From positions 62,001 to 126,000 of the forward strand of contig MU008191.1 of the NCBI GenBank assembly GCA_010909165.1: a stretch of DNA of 64,000 nt, written 5' to 3'. How positions within the stretch are numbered: position 1 is the first letter of the stretch; the number at the start of each line of letters is the position of its first letter. This DNA is from Anthoceros angustus (taxonomy: Eukaryota; Plantae; Anthocerotophyta). The notes under the pieces were generated by a model. That model saw nothing but the letters and a program-made list of their open reading frames with translations. It had not been told where the DNA came from and ran no database searches. Below, one piece after another: positions 1 through 64,000 of this stretch. A program made the position numbers and the translations under genes.

Positions 1-2100
1 CCGACCACCTCTTGGCGTGGTTTCACTGCCCCGGTCCTTGAGTCTCACCCACATTGGGTTGCCTGCAGTAGATGTCGAGAATACCTTTAAATACCTTTAA
101 CAATGTGTCTAGGGCCGTCATTTCTCGTAACTCGGGGGCGGTGGGCACCTAGCGGGCTCATTCCATTTGTTCGCTCCTTCTACGGTTCTCCGCCTAATCT
201 CTACTATCAACATGGTCAAGCTACGATTCGTTCTCCACTCAAAGGCGGGCTTAAAGCAAGAGGATCCATTGGGCGCCCTCTTTGTCATGGCGCATTCATG
301 TCCTCCTGACCTCTGCAGGGCCGGGAGTGCCTTTTCCCATCCGTGGCTGACGATACCCATATCCTTGGGGCAGGGGACAAGGTGAGGGATGCCTTTGATC
401 TCTTCTCCTTGGAGCTCTCCCATACAGGATTAAGGGTCAAGATCGATAACTGTTGGGTGTGGTCCGCTTCCGGCAATACACCCCCTCTTCACTATCCAGG
501 GGGGGGATATTATTTCTCCGCAAGGGCTTCGGGTCCTCGGAGTTCCGCTGGGTCCCCCAGACTTTATTCAAGGGTTTGTGGACGTGGCTCATATTGGGGA
601 CCTTTCATAAATTGGGGACCCTTGGGTTGCGTTTGGTATTTTGTCTTCCTGCTTCGCACGTCGACCGGGTTATCTTACCAGGATGATTGCTCCATCCCCG
701 GCCTTTTTATCAAAGTTTGAGACATTTTGATAGGCAAGTTATGCAGGCGCTTGGGGACATCATAGGCCCCGACAGCTTCGAATGCGCCGACGGTGACTTG
801 GCGCGGAAACATGCATCATTGCCAGTAGCCTTTGAAGGCATTGCCTTGCTGGCCATGGAGGCCTCGGCTCCGGCAGCTTTCCTTGGGAGTTGGACCCTCT
901 CTGCCCCAATTTTGGCCTCTCGGTTCTTAATGCAAGACTCCCCCCTTCTGGAAGCCTTCGTCTCGAGTGTTGAGGAGGGGGCCTTCCCCTTGCAGGTCTC
1001 TTCGAGGCGGGCTAGGGACTCCCTTTTTTCAGAGGCTAGGGAAGCCATGCCTCCTTTTTCCTCTTTCTTTAGGGAAGGGATGCGTGGCCTTCAAGCCTCT
1101 TTCCAGGAGGTGCAATATTTACAGGCGCAAAGAGCCCTCCTTTTGGACTCCTCCATTCCCACCTGCATTTTTGTTCGGGGAAGGGGGCAGGCTCCTGGCT
1201 TCTGGCTCGACCTTGTATTCAGGCGTTTCGAATCGCACCAGCATCCTTTTCGACCGCGATGAGGGTCCGCCTCGGTTTGGCTCATCCTCTGGCCTCTTCT
1301 CTTTCCACGTGAGTTGTGGAGCTACCATCGACGACTCCGGGTCCCATTTGGTGCGTTGTCCCGTAGGGTGGCAACGTATTGCTACGCATGACGCCGTTCG
1401 CGACGTCATGTTTTCGATAACTAAGGAGAGAGGATTTCTTCCGTATAGGGAACGCCCATATATATTGCGTAATGGCGTGTCACTCAGAGCGAACCTTTTT
1501 TATACTAGGGGGGAGCAAATTTACATCGCTGATGTGGTTGTCACGGATCCCACGAGGAACTCTATATGCGAGCACATCATCATCAAGCCCCTGGGCTGGG
1601 CGGCAGAAGGATGGGCAACCAACAAGACTCACAAGTATTCTCCCATGCAAGACGGCCATGTTTTCATCCCCCTTGCCCTCGAGACTCATGGGGCTATGGA
1701 CAAGGACTTCTCTAGGTTAATTAAGGAGTGTGCAAAAGCCTATCACAGCCACAGGAATTGGAGGGGCCTCCCCCTTTCCTCTGTGGTGGCTTTCTTTCGC
1801 TAGCGGGTTTCCATAGCTCTACATAAAGCGCTGGCTAGCGTTGTTTATAGTACGGCTACATGTGCAGGCCTACCGACTTCTTCAACACCGATGGTAGGTA
1901 GGCCCTTCATCATCCCTGATCACGATATCATTGGTGCTGTAGGTAGATACGGGAAAGGCATTCGAGGTGACTAGGATTTCCCCTTTTACCATTAGCCCTT
2001 TTTGGGTTGTTCCTTCTCGGACTTCAGGGGTAGATGGGATTTCCCATCTCGTCTATTAATAACGTCTACTCTATTTCTTATACATATGATATATTATAAA
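1..2100 (+). mobile_element. Decayed CRE-clade non-LTR retrotransposon (RT + CCHC + restriction-like endonuclease); 5' part lies outside the window
   Basis: Frameshifted RT motifs: DVENTFN (~67), LKQEDPLGALF (GxxQGDPLxPxLF-like), ADDTHILG (YADD-like), GLRVK, and the thumb motif HASLPVAFEGIAL..AFLGSW. These are followed by CGATIDDSGSHLVRC (CCHC), RIATHDAVRD, IADVVVTDP, K..KY and FIPLALETHG, typical of RLE-type elements. The frame continues past the TAG at 1801-1803 (R*RVSIALHKALA) to a TAG at 1972-1974. The 3' end position is approximate. Confidence 0.8.
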
Positions 2101-2127
2101 TATTAAATAATTATATATATTATGAAT

Positions 2128-2436
2128 AAAATATGATGTAAAATATGTTGTAATGGTGTAATATGATGTACATGATGTAAAATATGTTGTAAGAATATTG
2201 TAAAATACATTGTATCATATGTTGTATCATATATTGAACTGTATGTTGTAAAATATGTTGTAAAATATGTTGTAAAATATGTTGTAAAGTATGTTGTAAA
2301 ATATGTTGTAAAATATGTTGTAACATATGTTATAAAATATGTTGTAAAATATGTTATAAAATATGTTATAAAATATTTTGTAAAATATGTTGTAAAATAT
2401 GTTATAAAATATGTTGTAAAATATGTTATAAAAATA
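2128..2436. repeat. AT-rich 12-bp minisatellite (AAAATATGTTGT / AAAATATGTTAT)n
   Basis: Directly visible tandem array; purest from ~2241 to 2436 and degenerate towards 2128. Confidence 0.95.
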
Positions 2437-2952
2437 CCGAGTTTTCTTGGAGTGGAACTACGGCTTTGTGAAAGGTACTTCATACCATAGGTGCTCTTGT
2501 ATGGAATACTGATCTCGTCACTAAGCCGGGTGTGTGTGACAAGTTTTCTTCCGTTTTCTGATGCTGCGCATCTTCAAGATTCCTTCATCATCATCATGGA
2601 CGGCCGTAGGCGCTACAAAGTTTTTGTCTGCAACTTGCCCCTCGTGTTCGATCTAAATCATCTACTTTTCTTTCTGCCATTTAGGGCTTTTGTCAAACAC
2701 ACATACTCATGTTTAGGGTTTTCCTGCACCACACATGGACATATATATCGGATCGGACATGTTTCGGCCCCGGTGGAAGCCCCTAAATGTGGACATGTTA
2801 GTCGTTCAAGACTGCGTTTCCCTTTCACCGTCGCGCTGACAATGTGGATTTCTTTGTTCTGTCCTTTTGAGACATGAGCCCAGTGGTGGCTTTCTTCTTG
2901 TCGAATGTAAAGTCTGCATCGGTGAAGATGTTGTGGGCAATCGCGCGAGGCC

Positions 2953-3400
2953 TGTATGGCTGCCAAATGCAATCACGCGAGCCCTGGATGGCTGCGAAAG
3001 CTAGGCGCGCGAGGCGTAGATGGTACCTATAGCCTATTAGCCACAAAGGCTGTATGGGCATGAAAGCGATGGCGGCTGTATGGCTGCGAAGCGATGGCGG
3101 CATGTATGGCTGCGATGGCGGCCTTTGTATGGCTGCGAAGGTAGTGGTGCTGTATGGTGCGATGGCGGCATGTATGGCTGCAGCGATGGTGGCTTTTGTA
3201 TGGCTGCGAAAGCGATGGCGGCTTTTGTATGGCTGCGAAAAGGTAGTGGTGGCTTTTGTATGGCTGCGATGGCGGCCTTTGTATGGCTGCAGCGATGGTA
3301 ACTGTATAGGCAGCGATGGCGCTTTGTATGGCTGCGAAAGCGATGGTAACTGTATAGGCTGCGAAAGCGATGGCGGCATGTATGGCTGCGAAAGCGATGG
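2953..3400. repeat. ~27-30-bp minisatellite (GTATGGCTGCGAAAGCGATGGCGGCT..)n inside the TIR element, array 1
   Basis: Tandem units visible; they account for the repetitive spurious ORFs in this interval. Confidence 0.9.
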
Positions 3401-3981
3401 CGCTCGGCGGATGGCTCGTCACGCTATTTGCCATAAAGGCTTGGTGACGGTTTTACGGCAAACCGACGGGCAAATGGGGTCATGCGAATGGATGTGCGAA
3501 GGCCCATGTTCGACCTAAAAAGAAAACCTTGTGTCACAACCTAAAAAGAATCTTCACACACACCACGAGCTTAGTGACGAGATCGGGACACGAGGGCCAG
3601 CGCCAACGGCCTATGTCGTCAAGTGTGTGACATCGAGTTTTCCCGTGTCACGGCGAAAACTCTTTATCACCATCGAAAAAAACCCTAAAGGGCTTGGTAG
3701 CGAGATCGGGACACGAGGACAGCGCCAACGGCCTATGTCGTCAAGTGTGTGACATCGAGTTTTCCGCACCACATGGACATATATATCGGATCGGACATGT
3801 TTCGCCCGTGGAAGCCCTAAATGTGGACATGTTAATCGTTCAAGATCAAGGCTTTTCCCTTTCACCGACAATGTGGATTTCTTTGTTACATCCTTTTGAG
3901 ACATGAGCCCAGTGGTGGCTTTCTTCTTGTCGAATGTAAAGTCTGCATCGGTGAAGATGTTGTGGGCAATCGCGCGAGGCC

Positions 3982-4340
3982 TGTATGGCTGCCAAATGCA
4001 ATCACGCGAGCCCTGGATGGCTGCGAAAGCGATGGCGGCTGTATGGCGATGGTACCTATAGCCTATTAGCCACAAAGGCTGTATGGCTGCGAAAGCGATG
4101 GCGGCTTTTGTATGGCTGCGAAGCGATGGTGGCTGTATGGCTGCGAAAGCGATGGCGGCTGTATGGCTGCGAAGGTAGTGGTGGCTTTTGTATGGCTGCG
4201 AAGCGATGGCGGCTGTATGGCTGCGAAAGCGATGGTGCTTTGTATGGCTGCGAAAGCGATGGCGGCTTTTGTATGGCTGCGAAGCGATGGCGCTCGGCGG
4301 ATGGCTGCAGCGATGGCGGCATGTATGGTCGCGAAAGCGA
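3982..4340. repeat. Same minisatellite, array 2, part of a ~1-kb internal duplication (about 2722-3765 repeated at 3765-4680)
   Basis: Flanks such as CACCACATGGACATATATATCGGATCGG and GAGACATGAGCCCAGTGGTGG occur twice about 1.04 kb apart; the second copy has small deletions. Confidence 0.85.
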
Positions 4341-5387
4341 TGGCGCTCGGCGCGGATGGCTCGTCCACGCTATTTGCCATAAAGGCTTGGTGACGGTTTC
4401 CTTACGGCAAACTGACGGGCAAATGGGGTCATGCGAATGGATGTGCGAAGGCCCATGTTCTGACAGCCCTAAAAAAGAAAACCTTGTGTGTCACAACCTA
4501 AAAAGAATCTTCACACACACACCACAGGCTTAGTGACGAGATCGGGACACGAGGGACAGGCGCCAACGGCCTATGTCGTCAAGTGTGTGACATCAGAAGT
4601 TTTCCCGCCGTATGCGGCGGGAAAACTTCTTTTGTCACCATCGAAAAAAACCCTAAAGGGCTTGGTGACGAGATCGGTATTCCATACTCTTGCAGGCTAT
4701 GAGAATCTATATTATCTTTCCTCGCTAGTTATGTTTCTTATACCAAAACATAAAGTCTACAAATCTGCAATGCAAGGAATCAAAACCATTGCTAAAGATT
4801 TCTCCTCTTATTATTGATGTATTTTTGAAGTAAAATATTAAAAAAAATCTGCAAGGCAAGGACAAGCTGACCTTCGGGGACCCCATAAATGGAGAGAAGA
4901 AACATGTACAACCTCACCTTCAAAACACCAAAAATGCGTGCTTCAAAAAACGATATGTCCCTGTGAGCAACTTCCAGTTTGTCTGAGAGACTGGAAGCGG
5001 CGAAGCCAAACGCGGCTGGGGAATCGGGACGACCTCCTTCAACACCGGCGATGCATACGGACCAGGGAGCACAGCTGCGTCTGCACGTCGACGCCCTACC
5101 AAACCGAGATGCAGTGGCCGCTGTCCGATGGAAAGCAAGGCGTTTGGGGCGTATCACTGGCAGTCGGAGTCCTTGCCGCTCGTCGAGACTTAGTTCAAGG
5201 GAGCATTAGCAAAAGGTGCATCCATCTCTCCACATCTGTTTCCTTGGCTGACGTCCTTGATACTTGACATCGTCCCCTCCCTTCCTCTCACGTATCCTGG
5301 ACCCCCAAAATTTTCCCACAGGAAGTCGCGACGAGCTTGGGAGACGGGGCCCGGGAGATCGATGAATCGGAGAAAGAGAAAGGCGAG

Positions 5388-7482
5388 ATGTTGCCCCTCC
5401 TGCTTCCCCTGCTGGTCGTGATATTGAGCTTCCGTACGAGTGCGCAGAATGTGGACTTCTCCTTCAGCAACTTCACCGGAGCAGACATCAAGCCGAGCGG
5501 CAACTGCACGGTGCTGCAGGGAGGAGTTTTGCAGCTCATTGTGAATTCCAGCGATCCGCATCGGGATGCAGGCCAGAAGCTCGTGTCCAGAGTAGTGTAT
5601 GCCGACCCGGTGCGGTTCTACGATGCGGGGACCGGTGCGGAGGCTTCCTTCAACGTCTCCTTCACTTTCAGGATGAAGGCGGTGCCGGGGAAAAACATGG
5701 AAGACGGGATGAGCTTCATCATCGCTCCCAGCTACGGGGCGCCCCTGGTCGACCGCGGCGGTGACCATCTGGGTCTCTACGAACCCGCATATCCTGACGG
5801 GGATCCCAGATTTAAGTCTTGGCCGTGGAGTTCGACACGTTTTCCAACAAAGGCATCGATCCCGTGAACGATTCCAACCACGTCGGGCCGGACGTCAACA
5901 GCGTTAACTCTGTCAAGACCCAGACCCTGTCTGTCTATGGCATTGAGCTCGACAGTTCTGCTCCCGACGCTCCTCCCGACCCTCCCATCGTGTCGGTTTG
6001 GATCGACTACTCTGCGGACATGCAGGAGCTGGTGGTGTACATGGCCGTGGGTAGGTCCGTACACAAATCTGAGGCTCCTGCTGTGCTTTCTTACAGCGGC
6101 CTGAACGTGTCCAAGATCGTTAAAGGCCATTCCTATGTGGGTTTCACGGCTAGCACAGGCGTCTACGTCCAGAACAACTACGTCTACGAGTGGAGCTTCT
6201 CCACCCACGGCCTGCCACAACCTCCCCGTAGGCCTGCCCCTCAGAGCAGCAAAGGCAGGACTGGCTTGATTGCAGGGGCTGCAACAGGAGCAACGCTTCT
6301 GGTAGTTGCTCTCGGCTGCGGCCTTTGCTGGTTCTTGTGTTGCAGATCTGGTGGGTCTTCCGAGCACAGCCGGGTTCTCATGATGGGGGACAAGGCACCG
6401 ACGTCATCATCCACATGGACAGGAAGGATCTCCGATCCGTCAGGCACTTTTTGTTCCTTGGAGGGTTTGGATGTGAGCTTCGGGATTCGCACCTTCACCT
6501 ACCAGGAGCTCCAGAGGGCAACTCTAGGGTTCCGCCAGGCACTGATACTGGGGAAAGGAGGGTTCGGGACTGTGTACCTTGGGGTGATGAGGGTTGGAGA
6601 TTCAGAGGTGCAGTTGGCCATCAAGAGGATCGCGCATGATTCTAGGCAGGGAGAGAGGGAGTTCCGAGCGGAGCTGAGGAGCTTAGGGCAGCTGCGGCAC
6701 AGGAACCTGGTGCATCTCCACGGCTGATGCCAGGAGGGGAACGAGCTCCTGCTGGTGTATGAGTATATGTCAAACCTGAGCCTGGATCGGCACCTCTACT
6801 ACAACGAGCTGGTTCTGTCCTGGACGGATAGGTTTCGTATTGTCCGAGGGATTGCAGCGGCTTTGGTTCACATCCACACGGAGTGGAAGAAATGCATACT
6901 GCACAGGGACATCAAGCCCCAGCAACGTGATGCTGGACTCGGATATGGAAGGCCGGTTGGGAGACTTTGGCTTGGCCCGCCTGGTGGAGGAAACTATCAC
7001 GACGGGTCTCACTCTGACAATGCCTGGCTGGGACAAAGGGCTACATGGCTCCGGAGCTTGCACTGGACGGGAAGGCCACGGCCAAGTCGGATGTTTTCAG
7101 CTTTGGGGTTTTGTTGCTGGAGGTGGCATGCCGCAGGAGACCGCAGATTCCCACCCTTGAAATTCAGCTGCTGGAGTGGGTGTGGCAGTTGCAAGAAGCT
7201 GGCACCCTCTTGAATGCGGCGGATCCAGCTCTGGACGGCAAGTTCGAGGCTGCGCAGCTCACCTGTGTGCTGCATGTCGGATTGATGTGCACCCACCCGG
7301 ATCCCAGCTTGAGGCCTTCCACTAGGCGCGTGCAACAGTTCTTGGACGGAGATGCTGACCTACCTCCGCTCCCCAGGTCGAGACCAGTTGCGGTGTACGG
7401 CAGCAGCTTCGATCTCCAAGGCCAACACACTCCCCAGGAATCGATGCTATCATTCCCAGAGATGCCCTGGTTGGAGAGCTGA
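5388..7482 (+). pseudogene. Intronless L-type (legume) lectin receptor-like kinase with 3 frameshifts and 1 in-frame stop; pseudogene or assembly errors
   Basis: Signal peptide MLPLLLPLLVVILSF; lectin motifs LAVEFDT, NHVGPDVNS, YVGFTASTG, YVYEWSF; TM LIAGAATGATLLVVALGCGLCWFLC; kinase motifs GKGGFGTVY, AIKRI, HRNLV, HRDIKP, DFGL, GYMAPE. Lesions at ~5815, TGA 6725-6727 (HG*C in place of HGWC), ~6920 and ~7024. Confidence 0.88.
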
Positions 7483-7898
7483 GCGCTCATGCCCCACGAG
7501 GTCTGTCAGACACAAAGGTATGGGGCATCAGACTCACATGGCATCACACATAAACATTGCGGTCCCATGTCATATGTAGGTACATAGCATGTACCTATGT
7601 ACTCACATCCTGTACAGGCAGAGGCGAAATGGTGGGCGACCTCAGAGAAGTCATTTACCATACATAGCCTTCCTTTGTGGCTTCCCTTTCTGAGCTCGCC
7701 AGCCCTACTTGTGCTGCAACAGGTTTTTCTACAGTGGACGGATTCTAGCACCCGGGTCCCGAGTAGCAGATGACGGTGGACATTCAATGCTGAAGATGGA
7801 AAGAAAAAACCGACATGCACGGCACTCTAATCAATGTCTTTTGTTTTCTACCTACATGTACCCAAGCCAGGCCAGGTTGCGGGCGGACGATCCTCCTG

Positions 7899-9781
7899 TC
7901 AAGACAGGAGGACCCAGGATGAGAGGAGGGTAGACACAAGCATCAGCAGGGTCACGGAAGCCCTCAGGCCTGGGGCTGCACTCGGCAGCCGTGGAAAGTC
8001 GTCGGGCTCGGGTAACACGCAGTCGTCACCGTTGAAGTATATCCTGCGAGGAAATGCCCAACCTCCCTTGAATGTGAACGAGGAATCCTTCCTGAAAAGA
8101 ATCTCCGATTGCACATTCCCATCCGGGCCAGCACCCATCAGCATGTCATTGAAGTACTTGATGCCAAAGAAGACGCCAGTGTCATCTGCATGCCGCACAA
8201 GAGACCCATCACGGGCAGGTGATCAGAACCATGGCCCCATGGGCTCCAACCCAACACAAAGTGTGCTGTCAGAGAAGACGCGCATCCAAGCCCAGGTGGT
8301 GAATTTACTTGTGTCGCCATAAGGTGACAAGCCCCTGTACGCGAAACTGTAGGACTGCGTGAAGTTGTCGAAGTTGGGATGCTGCGCCACAACGTTCCAC
8401 TGCGAGTAGTTCTGGAACAGGTTTCTGTTGGTGACAGTGATCTTCACCCTCCAGTACTGTACGTAGTTGGCCTTCACATGCCAGTGGATTTTGACAGGAC
8501 ACATGTCGTTGGTGCAGTACAGCCCAGGACTGAGCGCCGCCCCAGCTCGTTGGGCACTTGTAATGGCATTCGGGTCCGTCCTGCAAGGGAAGGAGGACGG
8601 AAGGATGAGCAGAGGGCACACTGCCATGACAAGACCCGACCCTCAATGACATGCATGCATGAGGCACTGGAGAGGGTTGAGCATCATCTCACGGATCCAC
8701 GCAAGTTGGCTGGCCTGTGGGGCTGGTGATGTTCGCCTGGCAGGCACAGGAGCACGTCGGACAGGGCACGATGGTGCTATTGTAGAAGGCCGAAAAGGAA
8801 ACACAGCAGGTGGGTGCCCTCTGAGCCAGGGACTGTGTGTACACGCATGTCACATTCCATGTCACTGCACAAACATGAGAATGAAAAGTCAGAAACAAAA
8901 CGCAGGCAGGCGAGAACGCAGGCAGGCGGGAAGGCAGGGCAGCCGAGGACATGGAACTCACTTTGAGCTTGGGTGAACCTCCTGCTGTCTGGAGAGGGGA
9001 AGAGGGTGGGGCTACCCACAATGGCGGGGCCACAGGTGTAGCCGGGGCCAGGGGCGGCGAGGGAGAAGTTGCCGGGCAGCTTCACAGTGCTGTTGCTGTT
9101 GCCTGCCGTGCCCACAGTGACCTGAAAGGAAGCCACAGAATTGGCCGGGTCCTGTAAGTAGGAGGCGAGCACGCCGCCCCGGCAGCAATTGCCCATCTGG
9201 ATGTTGTAGGGCACGCCAGGCAGCAAGTCTACGATGTGCGGGTCTGGCCGGCAGGAGTGGGGGAGAGAACCGTCACGGAATCTGGAGCAGTCTCCCTGCA
9301 GCGTGGCCTGTGCTCCCATCATAGACCAGATCACCGCATCATCCGCCCATTCCCAACCCAACACCCACCCAGGAGCCTGAATGTGCCGGTACTGCTGCAG
9401 ATTGTACATGGTCACCACAGCCTGCGCCAAATCCCACACACCACCCCAGTCTCAGCTTGGAATCCACGCTTGCATTGCCATTGCCCCATACTGCGGCCAC
9501 ACCGTGCGTACCACGTAGCCTATCTCCGTCCACTGCATCACGTCCCACTTCACCGTGATGCTCCCGAACGGATCCAGGGCGTCGAACGCATCTGCAAACC
9601 CGGAAAGCTGGATCAGCATTCAGCACAACTTGGGCATTCCTTCTCGCACCCATTCCGGATCGTGACCCAACTCACCCGCAGCAGGCAGCATTGCGAGCAG
9701 CAGGATCGCAGCCTTCGCTGCTGCTGCTGCTGTCGCAGCAGCAGCGGCAGCAAGCCGTGCGCCGGACTTGGGTGCCGCCAT
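7899..9781 (-). CDS. COBL: COBRA-like GPI-anchored cell-wall protein, 6 exons (9781-9676, 9591-9512, 9421-8962, 8864-8693, 8580-8309, 8185-7899)
   Basis: DALDPFGSITVKWDVM, LGWEWADDAVIWSM.GAQ, HIVDLLPGVPYN..GNCCRGG, CCVSFSAFYNSTIVPCPTCSC, CPVKIHWHVK.NY..YWRVK, AFPRRIYFNGDDC and a hydrophobic GPI tail; consistent GT-AG phases. Confidence 0.95.
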
Positions 9782-12361
9782 TCCTGCTCCCTCCAGCTTC
9801 CAGAGGCCTCCGGGCGTTTCAATCCTGCGCCTTGCGCATCCTCGGTGCCGGGGTCCTCCGGATCCGGATGATTCGGCTTCTCCCGCGCTGGACGCCGAGC
9901 CCGGGCCGGGAGCTCACAAATCTGCAGGCGGCCGCGCGCACAGGCTGCCCGGGTTTATGGGCTGGGCAGCCTGGACTGGGCGACATCAGATCCGGGTTGA
10001 TGGAGAGAGTGGAGAGCGGAGACGTGTCTCGATGGGAAAGACGTCCCGATGCCTTGCTGTATGACTGTAGCTGGCACTGTGTGGCTGTCACCATGGCCAT
10101 GGTCGTTCACTGCCCCATTCCAAGACGCAGCGTTTGGGCCGTCGGGAGTCGGCACCGCCCGGGGTCTACGCAGCTGCTCACGCAATTGCGGGCTCAGATA
10201 ATGCTTGCCCCGCTCTCTACCTCCCAGCACAAGACAAGGTGCTATCTGCTGGCTTTGGAAACATCACACGCCAGAATCTTCGGTGCTGTTTTTCTTCTCT
10301 CCTCCGCCGTCCCAGTTCGTGCGGACGAACCCTGCCCTCACACCTGTTGCGTCTCCTTCCTCTCATCATCATGCTGACCTGCAGAGCTGCGCCCACTGTT
10401 TGCCGACAAGGAACATGTGATATATTCTCTCATGTCTTCCATGTCTTCATGTCCATATGGCAACAAGGATGCAACCTGGCCAGAGCTGTGGAATGGCGGA
10501 ACACAGTATGGATAACCTTTGTGTCAGGAACGCATTCACTTCTCACGTGTGAGCATCTATACATAAGCAGCTTGTCCTGAGAAATCGAGCCTGGCCAGGT
10601 TCAGCATGGCAGGAAGAACAGCGGAACTTCACGTTCCGCGTAGGGTTCCTCCCTTCCATTTGCATGGCACAGAAGCGTGATGTTGTGCGCACTCGGCAGA
10701 TACGAAAGCTTGCAGCCGAGACTGCTTTTACATTGCAGAGGAAGGCTTCTGGGGTGAACACCTGGAGACGGAGGAAGCCAGGTTGATAGAAAGGAGAGTC
10801 CGAGTCAAATGAATTCTCCACACCATGATTGTGATTGGCACCAGACAAGCAGGCCTGAAATCTTGCAGCGAGTGTCCCAAGGCCCTGCAGCCGATCAAGG
10901 AAGCAAGTGCTTTGCTGATGAAAAAGTTCTGCGGCCAACAGCTGATTGGAACCCATGCATCGAATAGCATTTGCATGCTGCCGGCCAGGGGTAGTCTTCC
11001 ATGACATGTGAGCCATGAATTCTCTTCTAAAGCGATGCTGTACGTCATGCCATCGCACTTAGAATGCGCGATGGGACATATCTAGCTGAGCTGCAGAGCG
11101 CAGACCACCACCCACCATGATTCTTTGTTGCAGTCTTCTCCCAAATCTTTTACAAATTTCTTGGCACAACCAGAGGATTCTATGGTATATACTGACTGCA
11201 CTGGGCATCCCCTGTAAGGATTCCCGATCCAGTTTTGAAAGACTGGCTGTCTGAATGCCGCACTCAAGATTTGATATTTATTTTATTTTATCAGATGTAA
11301 ATTACACATCATCAACCTGAACCTGCGGTATTTCACAGATTACAATGCGGGTTCTATTGATGAAAATGGGAACCCATTGGATAAGCGAGATTTCCTACGC
11401 GCTGCGTTCAGGGTATGGTAGAGTACCTATGCAGGAAACGTGATAAGAAAAGGTCCTTGTGAAACAGGAAAGAAAGGGGTGTTAGGTGGGGCCGCGCGTC
11501 ATCCATTTCCTTACCTTACTTGCTGCCTTTCCTTTCCTTGGAGTTTGCGTGGAGTTCGAACATCCAGCCAGCTTCGGCCTGGGGATCGATCTGGCCGCCT
11601 CTACCATGGAGGTCGCTCTGTGATCCGGTGTTTCGGCGACAGGACCTTGCCTTTGCAGAAGGCGGTGGGACACGGTTTCTGTTTGCTTGCCGCTTGAGCA
11701 ATTTCAAGCGGAATTCGGGTAGCCACCGGGTGTTCTGCTGGGGAGGAGAGTGGATCGTGTCGTTGTTTCCGTGTTTGTGGGATGGTTAAATGGAGTGATA
11801 GCGGTGCTGTTCGAAGGTGAGCCCCAGCGCTGGAGTGCATTGCGTGCCGGGGGTGCAGCAGAGCGTGGTGGACAGCGGGGGGAATCTTGAATATTGTTTG
11901 TGCCGCACGGGATCTGAAGAGGAGTGCTGGAGTGGATTGTATGGGGGAGCAGGTGGAGCCCTGCGTTTCGATCTGGCAGCTGCAGGGCAGATGACGTCCG
12001 GGGCGTGGTGGTGGAGAGATTTCTCCTGACCGGAGCTTTGTGGACCTCTGTGGACCTCTGTGGAGCAGCATTCGGATTTCGGGGACTTGTATATTTTCTT
12101 GCAGCTGAGGAACGGAGGGACGTGAAATTGGTCATTCTGGAGGGACGTGAGAGTGTGCGCTGCCAGAATGGGTGATGCGCGTGGGCGTCCAGATTTGGCT
12201 ACGGGTGTTGGCGCCTCCGATGACCTAATGTTGACGGCTGTGTCGTACACCTTGGCGTTGTGTTGCTGTCAGGTTGGGGATATGTATGGGGAAGGGTGAC
12301 GCGGTTATGGATAGGAGCTGTAGGTAGGGAGGCGTCTTGGCAGGAGAAATATTCGGGAGTA

Positions 12362-15300
12362 ATGGATCCGGAACAGACCTTCATGCGAGTGCATGCCCGG
12401 CTTTCCGGGGTGCTTGCGCGGCTCTTGACTCCTCGGTTCAGGACACTGTTGGAGTACCTGTTCCTGATGAACGCTCTGCTGCTCCTGGGGCTGCTTGTAA
12501 ATATGCACGTCAACTTTGTGGGCCAGGTGTTGTCTTGGGCAATCCAATTGAAGGCTTGGCCTGTCGTTGTGCATTTTGGTCTCATGGCTCATAGTGGTGG
12601 ATTTTGGCAGCGTGTGAAATCGTTTAGGTTTGAACCTCGCTAATGCCTTCTTCTTCTGTCGGGTTGCAGCCTGGATGTGCGAGTGCATTCTGGAAGGAGG
12701 AAGGGTTGCAAGATGCACAGATTATTCAGATAAAGGTGCGTGTGAATATAACCGCTCGGTTTTATCTTTCCTGGCCAACGACGTCTCTTAACATACCCTG
12801 AATTGTACTAGCAGATCACAGACAGCTGGATGAGAACGACAGAGGAGACTCTCAGGAGTAGGATCTTGCCTCGGTTGCAGCACATAGAGCATAGGGCTGC
12901 AGCAGGTTCCTCTGATCCGGATGAAAAGTATGATGAAGTTCCAGATGAAGGGGGGAATGTTCTGGCAGCAAAGTTTTGGTTGAATCTTATTGGAACGAGG
13001 AAGAGTCAAGCGCTGAAGAGGCATGCCAAGGCCGGAAAATCAGATAGCTGTGTTGTGGAAACTCCTACTTCTGTGGCCATCCCCCCTGGAAGAGGGGACC
13101 CTCACCAAACAGAAACTGAGCACAGTGCTCCGGAAGTTCTGGGCAAAGGCCCTGTGAAGTCGGCTCTACTCCACTATATCAGCAGCTGGAGCAGCTACAG
13201 TAGTTCTTTGTTAAAACGATCGGAGCAAAATCTGAAGACTTTCTGGCAGCTCTGGGTGAGTGAAACAGTTCAAAGTCCATGCCTCCTTCCCCTCTAGGAT
13301 CAATGTGTTGTGGCTCTGAGGGTCTTTCCAGTACAGGTTTCAGAATGCGGCTTGTACATTCTTTGAAACAGGGGGGGAGGAAAAAGCTAGGGAGATTTGC
13401 AGGTTCTGGAGACATGGAGAGGAAGCGGGAGGTACTACAATCAACATAACTTAATTTTGTCACAATCTTCTTTGAGCTTGAAGTGTAGCATTTACCCACA
13501 TTGATTGCCGTCGTGCACGGGCTGCACAAATTGTTTCCGAATTTTGCAGTGATTATTTTCTGCTGAGGACAGTGGGTTATGTTTTGGTGTTTTTCAGCAT
13601 GAGCACGATGTAAATCTGTCTGTATGGTGATCAAAACTTGAGAGTGCAGAGGATTGCAGGTTGGGAGTCTCCTGACGGGTCAATCGAGAGTGATTCTGGC
13701 CCTGTTGCCTGGAACAAGCTTGATGCAGTTACAGGTGAGCAAGTCGTTGCAGATGAACTTGCCCTTGATGTTGAGGAGCAATGTTAGAAAATTCATACTG
13801 CGGATCTGGCTAGTTTTACTGCAGAGCGGCCTAAGTGCTATGCTAAAATGTTCTCCACAGACAGATGACCTCAATGGCCAGACATTTCTGGTTTTGCTGT
13901 ATGTGTACATCTATGTCTTCTCTGAAGGTGAGCATCGTGTTGCAGATGGACGCAGTAGGATGATTGAGCCGACATATCTGTACAGTACGGAAAAGGTGAG
14001 AATCTGCATCTGTAGTGACTGGCACTGCAGTAGCTTTGCAAGAGTCATCAAGTAGAGGCTTTTATTTGATGGGGATATGTGCTGCTGCAGGGCTTCTTAA
14101 TGCTATCAGAGACTGCTAAGCACCGCAACAATGTGCGGAAACTGAATATCAGCATCTCAGCTCAAGATCTATGCTTTGGCAACAGGTTGGTGAGATTGGG
14201 GAATAAGTCTTTTTTGAGTGAGGGTGAGGTCCTTGCGAAGATTCTCCAGGCCGTCAGCCAATTCTCCGATTTGAAGCATTGGTTCACTCAATGGCTTGTG
14301 ATATGTATGGGTCTGTTTTCTGGCTCTATATGCAGGTGGCAGCAGTTTGTTATCGACAACTTTGTTGGCTACGACACTATCTTGATGAACAGTTTGCTGA
14401 ATGTCACGGGGAATGGTAACTAATACTGCAGTGCACTCTTGTGCTTGAATTTTTAGTTGCTGATGAAGTTCGTTGCACGACCAGTGGGGCGCTTGTAGCC
14501 AACACGTCGTCTGTTCTGTGGATAGGCTATCTGTACAATTTCCAAACGAAGGAACTGTACAATCTCAACTATCTGCAAGACTTTAGTGGAGTTCCTCATG
14601 GCCTGGATGGTAGGACCCGTTGAGTTTCTTTTCCTCAAGTGTCTAGTTACTTCTATACAGGCTAACAACCCCATGATGGTCATCTCCAGATTTTATTGTG
14701 TTCAAATGTGGCGTGCTCATCACTTCTTTATTTGTTTTTTTCACAACAACTATGTCTGTCTCCTTCACCCTGCGGGAGACTCAGTCTCGGATGCTTAAGT
14801 TTACTGGTACAGTCTTGGTTTCCGCTACATCTCCTCTTTTCGTTTGGACTCGTCTACGGCCAGCCTCACCGTGCCTGATTGGCTTTTTTGTGCATGCTAA
14901 TTGTAGTGCAACTTCAGCATCATGCCCGCCACCGGTTGCCGACCTACCGACTTATCTTTGTGCATGTGGTGGAATCTCTGGTTTTTGTGCCGGTGAGTAC
15001 TTGTTTGGTCGCGCAGTTGTAAATCTTTGGAATTTGTGTTGGAGATACATAGATGCAATGTCAACTATACTCCTAACCTTGTCCTGATGGATTGCACTTG
15101 CTTACCTTGCAGATAATGATTGGAATATTGTTCTTTTTGTTCGAGTTCTTCGATGATCAGCTACTTGCTTTCATGGTCCTTACACTTGTGTGGCTTTGCG
15201 AGCTGTTCACCATGATCAGGTAACAGAATTTGTTTCAGACTTACCTCAGGTTGCAAATGTTGTAAGAAATCGGTTGATAATGACACGCGATTCCTGGTTT

Positions 15301-16309
15301 GCAGTGCCCGAACAGTACTGTCAATGCAGTACTTTCCGCGTTTCTTTTTCTTGTATTTCATGGTCTTCCACATATATTTTTTCTCCTACACGTATGGTAA
15401 GTTGGGGCCGAACAAGATAAACATGAGGTTCCTTGCCTGTCTCGTGGATTGCCGTCATGGATTTGGTAGACAGGGAATTAATTTGCGGGTTTGGAGGTTG
15501 TTCAGGTTTTTCCTACCTTGCGTTTTCGACAGCTGGAGCCTTTATGCAGCACCTAGTTCTGTACTTCTGGAACCGATTTGAGGTACGGGAAACAATGCAT
15601 TTGAGTTTTGGCGTACTCTGATTTTGTACATACATCGTAGTCTTGGGATTGCAACATGCAGTATTGAAAGATGTGCCTTTGTATGGAGTAGGTGCCAGCC
15701 TTGCAAGCCTATCTGCGAAGGAGGACCATCTTGCACCATCAAGGTGTGCACATACACTCTACTCTTTTTGCCACTACTGTCCAGGTTGCGAGGGCAAGCC
15801 CAAACAGTGGTGCAAATCAGCAGGGTGATGCTCATCATCAGACTAATGCAGCACATGGCAGCTCATTACAGAACCCATTCCAAGGAGACAGTAGAGGTAG
15901 TTCTAATGTAGGTAGATCAGGTAATAGTAACGACATTCTTTCAGGCAGCCAGAATGGTGTTGGGTTGACGGGTAGCGAGACCGAAAGGAGCAGCGACGTA
16001 AGGGCAAGTAGAGAGAGTCTTGGAGGTGCAGAAACAGGTGTACGTCTGTCACATGGCAGTGACAATGCCCTTGCACCGCCCACTGCATACACTGCCTTCG
16101 GCTCTGTTCTGCCATGGATTTTCGGGGGGCCAACAGGTGGCATAGTTTCTCTTCTGCCCATCTTCAGGGAGACAAGGGACCAGGAGTTTGACTCGGCTGC
16201 CGTGACACAACAGGATGACTTGACTCAGCGCTCATCGCAGAGGGAAAGTGGTAGCGAAGAAGGTTCGAGGCACAGGCGGGCCCATCAGCCAGAAGGTAAC
16301 GCAAGCTAA
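12362..16309 (+). CDS. Membralin (TMEM259-like) multi-pass ER membrane protein, multi-exon
   Basis: MDPEQTFMRVHARLS, GYDTILMNSL, GYLYNFQTKELYNL, LFVFFTTTMSVSFTLRETQ.RMLKFT, LQHHARHRLPT, FPRFFFLYFMVFHIYFFSY, FMQHLVLYFWNRFE and LPWIFGG match plant membralin-like proteins as recalled; exons are bounded by GT-AG. Confidence 0.92.
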
Positions 16310-16709
16310 GGAGTTTTGGTCGACGGCAGCAGGCCAGTCTCTTTCGTGGGTGAAAGCCATGTCACGCAGGGCCGTGCAATGCTGAAAGACAACTACAGTA
16401 GCAGTAGGGATGGTGGAGCGTCCAACCTGTTACTGCTCATCTCACTTGAAGGTGGAAGATTGCAGCCGCACAACTGTCCGATGACGAGCTTGTACTTTAG
16501 AGCAGGTGATCACACCTCGGCCCAGATGGGCATTCGAGTGCTGATTCCAAACGAGGCTGGCAGTGGTGCGGGAATTATGAGTCGGTACAGTGAGTCGGAT
16601 GTCGTAACGTTATATAACTTGTAAAGAGGCTTTATAATGACAATTCCCCTGTATAGTATTTCTGAGGGCCTGTCAAGTACAGGAACTCATGAGACACCAA
16701 CAGTGAATT

Positions 16710-17543
16710 TCATCTTGTCTGAATGCCTCCAAGGAAGGTTCTGGGATTGGGGCAGCTGCCTGTAACTTCAGCTTGCGAGAAGTCGAAGCCAGGGTGCTGC
16801 AGGTGCGAGACACAAGAGGCATCAGATCGTGCAGCCAGAGGCAGAGGAAGGTAAAGGAAGGAAGGCTGTGATGTACCGTACCTCGGTTTGAAAACGCTCC
16901 AGCATGAGGCGGCGCTGCTCTTGATCCACCGCATACGCATCCACATTGTGTCCCTTGATGGCAGCAGGCCAGGTCTCCCCTATAGACCTCTTGTGGAGAG
17001 TGATGTGCATGGTCCCGTCCTCTGCACGACCAGTCGTGCATCAGCCAATCCACACAAGTTAATCCAATCTTCTAGAAGCCTGCATGTTCTGCTTACCGAT
17101 TGTCCAAAACGACGAATCCAGCTTCACTGCTCCAGCCAGATGATCCTATCAAACAACACAAGCCACACCGAGTAAGCGACACCGTCTACTCTCCTCCTCC
17201 TTGCCTTCCACGCGCAACACGCAGTTCCAGAGCAGCGGCAACCTTCAGGTAAGGCGGATTCCCCTTGATCCCCAGCTCCACGTGCTGCGGCTGGATGTTG
17301 CAATACAGACTCCTAGATGTCACGCCTGCCGGCAAGGCTATGTACATGTTCACCTCGTCCAGCGACTGATCCCACTCGTACACAGTTTGCCCTACGCAAG
17401 AAGCCACCAGCCGGCAGGTTGAGCAACAAACATCATCAGCGCTGCACCCTACATGAGCGCGGAGCTGAGCTGAGCGGAGCGGAGCAGAGCGCACCATTAA
17501 AGGTGAACTTGTGTCGCTGCGCGGGGGCGAGCTTCTCCGACAT
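16710..17543 (-). CDS. NudC/CS-domain co-chaperone (NUDCD2/NMig1-like), multi-exon
   Basis: MSEKLAPAQRHKFTFNG|QTVYEWDQSLDEVNMYI...LGIKGNPPYL...DAYAVDQEQRRLMLERFQ..HPGFDFSQAEVTGSCPNPRTFLGG*. Confidence 0.92.
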
Positions 17544-18257
17544 CCTTCCTGCCTTCTACAAACCCGCAAAGCCGACTGCACATGCTGCGGGCAACAACAA
17601 CACTGCCAGGTCGGTGAACCAAGCCTAAAAATTGTCACTTCACTCTCCCCCTTGATGTGAGACACAAACCTCATCCGCTGCTTCGATTGCACTCTCATCC
17701 AGCATGCGTCTCGCAATGCTCTTTCACGATCCCTCATCTCATGGCACTTGTTCTGCCATGCCAGGCCGGTGCAGACAAACATGCAGGAGCTGCTTCCGGC
17801 GCCATCACATGAGCTCTACAGTCCAGCTCCGGCTCCAGCTCCAGCTCCTGCGAGCCTGGTCCACCGGCACGGCATCTTCTCGACTGCTGCCTAACAGGAG
17901 TTTGGGAGCCGATTAGCGCAGGATTAAGCGAGAGAGTTCAACCGCCTTGCTGGTGAACCGTGACCGAGGAACGAACGAATGAACTGCAACGGACACCGGT
18001 AAAACAGACGCCACCCACCTGCGATTCGAACCTCACGAGTTGATAAGAAGCAAAGCGCTCTCCAGCTACCTTGCTGCCTGTCGGACGACAGCGGGTGGAG
18101 GTAGCATCTCCGGCATCCGGTGACTTGGCATCTCTGCTTCTGCCTTTGCTTCCTTCTTCTTCCATCGTCCTGTTGCCGGGGACATGCATGCATTCCAGGC
18201 CGGCCCGGCGTTGATGTGAGCCTGCGCTGCCCGTCCCGGCGCTGAAGCTTGCCGGCC

Positions 18258-21200
18258 ATGGCGCTGTGCCTGTGCCCGTCGTCGGCCGTGCTGGTGCAGC
18301 ACCGTCAGACCGTGGGCTTGGAGGCCTCGCATTCCGGGAGGCGCGGGGGCGAGGCTGCCGGCTGGGGGGGCGGTCTCGCCAGGCGGGAGCGGGTCGGCCT
18401 GAGGTGGGCTCGGCCGCGGGGGACCGGGCCACTGCCTGCAGCGCGCGGGAATGGCAGGGGTGTCGTGCGGGTGAGGTGGCCTTGTCGAGTCAGTCTCGTT
18501 TGCTGCGTTTTGGATTGTGGGTTTGGGATGTTTGAATTCTGGATCCCGGGGTTGGAGGGGAGGGATCTGATGCCGGGACGATGTTGCCAGTGTTCCGCAG
18601 CTGCGTCCGGCTCTGCGCCTTGGAAGGTGATGATATCCGGGGCCCCGGCGTCTGGGAAGGGCACTCAATGCGAGTTTATCAAGCAGCAGGTGAGGGAGTT
18701 GGGTGTGGCGTTGGATTTGTTGTGGTGGGTTTGTGGAATTCTGCAGTTCCGTGTGCACGGACCGATTGTGGATTTTGTTGTGGCAGTTCAATCTGGTGCA
18801 TATCGCGGCAGGTGATCTGCTGCGTGCGGAGTTGGCAGCAGGGACTGATGTCGGGAAAGAGGCCGAGAAGTACATGAACCTGGGCCAGTTGGTGCCGAAC
18901 GATATTGTGGTCACGGTATGCGTCTCGGGTGGAAGTCAGTGAATACATGCTCTTTTGGTTCAGTGACCTAACGGCAAGGAATTCCGTGTCACGTTCGTCG
19001 GTCTGCAGATGGTGAAGGACAGGTTGTCACGGCAGGATGCAGTTGCTCAAGGATGGTTGCTTGATGGATATCCTAGAAGCTTGTCGCAGGCTGAGGCTCT
19101 TGAAAAGCTGAACATCAGGCCCCAGCTTTTCATATTGCTGGAGGTGAGATGACTGGTGAAAGGCTACGTGAATCGTCGTCTGTCTGCACAGCTGGCAAGT
19201 CTCTGCTTGTCTTTGTACAAGCTGATTCCAAGTGTACGTGGTTGTTAGGTTCCAGATGAAATTCTTGTTGAGCGAGTTGTAGGCAGGAGGATAGACCCTG
19301 TGACTGGGAAGATCTACCACCTCAAGTTCAGTCCCCCTGAAAATGAAGAGATTGCAGCTCGACTTACCCAACGCTCTGATGACACAGAGGAAAAGGTGCG
19401 ATTGTGTTTTGCAAAACAGACTGTAACCTGTCACCATCCTCAAGAAATCCGTTATCAGCTTTTTTCCTGGTACCAAATATTTGGGCAGGTCCAACTGCGG
19501 TTGCAAACCCACCACAAAAATGTTGCTGCGGTGCTGTCAGTCTACAAGGACGTAATCAGAAGGGTAAGATTATCTTTCTGCACATGAACTGAGGGTTGGC
19601 AGCTATCTGCTGTGCAAAGTTGTCACAAAGATAGGGATCGCATATTTCTGCAGTCATGTGTTCAAGGAATCGAATCATGTTTGCCATTCCTTGCTGTTGT
19701 TTGTGTGTTTTCTTACTCTGGACTGTTTGAACCCTTAGGTTAAAGGGAACCGCAATAGCAAATTGGTGTTTAAAGACATTGAAAAACTGATGTCAAAGAA
19801 AAAGCGTCGTTAACTGCAGACTTTTCCCACTTGTGTTCTTCGTACTTCAAGTTTTGGCAGCTGATTTCTGCTTATGTGGAGTTTGTCTGATTTATTAGGT
19901 CAATGGGAATCGTCCGAAGCCAGAGGTTTCTGCGGAAATCTATAATCTTCTGTCAGAACTGCAAGAGAAAAATGAGGAGGTCGGTGATTCCGTGGTTGCT
20001 GGTGGTCGCTAAATTTGCATGGCCGAAGTTTTCTGATATTGTGGGGCTGCAGTATAGAAGCTGTGAGTGGTCTTTAATTCAAAGAGCTACGTCTGTACGG
20101 TAGCTTTAGGTGGGATTTTAGTAGTTCAATCTAATTAGTCGACTTAAACAATAATTACTCAGCTTTGTTAGATAGTCCTACAGCAGAGAACCATTTTTTA
20201 CAACATTCATGCCAATCCCTTGGGACGAACGATGTCCCGGTTTGCATTCTGCATCTTAGCAGCTGTTTGGTGTGTTGTCTGAAACTAGGGTTTTTATGAC
20301 CACGTCCTGGCATTACCATGGGCACACCATGTCCACGGAGTGTACTCTTAACTCAAGCATCTGCTTAGCCATCGCATTTCTGGAGCAAAAAAATGCTCGA
20401 TGCACTAGATCTACAAGCCCAGGTCAATCCTTCCCCTCACGGCTAGAGTTTGCAAGCTCCCAACTTAGGGATAGCTTTCATCGAAACGAGCAGGATTCAA
20501 CTCACGAGGAGCCTCGTTGTACATTAGCTGAAGTCCCTGCCCTTGGGCTTGTCCTTGAATTAAACTTTGCCGTCAACTGAATTGGTCGGCCCACCTCTTC
20601 AGGGTGTCAAGCTTACATGTAGAAATATGCTAGGAAACAACACCTCCTTGCAGTCAGCTTGAATCTGACAGCCTATCTTGGCACCAGAGTCTGAGACTTA
20701 ACTGTGCACTTCATGAAGAAACTAGCTTTGTTCGTGGTCCTGTGGGGACCCGACAGAAGTTTTGATTGGTTCATGTGCAAAAACGTTTTGTTCAGCCAGA
20801 CATCGACAATGTTCCCAGGCTCCCTCCACTGGAAAAGGTACATGGTATTTGCTGTTGTGGGCTTACTGAAGAGGTGGTTGTTCCATTTCCGGTTCCAACC
20901 AGTTGTTACACTTTGGCAGAATTGGAGGGGGATACCTACTAAGCTGAACAGCATTCCTCATTCAAGAGAGATACGTGCTTACTTCTACAAAGACGTCTGT
21001 GAAGCTGCAAAGAGAGCTGTGGAAGATGGACTTCACAAACTCAGGGTATGCTATGTTATCCTGGATGTTATTTCTTCACTGCGTAGCACCGCAATGGATG
21101 CATGTGGTGCAAGTGTGGGAATTCCATTAGGAGGGCTGTTCGACTAATCCTGCTATGTTGAATGGACCAGATTCAGATGACCATCCCAGAGCTGAACCCT

Positions 21201-22771
21201 GAGATGGTACGCTATGATTCTTATGCTGCCTAACCTTGTTGTGGGAATATGTGATTTTGTGGGAACTTAAAAAGTTTTGTGCAGGATGTCTACAGAATTG
21301 GCACACTCCTGGAACTTATACGGGAGCTTGCCTTCACTTTTGCGAATGACGGAAAACGCGTCCGGGTCTAAGATCTTCTCCCCACCCAAATAGCTGACAG
21401 GCCAGTCGTGCTCACAGGATTTATTCCCCATCTGGAGCAAACGCCATCTAGGACTGAAACAATGTTAGCTTGTGGTTCAGGTTTGTGTCCAGGGTTCAAT
21501 GGGAGAGGGCATATTTGCAGGTATGCCCTTGCAACTAGCTGGGACAAGAAGAATGTTGGAGGCCATGGACTGGGGGGAGTATGGTGCAAAGGGAGCGTTT
21601 ATCAACATTGGATCAGTAGGTAGTGCACCCTTGCGCTATTGCAGCAGTCGAGCTTCCTGGTTCTTAGGCAACAGTGTAATCAGATTTAAAACCTTGCAGG
21701 TGCAAAGGAAGTCACTGATCAGGATGACATGTTCATACTAATGGCACCCCAGAATGCAACTGGTAACTGTATCATTGACGTAAGTGTGTCACACCTGATG
21801 TCGACCAATCTGCTGCCAGTAGTGGATTTGATATATGTTTGATGGATTCTACGTCTGAGGTCTTACCCGTTCACATATATTGTTGCAATAGGATCTGCAA
21901 GCAATGGTGACTGCAGCAGGCGAAAGGCCTGTTATTATAGTAAACCCAAGGCTCAAGGTATCATCCCGCTCTATAGAATTGTCCTGGTTGCAAATTTATT
22001 TTGTATTATTGATCTCACTGTTCCTCCTTGTGGATCGGTTCTCGTTTGCAGGACTTGCCCGGTGCTGGAGGAGTTATGCAAGTGAGTACCAGGAACTTGT
22101 ACTTGCTTTGGTTGATTGTAATTGGAAATTATGTTAGCTGACCAAAAAGTTACGTCGTGCTTCAGGTCAGAGGAAGGCAAGAACGATTGGATTTCGTTGC
22201 CTCTTTCTTCACTTGTTACAACTTTCGGCTCCTTTATCTGTCAGGAACTCAGTACCCAATTCTGGGAGCCTTGCGGTATTTCTATCTTCCCAAATGCTGC
22301 TTTTCGTGACGCAAACGAGTTCCAGTCAATCCTTCTGGCTTACAGCGCTGCCTCCTGGATCTGACTTATAAGTATTTCAGAATGGCCTACCCACACTCGT
22401 ACGAAGTTTATCAAAGGTTGGACACAGAGCAAGGAAGTGAGAAATACGCGTTACTGGGCACCTTTCCTGAAGAACCAAGCGGATCCGAAATTGGGGATGC
22501 TTTCGAAGGGCGAACAAGGTACTAAACAGCTTCTCCAGTTACTCGGGTTGCATATCTGCTTGCTTTAGCTGCCAATCTGGCCTGTCCGCAATGAATATTA
22601 TCTCTTGGGTGTTGTCTCACAGGACCAAAGCTACTCCTACGGGCTTCTGGTAAGTCTTGTGACCGGTGATATCATTTAAGCTTCAGTCTATATGTGTCGG
22701 GGGTATAAAATGGTTGGCTTACATATCATATCCTGATCATCCGCAGGGGTTTCCTGAGCAGCATTTTTTGA
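18258..22771 (+). CDS. AMK5: Plastid adenylate kinase with C-terminal DUF1995 domain (AMK5-like), multi-exon
   Basis: Transit-peptide-like N-terminus; P-loop [29 protein letters not shown] and [14 protein letters not shown]; then [68 protein letters not shown] and the terminal WGFLSSIF* (TGA 22769-22771). Confidence 0.93.
19739..19813 (+). CDS. Putative alternative terminal exon 6a of the adenylate kinase gene ([24 protein letters not shown])
   Basis: Acceptor CCCTTAG ends at 19738 in phase 0, matching the exon 5 donor at 19564. It is homologous to the downstream exon 19899-19979 ([18 protein letters not shown]..) and ends in TAA. Confidence 0.7.
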   Translation, partial: VKGNRNSKLVFKDIEKLMSKKKRR

Positions 22772-24282
22772 GAAAAGCTTGTTTGCTTGCAACAGCAATC
22801 CACACCACCTTCGTGGCGCCCTCAATTGGTGGTGCCGTCATAACAGCAGGAGGTGAAAGGATTCGTAGTCGATGCGTGGATCTGTGCGCTCATTGCCCTG
22901 TGCTTCTTGGTACAGCAGCAAATCTGTTCAGATGCTACTGTGTAATACGCCAGAGTTAATCATCCTTCATCCCAAAGGGTGTGTTAACAGCGTCTTATGG
23001 AGTTCCGGCTCCTGCTCCTTCCTTGCCGTGTGCTTGTATTGCACCGAGTTCGCTCGCTTGGATCCCTACGAGATAACAGGAATTGCGTCACCCTTATATC
23101 TTGGCGTAGGATGCAAGGTGATGTTCCCCAGCTATCAGCTATGGTGACAGTTGCTCGCACCCAGGCCGCATTCCTGCTTCCCGCGCCTGGTCTCCACACC
23201 GCTTCCACGTCCGCTTCGTCTTGCTGCGCTCTCCGGCGATAAATGATAGCTGCAGGTGGCAGGAGGAGAGCGTTGCTGCAGGCCAGGGCGTTCAGCGAGA
23301 CAGCACCGTCGGTGAGGGATCACATGCCCGCGCCCGGCCCTGCTTCAGCCTGGGAGACGAGTCTCCGCATTAACTCAGTCTGTCAGGAACTCAGTACCCA
23401 ATTCTGGAGCCTTGCGGTATTTCTATCTTCCCAAATGCTGCTTTTCGTGACGCAAACGAGTTCCAGTCAATCCTTCTGGCTTACAGCGCTGCCTCCTGGA
23501 TCTGACTTATAAGTATTTCAGAATGGCCTACCCACACTCGTACGAAGTTTATCAAAGGTTGGACACAGAGCAAGGAAGTGAGAAATACGCGTTACTGGGC
23601 ACCTTTCCTGAAGAACCAAGCGGATCCGAAATTGGGGATGCTTTCGAAGGGCGAACAAGGTACTAAACAGCTTCTCCAGTTACTCGGGTTGCATATCTGC
23701 TTGCTTTAGCTGCCAATCTGGCCTGTCCGCAATGAATATTATCTCTTGGGTGTTGTCTCACAGGACCAAAGCTACTCCTACGGGCTTCTGGTAAGTCTTG
23801 TGACCGGTGATATCATTTAAGCTTCAGTCTATATGTGTCGGGGGTATAAAATGGTTGGCTTACATATCATATCCTGATCATCCGCAGGGGTTTCCTGAGC
23901 AGCATTTTTTGAGAAAAGCTTGTTTGCTTGCAACAGCAATCCACACCACCTTCGTGGCGCCCTCAATTGGTGGTGCCGTCATAACAGCAGGAGGTGAAAG
24001 GATTCGTAGTCGATGCGTGGATCTGTGCGCTCATTGCCCTGTGCTTCTTGGTACAGCAGCAAATCTGTTCAGATGCTACTGTGTAATACGCCAGAGTTAA
24101 TCATCCTTCATCCCAAAGGGTGTGTTAACAGCGTCTTATGGAGTTCCGGCTCCTGCTCCTTCCTTGCCGTGTGCTTGTATTGCACCGAGTTCGCTCGCTT
24201 GGATCCCTACGAGATAACAGGAATTGCGTCACCCTTATATCTTGGCGTAGGATGCAAGGTGATGTTCCCCCAGCTATCAGCT

Positions 24283-26577
<2,295 letters not shown>

Positions 26578-27946
26578 CAAAACTGTACCAGCAATGATGC
26601 AGATGTACTACCACGCTGTGACACTGTGTTTGTCTTGGGACCGCCAGGCGCACTAGAGAAACCACAATACATACAGGTCACACTCCCTCACATACGGTCT
26701 TCGATTCAGATCCTTACACACTGTTCCCGGTGCGAGTGAATGCTTAGCTTTGATGTTGAACAACTCTCCCTCGCAACAACCCTGGCTTCGGTACACCAGA
26801 CTGCTTCTCACCTTGCCGTGCCGATTTGCTGCAGCATTAAGGCCTTCTGCATTAAGCCGCATCGCAGCGTCCAGAGCTCCAGATCTCACATCCACTCCGC
26901 CACCGACAGCCTCACCTTCGCAGCGTCCACTCAATGCGCGCCGCTGCAGAGCAGAAGTACACACATACTGACCATTCGTACTGCAACTGTCTGAGCCGAC
27001 TCGTTGATTGATGAGAGCGCGATGCATGCATGCCTGGCCAGTCGTGTGCGCAGATCTGAAGTTCCCAGGCTGCGCAGCTCGCTGTGGAGACGCAAACCTA
27101 GGCGACGCTGCTGCCATTTGGCAGCTCGCACATTGGCGCTGAGACGCGACTCCTCGTCGGGGAGACGTGAAGAAGGAAGAGGGACACATGGCAGATAGGC
27201 AGGCAGCAAGGCGAGCGAGTGGAAAGCACAGGGCTGGCGCGGGCCTTTTCTAATTGCAGGATATGCAGGTGATTGGCCTGGCGTGGATTTTCTGCATAAT
27301 GATATTTGCTCTGGTTTCGTTGGACTCGGTTAGAGCGACGTGAGGCAGGCAGGCGCTGGCCTATGCTGACCAGTGCCAGTGCCTTCTGTCGCCGGCATTG
27401 CTCCTGCTAGCATGCGCTAGTGCTAGTCCTGCAGCCTGCGCCGTCGGATCGCGCCGGCGGATGCCGAATCTTAGATGCATGAGTCGGAGCACTGCGGGAA
27501 GGGGAATCCGAGGTCGGTGTGAGCTGGAGCCCGCGGTGTGGTGGTAATTGGAGCAGGCGGGATTAGCAGGCTGGAGCTCTCAGTTGGGCAGTTCTAGCAA
27601 CTGGTGATCTGAGTGTGGAGCTGGGTGCAGAGCTGAATGCAGGACTGGGCGTGGCAGTGAGCTCTGGATTGAGGATTGAAGTGGGGGAAAGAGAGAGGGT
27701 GGGAGCACGGGGTGGAGGGCTTGGGTTGATTCGAGCGCGGGCACTAGGGGTTGCCAAGGCTTTTAGTTGACAGTTTGTACCTGTGCACAATTCAGGTTTT
27801 GCGATGAGGAATTGGCAGGCCCACAGACCGGTGAATGTGATCTATGTGATTGGAGAGGATTTTTAAGGTCCGCTTTTAAGGTGGATATTGGGAGCTTTTT
27901 GCTGTGAGGAAGAAATATACTCAGCAGGTGAGAAAGTGATTTTGCC

Positions 27947-28892
27947 ATGGATACCTCACATCCTCAAGTGCACCCAGTAGGTGTTCCGCCCATGCATCCT
28001 CCGGCCACAGTAAGGATGAAGGACCTGCCAGGAGCTGCCGGGACAAATGGAGGACTGGCTTTGAGGCTGGGTCAATTTGGATTTGCGGTTATTGCGTTTA
28101 CCCTCATGGTCACCACGCCGGATTTTTATAGTGTGACAGCCTTTTGGTACACCCCACATCCGTTTGCCTTCGTTTCTTTGCCGAATGTCGCCTGTTGGCG
28201 GCTTTTTATACTCATTAGTCTACTGTGAAGAACGTGGTTGCCAAGCACCGGGTGGATGGAAATTTGAAGCTTGCATTTTGTTTCCCCAAGCTTGTACTAG
28301 CTTCTGTTCAGCTTGGGTCGGGGCGAGAGCCACTGAAAGCTAGTCATTTATTCGACCTCCGTGCTGACAGACACCGACTGCTTCTGTGGTTGCAGCTATT
28401 TCGTGGCTGCCATGATATTACAATGCCTGTGGAGCCTGTCGCTGGCAATAATTGACGCATATGCCCTCCTGATCCAGAGAAGCCTTCGCAATTCACTTCT
28501 AGTCAGCCTGTTTGTTGTGGGCGACTGGGTAAGATTTCAACAACCATGGACCCTGCAGAGGAGTAGAGTGGGAGTGTGTTTTGTGGCATGAGTGGGTCTC
28601 GCCTATCCTAGACTGTGCAAGCCGTATTAGGTGAAAGCTTCAAGTACGGTTACAACTCCCGCAGATGTCCTTACGTTGTTTGATCTTTGTGTACCTGCAG
28701 ATAACGACAACTTTAACTTTTGCCGCTGCGTGTGCTACTGCTGGTATCACGGTGCTCATCGACAATGATTTGCGAGAGTGTGGTCCAAATTACTGTGGGA
28801 AGTATGAGGCTGCAGCCGCTATGGCTTTCTTGAGCTGGGGGATGATAACCATCTCATTCTTCTTGTCTTTTTGGCTGTTAGCAGTGAGATAG
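27947..28892 (+). CDS. CASPL5: CASP-like protein, CASPL5 group, 3 exons (27947-28146, 28396-28528, 28701-28892)
   Basis: SHPQVHPV, PGAAGTNGGLALRLGQ, DFYSVTAFCY, QCLWSLSLA, SLFVVGDW, TLTFAAACA.AGITVLIDND and C..YEAAAAMAFLSW; four-TM MARVEL-like topology. Confidence 0.95.
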
Positions 28893-29455
28893 CTTGAGGA
28901 ATTTACTTCCTTCCTTCTCTCGTAAGAAGCCTCAAAGTGCTCTGACCACACTCAGGGAGTCCAGCTGTATATGCAGTGGTCTGTGCTCTCCCTCTCAGCT
29001 GTTGGTACAAAAGGTCACGAGACACTCCTTCAAGTATGGAATCCGTTGAGAGGCTTTTGTGATGCTCCACAGACGTCCAAGTCTTACAGGCTGTGTGGCG
29101 TCTTCACCCTATCATACATTGAGGGTTCACTCGGTTTGCCCAAGTATACATGTACTAGATTTTGTTGTTTCGTCACAGATCTGATAGCGGGCAGAACAGT
29201 AGGTACATCGGATGGTGAGAAGGACACGGTAAGAAGGATATAACTTATATTGGGAAGCATTGCGGATGTGCTCAGGAGGATAAGTCTTGTGATGAAGCTG
29301 CCAAATTGTGTGCCACTCCAACGGTCTGGCGCAGGGATGTCATATAATGGGGATTGTCTTGCAACCTATCGCTTGTAGGGGATGATTCTACATAATTCTG
29401 CTGAGTATTTGTTGAGGGGGATTTGGTGAACACGTTCCTGGAAGGTAGCGTGGAC

Positions 29456-31711
29456 TCATTCTGTCAATACTGTTGCCGCTTGAGCCTCAAGTCTTCCGAA
29501 CCTTTCTTCTGCTTTCCTGTACTGGGCTTTGGAAATCACTTTAGCCACTTGATAGTAGCCAAATCGCCTACCAAAAGAAGCGGCTATATCCAGTACTCGA
29601 TTCCCGTCTTTGTTTCTGTAATGCCTATCAGCACCATGATTCAGCAAGCATAAAATAACATCCTTCCGTCCAGCCTGAACCGCAACATGCAAAGGAGTCC
29701 AGCCATCTTCATCCGGGCTGTTTACATAGACTCCCCTCTTCGTCAGCTTCTTGACGTTGTCCACAAACCCATTTTGGGCAGCATAGTGCAATAAGGTGGC
29801 CCCACGAGCATCCATCCCGAAGGGATTGGCACCGGCTTCGACCAGATGCTTTGCTGCCACAGGCTTCCCATAAACCACCGCTTTCCACAGAGCTGTGTGG
29901 CCATCTTTATCCAGAGCACCAAGGTCGATCCCACCTTGCCTTAGAATTTCACAGGCATGGAAGAGATTACCAGAAGCAACGAGAGTGTGAAGAAGCATCC
30001 ATTTCTCAGGAGTTGTCATGCCAAAACTTTTCACGCGATTCTGGTACAAGACTCTTTCCTCCGGTGTTGAGACCTGATCAAGCGTCGCCTGCTGCTCAGC
30101 AGACAGGGGGAAAAGTTTCACAATATCGTAGAAGTCCAAGGCCAGTGCAAACGATACGGCCAGGTCCACAGGCGTGCACCCATCTTTGTTCTGTAGATCA
30201 GACTGGGCCCCATACGTCAGAAAACGCCTTACCACATCTTTCCGGCCAGATTGCACAGCCACATGCAACGGTGTCCACCCATCGTTATCAGCAACGTTGG
30301 GGTCAAGTCTCAGCTTCAGCAGGTCCCTGGCTACATCAGACACGCCTGCTCTTGCAGCATAGTGTAGTAAGCCTGCTCCATCCTTGTCTAAAACCTCAGC
30401 ATTTGCACCCGCTTCTACAAGGACCTTCGCTGTGGTTCTCCGTCCATTGCACACAGCCCTGTGCAGAGCTGTCATGCCATCCTTGTCAAGCTCGTTGATA
30501 TCAATATCATATCTCAACAGCTGCTGCAAATTCATGTTCTTCTCCCAAGAAGCGGAGATGGTATGCAGCGGCTTCCACGCTTCCGACCCAGTCCTCAAGA
30601 AGTTTGGAGGCCGCTTCTTAAACAAGGCCTTCACAGCCTCCAGCTCGATCCCTGTCTCCAATCTTCCAGCCGGTCTTTGAACAGGGCCACGGCCCTCCGT
30701 GGATTCCACCTTCAACTCTTCCTCCTCCTTCACCCTCTTCACAACATCTGCAAAACTCCTATCCCCCAACGCTTCATACGGGTCTCTAGGCTTAGCTCTT
30801 TCGGTAGCCACAGGTCCCTTCGCAGAACCCACCACCCGCTCCTGACGTTGCCTGCCTGGTGTGCCACTTTCAGCATCGCTCCAGCCCTCGTCATCGGCAT
30901 CGCTGGTCTGCGAGTCCCCGACATCCCCAACCCTCGAGCCCCTCTTCTCCGAGCCCTCAACATCATCATCATCCTCATCCTCGTCCTCGAACCCGAAATC
31001 CTCTTCCCCACTCCCCGCGTCAGAAATGTCGCCTCCACTGCCCTGGACTGGAAACCTCAAATCAGGCCCGCCATCGTCGTCCGTAGCCTCTCCAGATAAA
31101 GCGACTCCGGAATCCCCGGTCTGAGGCAGGAATGTCCGGTGAGCAACCCCACCCTCTTGCTCATACAGCAAAGCCCTCTTCCTCGCCTGCTTCTCCTGAG
31201 CTGCCTTCACCAACGCGTCGATGTACTCCTTCTTCCGTACAGAACTGGACTTATGCCGCTCTGCCTGAGCAGGCTTCCATTCCTCGGGAATCAACACCTC
31301 CTTCTTCAACGTGCCAGGCCTCTCAATCCTCCACCCCGGCTTCCCCACCAGCGGAGCCACCCTCTTCCTGGGAGCCTGGAAAACATGCTCGAACATGTCG
31401 CTGTCGAGCAGGCCCTCCACCGCACCACCTCCTCCCTCCTCATCCCCGTAGGCAGACGATCGGCCTGCGGCTCTAACCAGCCCGAACTCTCCATGCCGCT
31501 CCGTCCGACGCCCACCCTTCCTCCTACAGCCCACCAAAATCCTACCGCCCACACAATTCCAATCGCCCACAAAATCCCTCCCACTCCAGCTCAATCGACC
31601 GTGCACGCACCGTCCTCTTCCCGAGACGGTAGCCTTGGAGGCGTCTTCCAGCCGCGCGATGCAGCTTGCAGAACGCACTGAACGCGAGAGAGGTGGCATC
31701 AACGACGCCAT
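29456..31711 (-). CDS. Intronless 751-aa plastid-type ankyrin protein with two EMB506/AKRP-like five-repeat modules
   Basis: Transit-peptide-like N-terminus, acidic linker, then WKPLHT...GWTPLHVAVQS...FYDIVKLF followed by WMLLHT...GWTPLHVAVQA...YYQVAKVI. Confidence 0.93.
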   Translation of the reverse strand: MASLMPPLSRSVRSASCIARLEDASKATVSGRGRCVHGRLSWSGRDFVGDWNCVGGRILVGCRRKGGRRTERHGEFGLVRAAGRSSAYGDEEGGGGAVEGLLDSDMFEHVFQAPRKRVAPLVGKPGWRIERPGTLKKEVLIPEEWKPAQAERHKSSSVRKKEYIDALVKAAQEKQARKRALLYEQEGGVAHRTFLPQTGDSGVALSGEATDDDGGPDLRFPVQGSGGDISDAGSGEEDFGFEDEDEDDDDVEGSEKRGSRVGDVGDSQTSDADDEGWSDAESGTPGRQRQERVVGSAKGPVATERAKPRDPYEALGDRSFADVVKRVKEEEELKVESTEGRGPVQRPAGRLETGIELEAVKALFKKRPPNFLRTGSEAWKPLHTISASWEKNMNLQQLLRYDIDINELDKDGMTALHRAVCNGRRTTAKVLVEAGANAEVLDKDGAGLLHYAARAGVSDVARDLLKLRLDPNVADNDGWTPLHVAVQSGRKDVVRRFLTYGAQSDLQNKDGCTPVDLAVSFALALDFYDIVKLFPLSAEQQATLDQVSTPEERVLYQNRVKSFGMTTPEKWMLLHTLVASGNLFHACEILRQGGIDLGALDKDGHTALWKAVVYGKPVAAKHLVEAGANPFGMDARGATLLHYAAQNGFVDNVKKLTKRGVYVNSPDEDGWTPLHVAVQAGRKDVILCLLNHGADRHYRNKDGNRVLDIAASFGRRFGYYQVAKVISKAQYRKAEERFGRLEAQAATVLTE

Positions 31712-31820
31712 CCTACTTCCCTCGATCTAGGACGGGACTGCATTTCTCGGCACATCGCCCGACTAGGGTTTCAATAGGGTTTAACACGATCCAAGGGGAA
31801 GACAGTTACAGCGCAGTGCG
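31712..31820. promoter_or_regulatory. Putative bidirectional promoter with two telo-boxes (TAGGGTTT at 31764-31771 and 31775-31782)
   Basis: Only 109 bp separate the divergent ATGs of the ankyrin and PRS genes; two AAACCCTA reverse complements are present. Confidence 0.65.
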
Positions 31821-33131
31821 ATGAAGGCCTTGTGTTCCCTGCGTCCCGGCGTCGGCCATCGCGTGCAGGAGGCTCATTGCGTGCAAGCATCGCAGGGCGT
31901 GCGGGGGCAGCATAGGCTGGACTCGGGCTCGGAAAGCGGACGCATTGGCGGGAGGAATGTGTGGTGCAACAGGCGTGTGGATGCGAGATGTGCTGTGCAG
32001 AGTTCGGCCGCAGCAGGCACGGCCCCTGGAACAGGAGCGGGGCCAGCTCCATCTGCGGCTGCTGCTGCTGCCGCGGCCGCGGCCGTAGGGAAGCTTCCGG
32101 GAGTGCCGATCTTGGGAGGGTTCGGGTCTCGGGCTTTGCAGGAGCTGGAAGCCCGGGAGCCATGTCCTGTAAACAGGTTGAGGATTTTCTCCGGCACGGC
32201 AAACAAGCAGCTGGCGCACGAGATTGCGGCCAGCATGGGGCTGGACTTGGGAGAGATCCTGATCAAGCGGTTTGCGGACGGGGAGATATATGTGCAGCTG
32301 CGGGAGAGCGTGCGAGGGTGTGATGTCTTCTTGGTGCAGCCGACTTGTCCCCCGGCCAATGAGAATTTGATGGAGCTTCTGGTGATGATCGATGCCTGCC
32401 GGCGGGCCTCTGCCAAAACGATCACGGCTGTCATTCCCTACTTCGGATACGCAAGGGCGGACCGCAAGGTGCAAGGTCGGGAGTCTATTGCGGCTAAGCT
32501 TGTGGCTAACCTGATCACGGAAGCTGGTGCTCATCGTGTGCTTGCTTGTGACCTACATTCTGGACAGTCGATCGGGTACTTCGACATCCCGGTTGATCAC
32601 GTCTATGGCCAGCCTGTGATTTTGGACTACCTGGCCAGCAAGATGCTGTCTGCGGACGACCTGGTGGTTGTGTCTCCTGACGTAGGGGGGGTTGCGAGGG
32701 CTAGGGCGTTCGCCAAGAAGCTATCCGACGCTCCCCTGGCCATTGTGGATAAGAGGAGGCAGGGCCATAATGTTGCCGAGGTGATGAACTTGATCGGTGA
32801 TGTCAGGGGAAAGGTTGCCGTCATGGTGGATGACATGATCGACACTGCTGGCACGATTTCGAACGGCGCTCACCTTCTGCACCAGGAAGGCGCCAGGGCA
32901 GTGTATGCTTGTGCTACTCACGCTGTGTTCAGCCCTCCTGCCATAGAGAAGCTCTCGGGAGGCCTCTTCCAAGAAGTGATCATCACTAACACAATACCAG
33001 TCAGGGAAGAGAACTATTTCCCACAATTGACGGTCCTGTCTGTAGCCAACCTCCTTGGGGAGACTATCTGGCGGGTGCACGATGACTGCACCACTGGCTT
33101 CCTCCGCCATTCCAGCCTGGATATCGACTGA
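31821..33131 (+). CDS. PRS: Ribose-phosphate pyrophosphokinase (class I PRPP synthetase), plastid-type, intronless, 436 aa
   Basis: LRIFSGTAN, RFADGEIYVQ, VIPYFGYARADRK, DLHSGQ, VSPDVGGVARA, VDDMIDTAGTI, HAVFS; Ala-rich transit-peptide-like N-terminus. Confidence 0.97.
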   Translation: MKALCSLRPGVGHRVQEAHCVQASQGVRGQHRLDSGSESGRIGGRNVWCNRRVDARCAVQSSAAAGTAPGTGAGPAPSAAAAAAAAAAVGKLPGVPILGGFGSRALQELEAREPCPVNRLRIFSGTANKQLAHEIAASMGLDLGEILIKRFADGEIYVQLRESVRGCDVFLVQPTCPPANENLMELLVMIDACRRASAKTITAVIPYFGYARADRKVQGRESIAAKLVANLITEAGAHRVLACDLHSGQSIGYFDIPVDHVYGQPVILDYLASKMLSADDLVVVSPDVGGVARARAFAKKLSDAPLAIVDKRRQGHNVAEVMNLIGDVRGKVAVMVDDMIDTAGTISNGAHLLHQEGARAVYACATHAVFSPPAIEKLSGGLFQEVIITNTIPVREENYFPQLTVLSVANLLGETIWRVHDDCTTGFLRHSSLDID

Positions 33132-33703
33132 GGTGTTTGTTTGTCTGCCATGGCCTCTATACTTCCACTGAGGAGTGAGCAAGCATGGTTACTGCTGGGA
33201 GATGTCGGAAGACTCGTTGCATTTTGCTGTCCTTGTGACGGGAGCTGTGACCTTGGGGAGGACTGATCAACCGGATTCTCCTGTTAGGCAAACAGAGGTT
33301 CCGCACCAGCAGATCGATGTAAGAGAGCAGAGGGTGTAAATATGTTCGCAACATAGGCATATGTGTAAGGTCAGTCCACGCTCCCTGAAGCGTTCGGGTT
33401 CTCCTCCTTGCGGGTTCCTCCTCCTTGATTTATTATGGATTTAAACGGGTTAATTTAACACCCACGCCATTAGATTCATCCCAGCGTGGCCGGCCCGGCC
33501 GTGCCGCCCTTCGGCATCCTTATCCACCGATCCAACGGTGGCTTCGACGACGTTGCCTAGGTGCGTGCTCCTGGGCTTGGCATGGCCCAGTGGCGCGCCG
33601 CTCTTTGCAGCTCTGCTTCCGGCTCTCGCGCGTCTTCGTCCTCGATCGTGACTGCGGCAGTAGCAGTGGCAGGTGCAGGAGGCCCAGGACTGCGTCTTTT
33701 GCT

Positions 33704-35795
33704 TCGCCTGCTTCTCCTGAGCTGCCTTCACCAACGCGTCGATGTACTCCTTCTTCCGTACAGAACTGGACTTATGCCGCTCTGCCTGAGCAGGCTTCCA
33801 TTCCTCGGGAATCAACACCTCCTTCTTCAACGTGCCAGGCCTCTCAATCCTCCACCCCGGCTTCCCCACCAGCGGAGCCACCCTCTTCCTGGGAGCCTGG
33901 AAAACATGCTCGAACATGTCGCTGTCGAGCAGGCCCTCCACCGCACCACCTCCTCCTCCTCATCCCCGTAGGCAGACGATCGGCCTGCGGCTCTAACCAG
34001 CCCGAACTCTCCATGCCGCTCCGTCCGACGCCCACCCTTCCTCCTACAGCCCACCAAAATCCTACCGCCCACACACAATTCCAATCGCCCACAAAATCCC
34101 TCCCACTCCAGCTCAATCGACCGTGCACGCACCGTCCTCTTCCCGAGACGGTAGCCTTGGAGGCGTCTTCCAGCCGCGCGATGCAGCTTGCAGAACGCAC
34201 TGAACGCGAGAGAGGTGGCATCAACGACGCCATCCTACTTCCCTCGATCTAGGACGGGACTGCATTTCTCGGCACATCGCCCGACTAGGGTTTCAATAGG
34301 GTTTAACACGATCCAAGGGGAAGACAGTTACAGCGCAGTGCGATGAAGGCCTTGTGTTCCCTGCGTCCCGGCGTCGGCCATCGCGTGCAGGAGGCTCATT
34401 GCGTGCAAGCATCGCAGGGCGTGCGGGGCAGCATAGGCTGGACTCAGGCTCGGAAAGCGGACGCATTGGCGGGAGGAATGTGGTGCAACAGGCGTGTGGA
34501 TGCGAGATGTGCTGTGCAGAGTTCGGCCGCAGCAGGCACGGCCCCTGGAACAGGAGCGGGGCCAGCTCCATCTGCGGCTGCTGCTGCTGCCGCGGCCGCG
34601 GCCGTAGGGAAGCTTCCGGGAGTGCCGATCTTGGGAGGGTTCGGGTCTCGGGCTTTGCAGGAGCTGGAAGCCCGGGAGCCATGTCCTGTAAACAGGTTGA
34701 GGATTTTCTCCGGCACGGCAAACAAGCAGCTGGCGCACGAGATTGCGGCCAGCATGGGGCTGGACTCAGGCTCGGAAAGCGGACGCATTGGCGGGAGGAA
34801 TGTGGTGCAACAGGCGTGTGGATGCGAGATGCTGTCTGCGGACGACCTGGTGGTTGTGTCTCCTGACGTAGGGGGTTGCGAGGGCTAGGGCGTTCGCCAA
34901 GAAGCTATCCGACGCTCCCCTGGCCATTGTGGATAAGAGGAGGCAGGGCCATAATGTTGCCGAGGTGATGAACTTGATCGGTGATGTCTTCTTGGTGCAG
35001 CCGACTTGTCCCCCGGCCATAGAGAAGCTCTCGGGAGGCCTCTTCCAAGAAGTGATCATCACTAACACAATACCAGTCAGGAAGAGAACTATTTCCCACA
35101 ATTGACGGTCCTGTCTGTAGCCAACCTCCTTGGGGAGACTATCTGGCGGGTGCACGATGACTGCACCACTGGCTTCCTCCGCCATTCCAGCCTGGATATC
35201 GACTGAGGTGTTTGTTTGTCTGCCATGGCCTCTATACTTCCACTGAGGAGTGAGCAAGCATGGTTACTGCTGGGAGATGTCGGAAGACTCGTTGCATTTT
35301 TGCTGTCCTTGTGACGGGAGCTGTGACCTTGGGGAGGACTGATCAACCGGATTCTCCTGTTAGGCAAACAGAGGTTCCGCACCAGCAGATCGATGTAAGA
35401 GAGCAGAGGGTGTAAATATGTTCGCAACATAGGCATATGTGTAAGGTCAGTCCACGCTCCCTGAAGCGTTCGGGTTCTCCTCCTTGCGGGTTCCTCCTCC
35501 TTGATTTATTATGGATTTAAACGGGTTAATTTAACACCCACACGCCATTAGATTCATCCCAGCGTGGCCGGCCCGGCCGTGCCGCCCTTCGGCATCCTTA
35601 TCCACCGATCCAACGGTGGCTTCGACGACGTTGCCTAGGTGCGTGCTCCTGGGCTTGGCATGGCCCAGTGGCGCGCCGCTCTTTGCAGCTCTGCTTCCGG
35701 CTCTCGCGCGTCTTCGTCCTCGATCGTGACTGCGGCAGTAGCAGTGGCAGGTGCAGGAGGCCCCGGGACTGCGTCTTTTGCTTCGCCTGCTTCTC
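33704..35795. repeat. Scrambled duplicate of 31183-33716 (ankyrin 5' part, promoter, PRS, cysteine synthase exon 1) joined at short microhomologies
   Basis: TCGCCTGCTTCTC occurs at 31183, 33704 and 35783. Internal jumps at GGCTGGACT (~34758), AGATG (~34827), GTGATGTC (~34981) and GCCA (~35016). Confidence 0.9.
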
Positions 35796-38700
35796 GCGCT
35801 TTCATTTCTGTGGGATTGCGGCGGCTGGGGATTTTTCCTTTCAGCTCGGGAGGGCGGTGGTGGACCCCTTGCTTCGCGCACATGGCTCGGGAATTGGTAG
35901 GCAGACCTGGGTTTCGTCGTCCACGTCCTCCTGCGCTTTGAATTGTGGTTCAAGCAGTTGAATTTGCGCGGAATTCAGCCGTACATCCATGTCGTGGCCA
36001 ATTTTTCTTCTTGCTGGATGGCAACCAGACAGAGGCAGGCATGCCTGGATCTGTAGATTTTCGCGAATTGGTAGCTGCTGTGTATGGCTCAATTCACGGA
36101 CGATCACTTGTTTACAGTTGGATCTCAAGAAATGGGAATTGCAGCTGCATGTATCGTGAAATTTCCGGGCCCGGTGATAGGAGCGGATGTGCAATTTGCG
36201 CAATGGAGCAATGCCGGGTCGCATGGTAGGGGGTGGATGCTGGTCCTGTCGTTGTTAATTCCGGCTTTTCGTGTGCAGCAGAGCGTGAAGTCTGTGGCAC
36301 AGGCCTTGCCTTTGGACACGTACGTCCAGCCAACTGTTGGGGATCTCGGAGTACGTAAAGGCTTCACTGACTCCGTGAGTACTGGGTAATCCTCCTCTTT
36401 TTGTGTGCATTGGGAAATCCGCCTGCTGGAGGCTCGCATTCAACTCCTGAGCTTGTGTGATGATCTTGTTTTTTAGCAGCCGAGAGTTATGAACGACCAG
36501 AATCGTTTGTTTGGGTCCTGTGCAGATCGGGAATACCCCTCTCATACGGCTAACCAAAGCCTCCGAAGAAACAGGCTGTGAAATATATGCAAAGGTCTGA
36601 TTGAAATGTTGAGCCTTCACTGTCTTGTCGGATGTCGGGCATTGTCGTGTGTTACGGTCTCAGATTCTTGGTTTGATGATCACAGGCGGAGTTTTTGAAT
36701 CCTGGAGGATCGGTGAAGGACAGGGCAGCTTTGTACATCATCAAGGTGAGAGCCCTTCACTCTTTGCCTGTGGCCATAAGATGGAGATGTGTAAGTCTTT
36801 GGCTTGGCCCTAGAATGACCAGTGGCTATTATGTCCAGGATGCTGAGGAGAAGGGGCTTCTTAAGCCTGGCGGTGTGATTGTTGAGGGAACGGCTGGTAA
36901 CACAGGCATCGGTTTGGCCCTGGTGGCCAATGCCAAGGGTTACAAAACCGTCATTGTGATTCCAGAAACACAGACCAAGGTATTGCTCATTCCTTTTTGT
37001 TGTTCCTGAGTATTTATTGTGGTATCTCGGGACCCCTTTCCCCACTTCTGTGCTCGTCTAGACTTCTCAATGAGTATTTTGATGTTTACGGTGATGCATC
37101 TGCTGTTGCGCAGGAGAAAAAGGATATGCTACGGCTTGCCGGTGCAACTCTTGTCGAGGTATGATTCTGTTGGCGGTTGGAGCTGGGATACTTCGCTGCA
37201 CTTCCCTCAGTTGGAAGTTTATGGCTGAACATTTCTGTTGTGGATTATGCTTTTCTGTAGGTGCCTGCTGTACCCTACAAGAACCCCAACAACTATGTGA
37301 AGTACTCAGGAAGACTGGCAGAGTCTTTGGCAAAGGTAAGTGGAGTTGAAGTGTTCTGAGACGTTCCACCGGGTTGTACTTGAGGTCCCAAGTATATGAG
37401 GAATAAGCTGACCTAAAGGATATGTTGTTGGATTGAATGTTGTGCTGCAGACCCATCCAGGAGGTGCCATCTGGGGCAATCAGGTCTTCCTCAGGATCCC
37501 TTGTATGTCTGTTCAAAAGTAGATATATTACGTCATTGAGGGTGTTTTCTGGTCCGTGTTGTAGTCTTTTCCCAAGATGTTTCCAATGGCTCGCTGCCGA
37601 AAGCTAATAGGCTACTTTGTGTGTGTTGCCATGGCCACAGTTTGACAACACTGCAAATCGGCAAGCACACTATGAGACTACAGGTGAGAGTCAGTTCATG
37701 GAGCAACGATGGTATGGTGCATTTGTTGCAAGATGAACTATATATGATGAATTTTGTGAATTATGTTTTATTCAGGCCCTGAAATATGGAAGCAGACTGG
37801 AGGAAAGGTTGATGCTTTTATCTGTGCCATAGGCACCGGTGGACGCTCTCTGGGACAGGGAAGGTGAATATCTGGTCTGCTGTCTGTGTTGGTCCTGCAA
37901 CCTAAATATCTGGTCTGCTGTTTGTGTCGGTCCTTTAACCTGAATATGTATATCTGCTGAACAACCACGTGGTCACATCCTGCAGTACCTGAAAGAACAG
38001 AATCCAAACATCAAAATTGGGATGGTGGATCCCTTTGGAGCGGCTATGTACAGCTATTACGCCACTGGTGTGCTCGAATCTTCAGGCAATTCAGTATGTT
38101 CCTTGCTCATGCCCTTGTCTACAGCGATCAGTTGGATACATGTAGTGGTTTACATTTCAACTGATATTTCCTATGCTTACAACTTGTCACCAAACAGATA
38201 TCTGAGGGTATAGGCCAAGGTCGGGTTACCGCAAATTTGGAGGGCTGGGGTGTTCCCAGTCGAGAAGGAGGCGTTGTTGATTTTTGGTGCCAGGTACGGA
38301 TGATTAACTAGACACAGAATTGTTAGGCAGTGTCAGGCAGGCGTGCTTCTTCTCCACTTCTTCTCCAGACCCTCCACCCTAAGAATATCAAGTCAATATG
38401 GTTCAGGTCAGTGATGAAGTCTTTTCCCAAGATGTTTCCAATGGCTCGCTGCGAAAGCTAATAGGCTACTTTGTGTGTGTTGCCATGGCCACAGTTTGAC
38501 AACACTGCAAATCGGCAAGCACACTATGAGACTACAGGTGAGAGTCAGTTCATGGAGCAACGATGGTATGGTGCATTTGTTGCAAGATGAACTATATATG
38601 ATGAATTTTGTGAATTATGTTTTATTCAGGCCCTGAAATATGGAAGCAGACTGGAGGAAAGGTTGATGCTTTTATCTGTGCCATAGGCACCGGTGGGACG

Positions 38701-39663
38701 CTCTCTGGGACAGGGAAGGTGAATATCTGGTCTGCTGTCTGTGTTGGTCCTGCAACCTAAATATCTGGTCTGCTGTTTGTGTCGGTCCTTTAACCTGAAT
38801 ATGTATATCTGCTGAACAACCACGTGGTCACATCCTGCAGTACCTGAAAGAACAGAATCCAAACATCAAAATTGGGATGGTGGATCCCTTTGGAGCGGCT
38901 ATGTACAGCTATTACGCCACTGGTGTGCTCGAATCTTCAGGCAATTCAGTATGTTCCTTGCTCATGCCCTTGTCTACAGCGATCAGTTGGATACATGTAG
39001 TGGTTTACATTTCAACTGATATTTCCTATGCTTACAACTTGTCACCAAACAGATATCTGAGGGTATAGGCCAAGGTCGGGTTACCGCAAATTTGGAGGGC
39101 TGGGGTGTTCCCAGTCGAGAAGGAGGCGTTGTTGATTTTTGGTGCCAGGTACGGATGATTAACTAGACACAGAATTGTTAGGCAGTGTCAGGCAGGCGTG
39201 CTTCTTCTCCACTTCTTCTCCAGACCCTCCACCCTAAGAATATCAAGTCAATATGGTTCAGGTCAGTGATGAAGAAGCGTTACCAGTCATGTTCGATCTG
39301 CTGAAGCAAGAAGGGCTTTGCATGGGTCTCTCAACTGGTATCAACGTCGGAGGTAGTCCCTTTTTTCCTGTCCCACAATGCTCTTCGAGAGCAGAGACTG
39401 AGACAAGCTCGTGTGTGCTACTGTTACTGTGCTCCTGTTGATAAAATGTGGCCCAACTGCTGTCAGGAGCAATAAAGCTGGCGAAAGAGCTGGGTCCAGG
39501 CCACACAATCGTCACAATTCTGTGTGACGTGGGAACCAGATACCAGAGCAAGCTGTACAATGTGGACTTTCTCAAAGCCAAGGGGCTGCCGTATCCTACG
39601 TGGTTAGATCCAGCCTATAAAGAGGTGGACTTCCCCGCCGTGTTCGAGGAGGTCCAGACTTAG
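35660..39663 (+). CDS. Cysteine synthase / O-acetylserine(thiol)lyase of the PRK10717 (fungal Cys11/CysB-like) type, multi-exon; start uncertain (ATG 35660 or 36132)
   Basis: [37 protein letters not shown] (PLP Lys), [91 protein letters not shown]. Confidence 0.92.
37563..39274. repeat. ~855-bp intragenic tandem duplication in the cysteine synthase gene (copies start at 37563 and 38418)
   Basis: Near-identical exons and introns are repeated; copy 1 lacks one G in the GTGGT codons (frameshift) while copy 2 is intact. Confidence 0.9.
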
Positions 39664-40137
39664 ATTTTCTTGTTTTGTAGAGATCCTGCAATTTTATGGG
39701 ACACCCTGCCGCGAGTGGTCACTTCTCGTTCTTGGTGAAGAGGCATCCTGTGTCTCATTCAAGGGTGACCTCAGCAAAGTCAAATTGGACGATTTTTTGA
39801 AATAAAGATGGAAACTCCAGACACATAGCCGGAGTGAGCGGGACGCAAGGAGCATTGTGTATGCGTTTTAATCAGTCATCAGCTTCAAATTCTGCCAGAC
39901 GCAATCCTTGCACACACCCAATGGCCTCTAATGGAGTGACAGTCCAAGACCCGTCACCAGCAGCTCTTCATCCAAGAGCATCAACCCGTCACCAGCAGCT
40001 CTTCATCCAAGAGGCATCAACCAACAGACACACCTCTTTACGTAGCACCCTGCACAGATTAAGGACACACATGAACGCTCAACATTGTAATTATCCCGAC
40101 ACTGAATGAAAGCACATATCCATTTTCAATCTCAATA

Positions 40138-40150
40138 TGGTATCAGAGCC
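40138..40150 (+). other. Copia primer-binding site (tRNA-iMet type)
   Basis: TGGTATCAGAGCC immediately after the 5' LTR. Confidence 0.9.
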
Positions 40151-41293
40151 ATGCCGTGATGAAAAGCCTACCGTTATGAAAGGCCTACCGTGTGACACTG
40201 GTGCGCTTGAAGTTTCTGGTGGTTAAAAGCCATGGCTCAGAACAGGGGAATACGCGTGCATCAGGCACCGCCACATGGGGAACATTTTCCCGCTCCTCGA
40301 TTTCCCTGCAACCACCGACGACTTCAGCGCTACACCTCACCAAGAACATCAAATAGCGCAACCAACAGCACGGTGAAGCCTGAGACTTACAACAAATCCT
40401 GACATCATGTCAAGAGCCGGCGGAGGAGCCGGTGGAGGGACCGTGACAGGAGCAAGTGGAGGAGCCGCTCAACCTAACCCTGGATACCTCACCAGCTTCC
40501 GCATCGAAATCAAGGAAAAAGATAGATTCACTGGTACAGATTACGATGTGTAGTCTACGAGAATGAGAGGGCACTTGGAAGATGCCGATTTGTGGACAAT
40601 AGTCGACGGATCGCTCCCTTGCCCTAATTCCGCAGGTCCAGATCTTGATCACTGGAACAAATCAGAGAGGAAAGCCAGAAACCTCTTGATTGCGGATCGA
40701 TAAGGACATGGTGCATCATACCTTTGGTGCACCTCGTCCCACAACATTCGAGCGCCGCTGATGTATGAAGCAACTGATCCACAGCACGTTGCCACAGCGA
40801 CAAGGAACTTTCACCTCCTTAAATATAAGGACGGGAGAGCATCCACACATCCCGAGCACTTTCCAACCCTAAGAGCAAGACGGCCTCTTGTGGTACAACT
40901 CTCTCGAGCTCGAGGCGCCATAGCCCTCCTCATGACACTACCACAAAGGCGTGCCTTCACGACCACACAAACGGCCTTATCAAACAATCACAACTCGCAA
41001 AGAAATTAAAACTTGAGAGGAGATGACCCTCTCGAGGTCATAGCGGTCATCATAGAGGAAGACTCGCCAGGATCCTCAAGAAGCGCCCAGGACATGCCTT
41101 GTTCATCTCGAGGCCAAACGGCAAAGACAACCAAGAAATAGAAGCCAAGGTGAAGGAGGAGAGTTCGTCTTCTTGAGCCCCGCCAATCCCGTCGAAAAGG
41201 GAGCCGAATCGGTGGTAAAACCAGGGCACTATGAGCGAGTGCAAGTAAACAAGCGGGCGAACCAAGAAAGCTGGTCCCCAAAGTGCTAATGTT

Positions 41294-43471
41294 GTGCAGC
41301 GAGTGCCAACAATCCTCATCACTGCTCTCACACCCGGCAGTGACAGTTGCTCCTCATGGTACTTAGACAGCGGAGCTTCGCTCACATCTGTAAGCAGCTG
41401 CTTCTCCACCTACAAACCACTGCAGGAGGGAGGGCTGATTTATGTTGCAGACAACCGGACTGCAAATGTTTGTGGCACTGGCACGGTTACCCTAACGTGC
41501 AAGACTGGTGGCACAATAACCCTGACAGACGTGCTTCACGTACCTAAGGTAGCAAAGAACCTTGTCTCAGTGAGCAGCCTGACAGACGACAAGAAACATG
41601 AGGTACACTTCAAGGCCCAGAAGTGTGAGATTTCCTTGTATGAAAATCCCCTTGCGGTTATCTGCCACGGAGAGAAGGAGGATCGGCTCTACACTCTTGA
41701 AGCGACTGCTACCCTTGGATCAACCCCCTTGGCTCAGACTTCAAATAAATCAGAAGTAACAAAGCTATGGCATCTACGCTTGGGACATCCCAATCTGAAG
41801 CGTATGAAGGAGATGCAGGCAGGTCAGCTATATGCAGAGCCTCTACCTGAGTTCAGTGACTCGCTCTTCTATGAGGGCTGTCTGCTCGGTAAAAGTAAAG
41901 AGACACCATACCCTCGTGCCTCCACTCACCGTGCAACTGAGCTACTTCAGCTGGTACACATCGATCTCTGCGGGCCTATGTCAACTCACTCGTTTGGAGG
42001 AGCATCTTACTTTATGCCCGTGGTCGATGACAAATCCCGTATGGTTCACACCTATTTTCTGCGTCTCAAGAGTGAGGCTTTCGCTAAGTTTCGGGAATTC
42101 CATGCGATGGCAGAACGTCAGACTAGCTGCAAGCTTAAATGTGTGCGCTCGGATGGTGGAGGTGAGTTCATGTCTGCTGAGTTCACCTCCTACCTCTCTG
42201 ACCGAGGAATAACTCGACAGGTGACTGTTCCCTATGCTCACGCACAACACGGTGTTGCGGAGAATTGTAATCGGCGTTTGCAGGAGATGGCCAGGGCCAT
42301 GTTGGCTCATTCACATCTGTCACATGGTTACTGGGCTGAGGCAGTTTGCACTGCCACACACTTAGTGAATCGTCTGCCCACATCTGCACTCCTGGACATG
42401 ACACCCTTTGAGGTTTGGAGTGGCATCAAGCCCTCCTTGACCCACCTTCGTGTGTTCGGGTCTGAAGCTTACTCTTGGATTCCCAAGGAGAAGCGCCATG
42501 CTCTTGATTCCAAGACTAGTAAATTCGATCCTCGAGCACAGAAGCGCATATTTGTTGGATATATGGACGGGGTCAAAGGCTACAAGCTCATTCACCCAAA
42601 CTCCCATCAGGTTACAATCTCTCGGAGTGTTTATGTGCGTGAACACCTGGATTCCTCTTCTAGTTTTACAGGAGACAGCGGGAGTCTCATTGGCTCTTAC
42701 CCCGACCTTGACTCCTCTGCTCGCCATGTGGAGGAGGACATTGAGCCTGAGATTGAGATCCCTGAACAACGCTCCGTGCACCAACCCCTTGGTCAACCCC
42801 CTGCTCAGGCAGATCCATTGCTCTCTCCGGTCGTCCATGCTGGAGGAGATCAGGATGCTGGCGGAGACCAGGATGTTGGAGGTGATCAGGATGCTCACTC
42901 TTCTAACTCAGCTGCAGCACAACCTTCTTCCGCTGCGACCATCATTCCAGAGAGACGTCAATCTACCAGAGTTCGTAGGCGACCTGCTTATCTGGATGCC
43001 AATCATGTCCCAGGAGATGCTCTACAGCAGCCAACTGTTCCTCAACAGCCTAACATTGTAGAAGCCGCTCCTGATGCTTCTGAAATGGAAACCATGTCCC
43101 AGCGATGCAGCATGAGGCCCCGAACAATCTCATGGCAAGGGCTATCTTGCCACTCATGTGCTAGAGCCCGCAAGCTGGAAGAAGCACTCAAATCCCCTGA
43201 CAAGGAAGGGTGGATCAAGGCAATCCAACAGGAGTACGATTCACTCATCGAACTAAAGACATGGGTGCTCACCTCACTCCCTCCCGGTCGCAAGGCCATT
43301 AAATGCAAATGGACCTTCAAACGAAAGCTGAAATCTGATGGAACAACAGAAAGACTCAAGGCAAGGCTGGTGGTCAAGGGCTACAGTCAAAGGCCTGGCC
43401 TTGACTACGGAGATAACATTTATGCACATGGTGGCTGCTCAATCTGCCGATTCCTTCGGCAATTGCGGTGA
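41294..43471 (+). CDS. Copia pol segment (protease, integrase, start of RT); 725-aa open frame within an otherwise frameshifted polyprotein
   Basis: ORF track; motifs as listed for the element. Confidence 0.9.
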   Translation: MQRVPTILITALTPGSDSCSSWYLDSGASLTSVSSCFSTYKPLQEGGLIYVADNRTANVCGTGTVTLTCKTGGTITLTDVLHVPKVAKNLVSVSSLTDDKKHEVHFKAQKCEISLYENPLAVICHGEKEDRLYTLEATATLGSTPLAQTSNKSEVTKLWHLRLGHPNLKRMKEMQAGQLYAEPLPEFSDSLFYEGCLLGKSKETPYPRASTHRATELLQLVHIDLCGPMSTHSFGGASYFMPVVDDKSRMVHTYFLRLKSEAFAKFREFHAMAERQTSCKLKCVRSDGGGEFMSAEFTSYLSDRGITRQVTVPYAHAQHGVAENCNRRLQEMARAMLAHSHLSHGYWAEAVCTATHLVNRLPTSALLDMTPFEVWSGIKPSLTHLRVFGSEAYSWIPKEKRHALDSKTSKFDPRAQKRIFVGYMDGVKGYKLIHPNSHQVTISRSVYVREHLDSSSSFTGDSGSLIGSYPDLDSSARHVEEDIEPEIEIPEQRSVHQPLGQPPAQADPLLSPVVHAGGDQDAGGDQDVGGDQDAHSSNSAAAQPSSAATIIPERRQSTRVRRRPAYLDANHVPGDALQQPTVPQQPNIVEAAPDASEMETMSQRCSMRPRTISWQGLSCHSCARARKLEEALKSPDKEGWIKAIQQEYDSLIELKTWVLTSLPPGRKAIKCKWTFKRKLKSDGTTERLKARLVVKGYSQRPGLDYGDNIYAHGGCSICRFLRQLR

Positions 43472-45499
43472 GCACGACCTTGATGTACATCAACCGGACA
43501 TTTCGGACCTTCCTCTATGCCACACTAAAGGAGGAGATTTACATGGAGCAACCACCGATGTATGTTGACCCCAAGAGACCTACAGGTGCAAGCTCCTCAA
43601 GGGCTGTGACGGCCTCAAGCAATCACCACCGAATTCTACGTCGATTGGCCACCTTATTCGATTTGGCTTCGCCAAGACCTTAGCGGACGAACTTATACTT
43701 GCTGCGAGGAGACAAATTCTGGCGTCTCAGATGTCGAATCGACGCATCATGTTTACCAATGACCCTGGAAAGCTGCTTGTAGATGTAAAGGAGATGCTTG
43801 CTGCCAAGTTTAAGATGAGGGACATAGGGCCCCTGGAGTATTGTCTCGGTGTACAAATCCGCCGAGATAGAAAGGCAGGCACTCTATCCTTGCTTCAATC
43901 AAAGTATGTACTTGAAATTCTAGATAGGTTCAAGCTCTCAGATACCCGGCCTGCCCCAACACCACTTTCAGCTGGAATCAAACTCACCTCAGCTGACTGC
44001 CCCACAACTGAGGTAGAAAAGGAGGACATGGCCAAGGTCCCTTACCTTAGCGCTGTTGGCAGTCTTATCTACTTGCTTGGTTGGACACGATATGACATTT
44101 CCTATGCTGCCTCTAGTGTAGCACAGTTCATGTCTAATCCTGGCAGGGCACACTGGATGTGCGTGAAGAGAATCTATCGTTATTTGAAGGGCACAACTCA
44201 CCGTGGAATCACTTACAAGAGGTCAAGTAACGGAGTGCTTAACTTTGAGGTCGGTCGATGCGACCGCATCGACCACGATGCTCGTCAGTGTTGCACTATG
44301 TTTTCACCGAGGATCACCAGATATCATGGTCAAGCAAGAAGCTTGCCACGATTTCTACATCTAGTGCTAAAAGCGAATATGGAGCCCTATCCAAGGCCGG
44401 AAAGGAAATTGTACACTGCAGGCAGATCCTTGAAGATCTTGGCTACCCACAAGCTGACCCCACTGTTCTACCCTGTGACAGCACTGCAGCTATTGCTTTA
44501 ACCAAGGGTGACAGATTTCACGCTAGAACAAAGCACATAGAAGTTGCTTATCACTTTGTGAGGCAGCTTGTAGCGAGAGGTACTGTCAAGCTTCTATATG
44601 TTCCATCGAGTCCAACTTAGCCGACCTCCTCACTAAGTCGCTAGGCAAAGCCAAGCATGAAGCACTCACTTCAGCCTTAGGCCTCGCGGACCTCAGAACC
44701 TCATCTGATTCTTCATCTCTTACAAGTCTGGATGCTATAGCTGAGCGGGAGTAATGGAGTGACAGTCCAAGACCCGTCACCAGCAGCTCTTCATCCAAGA
44801 GGCATCAACCAACAGACACACCTCTTCACGTAGCACCCTGCACAGATTAAGGACACACATGAACGCTCAACATTGTAATTATCCTGTGGACTACGGACTT
44901 CCCTGGGGGGTTAGAAATTAGGTGGGGTTTTGTTTTTTTTGTAGGGGTAAAGGATAAAATGAGGCGGAAAAGGGGAAATAAGCATGGGTAGCACTCCGGA
45001 CGGCACTCTGGAGTATTCTCCGGACCCCAGAGTGAGGAACGTACCAGGACCTACTATGGTAGGTGCCACGGTAACAGGATAAGTCCGGACCCACTCCAAG
45101 ACCGGGCAGGGTAAGTACGCCCAGAAAAGTAACTCAGGAGTTGAGCCGTGGGAGCGGACCAGGCGCCGCCACGTGGGCAACTCTGAGTGGAGAACGGCAT
45201 GCAGCTGGCCAGGACCGTAACCTTGCCAGAGGCCGTTATAGCGGTATTCACGCGCGGTGCGGCGGCGTACAGTCTGTGGCGGCGTAAGGCGAAGCGGGCG
45301 TAAGGGGAGAATAAGCCATGCACCGCGCTACAGTGAAGAGGCGCCCGCCAGCCGGGTTACTCCGGAGGCGGCGAAGGGAAGGTCATTCACGCACCGAGAC
45401 AATTCTCGCGATCTCTTGCGCTCCGATCCGGCTCTCTGGCGGTATCTCGTGGGACACTCGGGCGTCTTGGCGGCTCACCGTTGAGGTCGGAGCAGAACG

Positions 45500-46240
45500 C
45501 GGCCAAGAATGCGCAGCCTCCTGGCCAAAGAACCAAGGAGAAGGCGATGGCACCCAAAAGCCCGGAAGTTTGGGAGCCATGGAACCTTGTGGGCGCAACA
45601 TTGTGACCCGCGCTATCCGGACTTTGGGCCTGCCCAGGAAGGTGAGAATGTGGAGTGGCATTTGGATGTGTTCCATGGTCCGACATTTGATGTCACTCTG
45701 GTCGGGAGTTCGCCGGAAGATCTTGGCGGTCAATAAGGAGGTGCGGTCCAAGAACCTCGGGAGGACCCAAGGCGATGGACCTTGAGGTCCCGAGGCGGCC
45801 TACAACCGCCCCAAGGAGGAAGAGGGGAGTGGTGCGGGCCCCTCAAGGCGAAGGGAAGATAGGGCCAGCCACGGCGATGCTAAGGCACAGGGGCCAGCGG
45901 AAGTTTGGGAGCCATGGAACCTTGTGGGCGCAACATTGTGACCGGCTATCCGGACTTTGGGCCCACAGCTCCGAGGCGGAGAATTGGTGCGGAGTGGCAT
46001 TTGGATGTGTTCGGATAGTGCGGACATTTGATGTCACTCTGGTCGGGAGTTCGCCGGAAGATCTTGGCGGTCAATAAGGAGGTGCGGTCCAAGAACCTCG
46101 GGAGGACAAGCGATGGACCTTGGAGGTCTGAGGCGGCCTACCGCCCAAGGAGGAAGAGGGGGTGGTGCGGGCCCCTCAAGGCGAAGGGAAGATAGGGCCG
46201 ACCACGGCGATGCTAAGGCACAGGCGGACCACCAGCGGTT
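45500..46240. repeat. Two ~335-bp direct subrepeats in the gypsy LTR
   Basis: AAGTTTGGGAGCCATGGAACCTTGTGGGCGCAACATTGTGACC and GATCTTGGCGGTCAATAAGGAGGTGCGGTCCAAGAACCTCGGGAGGAC each occur twice. Confidence 0.85.
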
Positions 46241-46432
46241 GGGCGATATCCGACTGTTGGACGGTCGAGTAAGGCGGTGGCCGGATCATTGTCCACTGGA
46301 ACCTACTCACCAAGGTGGATCACCTTGGTGATAATCTGTAGTATTCTGCCTGCGCTGCGGTGAGGAAAGGCGGGGAAGGATTATCTTCGCCGGTTTAGCG
46401 AGAGGCTCGCAAGCTCGGGAGGACCCAAGGCG

Positions 46433-48461
46433 ATGGAGCAGGCATCCCCACATCCATGTATGGGGCATTTGAACTCCTCAAGGAAGGAGGCGGAGGAAGC
46501 TCGGGAGGAGGCGGAGGCGGCGGGAGGTGGAGGCGGGCAAGGCGGAGGAGGAGGCCGGTCGTCGAAAGCCAAGCGGACTCGGGAGGAGGCGGGAGGATTC
46601 GGACTCCATCGTGCAGCGGACCCCTCACCACCCGAAGTATGGGAAGAAATTCCGCCTCCCTCCTGGTGCCCCAACCAGGCGGCCGATCCAGGAGGCGGCC
46701 CAGGCCGGCCGCCACCGGCCATCACTCGGTGAGGCCGCCGGACGAGGCCGAAGAGCGCAAGACCACGGCTACCAGCGGCACCCGGTCGGTGCAGTACCCA
46801 CTTGCGGGTGAGGCGGAGAAGGCGATGGGAGGCGAGAAGGAAGGAGGCGGTGGCGGAGGCGGAGGACAGCAGCCACAGGCAGTCTGTCGCCCGGCGGAAG
46901 GGCAAAAGGCTTGCTCCGGACTCCCTCACCTCCTCAAGGCCCAGGGAGGAAAAGGCGGAGAAGGCTCGCGGCCAAAAGGGCCAAGGAGGAAGCTCGGGGC
47001 TCGGCCTCGGGACCTAAGGGTCTGATTAGGTCCGAGAACCCAGTCGGACTTACTCGGACGGTATGGAGGTCCTTGGCGGACCGTGAGATCTCACTCACGG
47101 ACTTTGTGGGAGCCTCACGGCGGCCGTGGAAGAAACACGGCGGGTCACAGCTACCGTCATGGACGGTATGCTGGGTCTCTTGGGATGGCGAGAAGACCCG
47201 GAGGTAGAAGCCACCGGGCGCATGGTACTCCTCCGAGGCGGTTGGAGGAGCCGGGAGGCGAAGGAAGGCAGCTCTCGGCGGATTGAGGAGAAGCGCCGGG
47301 AGGCGAGAGGGAGGTCTGGTCCATCCATGAGGCCGGACCAAATTCCTTCAGTGGAGGCAGTGAGCGGCCAAGGAGGCCCAAGCGGGCGGAGGACCTCTGC
47401 GGGCGGAGGCGTGGCGAGCGAGGGCCGGGCGCAAGCGAGCAGGCGGGATCTGGCGGAGGCGGCCGTGGACGAGCCAAGTGGAGGCTCGGTGAAGGTGGCC
47501 AGGAGGCGGAGGCCACGGCGGCCGATCGCGATCACTATCGGCGTGATCGGGCCGGTGGAGGCGGAGAGCCACGGCCAATCAAGGCCGAGCAAGTGGAGGC
47601 GGTGGCGGAGCAAGCACGGACAAGCCAAGCGGACTCGGGAGGAGGCCGGCCGAAATCGGGACCTCGGCGCGGTGCAGAGGAGTAGAAGGGAGGCGGAGTT
47701 GGAGGGCAGAGGACACCTTGGAGTTACAACTCCAAGATGCGTCGGGCGACAAGGAATTCTCAATGGGAGAATCCAGACTTGACGGAGATAGGCGCCTCGG
47801 CTGCACGAAGATGGAGGCGGAGGTGGCGGAGCAAGCGCGGACCAGCAGGCCAAGCTGACAAGGTGGAGGATCTCCGGACTCGGCTCCGGGAGGTGGGCGG
47901 CGGAGATGGAGGACCGCAAGGAGACTTTGGGCTGCGGCTCAAACTATCGTGAGAGGAATGGTAGTGCGGGACATGGTCGAGGCAGCCGGAAAAAGCGGCT
48001 CGGCTATCAACTGGCGGGGAGTCGATGGCGATGGAGCAGGGCGGGGCGTCGCCGAGATGGAAAAGCTGGGTGAAGCGCGGTCTGGCCGTGTTGCCCGGCC
48101 GTGGAGGCGGGAGATGGCGGAGTTGACGGAATGGACAAGGCGGAGGCGGACAAGAAGGCTGGTCGGTGAGGAAGTCGGAAGGAGCAGCTGCGTTATGGCG
48201 GGCAAGTGGCGGTGAGCGGAAGCGGAGAGAGTTGGAGCAAGTGGAGCAGCGGAGGTGGCAGGCGGCCTGGCGACCTCGCGGCACCGGCCTCTATCCAACT
48301 GGCGGGAGGTGGAGCAACAAGCGCAGGCTCGGCTCCGGAGCATCTATGGCGAAGGGAGTATCGGTGCTCGGGCACCGTGGAAGAGGCAATCCGGCAAGTG
48401 GATTCGGACTTTGCCTATTACCACCGAGCTCCCAGGCGGTAGAGGCCTCTCGGGCCAATAG
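46433..48461 (+). pseudogene. Degenerate ~2-kb accessory ORF (charged, coiled-coil-like) inside the inferred LTR; mostly repeated at ~48500-50091
   Basis: ATG at 46433; purine-rich GAG/GCG/AAG codon texture; protein-like segments DSDSIVQRTPHHPKYGKKFRLPP, KGLIRSENPVGLTR and LELQLQDASGDKEFSMGES; both copies end GKWIRTLPITTELPGGRGLSGQ*. Many frameshifts. Confidence 0.5.
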
Positions 48462-51360
48462 GCGGACCTGGAAGGCTCGGAGGAAGGAGGCGAGAGGGCG
48501 GCGTGGCCGGGAGGCGGGAGGACAGCAGCCACACCGAGGCAGTCATCGCCCGGCCGGAAGGGCAAAAGGCTTGCTCCGGACTCCCTCACCTCCTCAAGGC
48601 CCAGGAGGAAAAGGCGGAGAAGGAGCTCGCGGCCAAAGGGCCAAGGAGGAGCTCGGCCTCGGGACCTAAGGGTCTGATTAGGTCCGAGAACCCAGTCGGA
48701 CTTACTCGACAGTATGGAGGTCCTTGGCGGACCGTGAGATCCCGGCTCACTTCGGACTTTGTGGGAGCCTCACGGCGGCCGTGGAAGAAACACGGTCAGC
48801 TACCGTCATGGACGGTATGCTCTCTGTGCGGGATGGCGAGAAGACCCGGAGGTAGAAGCCACCGGGCGCATGGTACTCCTCCGGAGGCGGTTGGAGGGGG
48901 GAGGCGAGAAGGAAGGCGAAGCTCTCGGCGGATTGAGAGGAAGGGAGGCGAGAGAGGAGGTCTGGTCCATCCGCAGGGCCGGACCAAATTCAGTGGAGGC
49001 AGTGAGCGAGACCAAGGAGGCGAGGAGGAGGACCTCTGCAGGCGGAGGCGTGGCGGAGAGCAGGGCCGGGCGCAAGCGAGCAGGCGGGACAGCGGAGGCG
49101 GCCGTGGACGAGCCAAGGAGGCTCGGTGAAGGTGGCCAGGAGGCGGAGGCCACGGCCGATCGCGATCACTATCGGCGTGATCGGGCCGGTGGAGGAGGCG
49201 GCCGAGAGAGCCAGCCAATCGAAGCAGTGGCCGTGAACAAGCACGGACAAGCCGGCTGGAGGCCGGCCGAAATCGGGACCTCGGGGCAGTGCGAGAGTAG
49301 AAGGGAGGCGGCGGAGTTGGAGGGGCAGGACACCTTGGAGTTACAACTCCAAGATGCGTCGGGCGACAAGGAATTCTCAATGGGAGAATCCGGGACTTGA
49401 CGGAGATAGGCGCCTCGGCTGCACGGCGGGAGGTGGCGGAGCAGCGGACCAACCCGGGCGCACAAGGAGGTGGAGGATCTCGGACTCGGCTCTCGGGAGG
49501 TGGAGCGGCGGGGCGAGGAGATGGAGGACCGCAAGGAGACTTTGGGCTGACTCAAACTATCGTGAGAGGAATGGTAGTCTGCGGGACATGGTGGCGGGCA
49601 GCCAAGCGGCTCCGGCTCTGTTGGCGGGGAGTCGATGGCGATGGAGCAGGGGCGGGGCGTCGCCGAGATGGAAAGGGCACAGGTGAAGCCCGCGATGCGG
49701 CGTGTTGCCCGCCGTCTGGGCGGGAGATGGCGGAGTTGACGGAATGGACAAGGCGGAGGCGGACAAGAAGGCTGGTCGGTGAGGAAGTCGGAAGGAGCAG
49801 CTGCGTTATGGCGGGCAAGTGGCGTGGCGGAAGCGGAGAGTTGGAGCAAGTGGAGCGGCGGCTGCGGGAGGTGGCAGGCGGCCACAGCGACCTCGCGGCC
49901 AAAGGGCCAAGGAGGCTCGGCTATCAACTGGCGGGAGGTGGAGCAACAAGCGGGGCAGGCTCGGCTCCGGAGCATCTATGGCGAAGGAGTATCGGTGCTC
50001 GGGCACCGTGGAAGAGCAATCCGGCAAGTGGATTCGGACTTTGCCTATTACCACCGAGCTCCCAGGCGGTAGAGGCCTCTCGGGCCAATAGGCGGCCTGG
50101 AAGGCTCGGAGGGAAGAAGGGCACGGAGGCGGCCACAGGACCCTAGGGGCCTGTTTGGAGAACAGCAGCGAAGGAGGAGCCCAGAGGAGGCGGGACGGAC
50201 CCCAAGGTAAGTTCACCACCACCCGATCCGGGAGGTGAGGGGCCTGCAGGGTGCAGGGGAGCCAGGACCAAGACAAGGGTCGGGGGTAAGGAGGAGGACC
50301 TAGCGATCTGAGGTCCACGGAAGGGGTCCGGAGTTGGAGATCGGACCCGGTATCGGACCACCAGGTCCGAACCCGAGGCAGGCGGACCGGCCGGTCGGAC
50401 TCGGGAAATAAACCGGACCCTTGGGTTCGACTCGGGTCGAGGCCGGACCTCGAGGTCGGACTCGGCTCGGGAGGAGTCCCCGCCGACTTACGCTGAGGGA
50501 CAGCCGGTGGCCAGGAGGACCCAGGAAGGCCGAGGGAGGATGACGTTGTGTAGCGGTCGTCGGCCGCCGTAACGGCGGATTCGGGAAAGGAGGGTCCGCC
50601 TCGCGGATCATCCGATTAGGTGCGCGATTGTCGAGCGGAGATTGGACCACCAATCCCAAGGCGGAACGGGACCTTCCAGCCGTGCGAAGGAGATAGGAGG
50701 AGGAAATAGGATGGTAGGCGGCCGATTAGGGCATCTTGGTGGCCGTCATTTCGAGAATAGGGGTGTAATAAAGGCGCCGACCTAGGCGTAGTATAAGAAA
50801 TTTAACTGAATAAATCATCTTTTCCTTGGTGTTGATGCGTTCTTGCGGACCTTTGTGTCTTCACGCGTGAGTCTGAGTCACGGCGAGCACGGCGACCGGA
50901 GGGATCGATCGAGGTCACAGTGACGGACCTAACGTGTTGTGGTGTGTGTGCAGGAGGTGATGACTGACCGGCCGCAGCGCCCCGACCGAACGGACCGGAA
51001 CGTGAGCCGGACGGAGGAGGCGGGCGCCGGACGGAGAGGCCCGGTGGAGCAGCGGAGGAGGTCGGGTGTGTAACCAGCGTCTTCCTTAAGGCGATAAGTG
51101 TAGTGTGAGAGAGGAGTGGGCGAGAGGTGTGAGGCGAGCAGGCGGAGCAGACGAACAGGTCCTTAAGCGTTTGGCCATACCGGCTGTCACGGTGAGTGCG
51201 GTAGTTAGGCGTGAACTAAGGGTGTGTGCGTTAGGGCGAGTGGACGTAAGTAAGCGCACAAAGCAGCGCAAGCAGTATCATTCCCCAGGAGAACTCCTTC
51301 CTACAACGACACGGGATTGTGCGCGCCCGGCTGGCCGTCAGCGAAAGTCGCGCCACATTT

Positions 51361-51378
51361 TGGCGCCGTTGCCGGGGA
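51361..51378 (+). other. Gypsy primer-binding site (tRNA-Asp type, as in Athila-like elements)
   Basis: TGGCGCCGTTGCCGGGGA three bases after CA and directly upstream of gag. Confidence 0.85.
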
Positions 51379-54300
51379 ATGAAATCGTTCCGTAGCAAGC
51401 GTGGATGCGTGGAGGGCGTGAGGTAGTTAAGGGATTCGGGTCGGACGTTGTGGCCGGCGCTCGAGCACGCGTGAGAGGCACGAGCTCGGCGAGGACACCG
51501 ATAGCGGTAAGCGGTGGGTTGTCGGATCGAGAGGAGGGCCGACACCAAGTCGGTGGCGGTTCCTCACCTTACCGATCGGCGATGGCAACAACGTCGACCA
51601 AGCAAGCGTATTCTCTCTTTGGAGGTAAGAAGGAGAGGACCGAAACCGTGGAGGATTTGTGTCACGGGCAAACTTCAGCGGAGAAGGTTCGGATCTGACT
51701 CATTAATTGTTCAAAGGGTCCTACGAGTCTGGTACTTGTCGGAGGAAATACCGGCCGCCTCGAAACCGCAAACTTGAGCATTGAAGGATGCCTTCTTAGA
51801 AAGATTCATGAATCGATCAAGAAACTACGTCTTGTCAAACTCGAGAACAGGCGAGGAAGGCGGAGAAGTTGGGATCGTACATCGAGCGGTTCTACGCTGC
51901 GGGACGGCACCCCACTCACACTACCATGCGGTGATGCGTTGGTTCGCCTGGCTTATCAAGCCAATGGCTAAGCATGTCTTTGTGTTGGCGAGAGAAAGAT
52001 GTGAGCAAGGCGGTCGGCGGAGAACTATGAAGAATCGATGCACCAAGGAGGACTCCTCCGGGAGGAAGAAGAAAAAGAAGCGGGGTCGGACTCAGATGAA
52101 GAACCCTCGGACGAAGATGATGAGGCGAGGCGGCGGAGGAGGAGAGGAGGACTCGAAGAAGAATCAGGAGGTGGAAGAGGAAGAACCCGAAAAACAAGAA
52201 GAAGAAGCCGTGGTCGGAGGTGGAAAGAAGGAGGTCATGATGCCCGCACCGGTACGAGAGGTCCCACCTGACCCAGCTCCTTTGAAGGAAGTAGCGGGAC
52301 TGAGGGAAGATCTAGAACGGGTAATGAAGAAGGTGGAAGAGTTGACGATCAACCAGGTAAAGGATAAAGAACGGCGTAAGGTGGCCACCACGGTCCGTAC
52401 TCATTTGTGGTGTGCGGTGTGTCACCAACATGGGCATTCGAAGGCCAACTGCCCCTCCAGACCCGTGAATCAGGTGGAGTATGACTACGGGGAAGAGTCC
52501 GAGGAACAGTGGGAGGATGCATACCAAGTACAAGGCGGTACCCGGACGGTCCGCTCGCCACCCCAGCGGGAAGCATGACCTTTGCCCCCTCCAAGGCGCT
52601 GTGCTGCAAATTGAAGGCGCTGGCGGCGGAGTGGGAGGAGGCACCGAGGAGCACAGGCGAGGTGAGTGCGAAACTGAGTTGCCAAGGAGAAGAAGGCGGA
52701 CTGGAGTCTGGAAGTGTCGGCGGAGGTGGAAAGAAGGAGGCGGAAGGAGCAAGGCAGTTTAAGAGGAAGAAAAATGGGGATAGTCCACGGATACGGAGGC
52801 GGAACACACTGAAGCCGAACCCGCCAAGAGGACGAGTTAAACCGGGCAGCCACGGGAAACCTCCAAAGCCAGGAGTCTCGGGAGGCGGACTCACCTCACA
52901 GCCAGTTCCCGGATGTGGTCAGAAGTGGAGATGCTTGAGAAGAACTCCGGCGGGACCCAGTGGTCCGACCACCACGTGGCAGTGTGCTGGAGGTCAAGGC
53001 GGACGTGTGGCAGAGAACCACCCGGCCCTTTCAAGGTGGCCGACTTGATGATGGACCAACAACACTTGGTGTCCCTTAGGCGATTGTTAAAGACAACCCA
53101 GTATCGGCGGGAAGTCAGGAAGGCCATCGAGGAAGCAACCACGCCGGAACTCCTTGGTGGGAAGGGCAGAACGTGGAGGTAAGGTGTATCTCATACGGAC
53201 CACAGGCGCCGATGGTGCGGTGGAAGTGCGGGTGTGTAATTAAAAGCGTGCCTCTAGACACGGGGTCGGGAGTGAACCTCATCAAGGGCCACGCAAGGCA
53301 GTGGGGTTCACCACCTTGAGCCATCCACCAAAACCCTCGGGATGGCGGACATGTCGCCAGCGCCAGTGAGTTGTCCAGTCAAGCCACCATAGCGGGAGCC
53401 CCTATACATTAGATTTTGTCGTCATCGGACCCGGACCTCAGGGTATGAGGTCTGTTAGGCGGCCTTGGCTGAGCCTCGCTCGAGACAAAACTACACTTGG
53501 ACGGAAGGAAATACACTTCAAGCCGGTGGGTGGGATCAGAAGGTGAGGGAAGGGCGGGTAGCGATTACAGGTAAGGACACATCTTGTGGTGAAAGCCGTC
53601 GGCACCACGGAGGTACACCTCCGCAAGGCAGTGGGGACGATGAGCGAGGATACGAATGAGGACTACCCTTTCCCAAAATCACGTGGTCCGAAGAAAAATG
53701 GACTATCGAGGGACACCTTTGGAGGCGGAGGTGATCGGTGCTTCAAGTGGAAGTGCGGAGGGGACAAAGGAACCCCTTTCCGGATGAGGACCCCGAAGTA
53801 ACTCAGTTCACCTCGGATGAACTCTTCGAGAATGGGGAATGCGTGAAGATGAACCGGGTAGAGGATGATGGCTTGGGCGTGAGTAGCGGCGAGGAAGAGG
53901 CAGTCAATCGGCGATGTGGAAGGCGTGGAGGTTCGCCCGGAAATTCCTAAAATTCCAAGGTATGCCATCGAGGGTTAAACAAGACCTCCACAGGTTGGGG
54001 GCGTGAGGTGTTGCTTTCAAGGTCACGGACATGAAGGCATTCCAAAGCGATGGGGCGAACAGGATAGATCTGAAGCCGAGGCGGTGCTGTTCGGATTAGC
54101 GATGAATCCCAAGCACTCGCTCAAGGTCAAGGAAGTCTGGATAAGTATGTCAGCGGACATCATCTTCCCAATCGTGAGCAGTGAGTGGGTGGCGCCCATT
54201 GTGGTCGTCGAAGAAGCGGCGAGGCGGTCGTCTGTCGGGCGGAGAAAGCTGCGCCGCCACGGAAAGGACCATTTCCCATGCCCTTTGTGGGCGACATCTT

Positions 54301-55531
54301 GGACAAGGTGGCGGGAGTACCTACTCCTTCTTGGGCGGCTACTCGGCTACAACCGATTACACCTAAAGTCGGTGGGATAAGACAACATTCACCACGGAGT
54401 GGGGCGTTTGCCTACAAGCAGTGCCTTGGGATACAGAGCACCGGATCATTTATGCGGATGGTGACCAATGTCTTAAGAATTCTGAGGACTTCATGGAGGT
54501 GTTCTTGGGCGACTTACATGTGCACGGAGAGGAGGACAAACACGTGGGACATTTGCGGAAGTGTTTGGAGCGATGTAGGAGACTCAAGCGTACGCATCCG
54601 AGAATGCTACTTGCATGTGAGAGGAATCTTGTTGGGGCAGAGTGTAAGAGGGATAGAGGTGGACCAAGACAAGGTGAAAGTCATCCGATCCCTGCGAACG
54701 AACTTGAAGGAGTTCTGAGTTCACAGGCATGGTGGGTTACTATAGGCGTTTCATACAAGATTTTGCAAAGCGGGCCTCCGGGCTAACGAGCTACTCGGGA
54801 AGGAGGAGGAATGGACTGGGCGCGAGAGGAGGCGGCATTCGAGACCTCCAGACCACTGCAGTGTGCCCAGTACTCAAAGGACCCGGGAGCGATTCCATGT
54901 GTGCGTGGATGTAGCCGCCATCGGGTAGTGCTCGATCAAAAGATGATAAGCGGAGGGATCACCCAATCTACTACGGAAGGCGGCTCACGCCGCAGAGCGG
55001 AGGTACACTACTACGGAGGCGAGAGGCATTGGGAATGGTATCTGCCGTTAAAAATTCACTACCTTACGCCCAATGAGTTGTGTTCTATGTTGATCACTTG
55101 GCGCTCAAGCATTTGGTGAACAAGGCCGACTTGTCGGGATTGCGAGGTGGATTACATTGCTGAGGAGTTCACATTTGAGGTGGAGACTAGGCAAGGCAAC
55201 ACCAAACGACTTCTTGTCCAGTTAAAGGCGGGCACATCTGCGGGATCGGGAGGCGCCTTCCGGATGAGGAATTGGTGGCGGCGATAGAGGAGGAAGAGGA
55301 AAACGGTAGGACAAACCCTAAGGTGGGCAGGACCCAGCGGCGAGCGGAGAAGGGAGGCGGGCCGCGGCCCTCTTATCTGAGTTGGAGCAGTACCTATGGG
55401 AGATGGAGCTACAGTGAGCGGCGGGTCAGTGAGGCCTTTGTGCACTTCGCCCGGTGTATAGGTTGCATCTTTAAGGTGGGGCGGATGGCGTGGAGAAGGT
55501 ACCTCCAGTGAGGAGGTGGTAATAAAGGGAT

Positions 55532-58500
55532 GCACGAAGGACTAGGTGGTGGACATTATGTCTGAGTCACCACCAAGAAAATCTTGGAGGTGAGTCTTGG
55601 TGGCCCACCATGTATGGGAAACACACCGGTTGTGAAGAAGTGTGATGCTTGTCGTGGATCAGGCCAGCAACAATGGCCGTTAGTGCCCATACTAGCACTA
55701 AGCGCCTTTTGAGAAGTGGGGCATCGACCGTTGGACCTATCTGATAGCGACCGGGCACATGTACATCTTGGTGGCGGACTCGCACCGGTGGGTTGGGCGG
55801 TCGCTACTAGAGCGGACTCTGCGAGCACGGTGGCCAAATTCCTCTCTGAAAACATCACAAGGTATGGGTGTCGGGTTGCTAGTAGTGATAGGGGAACCCA
55901 TTTCCTCAATGATGTGATAAGCAATGACGGACTATTTCGGCATCACACATCGTAAAGCCCCTACAATCAGAAATAGCGGTGACGGAGAAGACCAATGGAC
56001 TTATCGCATCCTCAATTGACGGTTAACTATCTCGGCGGGATACAAAGCGCCATCGCTATGGGCGTTGAGCAGCGGAGAAGGTAACCATAGCGAACTCCGT
56101 ATTATCGACCTATGGGCACTCACCCGTTATGCGGTCGAGTTTGAGGTGCCAACACTCCGGGTCATGATGGAAAGGCGCTTAACGGATGAAGAGCCTGGAG
56201 GCGGTTGCTAGGGTTTGTCTGACATCGGAGGGCCGGGAAGAGGCAGCAAGCTGATGCAGAATCAGCAAACATGGCATGATAGGCGCCTTAGGAATCGGGA
56301 GTATGTGAAGGAGGAGATCGGCCCTCCTTTACGACATATATGCACTTCCGGGTAAACTCCACCTCGATGGATGGGACCTTACCAAGTCGCGGTGGCGGTT
56401 CCTCACCCTTACCGATCGCGATGGCAACAACGTCGACCAAGCAAGCGTATTCTCTTTGGAGGTAAGAAGGAGAGGGACGCCAAACCTTCGTGGAGGATTT
56501 CGTCGGGCAAACTTCAGCGGAGAAGGTTGGATGCATTCAAATTGCTCCAAGGTGTCCCACGGGCAGCTGCCTGGTATCGGAGGAAATACCGACCTCTAAC
56601 GCACCGCAACCTTCAAGATTGAAGGATGCCTTCTTAGAAAGATTCATGAATCGATCAAGAAGGCTACGTCTTGTCAAACTCGAGAACAAGCGAGGAAAGA
56701 CGGAGAAGTTGGGATCAGACATCGAATCTGCCTACGCTGGACCGGGACCCCACCACACTACCATGCAAAGTATGCGTTGCACTGGCTTATCCAAGCCAAT
56801 GGCTAAGCATGTGCGGCAGAAAGATGTGAGCAAGGCGGTCGGGCGGAGAACTATGAAGAGGTAACGTCTCCGCAGTGTTCGAGGAGGTGGTAATAAAGGG
56901 ATGCGAAGGACTAGGTGGTGGACATTATGTCTGAGTCACCACCAAGAAAATCTTGGAGGTGAGTCTTGGTGGCCCACCATGTATGGGAAACACACCGGTT
57001 GTGAAGAAGTGTGATGCTTGTCGTGGATCAGGCCAGCAACAATGGCCGTTAGTGCCCATACTAGCACTAAGCGCCTTTTGAGAAGTGGGGCATCGACCGT
57101 TGGACCTATCTGATAGCGACCGGGCACATGTACATCTTGGTGGCGGACTCGCACCGGTGGGTTGGGCGGTCGCTACTAGAGCGGACTCTGCGAGCACGGT
57201 GGCCAAATTCCTCTCTGAAAACATCACAAGGTATGGGTGTCGGGTTGCTAGTAGTGATAGGGGAACCCATTTCCTCAATGATGTGATAAGCAATGACGGA
57301 CTATTTCGGCATCACACATCGTAAAGCCCCTACAATCAGAAATAGCGGTGACGGAGAAGACCAATGGACTTATCGCATCCTCAATTGACGGTTAACTATC
57401 TCGGCGGGATACAAAGCGCCATCGCTATGGGCGTTGAGCAGCGGAGAAGGTAACCATAGCGAACTCCGTATTATCGACCTATGGGCACTCACCCGTTATG
57501 CGGTCGAGTTTGAGGTGCCAACACTCGGGTCATGATGCAAGACGGCAGAGATCCGACACCTCCTTTGAAGGAAGTAGCGACCCAGGGAAGATCTAGAACG
57601 GGTAATGAAGAAGGTGGAGAGTTGACGATCAACCGGTGAAGGATAAAGCGGCGTAAGGTGGCCACCACGGTCCGTACTCATTTGTGGTGTGCTGTGTCAC
57701 CAACATGGGCATTCGAGGCCAAGCGCCTCCGGACCCGTGAACCGGTGGAGTATGACTACGGGGAAGAGTCAGAAAGGTGGGAGGATGCATGCAAGTACAA
57801 GACCGCTCACCAGATGCGCTCGCCACCCCGGCGGGAAGAGCCCATGACACTTCGCCCCCCCCTCAAGGCGGGCGCTGTGCTACAAATTGAGCCTTTGGCG
57901 GGCGGGTGGGAGGAGGCAGGGAGCACAGGCAGGGGTGAAGCAGAGACGCCAAGGAGAAGAAGGCGGACACGAGGTCTTGGAAGTGTCAACCCGAGTCGCC
58001 GAAAGGAGCGGAAGGAGCGGAGGCAGTAAGAGGAAGAAAAATGGGATAGTCCCACGGATACGGAGGACGGAACACCAGGAAGCCGAACCCGCCAAGAGGC
58101 AGTTAAAGCAGCTCGGAGAAGAAACCCCAAAAGCCACCGGAGTCTCCGGAGAAGCGGACTCACCCACGGCAACGCAGCTTCCACCGGATGTGGTCGAGAA
58201 GTGACCGAGATGCTTCAGAAGAAGAACTCCAGACCCAGTGGTCCGACCACCACAGTGGCCAAACCGGAGGAGTCAAGGCGGACGCTGACGAGGGAGAACC
58301 ACCCGGCCCTTTCAAGGTGGCCGACTTGATGATGGACCAACAACACTTGGTGTCCCTTAGGCGATTGTTAAAGACAACCCGGCATATCGGAAGTCCGAAG
58401 GCCATCGTGGAAACGCAACCACGCCGGAACTCCTTGGTCCTAAGGGCAAGAACGTGGAGGTAAGGGTCGATCTCATACGGACCACAGGCGCCAGTGCAGT

Positions 58501-59690
58501 GGAAATTGGGTGTGTAATTAAAAGCGTGCCTCTAGACACGGGGTCGAGTGAACCTCATCACCGAGGCCACCGCAAGACGGCCGGGGTTCACCACCTTGAG
58601 CCATCCACCAAAACCCTCGGGATGGCGGACATGTCGCGCGAGCGCCAGGGAGTTGTCCGAGTCCAAGCCACCATAGCGGGAGCCCCTATACATTAGATTT
58701 TCGTCATCGGACCCGCCGACCTGGGTATGAGGTCCTGCTAGCGGCCTTGGCCGGCCTCGCTCGAGACAAAACTACACTTGGACGGAAGGAAATACACTTC
58801 AAGCCGGTGGTGGGATCCGAAGGTGAGGGAAGGACTAGGTGGTGGACATTATGTCTGAGTCACCACCAAGAAAATCTTGGAGGTGAGTCTTGGTGGCCCA
58901 CCATGTATGGGAAACACACCGGTTGTGAAGAAGTGTGATGCTTGTCGTGGATCAGGCCAGCAACAATGGCCGTTAGTGCCCATACTAGCACTAAGCGCCT
59001 TTTGAGAAGTGGGGCATCGACCGTTGGACCTATCTGATAGCGACCGGGCACATGTACATCTTGGTGGCGGACTCGCACCGGTGGGTTGGGCGGTCGCTAC
59101 TAGAGCGGACTCTGCGAGCACGGTGGCCAAATTCCTCTCTGAAAACATCACAAGGTATGGGTGTCGGGTTGCTAGTAGTGATAGGGGAACCCATTTCCTC
59201 AATGATGTGATAAGCAATGACGGACTATTTCGGCATCACACATCGTAAAGCCCCTACAATCAGAAATAGCGGTGACGGAGAAGACCAATGGACTTATCGC
59301 ATCCTCAATTGACGGTTAACTATCTCGGCGGGATACAAAGCGCCATCGCTATGGGCGTTGAGCAGCGGAGAAGGTAACCATAGCGAACTCCGTATTATCG
59401 ACCTATGGGCACTCACCCGTTATGCGGTCGAGTTTGAGGTGCCAACACTCCGGGTCATGATGGAAAGGCGCTTAACGGATGAAGAGCCTGGAGGCGGTTG
59501 CTAGGGTTTTGTCTGACATCGGAGGGCCGGGAAGAGGCAGCAAGCTGATGCAGAATCAGCAAACATGGCATGATAGGCGCCTTAGGAATCGGGAGTATGT
59601 GAAGGAGGAGATCGGCCCTCCTTTACGACATATATGCACTTCCGGGTAAACTCCACCTCGATGGATGGACCTTACCAAGTCGTGCAGTAT
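55532..59690. repeat. Triplicated integrase block (~55532, ~56900, ~58826) interleaved with re-duplicated gag and protease fragments
   Basis: Identical spurious ORFs (for example MLITSLRKWVPLS, 122 aa) occur three times, sharing the same deletions. Confidence 0.85.
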
Positions 59691-62600
59691 ACCCCAATGG
59701 GTCCGTTAAACCGGGTTGGATGGTGGTACTGCCCTCGGGTGAGCGGATGGCGGGTGAAAAAGTACCACGCTTACGGAGGACGGAACACCAGGAAGCCGAA
59801 CCCGCCAAGAGGAAGTTAAACCGGCAGCCGCCAGAGAAGAAACCCCAAAAGCCACCGGAGTCTCCGGAGAAGCGGACTCACCACGGCAACGCAGCTTCCA
59901 CCGGATGTGGTCGAGAAGTGACCGAGATGCTTCAAGAAGAACTCCAGACCCAGTGGTCCGACCACCACAGTGGAGGCGGAGGAGGAAGAGGCGGACGCTG
60001 ACGAGGGAGAACCACCCGGCCCTTTCAAGGTGGCCGACTTGATGATGGACCAACAACACTTGGTGTCCCTTAGGCGATTGTTAAAGACAACCCGGCATAT
60101 CGGAAGTCCGAAGGCCATCGTGGAAACGCAACCACGCCGGAACTCCTTGGTCCTAAGGGCAAGAACGTGGAGGTAAGGGTCGATCTCATACGGACCACAG
60201 GCGCCAGTGCAGTGGAAATTGGGTGTGTAATTAAAAGCGTGCCTCTAGACACGGGGTCGAGTGAACCTCATCACCGAGGCCACCGCAAGACGGCCGGGGT
60301 TCACCACCTTGAGCCATCCACCAAAACCCTCGGGATGGCGGACATGTCGCGCGAGCGCCAGGGAGTTGTCCGAGTCCAAGCCACCATAGCGGGAGCCCCT
60401 ATACATTAGATTTTCGTCATCGGACCCGCCGACCTGGGTATGAGGTCCTGCTAGCGGCCTTGGCCGGCCTCGCTGACAAAACTACACTTGGACGGAAGGA
60501 AATACACTTCAAGCCGGTGGTGGGATCCGAAGGTGAGGGAAGGACTAGCGACACCGGAGTAAGGACACATCTGTGGAAACCACACTACAGGGTACACCTC
60601 CGTCAAGACAAGTGGGGACGATGAGCGAGGATACGAATGAGGACTACCCTTTCCCAAAATCACGTGGTCCAAGAAGAAATGGACTATCGAGGGACACCTT
60701 GGAGGCGGAGGTGATCACCGCTTCCAAGTGGAGGCGGAGGAGGAAGAGGCGGAGGAGGAGGAGGACCGAGGAAGAACCTGTTCACTCGGACGAACTCTTC
60801 GAGAATGGGGAATGCGTGAAGATGAACCCTGTAGAGGATGATGGCTCGGAGTGAAGCGAAGAGGAAAGAGAGACTTAACCCGACGATGTGGAAGGATGTG
60901 GAGGTTCGCCTGTGGAAATTCCTAAAATTCGGGTATGCCATCGAGTTGAAACAAGACCTCACACGTTGGGGAATTCAATGAGGTGTTGCTTTCAAGGTCA
61001 CGGACATGAAGGCATTCAAACAAGCGAATAACAGAGATCTGCTGAGCGCTGCTCGATTAGGGCAAGATAAATCAATCCCAAGCACTCGCTCAAGGTCAAG
61101 GAAGTCTGGATAAGTATCCGAAGCGACATCATCTTCCCAATCGTGAATAAAGGAGTGGGTGGCGCCCATTGTGGTCGTGTCAAGAAGCGCAGGGCGATTC
61201 GGTCCGTCAGATCGGAGAAAGCTTAACGCCGCCACGAAAAAAGGACCATTTCCCATGCCCTTTGTGGACGACATCGGACAAGGTGGCGGAGAGTACCTAC
61301 TCCTTCTTGGGCGGCTACTCGGCTACAACCGATTACACCTAAGGGAGCCTGACCGGATAAGACAACATTCACCACGGAGTGGGGACGTTTGCCTACAAAC
61401 GGAGTGCCTTCGGATGACAGAGCACCGGATCATTTATGCGGATGGTGACCAATGTCTTCCGGAATTCCGAGGGACTTCATGGAGGTGTTCTTGGATGACT
61501 GTGCACGAGAGGAGGACAAACACGTGGGACATTTGAAGTGTTTGGAGCGATGTAGGAGACTCAACTGGCTCGCATCCCGAGAAATGCTACTGCATGACAG
61601 GGAATCTTGTTGGGGCACCGAGTGTCAAGAGGGATAGAGGTGGACCAAGACAAGGTGAAAGTCATCCACCGCACCACCAACGAACTTGAAGGAGTTACGG
61701 GATTCCCGGGCATGGTTACTATAGGCGTTTCATACAAGATTTTGCAAAGCGGGCCTCCACGAGCTACTCAAGGAAGGAGGAATGGACCCGACGCAGAGGG
61801 AGGCGGCATTCGAGACCTCCGCACCACTGCGGCCCCAAAGACTCAAAGGACCGGACCGGGGAAGCGATTCCATGTGTACGTGGATGTGTCACCGCCACCT
61901 CGGGTAGTGCTCGATCAAAAGATGATAAACGAGGGATCACCCAATCTACTACGCTGGAAGACAGCTCACGCACGCACGGAACGGAGGTACACTACTACGG
62001 AGCGAGAGGCATTAGGAATGGTATACGCCGTTAAGAAATTCAGACACTACCTTCTGCCCAATGAGTTCGTGTTTTATGTTGATCACTTCGCGCTCAAGCA
62101 CTTGGTGAACAAGGCAGACTTGTCCGGACGGATTGCGAGGTGGATTCTGTTGCTGCAGGAGTTCACATTTGAGGTGGAGACTAGGCAAGGGCGGCAACAC
62201 CAAAACGCTGACTTCTTGTCCAAAAAGAGAGCCCCCCAGGATCAAGAGGACGCCTTCGGATGAGGAATTGGTGGCGGCGATAGAGGAGGAAGGAAAGGTA
62301 GGACAAACCCTAAGGTGAGAGCGGACCCACAGCGGAGAAGGGGAGGGGCCGGGCGGCCCTCTTATCGAGTTGGAGCAGTACCTATGGGAGATGGAGCTAC
62401 CAACTGGGGGTCCAGTGAGCCTTTGTGCACTCGCTCGCCCTTTTGGTTGTATAAGTTGCATCTTTAAGGTGGGGCGGATGGCGTGGAGCGAAGGTACCTC
62501 AGCAGTGAGCGGAGGTGGTAATAAAGGGGATGCACGAAGGACTAGGTGGTGGACATTGTCGGTGAGTCACCACCAAGAAAATCTTGGAGGTCTTGGTGGC

Positions 62601-63537
62601 CCACCATGTATGGGGAAACACACCAATTGTGAAGAAGTGTGATGCTTGTCGGCGGATCGAAGCCGCCACAACACAATGGCCGTTAGTGCCCATACTAGCA
62701 CTAGCGCCTTTTGAGAAGTGGGGCATCGACCGTTGGACCTATCGATAGCACCGAGGCACACACAAAGCGGTACATCTTGGTGGCAGACTCGCACGGTGGG
62801 TGGGCGGTCGCTACTAGCGGACTCTGCGAGCACGGTGGCCAAATTCCTCTCTGAAAACATCATCACAAGGTATGGGTGTCCGTTGCGGTAGTAGCGATCG
62901 GGGAACCCATTTCCTCAATGATGTGATAAGCGCAATGACGGACTATTTCGGCATCACACATCGTAAAACGGCCCCTACAATCCAGGCCAGATTGTGAGAA
63001 GACCAATGGACTTATCTCGCCGATCCTCAATAAGCGGCGGTTAACTATCGTTGGGATACAAAGCGCCATCGGCGCTATGGGCGTTGAGCGAGAGAAGGTA
63101 ACCATAGCGAACTCCGTATTATCGACCTATGGGCACTCACCCGTTATGCGGTCGAGTTTGAGGTGCCAACACTCCGGTCATGATGGAAAGGCGCTTAACG
63201 GATGAAGAGAGCCACTGGAGGCGGTTGCTAGGGTTTTGTCTGACATCGGAGGCCGGGAAGAGGCGCAGCAATGCGATGCAGAATCAAGCATGGCGTGGCA
63301 TGATAGGCGCCTTAGGAATCGGGAGTATGTGAAGGAGGAGATCGGCCCTCCTTTCTGACGGACATATGCACTTCCGGGTAAACTCCACCTCGATGGATGG
63401 GACCTTACCAAGTCGTGGTATACCCCAATGGGTCCGTTCGACGGCGGTTGGATGGTGCTGCCCACTCGGGTGAGCGGTGGCGGGTGAAAAAGTACCACGC
63501 TTAGTGTTGGGAGGCATGTAGCGGTGAGAAGGGAGTA

Positions 63538-64000
63538 TGTGGACTACGGACTTCGGGGTTAGAAATTAGGTAGGGTTTTGTTTTTTGAGGGGAGGATAAA
63601 ATGAGGCGAAAAGGGAAATAAGCATGGGTAGCACTCCTGACGACTGAGTATACTCCGACCGAGTGAGGAACGCACTGACCTACTATGGTAGGTGCCACGG
63701 TAACGATAAGTCCGGACCCACTCCAAGACCGTGCAGGGTACGCGGAAAGTAACTTAGAGTTGAGCCGGAGCGGACCAGGCGACGCCACGCGCAACTCGAG
63801 TGGAGGACGGCATGCCGTCAGACAGAATCTGCAGGGTGTATTCACGCCGCGACGCGCGCGAAGGCCGAGTACGCGCGCGGCCGCAGTAAGCGGAGGCGGG
63901 GCGTGCAGCTGCGCGCACCGCGCTACGACATGTGGAAGAGGCGCCCCCGCCTGGGCCGTTACTCCCAAGGCGTGGGAAGGTCATCACGCAGCCTCGAGAC
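63538..64000 (+). repeat. Gypsy 3' LTR, 5' portion
   Basis: Follows the PPT and aligns to 44885-~45400. Confidence 0.9.

Follow-up and report, generated by a model that had tools for sequence, protein, structure and literature searches.

A probable non-autonomous DNA transposon of IS3EU/GingerRoot type in the hornwort Anthoceros angustus

In the genome of the hornwort Anthoceros angustus, a stretch of about 2.2 kb is bounded by terminal inverted repeats (TIRs) and flanked by a short direct repeat, which raises the question of whether it is a transposon insertion and, if so, of which group. We analysed it within a 64-kb stretch of DNA, referred to here in its entirety as the window. Read directly from the window, the element occupies positions 2500-4686 (2,187 bp, 52% G+C) and ends in TATGG...CCATA. 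Its two 28-bp TIRs pair at 26 of 28 positions; the left one begins TATGGAATACTGATC, and the right one, as reverse complement, begins TATGGAATACCGATC. Directly outside both TIRs lies CTCTTG, a perfect direct repeat (Table 1). The 8-bp flanks, TGCTCTTG on one side and CTCTTGCA on the other, are not identical; the direct repeat measures 6 bp exactly. A repeat finder returned TIR arms of 29 nt with 93% complementarity once the adjoining G/C pair was counted, and the same 26/28 without it. Scanning the 64-kb window for a 22-nt TIR pattern with up to three mismatches gave two places only, which are the two ends of the element (chance expectation 0, from 100 shuffles). A second scan of the whole window, which looked for TA..TA pairs no more than 30 kb apart whose TIRs match at 15 or more of 20 positions and which are flanked by a perfect 6-bp repeat, returned the element and nothing else. 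The preliminary description of this locus had reported 28-bp TIRs (26/28) with CTCTTG repeats, and direct reading, repeat finder, shuffles and window scan all bear this out. The element is thus confirmed as a real TIR transposon insertion of ~2.2 kb.

We considered whether the same arrangement could exist without any transposon insertion, either because chance or recombination left a local tandem duplication enclosed by an inverted repeat, or because of an artefact of assembly. Within the 64-kb window neither the element nor its flanks were found a second time, and frame breaks in the neighbouring gene hint at indel errors in the assembly; both observations lend this explanation some credit. 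However, chance is not expected to yield a 26/28 inverted repeat bordered right at its outer edges by a perfect 6-bp direct repeat, nor do indel errors produce such a structure, and we judge this explanation very improbable. Exact scans of metagenomes with the TIR and with a 30-nt subterminal repeat gave 0 matches, in collections that appear not to contain this genome; such zero counts carry no information on how many copies it has.

Table 1. Features of the element and its target site (positions within the window).
Feature	Position	Strand	Basis or content
Left target-site duplication CTCTTG	2494-2499	.	Same hexamer outside both TIRs; no other TA..TA pair in the window has a 6-bp repeat
Left 28-bp TIR, starts TATGG	2500-2527	+	Direct reading, repeat finder, pattern scan
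Inverted copy of 18-bp TIR core (GCTTAGTGACGAGATCAG)	2509-2526	-	Motif scan
Tandem unit 1	2718-3709	+	27-bp minisatellite at about 3062-3402; direct copies of the TIR core at 3569-3586 and at 3692-3709
Tandem unit 2	3759-4677	+	Minisatellite at about 4077-4345; direct TIR-core copies at 4528-4545 and 4660-4677
Subterminal palindrome near right end	4587-4638	.	Repeat finder: 24-nt arms, 92% complementary, 4-nt loop
Right 28-bp TIR, ends CCATA	4659-4686	-	Direct reading, repeat finder, pattern scan
Right target-site duplication CTCTTG	4687-4692	.	Direct reading

Looking for coding capacity, we detected no Pfam domain in seven ORFs of the element at E values up to 0.1. A protein word search with the left-end ORF and one internal ORF found no similar protein, and eight ORFs of the window, looked up exactly, were absent from the protein collection. 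Between positions 1800 and 5400, no Rfam family was found at E values up to 0.1. Given no Pfam, protein or Rfam match, we regard the element as non-coding and non-autonomous. The initial proposal of a non-autonomous TIR element thereby holds, with seven ORFs lacking a Pfam match and two lacking a similar protein.

The ends of the element invite comparison with IS3EU and GingerRoot, which form one lineage with 99% bootstrap support (Kojima and Bao, PMC10045372). Every complete IS3EU family has TA..TA termini, and the target-site duplications (TSDs) usually measure 6 bp (Kojima and Bao, PMC10045372). GingerRoot of Selaginella lepidophylla likewise has a 6-bp TSD, with TA...TA ends in 72 of 77 intact elements, and among plants GingerRoot was detected in mosses and lycophytes (Cerbin et al. 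2019, PMC6839031). In rust fungi, IS3EU families with a transposase show 6-bp TSDs and end in TAYGG..CCRTA (Kojima 2025, PMC12730594). The hornwort element has CTCTTG on both sides and TA..TA ends that also conform to the TAYGG..CCRTA of the curated fungal families. Since one insertion was observed, its TSD length rests on that single case. Under the Repbase rule, non-autonomous elements are placed by equal TSD length and by their terminal positions 1-11, which must align with no more than one mismatch; our comparison with the published IS3EU motif covers five terminal bases only, all of which match. From these sequence features we infer, with a probability of roughly 0.7, that the element is a non-autonomous cut-and-paste DNA transposon of IS3EU/GingerRoot type with a 6-bp TSD. 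The preliminary description had seen an IS3EU-like signature in TATGG...CCATA with a 6-bp repeat, and the published families agree with that view (PMC10045372, PMC6839031, PMC12730594).

With IS3EU/GingerRoot the element shares TA...TA termini, a 6-bp TSD, a TIR-bounded cut-and-paste layout and a non-seed land plant host, and the group contains many transposase-less copies with rearranged interiors. Its TIRs, at 28 bp, are shorter than the 100-150 bp published for Selaginella GingerRoot and the more than 30 bp of fungal IS3EU; TIR length is a descriptive rather than a defining feature of the group. The element measures 2.2 kb, whereas intact GingerRoots span 3.9-12.9 kb, and it carries neither a transposase nor a captured gene fragment. 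It also differs in its host, a hornwort, and hornworts are not mentioned in the 2019 survey (PMC6839031). The rust-fungus IS3EU elements with TET/JBP genes have the same five-base terminal motif, TAYGG..CCRTA, and the same 6-bp TSDs (PMC12730594). Those, however, are large and autonomous; they carry alpha-kinase and TET/JBP genes besides the transposase and have TIRs of more than 30 bp, in contrast to the gene-less plant element described here.

The flanks can be parsed in a second way, already raised in the preliminary description and literally present in the sequence, in which the element runs GTATGG...CCATAC with TCTT on both sides. The element would then have a 4-bp duplication and be a member of a superfamily with TSDs of that length, for example Sola. 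This parse gains from the adjoining G/C, which lengthens the inverted repeat to 29 nt, and from the presence of TCTT on both flanks; Sola itself has 4-bp TSDs and very variable termini and occurs in mosses (it is known in Physcomitrella). The two parses differ in the coincidences they demand. A 6-bp duplication needs one 1-in-4 coincidence, namely complementarity between the hexamer's first base and its last. A 4-bp duplication needs two: the base preceding the left TCTT must be identical to the final base of the right TIR, and the one following the right TCTT to the opening base of the left TIR. The flanks of a single insertion do not settle the matter strictly, but by this count 6 bp is favoured about 4 to 1. 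Moreover, placing TATGG outermost reproduces the published IS3EU terminal motif (PMC12730594). Sola would resemble our element in being a group of TIR elements found in bryophyte-grade plants, with a TSD length suited to the alternative parse, but it demands the less parsimonious reading of the flanks. A 4-bp parse with TCTT is possible, though less likely, and we hold this reading, Sola-like or other, to be unlikely.

The exact 6-bp repeat, within 8-bp flanks that differ, rules out hAT, Mutator, CACTA, PIF/Harbinger and Tc1/Mariner. Elements of these groups have TSDs of 8 bp (hAT), 9-11 bp (Mutator), 3 bp (CACTA), 3 bp (PIF/Harbinger, TWA) and 2 bp (Tc1/Mariner, TA); these lengths are those of the established transposable-element classification reported by Wicker and colleagues in 2007. 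We also rejected a solo LTR, which needs TG...CA ends, usually a 5-bp TSD and only short inverted ends; the element has TA...TA at its ends, TIRs of 28 bp and a repeat of 6 bp. Dada, according to Kojima and Jurka in 2013, reportedly inserts into multicopy small-RNA genes with a TSD of 6-7 bp.

Dada also figures in a broader alternative, under which the element has a 6-bp TSD but belongs to Ginger2/TDD, Polinton, Dada or an undescribed transposase family that mimics IS3EU ends. In its favour, Ginger2 and Polinton are likewise associated with 6-bp TSDs (PMC6839031), and the element itself has been linked to no transposase. Against it, Ginger elements end in TG...CA and Polintons in AG...TC (PMC6839031), whereas the element has TA...TA; we rejected Polinton on these ends, and Ginger1/Ginger2 (TDD) as well, because the required TG...CA termini are missing and, when the ends are moved outward to TG, neither a corresponding CA nor a TSD results. 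For Dada a small-RNA gene would be expected as target, and the Rfam search of 1800-5400 (E up to 0.1) revealed no RNA family at or near the site, which led us to reject this group too. Overall we give this set of alternatives a small probability. We consider it improbable, too, that the element represents an undescribed hornwort TIR lineage that is IS3EU-like only at its tips, be it a GTATGG family with a 4-bp TSD or a 6-bp family with a non-IS3EU enzyme.

Inside the element, the interior consists of a ~1-kb tandem duplication. Outside the minisatellite, the two units are ~89% identical with gaps counted and ~95% identical at aligned bases; each contains a minisatellite of roughly 27 bp. A motif scan of the element finds the TIR's 18 inner bases (GCTTRGTRRCGAGATCRG) at five places. 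One copy is inverted and lies in the left TIR, and the other four are direct and lie in the right half, the last of them inside the right TIR. Between the left end and the internal copies, the repeat finder detected inverted similarity over 36 nt at 81% and over 28 nt at 89%, and this similarity reaches inward to about position 2546. The junction of the ~1-kb duplication falls inside subterminal repeats of ~122 bp, a placement that points to unequal recombination between those repeats.

As a separate observation, we counted 24 occurrences of the heptamer TGTATGG within the element (2953-4328), always on the + strand and as part of the minisatellite unit. The same string is formed at the left end by the last two bases of the TSD followed by the TATGG terminus. 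This identity between minisatellite and left junction may be due to chance: by our estimate, a 27-bp unit would contain the pentamer in roughly 1 of 20 cases.

Starting from the observed TIRs, 6-bp flanking repeat, missing coding capacity and internal repeat anatomy, we propose the following history. The element would be mobilised in trans by an integrase-like DDE transposase, encoded at another place in the genome, that binds its 28-bp TIRs and probably the repeated 18-bp TIR-core motif too. After cleavage at the TA ends, this enzyme would place the element into a target opened by a staggered cut of 6 bp, the repair of which would leave the CTCTTG duplication. With a 6-bp duplication, the site before insertion would have read ...GGTGCTCTTGCAGGC... 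with a single CTCTTG. Before or after insertion, unequal recombination between the ~122-bp subterminal repeats may have enlarged the interior by the ~1-kb tandem duplication, with minisatellite expansion as a second route of growth.

The window contains L-type lectin receptor kinase, ankyrin-repeat and PRPP synthetase genes as well as a Copia-type pol ORF. The last of these, at 41294-43471, encodes a Copia-type polyprotein with gag-pre-integrase, rve and RVT_2 domains and marks an LTR retrotransposon. The L-type lectin receptor kinase gene has its ATG at 5389, and the element's right end lies ~700 bp upstream of it, an ordinary place for a DNA transposon and one with no shown effect. The kinase gene (5389-7482) is split over three reading frames, and one break, near 5815-5822, resembles the loss of a single base in a T run; either the gene is a pseudogene or the assembly contains indel errors. 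A protein word search with the kinase ORF gave no match at E 1e-20, a threshold that may be too strict, and a full HMMER search found relatives only at 41-54% identity. The closest relative found is ~70% identical in DNA to the window gene. It is an intact gene for a 719-aa lectin receptor kinase at 446-2605 of L001, a Logan contig of SRR33208241 with 58% G+C. At 3 kb, this contig holds too little upstream DNA for comparison. Two further contigs with kinase matches, L002 and L003, have a GC content of about 40% versus about 53% here and so probably come from other plants. No TIR core was found in L001, L002 or L003.

To the left of the element, a minisatellite at 2172-2433, made of about 22 copies of a 12-bp unit (ATGTTGTAAAAT) with 86% matches, ends 60 bp short of the insertion, and AT-rich repeats to its left reach back to about 2078. 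Farther left, at 343-1803, lie overlapping ORFs of 125-278 aa with no Pfam match at E values up to 0.1, and they may be a decayed repeat.

How unexpected is an element of this type in a hornwort? The preliminary description had placed IS3EU mainly outside land plants, a view that is outdated, as GingerRoot, of the same lineage, has been known in lycophytes and mosses since 2019 (PMC6839031, PMC10045372). The surprise value of the locus is consequently much lower than was stated there. GingerRoot is ranked among the plant DNA-transposon superfamilies and is absent only from the angiosperms analysed to date. In the searchable literature we did not find IS3EU paired with hornworts or with Anthoceros, and the 2019 land-plant survey covered mosses and lycophytes only for this group (PMC6839031). 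At best, the element extends the host range of the group mildly. If confirmed across copies, it would enlarge the IS3EU/GingerRoot inventory of a hornwort by one short non-autonomous family and would help to complete the transposon annotation of this genome. Its five-fold 18-bp TIR-core motif is, in addition, a candidate binding site of plant IS3EU/GingerRoot transposases.

What the first reader, a model, noticed from the sequence alone, without database searches (positions are those of the whole stretch)
19564..20919. Tandemly duplicated alternative exon could switch one gene between a short adenylate kinase and an AK-DUF1995 fusion
Seen: after the exon 5 donor (phase 0, 19564) there are two phase-0 acceptors leading to homologous exons. 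Exon 6a (19739-19813, [24 protein letters not shown]) terminates. Exon 6b (19899-19979, [27 protein letters not shown]) splices on to NWRGIP and DUF1995. They share V-x-GNR-x4-V-x3-I-x2-L, the final strand-helix of the AK fold. Known: Arabidopsis encodes short plastid AK (AMK2) and AK-DUF1995 (AMK5) as separate genes. Inference: here both forms come from one locus through alternative exon use and polyadenylation. Unlike the artefactual duplications, these two exons are strongly diverged yet both are in frame.
Basis: partly seen in the sequence, partly recalled or inferred. Interest (0 to 1): 0.78.

Follow-up and report, generated by a model that had tools for sequence, protein, structure and literature searches.

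The report
Spare duplicate exon in AMK5 gene
A hornwort-like plant's chloroplast adenylate kinase-DUF1995 gene holds a diverged spare copy of its last kinase exon with its own stop codon, but RNA contigs from four species never splice into it, and kinase-only messages seem to arise by reading on into the next intron, an outcome already reported for Arabidopsis.

Summary
Exon 6a (19739-19813) and exon 6b (19899-19979) are two in-phase copies of the last strand-helix of the adenylate kinase fold. Both follow an AG acceptor.

- **Not chance:** a profile built from 100 outside homologues scores 6b at 39.4 bits and 6a at 31.8. The next best of 127,888 window positions scores 14.7.
- **Selection on 6a:** the codon-position pattern (13/19, 13/19, 6/19 identical) and low divergence among four species suggest 6a has been kept under selection.
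- **Lineage-specific:** Selaginella, Marchantia, moss-like and angiosperm loci have a single copy.
spliced RNA contigs from the same species and three relatives join 19563 only to 19899. No listed joint enters 19739.
- **What the RNA shows instead:** the two introns flanking 6b, and no others, are covered unspliced. Reading past the 6b donor reaches a stop after ten codons (20010-20012), which gives a complete kinase without DUF1995.
- **Already known outcome:** Arabidopsis AMK5 (At5g35170) loses DUF1995 through a proximal poly(A) site (Duc et al. 2013).

Use of 6a remains unproven. It could still be minor or condition-specific. Interest is moderate. This scan had noted similar unused upstream exon duplicates elsewhere in this genome.

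The parts
18258..18470 (+). Coding exon 1: start codon and presumed transit peptide
   Evidence: ORF from ATG. The joint 18470>18591 is present in all four runs.
18591..19395 (+). Coding exons 2-5 of the adenylate kinase domain (18591-18689 P-loop, 18787-18915, 19009-19143, 19249-19395 lid)
   Evidence: Pfam ADK and ADK_lid hits exon by exon. All joints are GT..AG in four runs.
19489..19563 (+).
   Evidence: The joint 19563>19899 is present in four runs.
19564..19898 (+). Intron 6 (335 nt), selectively retained in part of the RNA. It holds 6a.
   Evidence: Unspliced contigs cover 19536-19927 in X16 (depth 30.7, against 112 for the spliced joint), 19537-19927 in X20 (18.9 against 19.5), 19588-19927 in X7 (100 against 173.5) and 19578-19827 in X1 (3.9 against 79.2).
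19739..19813 (+). Exon 6a: a diverged upstream duplicate of the last kinase exon. It encodes 24 codons plus TAA and has its own AG acceptor. No spliced entry was seen.
   Evidence: No joint into 19739.
19899..19979 (+). Exon 6b: the constitutive last kinase exon, orthologous to the single exon of other plants
   Evidence: Joined to exon 6 in four runs. 39.4 bits against the profile. Orthologous exons found in Selaginella and Marchantia.
19980..20012 (+). Read-through extension past the 6b donor: ten codons, then TAA at 20010-20012
   Evidence: Sequence. Contigs run from 6b into the intron: X20 19898-20249, X7 19950-20274, X1 19950-20823, X16 19950-20821.
19980..20795 (+). Intron 7 (816 nt), the longest in the gene. 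It is partly retained or read through and is a candidate site of intronic polyadenylation.
   Evidence: depths and contig ends. The analogy is with Arabidopsis AMK5.
20796..20837 (+).
   Evidence: Sequence. Loose ends behind 19979 and before 20918 in X7, X16 and X20 carry its homologue.
20920..22771 (+). DUF1995 exons, from NWRGIP to the stop near 22769-22771
   Evidence: Joints. Exon-by-exon identity of 64-93% to orthologues that carry PF09353 (with domain lists).

Best explanation
This is the orthologue, in a hornwort-like plant, of the plastid adenylate kinase-DUF1995 gene AMK5.

In this lineage the last kinase exon and its acceptor were duplicated in tandem long ago. The downstream copy, 6b, is the working exon. 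The exon-6 donor is joined to it in every spliced RNA contig seen.

The upstream copy, 6a, sits inside intron 6. It still encodes a family-typical final strand-helix with its own stop, and it seems to be under constraint. It is not the main route to a short kinase.

Kinase-only messages arise because the two introns flanking 6b are often left unspliced. Reading through the 6b donor adds ten codons and stops. This gives a complete kinase without DUF1995, the same outcome as the proximal poly(A) site of Arabidopsis AMK5. Exon 6a is at most a minor or condition-specific alternative terminal coding exon.

Shown here: the exon anatomy, the homology, the lineage restriction, the junctions and the unspliced coverage.

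Inferred: selection on 6a, polyadenylation inside intron 7, and translation of the read-through form.
For: - **Gene identity:** Pfam ADK and ADK_lid on the exons. Exon-wise identity of 64-93% to AK-DUF1995 orthologues.
- **Junctions:** the joint 19563>19899 is present in X1, X7, X16 and X20, and no listed joint enters 19739.
- **Selective retention:** only introns 6 and 7 are covered by unspliced contigs. Relative depths are 5-50% for intron 6. For the first part of intron 7 they range from 17% to above the depth of the kinase contig.
- **Stop after read-through:** an in-frame stop lies ten codons after the 6b donor.
- **Precedent:** in Arabidopsis AMK5, proximal poly(A) use removes DUF1995. 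The proximal share is 8% in wild type and 19-27% in fpa-7 (PMC3814327).
- **6a is family-like and probably constrained:** it scores 31.8 bits. Its codon-position identity to 6b is 13/19, 13/19 and 6/19. A model with neutral 6a reaches a joint probability of at most 0.01-0.06, against 0.1-0.6 when both copies are constrained.
- **Conservation among relatives:** the 250 nt around 6a differ by at most 2.4-5.2%. Intron 7 differs by 6.8-10.6% and a neighbouring 59-nt patch by 13.6%.
- **Single copy elsewhere:**
Against: - All RNA evidence is from assembled contigs. They cannot show 3' ends, strand or rare isoforms, and depth is one mean value per contig.
- No poly(A) tail was seen in intron 7.
- In X1, the same species, intron 7 is covered evenly to its end (one contig, 19950-20823). 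That fits plain retention as well as polyadenylation.
- Intron-6 retention gives a truncated, probably useless protein, with a stop at 19585-19587. Part of the unspliced signal may therefore be unproductive or nuclear RNA.
- The constraint on 6a is not resolved to codons in the relatives, because the table of differences was cut off before 6a.
- If 6a is truly under protein-level selection, it must be translated somewhere.
Confidence: 0.55

Rival explanations
1. Exon 6a is a genuine alternative terminal coding exon. Splicing 19563>19739, followed by the 6a stop and nearby polyadenylation, yields a short plastid kinase. Splicing to 6b yields the fusion. Use of 6a is confined to tissues, stages or conditions absent from the four runs, or it lies below what contigs keep.
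For: - 6a has an intact ORF that starts exactly at an AG acceptor in phase 0 and ends just after the helix.
- It keeps ancestral family residues that 6b has lost, namely the VF pair and the DIEKL-type helix.
- The codon-position pattern favours protein-level constraint.
- The surrounding block is conserved in relatives.
- The X1 contig over 6a ends 14 nt after its stop, at 19827.
Against: - No joint into 19739 in four runs of four species.
- Contigs covering 6a continue unspliced upstream of its acceptor. In the relatives they run unbroken on to 6b.
- Only 85 nt separate the 6a stop from the 6b acceptor, and no clear poly(A) signal lies there.
- No A-tail was seen at 19827.
Confidence: 0.25
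2. Exon 6a is a dead relic of an old tandem exon duplication and is never translated. The conservation of its surroundings reflects elements that control retention or splicing of intron 6, for example the hairpin over the exon-6 donor, rather than coding function.
For: - No spliced use was seen.
- Intron 6 is selectively retained in all four species, so it probably carries regulatory sequence.
- A 10-bp stem covers the donor (19556-19579, -10.2 kcal/mol).
- Other notes of this scan describe upstream exon duplicates in this genome that RNA never uses (unchecked leads).
Against: - A neutral relic old enough to have randomised third codon positions should also have lost the first and second positions, its frame or its stop-free reading. 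The neutral model fits at most at 0.01-0.06.
- A regulatory RNA element has no reason to keep a 31.8-bit match to a protein profile.
- Intron 6 shows no global fold signal (z -0.74).
Confidence: 0.18
3. The resemblance between 6a and 6b is chance, or the duplicate is an assembly artefact like the near-identical 1.14-kb repeat at the gene's 3' end.
For: The same window holds a 100%-identical tandem repeat with a period of about 1141 nt, 22265-23384 against 23406-24529.
Against: - 6a and 6b are only 56% identical in DNA.
- 6a is the second-best match to the family profile among 127,888 positions, 17 bits ahead of the third.
- It is present in independent RNA contigs of four species.
Confidence: 0.02

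Closest known systems
Arabidopsis thaliana AMK5 (At5g35170): alternative polyadenylation that removes DUF1995 (Duc et al. 2013, PLoS Genet, PMC3814327, legend of Fig. S4G-J)
   Same: - The gene family and domain order are the same (plastid adenylate kinase followed by DUF1995).
- One gene yields a kinase-only and a fusion mRNA by alternative 3' processing at the domain boundary.
- Here, contigs read from the last kinase exon into the following intron, and an in-frame stop follows quickly.
- A Brassicaceae-like contig (L054) has a stop two codons after the homologous donor.
   Different: - The Arabidopsis case is documented by RNA gel blots and is regulated by FPA. Here only contigs are available and no poly(A) ends were seen.
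- The text held does not say which Arabidopsis intron carries the proximal site.
- The Brassicaceae-like contig L054 has no second copy of the last kinase exon. The hornwort-like gene has one, 6a.
Arabidopsis AMK2 (At5g47840), the stand-alone short plastid adenylate kinase (Lange et al. 2008, as cited in PMC5853452)
   Same: A product ending in 6a, or in 6b plus read-through, would have the architecture of AMK2: transit peptide plus kinase domain. The AMK2-type last exons begin at the same V-[ND]-G position.
   Different: AMK2 is a separate gene. Whether this genome has its own AMK2 orthologue could not be tested, because only the window is readable and no same-genus protein is in the databases.
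Tandemly duplicated exons used as mutually exclusive or alternative terminal exons
   Same: Two homologous, same-phase exons in tandem, each with its own acceptor. The upstream copy carries a stop.
   Different: The defining evidence, transcripts using each copy, is met only for 6b.

Membership tests
AMK5-type plastid adenylate kinase-DUF1995 fusion gene | Adenylate kinase domain with P-loop and lid | tested here: met
   Pfam ADK on exons 2-4 (E from 8e-4 to 4e-12) and ADK_lid on exon 5, below the curated cut-off because single exons were scanned. In addition, 1278 library hits to exon 5.
AMK5-type plastid adenylate kinase-DUF1995 fusion gene | DUF1995 (PF09353) domain downstream in the same transcript | tested here: met
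   Single exons are too short for Pfam. They are 64-93% identical to the matching parts of orthologues whose precomputed domains include PF09353. Contig ends in X7 and X16 link 6b to the 42-nt exon, and in X7, X16 and X20 link that exon to the NWRGIP exon.
AMK5-type plastid adenylate kinase-DUF1995 fusion gene | Shared intron position (phase 0) before the last kinase exon | tested here: met
   The same position is found in Selaginella (L001, intron of 64 nt) and in Marchantia (L003).
AMK5-type plastid adenylate kinase-DUF1995 fusion gene | Plastid targeting | not tested
   There is a 71-codon Arg/Gly/Ala-rich N-terminal exon, but no predictor is available here.
Alternative terminal or mutually exclusive exon pair | Two homologous exons in the same phase, each with splice signals | tested here: met
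Alternative terminal or mutually exclusive exon pair | Transcripts that splice into each copy | tested here: not met
   Only 19563>19899 is seen. No listed joint enters 19739 in four runs. Contig data cannot exclude rare use.
Alternative terminal or mutually exclusive exon pair | Poly(A) site after the stop-bearing copy | not testable with these tools
   Contigs show no RNA ends. The X1 contig stops at 19827 without an A-tail.
Alternative terminal or mutually exclusive exon pair | Both copies kept by selection in relatives | tested here: inconclusive
   The block around 6a differs by at most 2.4-5.2% in three relatives, and the codon-position pattern favours constraint. No codon-level alignment of the relatives was obtainable.
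Intronic polyadenylation or read-through switch as in Arabidopsis AMK5 | RNA continuing from the last kinase exon into the next intron, with an early in-frame stop | tested here: met
   Contigs cover 19898-20249 (X20), 19950-20274 (X7), 19950-20823 (X1) and 19950-20821 (X16). The stop is at 20010-20012.
Intronic polyadenylation or read-through switch as in Arabidopsis AMK5 | Cleavage and poly(A) ends inside the intron | tested here: inconclusive
   Contigs of X20 and X7 end at 20249 and 20274, and depth halves beyond that point in X7. Contigs cannot show RNA ends, and X1 and X16 cover the whole intron.

The most novel reading that the evidence does not exclude
Exon 6a is a selectively maintained, conditionally used terminal exon. 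This hornwort lineage would then have hard-wired the kinase-only form of AMK5 into a duplicated exon with its own stop, alongside the older read-through route. One gene would cover the roles that seed plants divide between AMK2 and AMK5.
Probability: 0.3. Interest if true: 0.55.

Novelty: new variant of a known kind. Interest (0 to 1): 0.4.

Why it matters
AMK5 is a conserved streptophyte fusion of a plastid adenylate kinase with a domain of unknown function. Knowing when the kinase is made with or without DUF1995 bears on what DUF1995 does.

The data here suggest that processing at the domain boundary is old. Selective non-splicing of the flanking introns is seen in four hornwort-like species, and proximal polyadenylation is known in Arabidopsis.

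This lineage also keeps a spare, stop-bearing copy of the last kinase exon. If that copy is used, it would be a clear example of a domain switch fixed by exon duplication, and it could be tested in a transformable hornwort. If it is not used, it joins other unused upstream exon duplicates noted in this genome.

Tried and rejected
- **Family and structure searches on 6a and 6b alone:** Pfam found nothing, because the exons are too short. The PDB sequence search with the 24-aa and 27-aa peptides found nothing at E up to 10.
- **Search for same-genus proteins:** I used the stop-free stretch 18258-18812, scored on exon 1, to look for products ending in 6a. There were 70 candidates and none was significant. 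The length window of that query also excluded full-length proteins.
- **Selaginella query:** it returned no same-genus protein either.
- **Loci that could not be fetched:** the Psilotum short kinase P0040, Sphagnum P0280 and Diphasiastrum P0279 are not on record. The Adiantum P0216 gene is too long.
- **RNA structure in intron 6:** no global signal (z -0.74) and no Rfam family in 19400-21000.
- **Other scans:** bacterial-type promoter and terminator scans and the ORF list for the introns showed nothing relevant.
- **Chance and artefact:** both rejected.
- **Zero-difference stretches:** I first read the table of differences as showing stretches without any difference. The table is truncated and incomplete, so only upper bounds from the per-contig counts are used.
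- **Separate AMK2 orthologue:** this could not be tested.

Full report
**Observation**

The gene lies on the + strand from about 18258 to 22771.
- An exon ends at 19563 in phase 0, followed by GTAAGA.
- Exon 6a is 19739-19813. It follows a TAG acceptor and encodes 24 codons plus TAA.
- Exon 6b is 19899-19979. It also follows a TAG acceptor, encodes 27 codons and ends at a GTCGGT donor.

Pfam finds ADK on exons 2-4 and ADK_lid on exon 5. The exon before the pair is the sixth coding exon, not the fifth.

Contigs of X7 and X16 carry its homologue as loose ends behind 19979, and contigs of X7, X16 and X20 carry it before 20918.

**Is the resemblance more than chance?**

I collected the 20-residue segment that begins the last strand-helix from outside homologues. 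This gave 100 distinct sequences, none from the window, and I made a position matrix from them.
- Over all six frames of the window (127,888 positions; mean -34.8, sd 9.4 bits), 6b scores 39.4 and 6a scores 31.8.
- The next best position scores 14.7.
- In a plain BLOSUM62 comparison with 6b, 6a ranks second among the non-self positions.

Exon 6a keeps family-typical residues that 6b has lost, namely the V-F pair and a DIEKL-type helix. Exon 6b keeps NRPK-x-EV and the LQEK-type continuation seen in orthologues. The last 15 nt before the two acceptors also resemble each other, so the duplication included the end of the intron.

**Age and constraint**

The two copies are 56% identical over the first 57 nt. 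By codon position the identity is 13/19, 13/19 and 6/19, so third positions are randomised.
- A model in which 6a has drifted neutrally since the duplication, while 6b stayed constrained, reaches a joint probability of at most 0.01-0.06 for this pattern.
- A model with both copies constrained reaches 0.1-0.6.

This is modest support for protein-level selection on 6a.

**Distribution**

The orthologous phase-0 intron exists in Selaginella (64 nt, no room for a second exon) and in Marchantia. I scanned these two loci and 80 metagenome loci that encode relatives of exon 5. The set includes moss-like, angiosperm AMK5-type and AMK2-type genomic contigs. None of the plant loci has a second copy at 15 bits or more.

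The duplication is therefore lineage-specific. No same-genus protein is in the databases. The nearest orthologues are Selaginella, Sphagnum, Calypogeia and Diphasiastrum, all at similar distance. That fits the hornwort assignment made in other notes of this scan.

**RNA evidence**

One run holds half of the sampled words (X1, the same species). Runs of three related organisms hold a tenth. All four sets of contigs are spliced at GT..AG borders, so they are RNA.
- Every constitutive junction of the kinase part is present in all four runs, including 19563>19899.
- None of the 15 listed joints enters 19739. Six joints are unlisted. Exactly six constitutive junctions of X1 are missing from the list (19979>20796, 20837>20920, 21045>21171, 21206>21285, 21368>21481 and about 21780>21892). 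The unlisted ones are therefore probably those. This is inference.
- Contigs that cover 6a are unspliced. In the figures below, the comparison depth is that of the spliced joint:

| Run | Contig span | Depth | Spliced joint depth |
|---|---|---|---|
| X16 | 19536-19927 | 30.7 | 112 |
| X20 | 19537-19927 | 18.9 | 19.5 |
| X7 | 19588-19927 | 100 | 173.5 |
| X1 | 19578-19827 | 3.9 | 79.2 |

- In the relatives these contigs are not broken at 19739, as they would be if a well-supported junction merged there.
- Intron 7 is also covered:

| Run | Contig span | Depth |
|---|---|---|
| X1 | 19950-20823 | 13.4 |
| X16 | 19950-20821 | 41.3 |
| X7 | 19950-20274 | 92.4 |
| X7 | 20292-20821 | 43.6 |
| X20 | 19898-20249 | 30.9 (nothing beyond) |

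- The other sixteen introns show no such coverage.

Non-splicing is therefore specific to the two introns that flank 6b, and it is shared by four species.

**Consequences for the protein**
- Retaining intron 6 stops translation after seven codons (stop at 19585-19587). The last strand-helix is then missing.
- Exon 6a lies in a different frame of the unspliced RNA, because 175 nt separate it from the donor. It can only be read after splicing.
- Reading through the 6b donor adds ten codons and stops at 20010-20012. This gives a complete kinase without DUF1995.

**Conservation in the relatives**

The per-contig counts give the following divergence:

| Region | Divergence |
|---|---|
| Kinase exons | 3.4-9.8% |
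| Intron 7 | 6.8-10.6%, with many gaps |
| Intron 6 as a whole | 4.1-5.4% |

Eight of the differences in intron 6 lie in a 59-nt patch (19619-19677). At most 6 (X7) or 13 (X16, X20) differences remain for the 250 nt from 19678 to 19927, which hold 6a. That is at most 2.4-5.2%.

The table of single differences is cut off before 6a and is incomplete. I could not resolve codon positions, and these figures are upper bounds only.

**What is known**

Arabidopsis has AMK2 (At5g47840) and AMK5 (At5g35170) as separate plastid kinases (PMC5853452).

Duc et al. 2013 (PMC3814327, legend of Fig. S4G-J) showed that At5g35170 has a promoter-proximal poly(A) site whose use eliminates DUF1995. The proximal share is 8% in wild type and 19-27% in fpa-7. 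The switch between a kinase-only and a fusion product of one gene is therefore already on record.

A Brassicaceae-like contig (L054) has a stop two codons after the donor of the homologous exon. The text held does not say which intron carries the Arabidopsis site.

**Verdict**

The route the RNA supports is read-through or polyadenylation after 6b, as in Arabidopsis, and not entry into 6a.

Exon 6a looks selected and is lineage-specific, so occasional or tissue-specific use remains a live possibility. I put it at about 0.25-0.3. A dead relic inside a regulated intron is the other reading, at about 0.2.

No global RNA structure or known RNA family explains the conservation. A 10-bp stem over the exon-6 donor is a lead for the retention.

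**Limits**
- All RNA evidence is from contigs.
- The rest of the genome could not be searched for an AMK2 orthologue.

Noticed in passing
window 22265-24546: A near-perfect tandem repeat with a period of about 1141-1145 nt: 22265-22564 = 23406-23705, 23126-23234 = 24268-24376 and 23262-23384 = 24407-24529, all 100% identical. It duplicates the last DUF1995 exons and the 3' UTR of this gene. It is either a very recent duplication or an assembly artefact.
   Followed up: partly
window 19556-19579: A 10-bp hairpin (-10.2 kcal/mol for 19552-19585) pairs the exon-6 donor site with the first bases of intron 6. It could favour the selective retention of this intron. No covariation test was possible.
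   Followed up: partly
window 20796-20837 and 21171-21206: Two micro-exons of 42 and 36 nt in the linker and at the start of DUF1995. The 36-nt exon appears in the relatives' contigs as 33 letters lying between the two sides of a joint (table 5c).
   Followed up: partly
window 20920-23000 against 18100-19563: In the three relatives the contig of the DUF1995 part is deeper than the contig of the kinase part: 404.8 against 173.5 in X7, 169.1 against 131.9 in X16, and 28.9 against 22.5 in X20. In X20 no contig links 6b to the 42-nt exon. This could be 3' bias or a separate downstream transcript start. Contigs cannot tell.
   Followed up: no
P0040 (Psilotum nudum transcript, 308 aa) against window 19899-20000: The tail of this short fern kinase aligns at 50% identity to 6b plus the first seven read-through codons (source). 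This may hint that stand-alone short plastid kinases descend from a read-through form of the fusion gene, or it may be chance over a few residues.
   Followed up: no
L003 (Marchantia), L046 (moss-like), window intron 7: The gap between the last kinase exon and the first DUF1995 exon is long in several lineages: about 2.2 kb in Marchantia, 2.4 kb in L046 and 0.94 kb here, where other introns are about 100 nt. It is short in Selaginella. This leaves room for a conserved intronic processing site.
   Followed up: partly
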